9,963 bases of DNA from positions 1 to 9,963 of the forward strand of contig JAUSKK010000023.1 in NCBI GenBank assembly GCA_030649345.1, written 5' to 3'. Positions within the stretch are counted from its first letter, which is position 1. The number at the start of each line of letters is the position of its first letter. This document shows positions 1 through 9,963 of this stretch, one piece after another. Position numbers and translations under genes: made by a program. The notes under the pieces are model-generated. The model did not search any database. It saw nothing but the letters and a program-made list of their open reading frames with translations, and was not told the origin of the DNA. The stretch comes from Candidatus Iainarchaeum sp. (lineage in GTDB: Archaea; Iainarchaeota; Iainarchaeia; Iainarchaeales; 0-14-0-20-34-12).

Positions 1-63
1 AAGCCAATCGAAGGCAGACCTGTTTATTGCAGAGATTGTTACCAGAAACACAAAAAAGAGTAA
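1..63 (+). CDS. 3' end of a CDS cut by the window edge; zinc-ribbon-like C-terminal tail (KPIEGRPVYCRDCYQKHKKE*), resembling the second CxxC of CxxC-x17-CxxC domain proteins
   Basis: Frame 1 is open from base 1 to TAA at 61-63. The 'RPVYCRDCY' motif matches the C-terminal half of that domain family as I recall it. Only 20 codons are visible. Confidence 0.5.
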   Translation, partial: KPIEGRPVYCRDCYQKHKKE

Positions 64-66
64 TTA

Positions 67-119
67 ACCAATTTTAGTGTTTTGGTCAAATTTTATATTT
101 CTATTTCTTATTTTTTTTT
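67..119 (+). terminator. Weak stem-loop plus oligo-T tract after the upstream CDS
   Basis: ACCAA (67-71) pairs with TTGGT (82-86). T-rich runs follow, including T9 at 111-119. Archaeal termination typically uses oligo-T. Confidence 0.35.
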
Positions 120-141
120 ATTTATTCTAAAACTACGTAAA

Positions 142-150
142 CCTATATTA
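142..150 (+). promoter_or_regulatory. TATA-box-like element (CCTATATTA)
   Basis: The A/T box lies about 28-30 nt upstream of the ATG at 178. This is the same geometry seen at other leaderless genes in this window. Confidence 0.35.
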
Positions 151-284
151 ACCCCTTTAGTTATCTAATTCGTGTATATGCCTGCGCGCGTACGACCTAT
201 CCAGAACGAAGAGTTCAACCTGTACTTAGAGAAGTAACCAGTTCAAGAAGAGTTAATGTTCGAACATCTTCAGGCAGAACTCGT

Positions 285-470
285 TTGGAATTAACTCCAG
301 GTGCAAAACCAGGAACTTTAGAGTATGAAAAAGCTTTGCGAGAAAGAGCTCGATTGGCTAAAGGTCAGTTTCCAGATCGAGCAGCTGACTTGTATGCTCT
401 TGCACGAGAATCTGAACAAGCTCGAAAAGACAAAAAGCGAAATCCTTCAGGTCAAGGCAGTTTATTTTAG
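285..470 (+). CDS. Small basic hypothetical protein. Minimal ORF from TTG 285; the coding signal continues upstream to about 189 with no in-frame canonical start (see finding).
   Basis: Third codon positions are strongly A/T in this frame from about 189 to 470, matching the window's coding bias. Stop is TAG 468-470. The 5' end is unresolved. Confidence 0.5.
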   Translation: MELTPGAKPGTLEYEKALRERARLAKGQFPDRAADLYALARESEQARKDKKRNPSGQGSLF

Positions 471-482
471 TTCAGAATTACT

Positions 483-489
483 TTTTAAC
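483..489 (+). promoter_or_regulatory. TATA-like box (TTTTTAA) for ileS
   Basis: Centred about 26 nt upstream of ATG 512, with no Shine-Dalgarno between them. This suggests a leaderless mRNA. Confidence 0.3.
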
Positions 490-511
490 ACTTACTTTGT
501 AAATCTATTTT

Positions 512-3376
512 ATGTCAAAACAATTAGGAGTATATTCTTTACTTCAAGAACAAGAAGTCTTGGCTTATTGGGCTGCAAACAAAATTCCAGAAAAAGTACG
601 CACTGCCAATCATTCTTCTAAACAAAAATATTATTTCATGGACGGCCCGCCGTATGCAACTGGTTCTATTCATATGGGTACTGCTTTGAATAAAACATTA
701 AAAGATGTAGCCATTCGTTCGCGCAGAATGCAAGGCTTTCATGTATTTGACCGGCCTGGATATGATACGCATGGTGTTCCAATTGAACACAAAGTCGAAC
801 AATTATTGGGGTTTAATTCTAAAAAAGACATTGAAGGATTTGGTGTAGGAAATTTTGTTCAAAAATGCAAAGATTTTGCAACCCAACATATTGACACCAT
901 GAATGCAGAATTCAATGACTTGGGTGTCTGGATGGATTGGGAAAATCCATATTTGACTTTAAGTCCAGATTATATTGAAGCTATTTGGTATACTTTCAAA
1001 AAAGCAGACGAAAAAGGTTTATTGTATTTAGGCTCATATCCAATTCATGCATGCATGCGCTGCGAAACCGCTGTTGCCTTTAATGAAATTGAATACGAAA
1101 AACAAACGGATAATGCAGTGTATGTAAAATTTCCTTTAGTGAATGAAAAAAATACTTTTTTAGTAATTTGGACAACCACTCCTTGGAGTATTCCAGGCGT
1201 AATGGGAATCATGGCCAATCCAAAACTAGATTATGTCAAAGTTCAAGTTGGAAACGAAGTATGGATTTTAGCTAAAGCACGTTTGGAAAATTTAATGAAC
1301 CATATCAAAGTTGAACACACAATATTGGAAACTTTTAAAGGAAAAACTCTAGAAAATATTCCTTTAATGAATCCAATTAGCAAATTTTTGAATTTTAAAA
1401 AAGAAGATTTAATGAATGCGTATCGTGTTGTCTTGACTGAGCGTTATGTTAGTGCAGATGATGGAACTGGTTTGGTTACTTGTGCTCCAGGTCATGGAAA
1501 AGAAGACTATTCTGTTGGAAAAGAAAATGATTTGCCGATTGTGTGTCCTGTGGGCTTGAATGGTTTAATGACTGCAGAGGCTGGAAAATATCAAGGAAAG
1601 CAAGCCAGAATTGTGGATGCTGAAATTGTTGCAGATTTAAAAGAACTGAATGCTTTGGTTGCTGAAGAAAAATATACGCACGATTATCCGAAATGCTGGC
1701 GGTGTAAGACTGCGTTGATTTTGATTACTGCTCCGCAATGGTTTTTTAATATTAAAAAAATTCAACCCAAATTGTTAAGTGAAAATGAAACTGTTAATTG
1801 GAAACCAGAATGGATGAAGGATCGAATGAGAAATTGGCTGCAATCTTTGGGAGACTGGCCTGTTTCCAGAAAGCGTTATTGGGGTGCTCCTTTGCCTATT
1901 TGGGTTTGTGATTCTTGTAAATCTCAGAAAGTGATTGGTTCAATTGAAGAATTAAAAAAAGAAACTGGTTTGAAAGAAATTAAAGATATTCACAAGCCAT
2001 GGATTGATTCCGTGTTTTTGAAATGCAAATGTTCTGGCAAAATGACTCGTGTCCCTGAAGTCTTGGATGTCTGGTTTGATTCCGGTGTTTCCAGCTGGGG
2101 TGCTTTAATGTATCCTCAGTCTGAAAAATTATGGAAAGACTTTTGGCCAGCTGATTTTAATGTAGAAGGAACTGATCAAGTTCGTGGCTGGTGGAATTCG
2201 CAAATGATTACCAGTGTCATTACTTTTGATTCCAAGCCTTTCAAGAATGTAATGACGCATGGAATGGTTTTAGATTTAGGCAAAAAAAAGATGTCTAAAT
2301 CGAAAGGAAATGTAATTCAGCCCAAAGAAGTGATTGAAAAATATAACCGTGATTATTTGCGGTATTATTTTGTGAAAGAATCTCAAGGTACGGACATTGT
2401 GTTTGATTGGAAAATGTTTGAAGACGTCAAGCGTTTCTTTAATACTTTAAGCAATTCTTTGAATTATGCTGCTTTGTATTTGGATTTCTCGTTTACAGAA
2501 CACGAGCCCACAATCACTGCAAAATTGCAAACCGAAGATCAATGGCTTTTGAGTAGACTTACTTCAGTTACTGAAAAAGTTTTGCAAAGTTATAATTCGT
2601 ATACTTTTTTTGAAGGAATGATTGTTTTGGAAAAATTTGTAGTAGAAGATTTGTCTCGGACATACATTAAATTAATTCGCGATCGTGTAAATTCAAATTC
2701 TCGAGAAGCTGTTCAGCAAACTTTGAGTTATGTTTTAAATTCAGTGTTCCGTTTATTGTCTCCAGTCACTCCTCATTTGACTGAATATGCATTTATCCAA
2801 TTAAGAACTCCGAAAGCTAAAGAAAGTATTCATTTGCTTTCTTTGCCTCAGGTCAATTCAAAATTTTTAAATCCTGAATTGGAACAAGAATTTGCTTTAA
2901 TGTTGTCTTTAACTCAGGCTTTTTTGAGTGCCCGCGAAGAAGCCAAGCTTAGATTGCGCTGGCCTTTGGAATGCATTGCAGTTGAAAGTACTCAAGAATT
3001 TTCTTTAAAGCATACGCAAGAATTATTGGCTCGGGCAGTGAATGTGAAAAAAATAATTATAGGAAAACCTTCTTTTGTAAAACCATTTGTGAAAATGCAG
3101 GAACAATTTACTTTGTCTTTGGAAACTTTTGCATCACCTGAATTAGAAAATGAATGGGAATTTCGAGAACTGGTTAGACTTGTTCAAGATCAAAGAAAAC
3201 AAGCCAAATTAATTCCAGGTCAAGTGGTTGAATTAGAACTTTCGTGCAGTGATTCAAATTTTTTGAAAACTTTCGGAAAACAATTGGAACAAGAAACCAG
3301 CACAAAAATTGTTTCTGGAAAAGGCGAACAAACTTTGTTGTTAAAGAAAAGTTTTTATTATAAATTAAAAGTTTAA
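512..3376 (+). CDS. ileS: Isoleucine--tRNA ligase (class Ia aminoacyl-tRNA synthetase, archaeal type)
   Basis: 'GPPYATGSIHMGTALNK' is the HIGH-type motif (His codon at 671-673) in the archaeal IleRS form (PPYxxGxIHxGTAxNK). KMSKS is at 2288-2302. 'WTTTPWSIPG' is the CP1 editing-domain signature. 'DWPVSRKRYWGAPLPIW' and CxxC pairs (CMRC, CWRC, CDSC) are also present. 954 aa. Confidence 0.95.
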   Translation: MSKQLGVYSLLQEQEVLAYWAANKIPEKVRTANHSSKQKYYFMDGPPYATGSIHMGTALNKTLKDVAIRSRRMQGFHVFDRPGYDTHGVPIEHKVEQLLGFNSKKDIEGFGVGNFVQKCKDFATQHIDTMNAEFNDLGVWMDWENPYLTLSPDYIEAIWYTFKKADEKGLLYLGSYPIHACMRCETAVAFNEIEYEKQTDNAVYVKFPLVNEKNTFLVIWTTTPWSIPGVMGIMANPKLDYVKVQVGNEVWILAKARLENLMNHIKVEHTILETFKGKTLENIPLMNPISKFLNFKKEDLMNAYRVVLTERYVSADDGTGLVTCAPGHGKEDYSVGKENDLPIVCPVGLNGLMTAEAGKYQGKQARIVDAEIVADLKELNALVAEEKYTHDYPKCWRCKTALILITAPQWFFNIKKIQPKLLSENETVNWKPEWMKDRMRNWLQSLGDWPVSRKRYWGAPLPIWVCDSCKSQKVIGSIEELKKETGLKEIKDIHKPWIDSVFLKCKCSGKMTRVPEVLDVWFDSGVSSWGALMYPQSEKLWKDFWPADFNVEGTDQVRGWWNSQMITSVITFDSKPFKNVMTHGMVLDLGKKKMSKSKGNVIQPKEVIEKYNRDYLRYYFVKESQGTDIVFDWKMFEDVKRFFNTLSNSLNYAALYLDFSFTEHEPTITAKLQTEDQWLLSRLTSVTEKVLQSYNSYTFFEGMIVLEKFVVEDLSRTYIKLIRDRVNSNSREAVQQTLSYVLNSVFRLLSPVTPHLTEYAFIQLRTPKAKESIHLLSLPQVNSKFLNPELEQEFALMLSLTQAFLSAREEAKLRLRWPLECIAVESTQEFSLKHTQELLARAVNVKKIIIGKPSFVKPFVKMQEQFTLSLETFASPELENEWEFRELVRLVQDQRKQAKLIPGQVVELELSCSDSNFLKTFGKQLEQETSTKIVSGKGEQTLLLKKSFYYKLKV

Positions 3377-3392
3377 TAATTGATGGTTTTGA

Positions 3393-4538
3393 ATGAATTC
3401 TAAAATTTTAACTGCCTTAGTTGTAATCTTGATGCTGTCTTTGGGTTGTGTGAATTCTGCTCAAGAAACTGCTGAAACTCAATCACGTGAACAAAATCCG
3501 TTGTTTCATACTGTTCCAGAAGGAAGTGCTTGTGTGGATGCCCGCGGTGATTGTTTGCCTGGTTTAACTTGTGTAAATGCTGTTTGTCAAAAACCAGACA
3601 ATGTGCAAACTGCAGGGCCTATAGGGACATCATCTAACCAAGAACGATGTCGTCAAAATCAATTCAAGATGGCTTTTGTTTTGGTTGCAGATAATAATCA
3701 ACAAATAACTCCGGAAAGAATGCAAAGATTGCAAGCAATCAAAGACGTATTTCCGGAAACATTCAGTGCAGCTACATTCAACTTAGCTAGTGTGGATACT
3801 GCATATCCAATTGTTACAATCACTGGAGATCAATTAGATGATCGTGCTCCAGAAACAATTGCTAAAAAATTTTATGAATCCAATCCAGATGATTTTGATT
3901 TTATTTCAATTTTTCCAGCAGCTCCTGAATTCAGCAATCTTGCAACTTCAAATTCTCAAGTACAAAGTTTTATACAAGGGCTGGGTAAGTCTCTATTTAA
4001 TCGAAGTTCTCAGTTTGGAAGCAGCGGAAAACTTTTAAGTGTTGGATATTATCGCGATTCTCTAAGTGTTCCAACCACAGAGTCTTCAGCAGTACAAATA
4101 CTTCACGAAGCAGGACATCAATGGTGCTGTTATGTGGGTGAAAGATTTTCAACAGATCCAGCTGTACAATTAGGAATTTTGGATGATATTGAAATTCATT
4201 TTTATTCCGGGTTAAGTTCTCCGTATTCTTGCGGAGCTATTTATGGGCCAAGTTATTGGATGCCGAATGCCGATGGTACATACAATCAAAGTAAAGAATG
4301 TGCTGAATCTAGAAAATACCATCCTTTTACATTATACTTAATGGGATTATACACTAGAGAAAATTATGATTTTGATAAAAAATTTCAATTATTGAATGCA
4401 ACTTATAATGACCAAGCAGTTCCTTTCAAAGAAATAAGTATTAATGACATTATTGCAGTTGAAGGAGAACGAACTTGTGTGAATGTCGTGCCTGAAACTT
4501 CTGTAGGTCCAACTGTATCTACTTTTATTGCAGATTAA
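3393..4538 (+). CDS. Secreted or lipid-anchored protein with an N-terminal 4-Cys module and an HExxH motif; putative zinc metallopeptidase-like protein
   Basis: Signal peptide 'MNSKILTALVVILMLSLGCVNSA' with a lipobox-like LGC. C-x6-C-x5-C-x4-C module (Cys codons 3531-3587). 'LHEAGHQWCCY' HExxH at 4104-4118. Starts 16 nt after the ileS stop. Confidence 0.8.
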   Translation: MNSKILTALVVILMLSLGCVNSAQETAETQSREQNPLFHTVPEGSACVDARGDCLPGLTCVNAVCQKPDNVQTAGPIGTSSNQERCRQNQFKMAFVLVADNNQQITPERMQRLQAIKDVFPETFSAATFNLASVDTAYPIVTITGDQLDDRAPETIAKKFYESNPDDFDFISIFPAAPEFSNLATSNSQVQSFIQGLGKSLFNRSSQFGSSGKLLSVGYYRDSLSVPTTESSAVQILHEAGHQWCCYVGERFSTDPAVQLGILDDIEIHFYSGLSSPYSCGAIYGPSYWMPNADGTYNQSKECAESRKYHPFTLYLMGLYTRENYDFDKKFQLLNATYNDQAVPFKEISINDIIAVEGERTCVNVVPETSVGPTVSTFIAD

Positions 4539-4592
4539 CTTTTTGATTAAATTAGAACAAAAAAGCAACTATTTTAGTGGTAAATTAGTTTT

Positions 4593-4635
4593 TTTAGACT
4601 CCGGCAAATTACTGCGAAAGATTTTAGTCTAGACT
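4593..4635. other. Intergenic hairpin/palindrome element
   Basis: TTTAGACT (4593-4600) pairs with AGTCTAGA (4626-4633) with one G-U. It contains the perfect 10-bp palindrome AGTCTAGACT (4626-4635) and a CCGGCAAA box (4601-4608), which is also found at 8583-8590. Confidence 0.4.
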
Positions 4636-4646
4636 GAATTGATATG

Positions 4647-4659
4647 TATATATATATAT
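4647..4659 (+). promoter_or_regulatory. (TA)n dinucleotide repeat acting as a probable TATA box
   Basis: TATATATATATAT is centred 26 nt upstream of ATG 4679, with no SD in between. Confidence 0.45.
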
Positions 4660-4678
4660 GTTTTCAAATTAGTTTAAT

Positions 4679-5293
4679 ATGGACGAAACTAGCGAAATTA
4701 TTTATCAATCAAAAGTGCGCGGATTTACTGGCTCTCCAAAAGGCACTGCTCAAATTGTAATAACTTTTGGAATTATTTTTGGTTTCATTCAAGGTATTTT
4801 ATTACTTTTTGATACTTTTGGGTATTATGCTCAAGTAGGTTTTTCAAAGGCTCCTTTAATGGTTTTGTTGCTAAATGGAGTTTTATTTGTTCTAACATTA
4901 TTATTTGGATTTGCAATTTTGATTTCATTAATGCCAAAAAAGCTAAAGATGTATGCGACTGGTATTGCAGCCAGTTATCCACCTGCAAAAACTAATTTCT
5001 TTGAATGGTCTGAGATAGAATCTATATCTGTGTCGAATTTACAAACTATTGTCATAGATGGTCTGAACAATAAAATAAGTATTATTCCAGTTGAAAGCGT
5101 TCCTGAATTTTTAAAAGCATTAAAAAAGACTGGCAATTTGAATAAATTTAATTTACAAAAAACACTAGCCCGACCGGATTTCAAACTGTCTGCGTCACTG
5201 GGGGCTGCAGGAGCTGGACTTTATGGTATTCAACAAGGGCAAAAACAATACAAGGAATTAATAGACCAAATTAAAGAAATATTGGAAAAATAA
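4679..5293 (+). CDS. Hypothetical membrane protein (two TM helices plus a soluble domain of about 100 aa)
   Basis: Hydrophobic segments 'IVITFGIIFGFIQGILLLF' and 'LMVLLLNGVLFVLTLLFGFAILISLM'. A/T-biased third positions. The antisense ORFs here are shadows. Confidence 0.8.
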   Translation: MDETSEIIYQSKVRGFTGSPKGTAQIVITFGIIFGFIQGILLLFDTFGYYAQVGFSKAPLMVLLLNGVLFVLTLLFGFAILISLMPKKLKMYATGIAASYPPAKTNFFEWSEIESISVSNLQTIVIDGLNNKISIIPVESVPEFLKALKKTGNLNKFNLQKTLARPDFKLSASLGAAGAGLYGIQQGQKQYKELIDQIKEILEK

Positions 5294-5325
5294 AATTAAG
5301 AAGATACAGTCTAATTGTTTTTCTT

Positions 5326-5502
5326 TTAAAGCCCAGTTGCTTTAAGCCAAATAATAGCTCCGCAGAAAATAACTGCTAAAACCAATATGAATATAGGAGA
5401 TAGTTTTAAGTTGGTTTTATCTGAATCGCTGAATCGCATGATTCCAATAGCACTGCTGGGTCCAGAGGTTCCAGATGACTTTGATTTGTTTAATTTAACC
5501 AT
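5326..5502 (-). CDS. secG: Preprotein translocase subunit Sec61-beta (archaeal SecG)
   Basis: From the internal ATG at 5502: 'MVKLNKSKSSGTSGPSSAIGIMRFSD...LSPIFILVLAVIFCGAIIWL'. This is the characteristic 'SSAGLMRY/F' motif plus a C-terminal tail-anchor TM. The ORF-track start at 5556 adds 18 unlikely residues. Confidence 0.85.
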   Translation of the reverse strand: MVKLNKSKSSGTSGPSSAIGIMRFSDSDKTNLKLSPIFILVLAVIFCGAIIWLKATGL

Positions 5503-5510
5503 TTGATTAC

Positions 5511-5518
5511 CTATATAG
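5511..5518. promoter_or_regulatory. Palindromic TATA-like box (CTATATAG) in the divergent secG / 5569 intergenic region
   Basis: Lies about 50 nt upstream of ATG 5569. That ATG has an AAAGGT SD-like element at 5556-5560. Which strand the box serves is not resolvable. Confidence 0.3.
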
Positions 5519-5568
5519 TTATTAATTCTAAATGAATTTAAATTAGTAAGATACAAAGGTTTTATGAT

Positions 5569-6609
5569 ATGGCCGAAAGCACTAAAATGATTTTAACTCG
5601 ATTGTTTGTTTTGTTTATTTTAATGTTTGGCTTGTTATTGGTTTTAACTTGGACCAATACAATCAAATGCAAGTCTTTGTTAGGTTGGTGTGATATTTAT
5701 TATTCTATGAAAGGCCTTCCCAAGACAGCCATAGTGTATGGCGTAGATGGTTTAGGAGATCCTTTTTTGCTACAAATTTTGTTAGAATCTAGAATAGATG
5801 GAGTTGGAATCAAGCCTGCTTTGCTGGAATTAGATTCTTTGGCTTTAGGTAATCTCAAACAATATGAATTGGTGTATGTAACGCGTGCTCGCAGTATGTC
5901 TACGGAGAAAATGAAAATGTTTGTAGACTTTGCCAATCAAGGCGGAAAATTAATTTGGACAGGTGATGCAGGAACTTCTTTGGGTGTAGGTTATCCGTAT
6001 ACCATTCGTTCCAAGCATGATTTGGTTACAGATAAACAAAAACTAGAAGTTGAAGAAAATTATTTATTTAAAGACGAAGTAACTGGTGCTGATCAAAATA
6101 CTCCGCATGAAGTCATTAATCCTTGGGCCCGCAAATTGAATGGAAAACAAGTACGCTTAGACCAGTTATTGTCCATTACTTATGAAGATAATTATTGCAG
6201 ACTAAAAGAATGCTTTTTGAATATTGAAAATTGTTATGCTCGTATTAGCAATGTTAGTTCTGACCATCCTTTGGTTCAATCCATTCGTTCTGATTTGCCT
6301 TTTTGTTTTTTTGTAAGCTCAGATGTTAACAAAGATTTTGCAGTTGTAACTTTATTGTCTTCTCGTCCTGTGACTTCTTTAATGACTGTAAACTTTGCTG
6401 GTCCATTAATTGTTCAAGGAAAAACCTATGGGAAAAATTTGCCTTTAATTATCTCCAGTTCTAAATCTCATTTGTTTGGAACCAATATTGGAGAAAATGT
6501 TGCATACTATGCTTTGCCAGTAGAATATTTTGCCAATCCTGATTTAGTTAAAAATCATCGATACTTTGATTTAGTTCAAAATTCTTATTTAGGAATGATT
6601 TATGGTTAG
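5569..6609 (+). CDS. Membrane-anchored hypothetical protein; paralogue of 7154-8002; possible class-I glutamine-amidotransferase-like / ThuA / DUF4350-like fold
   Basis: N-terminal signal anchor 'ILTRLFVLFILMFGLLLVLTW'. Motifs 'TAIVYG', 'LKQYELVYV', 'FVDFANQGGKLIWTGDAG' (5938-5973) and 'DHPLVQSI' (6262-) are collinear with the equivalent motifs in 7154-8002. Confidence 0.85.
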   Translation: MAESTKMILTRLFVLFILMFGLLLVLTWTNTIKCKSLLGWCDIYYSMKGLPKTAIVYGVDGLGDPFLLQILLESRIDGVGIKPALLELDSLALGNLKQYELVYVTRARSMSTEKMKMFVDFANQGGKLIWTGDAGTSLGVGYPYTIRSKHDLVTDKQKLEVEENYLFKDEVTGADQNTPHEVINPWARKLNGKQVRLDQLLSITYEDNYCRLKECFLNIENCYARISNVSSDHPLVQSIRSDLPFCFFVSSDVNKDFAVVTLLSSRPVTSLMTVNFAGPLIVQGKTYGKNLPLIISSSKSHLFGTNIGENVAYYALPVEYFANPDLVKNHRYFDLVQNSYLGMIYG

Positions 6610-6614
6610 GTGAT
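6608..6614 (+). promoter_or_regulatory. Shine-Dalgarno (AGGTGAT) for the 6620 CDS, overlapping the stop of the upstream CDS
   Basis: The TAG stop at 6607-6609 is embedded in 'TAGGTGAT'. There is a 5-6 nt spacer to ATG 6620. Confidence 0.6.
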
Positions 6615-6619
6615 GTGAA

Positions 6620-7027
6620 ATGAAAAAACCAGTTACTCGAAAAATTGCTCCAGTTCAAAGAAAAAAACCAGTTAATAATCGCAGAGTTCATGGCGGTAAT
6701 TTAAGCCTTAGATTAACTAGATCAAGTTCAAAATCCGGTGAAGTGTATTCTGCTAATCCATATTATACTGCTGTAAAATCAACGCGTTCTGGCAGTCGCA
6801 TATTTCAAGAAGGTTCAGCTAGACGTTTAAGTGATCGCAGATCATTTTTGAAGTTTTTGCGTTCTCATAATTTGAAATTAGATTCTTTGGGCCATTTGAG
6901 ATTTATTAAAGCCACGCGAAGCAATGCAGCGAATACTGTTTTTCGACCAGCAAATGACAAGCATAATGTTTTTATAAAACTGCAAGATTGGCTGCAAAGA
7001 TATGGTCCAAAAAAGCAAAAAAAGTAA
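6620..7027 (+). CDS. Very basic small hypothetical protein (135 aa, Arg/Lys/Ser-rich)
   Basis: Strong SD. Open frame with A/T third positions. N-terminal 'APVQRKKPVNNRRVH' motif is shared with two other ORFs in the window. No recognisable family. Confidence 0.7.
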   Translation: MKKPVTRKIAPVQRKKPVNNRRVHGGNLSLRLTRSSSKSGEVYSANPYYTAVKSTRSGSRIFQEGSARRLSDRRSFLKFLRSHNLKLDSLGHLRFIKATRSNAANTVFRPANDKHNVFIKLQDWLQRYGPKKQKK

Positions 7028-7153
7028 AGCTTTTAAATAACTAAAGCTTATAATTGTCATTAATAGTAGTATATGGCAGGCAATCCAAAAGAATAAAAAG
7101 GAGTGCAACCATATAATATTAACAGATTAATTGAAAAAAATGAATAAATACGT

Positions 7154-8002
7154 GTGGTGATGTTTTTGGCTTATCCTGAAGAAGAAGGTGCTGATTTGGG
7201 TCCTGAACCTAGTTTCTCTGGCGGTTACGGCGGAGGAGGAATGGGAATCCATTTAGAAGGTTTAATTCCTTTAATTTTAATTGTAGTGATTGCGGCAGTT
7301 GCTGGCTCTTATTTGGGTTTATGGCATATTCCATTTATTTCTCAAAACCAACCTTTGCAAGTTTTAGTGATTGGTGAACCTTCTTTGCAAACTAGAGTTG
7401 TAATGGATGAAGCTAAAGATTTATTGAATTATAGAGTTCGAAGCGGTGAAAGTTTACGCGCAAATCCAAGAGAACAATTAGCTCAATATAATATTGTAAT
7501 GTTGGATCAAAGTGGAGAAGAAAATCAATGTATTCCTAGACAAGTTGGAGAAGCAATTCGAGAATTTGTTCAAAAAGGCGGTAAATTAATTACTGTTATG
7601 AATTCAGGTATTTGTAGATCTGGTAGTTTAGAAGCCATTGGATGGAAAGCAGTTATGGGCGATGTAGTGCCTGTAGATTGTGTTCCAGCTAAAAATGGCC
7701 AGCCTAGTTGTATGACTCCTTTGGTTGTACGCGGAGAAATTTGGAGACAAGACTACGATCATCCAATATTGCAAGGAATTGAAGTAATTCCTGCATTGCA
7801 AGACCAGCCTTTATTGGAATTGATAACATTTGATGTCGTACCTCAAGGTAATGAAATTGCATTTATTCAAAATGCAAGTACTCCAGAATTTTATCCTGCA
7901 ATTGTAGAAAAAAGACTGGTTTTAGGAAAAAGCCTGTACTTTAATTACGATCCAGGAGCAACGCCTGTAGTATTACAAAAAACATTTGAATACTTGAGAT
8001 AA
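7154..8002 (+). CDS. Membrane-anchored hypothetical protein; paralogue of 5569-6609 (start GTG 7154 or, more likely, ATG 7160)
   Basis: Acidic/Gly-rich N-terminus, then TM 'LIPLILIVVIAAVAGSYLGLW'. Motifs 'LQVLVIGE', 'LAQYNIVML', 'FVQKGGKLITVMNSG' (7571-) and 'DHPILQGI' (7757-). Confidence 0.85.
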   Translation: MVMFLAYPEEEGADLGPEPSFSGGYGGGGMGIHLEGLIPLILIVVIAAVAGSYLGLWHIPFISQNQPLQVLVIGEPSLQTRVVMDEAKDLLNYRVRSGESLRANPREQLAQYNIVMLDQSGEENQCIPRQVGEAIREFVQKGGKLITVMNSGICRSGSLEAIGWKAVMGDVVPVDCVPAKNGQPSCMTPLVVRGEIWRQDYDHPILQGIEVIPALQDQPLLELITFDVVPQGNEIAFIQNASTPEFYPAIVEKRLVLGKSLYFNYDPGATPVVLQKTFEYLR

Positions 8003-8013
8003 AATCTATAAAA

Positions 8014-8050
8014 AGGTAAACTTTGAGTTTACCTCTCTTTTTATTTTTTT
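8014..8050 (+). terminator. Hairpin plus oligo-T terminator
   Basis: Perfect 9-bp stem AGGTAAACT (8014-8022) / AGTTTACCT (8026-8034), followed by CTCTTTTTATTTTTTT (8035-8050). Confidence 0.7.
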
Positions 8051-8073
8051 CTATTAATCATACGTAAATTCAG

Positions 8074-8134
8074 AATGTTGAATATTATTTAATGCAATGA
8101 AAAAATTCAAACATAGCTTTATTTGTTCAACATT
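8074..8134. promoter_or_regulatory. 9-bp inverted repeat bracketing the alba promoter region
   Basis: AATGTTGAA (8074-8082) and TTCAACATT (8126-8134), 43 bp apart. The right arm sits between a TATA-like 'CTTTATTT' (about 8117-8124) and the start codons. Confidence 0.35.
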
Positions 8135-8144
8135 TTGACCAGTA

Positions 8145-8540
8145 ATGCAAAACTACAATGGAGGAATTGCAATGGAAGAAGAATACACAGATAACTCAGA
8201 AGGATATCCAGATAATGCTGGTGAAAACACAGATAACTCTAGTGAAGAAAGTTTAGGTTTTTCCGAAAACACTGTTTTTATTGGAAAAAAGCCTACCATG
8301 GCTTACGTGTTTGCTGTCATGACTCAGTTTGAAAAAGATGCAGCCGAAGTCATGTTAAAGGCTCGCGGTAAATCAATTTCTAAAGCCGTAGATGTAACAG
8401 AGATCGTGAAAAACAAATTTCCAGACAAAGTGGAAGTTACAGGCATTCAAACTTCAACCGAAGAAATGCAAAGCGAAGACGGAAAAAGCTTAAGAGTTTC
8501 AGCTATTGAAGTACGAATTGCTAGAAAAGACGGATCCTAA
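8145..8540 (+). CDS. albA: DNA/RNA-binding protein Alba with an acidic N-terminal extension (likely true start ATG 8172)
   Basis: 'VFIGKKPTMAYVFAVMTQF...VMLKARGKSISKAVDVTEIVKNKF...LRVSAIEVRIARK' is collinear with Sso10b/Alba ('VLIGKKPVMNYV...[22 protein letters not shown]...'). Confidence 0.9.
   Translation: MQNYNGGIAMEEEYTDNSEGYPDNAGENTDNSSEESLGFSENTVFIGKKPTMAYVFAVMTQFEKDAAEVMLKARGKSISKAVDVTEIVKNKFPDKVEVTGIQTSTEEMQSEDGKSLRVSAIEVRIARKDGS
8160..8164 (+). promoter_or_regulatory. Shine-Dalgarno GGAGG for the internal ATG 8172 of alba
   Basis: GGAGG lies 7 nt upstream of ATG 8172-8174. No comparable site precedes ATG 8145. Confidence 0.55.
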
Positions 8541-8565
8541 GATCCTCTTTTTCTTTTTTTATTTT
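8532..8565 (+). terminator. Short hairpin across the alba stop codon plus oligo-T tracts
   Basis: GGATC (8532-8536) / GATCC (8541-8545) flank a CTAA loop that contains the TAA stop. T5, T7 and T4 runs follow (8548-8565). Confidence 0.55.
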
Positions 8566-8578
8566 CAGTTCTTTTTTT

Positions 8579-8640
8579 CAACCGGCAAACCGGTTGGTAG
8601 TTTAGACTATCTTCGGCTTTGCCTCGATAGTCTTGTTTTT
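8579..8640 (+). ncRNA. Candidate small structured RNA or 3'-UTR element: two hairpins followed by a T-tract
   Basis: Hairpin 1 is CAACCGG-CAAA-CCGGTTG (8579-8596). Hairpin 2 is AGACTATC (8604-8611) / GATAGTCT (8626-8633). Then TGTTTTTATTTTT. Noticeably more G+C than the flanking intergenic DNA. No known RNA family recognised. Confidence 0.25.
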
Positions 8641-8650
8641 ATTTTTCAAT

Positions 8651-8660
8651 TATTTTATTA
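8651..8660 (+). promoter_or_regulatory. TATA-like box (TATTTTATTA)
   Basis: About 30 nt upstream of ATG 8686, with no SD. Confidence 0.3.
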
Positions 8661-8685
8661 ACTCATTCTTTCCTTTTTCTTTTAA

Positions 8686-9384
8686 ATGAATATCATCGAA
8701 TCTGAATTACGCAAAGTTTCAAATTCAGCGAAAGCCAAGATTTTGCAGGGTTTTTTTAAAACAGGCAAAGGAGACTACGGCGAAGGTGATGTTTTTCTAG
8801 GAGTGACTGTTCCAGTTTCTCGCAAAATTGCACTCCAACTTTCAGATTTATCTTTTTTTGAACTCAAACAATCTTTGCATTCCAAATTTCATGAAGAAAG
8901 ATTGGTTGCTTTATTGATTTTAGTTCAACAATTTGAGCACAGTGACTTGAAAGCTCAAAAGAAAATTTTTAATTTTTATTTAAAGAACAAATCTCAAGTG
9001 AATAATTGGGATTTGGTGGATTTAACTGCTCCCAAGCTTGTGGGTGTTTATTTGTTGAATCAAAATCCGAAAATTTTATTTAAGTTAGTTAAATCCAAAA
9101 ATTTGTGGGATCGCAGGATTGCCATTGTTTCTTCTTTTGCTTTTATTCGAGTTGGAAATTTTGATTTAACTTTAAAGCTTTCCAAACTTTTATTGAAAGA
9201 TTCCCGTGATTTAATTCATAAAGCGGTTGGCTGGATGCTGCGCGAAGTTGGCAAGCGAGATGTATTTGTTTTAGAAAAGTTTTTGAAACAAAATTACAAA
9301 AAAATGCCAAGAACCATGTTACGTTATGCAATTGAACGTTTTCCGGAAAAGAAACGAAAATCTTACTTGAATGGATTGGCATAG
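8686..9384 (+). CDS. DNA alkylation repair protein (AlkD/AlkC-like HEAT-repeat family)
   Basis: 'FFKTGKGDYGEGDVFLGV', 'HEERLVALLIL', 'NNWDLVDL', 'LWDRRIAIVSSF', 'DLIHKAVGWMLREVGKRD' and 'MLRYAIERF' match the family's repeated-helix signatures as I recall them. Confidence 0.85.
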   Translation: MNIIESELRKVSNSAKAKILQGFFKTGKGDYGEGDVFLGVTVPVSRKIALQLSDLSFFELKQSLHSKFHEERLVALLILVQQFEHSDLKAQKKIFNFYLKNKSQVNNWDLVDLTAPKLVGVYLLNQNPKILFKLVKSKNLWDRRIAIVSSFAFIRVGNFDLTLKLSKLLLKDSRDLIHKAVGWMLREVGKRDVFVLEKFLKQNYKKMPRTMLRYAIERFPEKKRKSYLNGLA

Positions 9385-9385
9385 C

Positions 9386-9397
9386 TTTTTATTTATC
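9386..9397 (+). promoter_or_regulatory. T-tract / TATA-like box (TTTTTATTTATC); likely both terminator for 8686-9384 and promoter for 9417
   Basis: Centred about 26 nt upstream of ATG 9417, with no SD. Confidence 0.35.
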
Positions 9398-9416
9398 AAA
9401 AGCATAATTTGTTGGT

Positions 9417-9962
9417 ATGCCTGGAATGCGTTTTCGTCCACAGCGTCATGGTGCTGTTGCCGGTGCTTTCGGTAAAAATAAAGGTCCTGTTCGAAAGCCA
9501 GTAAAATCTGAGCCTGTAGCTGGTAAGCCTTCGGCTAAATCTGTTGTTCGTTCTAGTGCTTCTCAACCCAGAGTTCATATGCCTGCGTTTTTAGTGCATA
9601 ATGCTTCTCGTGGTTTATTGGGTCGTGCTTCTGCTTTAGCTCGAAATCCTAAAGTTAAAGTTTTATTTGAAGGAAATGAAAAACAGGTAAAAATGGAAAT
9701 AACTTTGCGTGATGGTCCCGGGAAAGTTTCTATGAGTTTTACTCCTGAATCAAGTTCTGGAAATATGGTTGTGCCAGCTTCTTTGAAAATGGCAGTTGAA
9801 TTAAATGGCCAAAAAAGATCTGTTACTTTTCCAATTTCTAAATCCAATTTTGGTGGTGCTTTTGCTAAAGCTTTAAGGCAAACAGTTGAAATGGGTGAAC
9901 GAATGACAACCTATGACAGACCTGGTCGATTGCTAACTAGTTTCATTTTTCCTAAAGCTTAA
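9417..9962 (+). CDS. Basic hypothetical protein (181 aa): disordered Arg/Lys/Pro/Ser-rich N-terminus plus a C-terminal domain of about 110 aa
   Basis: Very strong T/A-ending codon bias (GCT, GGT, CGT, CCT, TCT). TAA stop at 9960-9962. The antisense ORFs are shadows. No recognisable family. Confidence 0.7.
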   Translation: MPGMRFRPQRHGAVAGAFGKNKGPVRKPVKSEPVAGKPSAKSVVRSSASQPRVHMPAFLVHNASRGLLGRASALARNPKVKVLFEGNEKQVKMEITLRDGPGKVSMSFTPESSSGNMVVPASLKMAVELNGQKRSVTFPISKSNFGGAFAKALRQTVEMGERMTTYDRPGRLLTSFIFPKA

Positions 9963-9963
9963 A

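Follow-up and report, generated by a model that had tools for sequence, protein, structure and literature searches.

Described proteins with a class-I GATase-like fold

The ThuA-like proteins (PF06283) have a class-I glutamine amidotransferase (GATase)-like alpha/beta fold without the catalytic Cys, in which a strand is followed by a 'GG-x-L-hydrophobic strand' and, later, by 'HP-hydrophobic-x-x-G'. The structures 1t0b, 4jqs and 4e5v are chains of 240-280 residues, close to the size of the domain itself. Domain B of the GH42 beta-galactosidases (PF08532) and the second domain of GlmA (PF22369) are non-catalytic GATase-like domains that make oligomer contacts; domain B is an internal module of a glycosidase of ~680 amino acids. 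The GIFT domains of GldG (ABC_transp_aux, PF09822), IFT52 and OST48/Wbp1 have the same fold and act as docking or putative sugar-binding platforms. The fold as an oligomerisation or docking platform is known from the GH42 'trimerisation' domain and from the IFT52 GIFT domain. GldG is anchored by two transmembrane (TM) helices, Wbp1 by one at its C-terminus, and in both the GIFT domain is exposed on the non-cytoplasmic side; a GIFT domain is present in both IFT52 and Wbp1, that of Wbp1 lying in the lumen (PMC7226087). Two further extracytoplasmic examples bind, or are proposed to bind, polysaccharide and have no Cys-His-Glu triad. The ThuA/GATase1-like carbohydrate-binding module of Agd3 uses conserved surface aromatics in place of the triad (PMC7229062), and carbohydrate or partner binding has been proposed for the ThuA-like domain of PelA (PMC12022489). 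Both are appended to a deacetylase or hydrolase of an exopolysaccharide machine. In the literature we found no paper tying ThuA-like or GATase-like proteins to DPANN, Diapherotrites or Iainarchaeota.

Organisation of the locus

The window analysed here is a 9963 nt stretch of contig JAUSKK010000023.1. A preliminary description of it had suggested a small-genome archaeon as the host, which agrees with its DPANN affiliation (NCBI name 'Candidatus Diapherotrites archaeon'). The features referred to below are as follows.

512-3376, + strand: isoleucyl-tRNA synthetase (IleRS), upstream boundary of the conserved synteny block (TIGR00392 ileS, E=1.5e-253, above cut-off)
5329-5502, - strand: Sec61beta, transcribed divergently from A (PF03911, E=4.4e-8)
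5503-5568, no strand: Sec61beta/A divergent spacer, 66 nt, AT-rich, read from the sequence
5569-6609, + strand: paralogue A, 346 aa, ORF with an N-terminal TM anchor and a predicted ThuA/GH42-B/GIFT-like ectodomain
6609-6614, + strand: Shine-Dalgarno-like GGTGAT for B, overlapping the TAG of A and 5 nt before ATG 6620
6620-7027, + strand: B, 135 aa, Arg/Lys/Ser-rich orphan, a probable insertion in the A-C spacer outside the conserved module
7028-7159, no strand: AT-rich spacer between B and C; short repeats, both inverted and direct, come just after the stop of B (7018-7051)
7160-8002, + strand: paralogue C, 280 aa from ATG 7160: acidic tail on the cytoplasmic side, TM anchor, predicted ThuA/GH42-B-like ectodomain
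8014-8050, + strand: hairpin and T-tract after C, likely transcription stop
8145-8540, + strand: Alba, conserved neighbour downstream of C (PF01918, E=8.6e-19; TIGR00285, E=1e-31)

Searches for tRNAs and Rfam families revealed none in the window. The three ORFs A, B and C were found where the preliminary description had placed them, apart from the start of C. The C ORF opens at GTG 7154 and has alternative starts at ATG 7160 and TTG 7166; as its homologues open with MYPEE or MAYPEE, the true start is probably one of the latter two. TTG 7166 has GGTGAT 4 nt to its 5' side, and its product begins MAYPEEEG, which is the N-terminus of a homologue with 68% identity (P0002). The Sec61beta ORF reaches TTG 5556, but its start was placed at ATG 5502, giving a product of 58 aa, because the Sec61beta of relatives is also 58 aa; it scored E=7.9e-11 (41.5 bits) against NF002318, under the 55-bit cut-off of that model. 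In the divergent spacer, a TATA-like TTTAAATT at 5537-5544, ~24 nt 5' of the ATG of A, may be a promoter element. Downstream of C, the hairpin at 8014-8034 has a 9 bp stem and a 3 nt loop and is followed by CTCTTTTTATTTTTTT; it folds at -9.6 kcal/mol (z = -3.15), and none of 200 shuffles was as stable. The strong terminator described earlier is therefore retained, and the hairpin and T-tract are likely to stop transcription downstream of C.

A and C are remote paralogues

A has 84 homologues, all from Diapherotrites/Iainarchaeota, and C has 107; every one is annotated 'hypothetical'. Of 1.84 billion cluster representatives, no more than 216 matched a profile of C, and the superfamily is confined to Iainarchaeota/Diapherotrites together with a small number of related uncultured archaea. 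BLASTP of the window's A against its C was barely significant (E=0.046 over 45 aa), whereas alignment of the family profiles with hhalign (52 sequences for A, 58 for C) gave a probability of 96.5% and E=7.9e-10 over 224 collinear columns at ~15% identity. It is this profile-profile score, and not the window pair by itself, that takes the similarity well past chance, and we judge A and C to be ancient, remote paralogues. The four collinear motif pairs reported for the two proteins are present, and the profile alignment puts them in register.

The GGKLI block had also been described as conserved at the nucleotide level. Both copies, GGCGGAAAATTAATT (5941-5955) and GGCGGTAAATTAATT (7577-7591), exist and are the only two matches within the window, but their likeness follows from five identical codons in an AT-biased genome. 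We judge it a by-product of codon usage that gives no ground for assuming recent exchange between A and C.

Fold and family membership

The AF2 models of A (pLDDT 93, pTM 0.90) and C (pLDDT 89.4, pTM 0.79) were compared with known structures using Foldseek. Both matched ThuA-like proteins (1t0b, 4jqs, 4e5v), GH42 domain B, the IFT52 N-terminal domain and GATases, which places them in the class-I GATase-like superfamily (Pfam clan Glutaminase_I). The 50 matches listed all had a probability of 1.00, with E-values from 4.9e-9 (C) or 1.4e-7 (A) to ~1e-4, and TM-scores by target of 0.47-0.63 for single-domain chains. The best match of C was the ThuA-like 1t0b (E=4.9e-9, TM 0.55 by target), ahead of GH42 domain B (~4e-7) and the GATase 2a9v (6.6e-6); A matched 5xb7 (1.4e-7), the ThuA-like 4jqs (1.5e-7, TM 0.60) and the IFT52 N-terminal domain (5fms and 5fmr; 5fms at E=1.6e-5, TM 0.59). 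GH42 domain B accounted for many matches (E ~1e-7 to 1e-5). On these models the ectodomains of A and C are predicted to have a class-I GATase-like fold in its ThuA/GH42 domain-B/GIFT form. The ectodomain of A also contains a lineage-specific, low-confidence insert at ~residues 138-165.

At the sequence level the window's A and C matched no Pfam family at cut-off. The sub-threshold matches of their families, to ThuA, Glyco_hydro_42M (GH42M), GATase1_like, ABC_transp_aux and DUF4350, all fall in the GATase1-like clan; the counts were GH42M 33/58 and ThuA 32/58 for C, and ABC_transp_aux 28/52, GH42M 20/52 and ThuA 9/52 for A. Together with the Foldseek result, these bear out the earlier guess of a GATase1-like scaffold of the ThuA, DUF4350 or ABC-auxiliary type. 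Against the 33.4 bits set for ThuA (PF06283), C scored 20.4 bits (E=6.9e-4) and A had no match at E<=1; the best family members reached 2.9e-6 (C) and 1.6e-5 (A), and nearly all relatives likewise lie under the Pfam gathering cut-off, although three (P0043, P0055 and P0121) carry a precomputed PF06283 match. GH42 domain B was the nearest match at the sequence level. C scored 11.1 bits against Glyco_hydro_42M (PF08532), for which 25.8 bits within a GH42 glycosidase are expected, and neither Pfam nor the AF2 models revealed a glycosidase domain in A or C. For ABC_transp_aux/GldG (PF09822; 34.7 bits and an ABC-2 partner), A scored 16.1 bits over residues 97-135 only, and no ABC genes were conserved beside A in the surveyed loci. 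One genome has an ABC gene near A by coincidence (L002 and L003 being one locus in two assemblies). IFT52_GIFT was matched by one of the 58 C members. A sequence-profile search of the PDB yielded nothing beyond marginal GH42 matches for C (E 0.5-1.4), and its results for A were noise; NCBIfam and PHROGs gave nothing meaningful for either.

The two proteins also differ from each of these groups. Relative to ThuA-like chains they add an N-terminal TM anchor, conserved Cys pairs, an arrangement as adjacent paralogue pairs and a range limited to one archaeal phylum. GH42 domain B is an internal module, whereas A and C would be stand-alone TM-anchored ectodomains. Unlike GldG and Wbp1, they have one N-terminal TM and no conserved ABC partner nearby. 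The invariant aromatics W130, W186 and Y313 of A and W164 and Y265 of C may be comparable to those of Agd3 and PelA, but A and C have no fused or adjacent catalytic partner.

The nucleophile elbow

Cys was absent from the nucleophile elbow in all 110 aligned A and C sequences. The elbow of A reads W-T-G-D-A-G, with W130 invariant and D133 in 52/52, and that of C reads N/D-S-G-I, with S151 in 58/58. The HPE pair of the triad is likewise missing: C has D-H-P-I without Glu at +2, and the His of A occurs in 32/52. The family alignments gave W130, D133, W186, R188, Y313 and E319 as invariant in A and S151, W164, C176, C186, E252, N264 and Y265 in C. Since no member has the elbow Cys, A and C are judged not to be amidotransferases, in keeping with the non-catalytic scaffold first suspected.

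A Ser in all C members at the position where GATases have Cys, with His203 in 54/58 and Glu252 in 58/58, might instead mark C (perhaps the pair) as an extracytoplasmic enzyme, either a Ser-His-Glu hydrolase with the GATase1-like fold, of the peptidase S51 type (PepE, cyanophycinase), or a sugar-processing enzyme of the ThuA type. A, with Asp at its elbow and a His that is often lost, would then be the dead partner in an enzyme/pseudoenzyme pattern, and the best structural match of C is to a ThuA-like protein. We consider this unlikely. The C motif GGKLivv.nSGI..GW aligns to the motif GGtLvmtyiSGI..GW of the non-catalytic GH42 domain B, so that S-G-I occurs without catalysis; the elbow of C does not have the small-x-Nu-x-small signature; Peptidase_S51 (PF03575) was unmatched at E<=0.1 in the 58 C members; and the neighbourhoods examined held no substrate-related genes.

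Topology

Each protein has a single N-terminal hydrophobic helix, as the preliminary description had it, at ~4-34 by hydropathy (AF2 helix 3-28) in A and ~27-62 (AF2 helix 37-53, 282-aa numbering) in C. The N-terminal flank of the TM was richer in K+R than the C-terminal flank in 36 A members (against 3) and in 31 C members (against 3). In six variants of the C domain (P0199, P0208, P0209, P0216, P0218 and P0219) a lipobox-type signal peptide and extra domains replace the anchor. From this positive-inside bias and the lipoprotein-type signal peptides, we infer with good support that the ectodomains of A and C lie outside the cell, as previously supposed. The invariant Cys pairs, C34/C41 and C210/C215 in A and C176/C186 in C, are compatible with disulfides. 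The TM anchor of C contains an E-G-L-I-P motif (residues 35-39), which was considered as a class-III (pilin-type) signal and rejected on inspection, the Pro at +3 and the acidic leader of 25-35 aa being a misfit to the usual pattern.

Gene order in 80 species

A synteny survey of 80 Iainarchaeota species revealed a conserved block in the order IleRS - Sec61beta (divergent) - A - C - Alba. In 54 of the 69 informative species loci, C shares the strand of A and lies no more than 2 kb downstream of it. IleRS was upstream of A in 38/53 informative species loci, Sec61beta was divergent and directly upstream of A in 62/78 species loci, and Alba followed C in 38/51 loci, including a genome in which A and C are apart (L086). 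Among more distant loci, L084 has the order Sec61beta - A-like - C-like - C-like, with Sec61beta again divergent and directly upstream, and in L085 two C-like genes are separated by 5 nt. Judged by its gene content, L085 is archaeal; a cluster look-up of ten proteins from L084 and L085 gave Logan sequences only. A and C were apart in the other 15/69 species loci, and at least one assembly has them at different loci (L002/L086), so their physical linkage is not obligatory.

The entire block is conserved despite the functionally unrelated IleRS and Alba, so A-C adjacency could partly reflect synteny inertia. It might even be that A and C are independent and have no joint function, their adjacency being a relic of tandem duplication kept by slow rearrangement within a housekeeping block. 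Besides the unrelated block members, the 15 separated loci would agree with this, as would A-C spacers of 50-260 nt, which are not operon-tight and tolerate unrelated insertions. The duplication is however very old (~15% identity), adjacency is kept where A proteins share only 30% identity, and clusters of several paralogues recur in the more distant lineages. Moreover, the matrices of pairwise distances for A and for C show a correlation of r=0.86 (partial r=0.69), which exceeds the r=0.74-0.78 of either against Alba+Sec61beta, a control with a short and noisy alignment. IleRS was dropped as a control as it gave r of about 0.39 with everything. Independence of A and C is accordingly a doubtful explanation.

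The basic protein B

B had been described as extremely basic, with a Shine-Dalgarno sequence overlapping the stop codon of A. Both statements are correct: its pI is 11.8 (K+R 33 vs D+E 6), and its GGTGAT shares position 6609 with the TAG at 6607-6609. Its in-frame codon-usage log-likelihood was 0.27 per codon and negative in the remaining five frames, similar to the 0.35-0.46 of the bona fide genes IleRS, A, C and Alba; its GC3 is 0.20, and 135 open codons have a chance probability of 2e-5. B is probably coding. Among 5.8e9 protein clusters, however, it matched only itself, and it had no match in Pfam, NCBIfam or PHROG, in all ORFs of 83 related loci (phmmer) or in all ORFs of other A-C spacers (BLASTP). 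A search for insertion scars such as target-site duplications and terminal repeats revealed only short AT-rich repeats around B and no mobile-element signature. The B-C spacer may contain an own promoter for C.

In most relatives A directly adjoins C, and in others the A-C spacer holds unrelated inserts such as Sua5/TsaC and radical SAM genes; new genes have settled in this spacer repeatedly. The preliminary description had read A, B and C as one system. In such a system B would be a functional partner that might, for example, bind the cytoplasmic tail of C. That tail is indeed acidic (mean D+E 4.2 vs K+R 1.9), the codon usage of B is native, its Shine-Dalgarno sequence lies on the stop of A, and unrelated very basic small ORFs occur in the A-C spacer of several other lineages. 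The synteny survey, which had been named as the refuting test, nevertheless separated the two parts of the claim: the A-C pair is strongly conserved and the triplet is not. B is missing from the 83 related loci, the A-C spacer is gene-free and <=260 nt in 38 species, and the other inserted ORFs, some of them housekeeping genes, resemble neither B nor each other. The three-component reading, which we regard as barely credible, is largely refuted already by the survey, and B is best viewed as a lineage-specific, one-off orphan insertion and no component of the A-C unit.

Proposed role of the A-C pair

We favour, with moderate confidence, the reading of A and C as a phylum-restricted extracytoplasmic pair of non-amidotransferases that forms a docking or glycan-binding module, a proposal drawn from the roles of this fold in characterised proteins. 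Each would be a type-II protein that crosses the membrane once, its TM helix joining a short N-terminal tail in the cytoplasm to a globular domain outside the cell. Side by side in the membrane they would form a hetero-oligomeric, disulfide-stabilised surface module, whose task may be glycan binding or the docking of some other component of the surface or of secretion. B, recently acquired or arisen de novo, would have landed in the A-C spacer as a separate orphan, translated from its own Shine-Dalgarno sequence right after the stop of A.

The position of Sec61beta beside A in most species and in L084 raises the thought that A and C are accessory Sec-translocon subunits, analogous to OST48/Wbp1, the GIFT subunit of the eukaryotic oligosaccharyltransferase, with a single-TM-anchored outer GATase-like domain on which lipid-linked glycan or nascent chains would dock. 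The match of A to the IFT52 GIFT domain and the luminal GIFT domain of Wbp1 (PMC7226087) would fit, and the unusually conserved E-G-L-I-P of the C anchor suggests specific intramembrane contacts. Against this, no OST48/Wbp1 chain was among the best 50 Foldseek matches of A or C, the OST48 family has no sequence-level match to them (DDOST_48kD was unmatched in every family member), no AglB/STT3 gene was found in the neighbourhoods examined, the anchors are opposite (N-terminal in A and C, C-terminal in Wbp1), and the linkage to Sec61beta may itself be synteny inertia. We hold this to be very improbable. The wider conjecture, equally far-fetched, is that A and C, with the paralogues of sister lineages, constitute a new translocon-proximal archaeal surface complex co-regulated with Sec61beta via a shared divergent promoter. 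If true, it would give DPANN a parallel to OST48/Wbp1, a platform docking glycans or nascent chains beside the Sec channel.

The docking or glycan-binding pair favoured here belongs to a known fold class, but the pair itself, conserved across the phylum, has no earlier description. DPANN archaea have tiny genomes and a biology thought to be highly dependent on the cell surface, and their conserved membrane proteins are mostly unannotated. With the striking basic protein set aside as an orphan insertion, a misleading element is removed from the locus. Two 'hypothetical' families gain a predicted fold, a probable topology, an evolutionary kinship and a phylum-wide context beside Sec61beta and Alba; the A-C pair may serve as a lineage marker for Iainarchaeota, and the narrow range of its superfamily makes it a defined target for structural and binding study.

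Gene content and start sites

The window had a GC content of ~34% over its 9,963 bp, and its NCBI record is a 'Candidatus Diapherotrites archaeon' MAG in which A, the first membrane-anchored paralogue, and B, the basic protein gene that follows it, are tagged Q7S92_03285 and Q7S92_03290. Re-examination placed the ORFs of A, B and the second paralogue, C, at exactly the coordinates of the preliminary description.

Features of the window
512–3376, + strand: IleRS (TIGR00392, E=1.5e-253)
3393–4538, + strand: 381-aa secreted protein, no family
5326–5568 region, − strand: Sec61beta (PF03911 score exceeding the cut-off)
5569–6609, + strand: A, 346-aa ORF
6620–7027, + strand: B, 135-aa ORF
7154–8002, + strand: C, 282-aa ORF counted from GTG
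8145–8540, + strand: Alba ORF
9417–9962, + strand, continuing past the contig end: second very basic orphan (pI 11.5, 17% K+R)

The neighbours of A also included a 204-aa membrane protein with no family, and a DNA-alkylation-repair protein was encoded in the window; no tRNA or Rfam family was found there. The 381-aa protein began with a signal or anchor, was rich in Cys over its N-terminal region and contained HEAGH, a zincin-like HExxH motif. It gave no match in Pfam and NCBIfam searches and could be a secreted protein of a novel, metalloprotease-like type. The basic orphan at the contig end was without a match in Pfam, NCBIfam and PHROG, and showed no likeness to B or to anything in 83 related loci.

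Several start codons were reassessed. The Sec61beta ORF as listed began at TTG 5556 (76 aa, 12 nt from the ATG of A); ATG 5502, which gives 58 aa, a size typical of relatives, is the probable start. From there, 66 nt separate the two divergent genes, and this stretch contains a TATA-like TTTAAATT (5537–5544). As the homologues of C begin with MYPEE or MAYPEE, its start is most likely ATG 7160 or TTG 7166 (the latter with GGTGAT 4 nt upstream) rather than GTG 7154. The Alba ORF carried an acidic extension of ~40 aa ahead of the domain, with the Pfam match beginning at residue 42, and its annotated start may be too early since an SD-like GGAGGT precedes an internal ATG at 8172. Both signals proposed earlier around these ORFs were recovered: the GGTGAT at 6609–6614 overlaps the TAG of A, 5 nt before the ATG of B, and the terminator hairpin at 8014–8034, followed by its T-tract, is genuine (fold energy −9.6 kcal/mol, z=−3.15).

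A and C are old paralogues with a GATase-like fold

Comparison of the window proteins alone gave a marginal match between A and C (BLASTP E=0.046 over 45 residues). Homologues were collected for both (84 for the A family and 107 for the C family, every one annotated 'hypothetical'), and hhalign matched the two family alignments across 224 collinear columns (probability 96.5%, E=7.9e-10), which extended at ~15% identity from the TM helix as far as the strands AYYA.PPE and YFNYDP at the C-terminus. On the strength of this alignment A and C are genuine, very old paralogues. The four motif pairs from which paralogy had been proposed were all present and in register by profile alignment. The nucleotide-level resemblance of the GGKLI blocks was also real, as the 15-nt stretches at 5941–5955 and 7577–7591 differ by one mismatch; it carries no extra weight because it follows from the same pentapeptide in an AT-biased genome.

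AlphaFold2 models built with the family alignments were confident (A, pLDDT 93.0 and pTM 0.90; C, pLDDT 89.4 and pTM 0.79) and alike, each comprising an N-terminal helix and then an alpha/beta domain. A Foldseek search of the PDB placed both in one structural neighbourhood. Its ThuA-like members were 1t0b for C (E=4.9e-9) and, for A, 4jqs and 4e5v (~1e-7). Domain B of GH42 glycosidases and true class-I glutamine amidotransferases (2a9v, 6qur and 3d54) were matched as well, and A alone matched the N-terminal GIFT domain of IFT52; target-normalised TM-scores were 0.47–0.63 for single-domain chains. Pfam gave nothing above threshold for the window's A and C, and scans of the members of both families matched clan-mates only: Glyco_hydro_42M (33/58), ThuA (32/58) and GATase1_like (11) in the C family, and ABC_transp_aux (28/52), Glyco_hydro_42M (20), GLMA_2nd (15) and ThuA (9) in the A family, with sporadic matches to DUF2194, DUF4350, DUF7408 and IFT52_GIFT. 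A PDB profile search additionally aligned GGKLivv.nSGI..GW of C with GGtLvmtyiSGI..GW of GH42 domain B. These three lines of matches bear out the GATase1-like fold first guessed from sequence; A and C have a GATase-like fold of the ThuA, GH42-B and GIFT type.

The large secreted C-family member P0209 (778 aa) had a weak DUF7407 match (452–522) ahead of its C domain (552–778), and DUF7408 was weakly matched by five C-family members, which suggests a possible distant link to an uncharacterised two-domain Pfam architecture.

Membrane anchoring and active-site residues

A single strongly hydrophobic segment was found in each protein, near the N-terminus. The flank N-terminal to it was richer in K+R than the C-terminal flank in 36 vs 3 sequences of A and 31 vs 3 of C, the first of three lines that favour a predicted N-in, C-out orientation for both. 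An exhaustive HMMER scan revealed C-domain variants (P0199, P0208, P0209, P0216, P0218 and P0219) in which the usual anchor is replaced by a lipoprotein-type signal peptide (…LLSGC, …LFGC, …LLLGC) and extra N-terminal domains, an architecture that makes sense only if the domain is exported. The invariant Cys pairs, two in A (C34/C41 and C210/C215) and one in C (C176/C186), fit extracytoplasmic disulfides. A type-II anchor, with the domains of A and C predicted to lie outside the cell, is well supported.

Two features of the first 53 residues of C (7154–7312) were shared by its homologues. The N-tail, predicted to be cytoplasmic, was acidic and Tyr-containing (MYPEE…), and at the start of the TM helix an E-G-L-I-P motif was nearly invariant (E35 54/58, G36 55/58, P39 54/58) and recurred in the distant tier of homologues as FEMTIPVLLL and FEGLIPILIL, a conservation beyond the need of a simple anchor that hints at specific intramembrane contacts.

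No sequence of either family had Cys at the nucleophile elbow, which reads W-T-G-D-A-G in A (W130 and D133 invariant) and N/D-S-G-I in C (S151 invariant), and none had Glu at His+2; A and C are therefore not amidotransferases. The His of the 'HP' motif was retained in 54/58 C sequences and in only 32/52 of A. Peptidase S51 is a Ser-His-Glu hydrolase on this fold, and C keeps S151, H203 and an invariant E252, so that C could act outside the cytoplasm as an enzyme of the Ser-His-Glu or ThuA type, and A would be its pseudoenzyme partner. This is judged unlikely, and the S-G-I motif occurs also in the non-catalytic GH42 domain. The further invariant residues were aromatic or polar (W130, W186, R188, Y313 and E319 in A; Q119, W164, N264 and Y265 in C). 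In this A and C resemble the carbohydrate-binding module of Agd3, a ThuA/GATase1-like domain that lacks the triad and displays conserved aromatics (PMC7229062).

Distribution and conserved gene order

The superfamily is very narrow: a C profile search of 1.84 billion cluster representatives returned 216 at E<=1e-3 and 64 at E<=1e-30. Sampling one genome per GTDB species gave 114 A-encoding stretches, of which 80 were kept, all from Iainarchaeota/Diapherotrites-type MAGs or unclassified archaea. Of the 69 loci with enough sequence, 54 had C on the strand of A and <=2 kb downstream of it. A divergent Sec61beta gene was the direct upstream neighbour of A in 62/78, IleRS preceded the block in 38/53 and Alba followed C in 38/51. 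Adjacency of A and C is thus conserved across a phylum. At two loci where A and C are apart, Alba still directly followed C (L086), or Sec61beta and IleRS lay, rearranged, within about 1–2 kb downstream of A (L002).

Two unclassified archaeal contigs from Logan assemblies carried expanded sets. L084 (1103–4539) encoded Sec61beta (− strand), an A-like protein of 488 aa (A-profile E=2e-41) containing a Cys-rich insert, and C-like proteins of 282 aa and 329 aa; L085 (7165–8870) encoded two C-like genes with a gap of 5 nt among ribosomal-protein genes, beside L15e. Some of these proteins combined the GDAG elbow of A and the FNYDP C-terminal motif of C in one chain.

Distance matrices of A and C correlated at r=0.86 (partial r 0.69), compared with 0.74–0.78 for either of them against the Alba+Sec61beta control, a short alignment, and 0.74 between the two halves of A; this is soft evidence of partnership. 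IleRS was unusable as a control. That A and C are independent paralogues held together by synteny inertia only is improbable, to about the same degree as the enzymatic reading. The linkage to Sec61beta would suit an accessory role at the translocon, of the OST48 kind, which is rated less probable still.

B and the spacer between A and C

The coding signals make B a probable gene: its codon log-likelihood was 0.27 per codon in frame (IleRS, A, C and Alba reached 0.35–0.46), every other frame scored negative, 135 open codons have a chance probability of 2e-5 at its composition, and it has GC3 of 0.20, pI 11.8 and a good SD. It is an orphan, with only a self-match among 5.8 billion clusters, no match in family libraries (Pfam, NCBIfam, PHROG) and no similar ORF in the 83 related loci.

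The gap between the A and C ORFs was <=260 nt in 38 species. Elsewhere it held Sua5/TsaC (TIGR00057; six species), a radical-SAM/SPASM protein (two) or one of several mutually unrelated, family-less, very basic ORFs (100–200 aa, pI 10.2–11.8), and on the contig of an 89%-identical C homologue the product that ended 163 nt upstream of C was at least 188 aa long, unlike that of the 135-aa gene.

Insertions in the A–C spacer
6610–7159 of the window; loci L005, L007, L011–L014, L018, L023, L025, L033/L034, L045 and L064

As B is without homologues and the spacer is either gene-free or filled with unrelated genes, the A-B-C arrangement is not conserved, and the obligate three-gene system envisaged in the preliminary description is the least credible of the readings. 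Throughout Iainarchaeota this spacer has received insertions repeatedly, B being one of the very basic ORFs among them, and the preferred reading of B is a putative lineage-specific insertion into this landing site.

Possible role of the A-C pair

The GH42 'trimerisation' domain has the same fold as A and C. The GIFT domain of IFT52 bridges IFT-B subcomplexes and that of Wbp1 is part of OST (PMC7226087); the ThuA-like domain of PelA (PMC12022489) and the carbohydrate-binding module of Agd3 are further carriers. By analogy with the roles of this fold in other proteins, we lean slightly towards A and C working together as a hetero-oligomeric surface module, the job of which would be glycan binding or protein docking and not amidotransfer.

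Neither family reached a Pfam or NCBIfam threshold, and no paper was found tying such proteins to DPANN archaea. Both this class of fold and the non-catalytic roles it plays are already well known, so this is no new kind of system. What is new is the stand-alone, N-terminally anchored architecture with paralogues paired or tripled, the tight restriction to one phylum and the conserved place beside Sec61beta and Alba.
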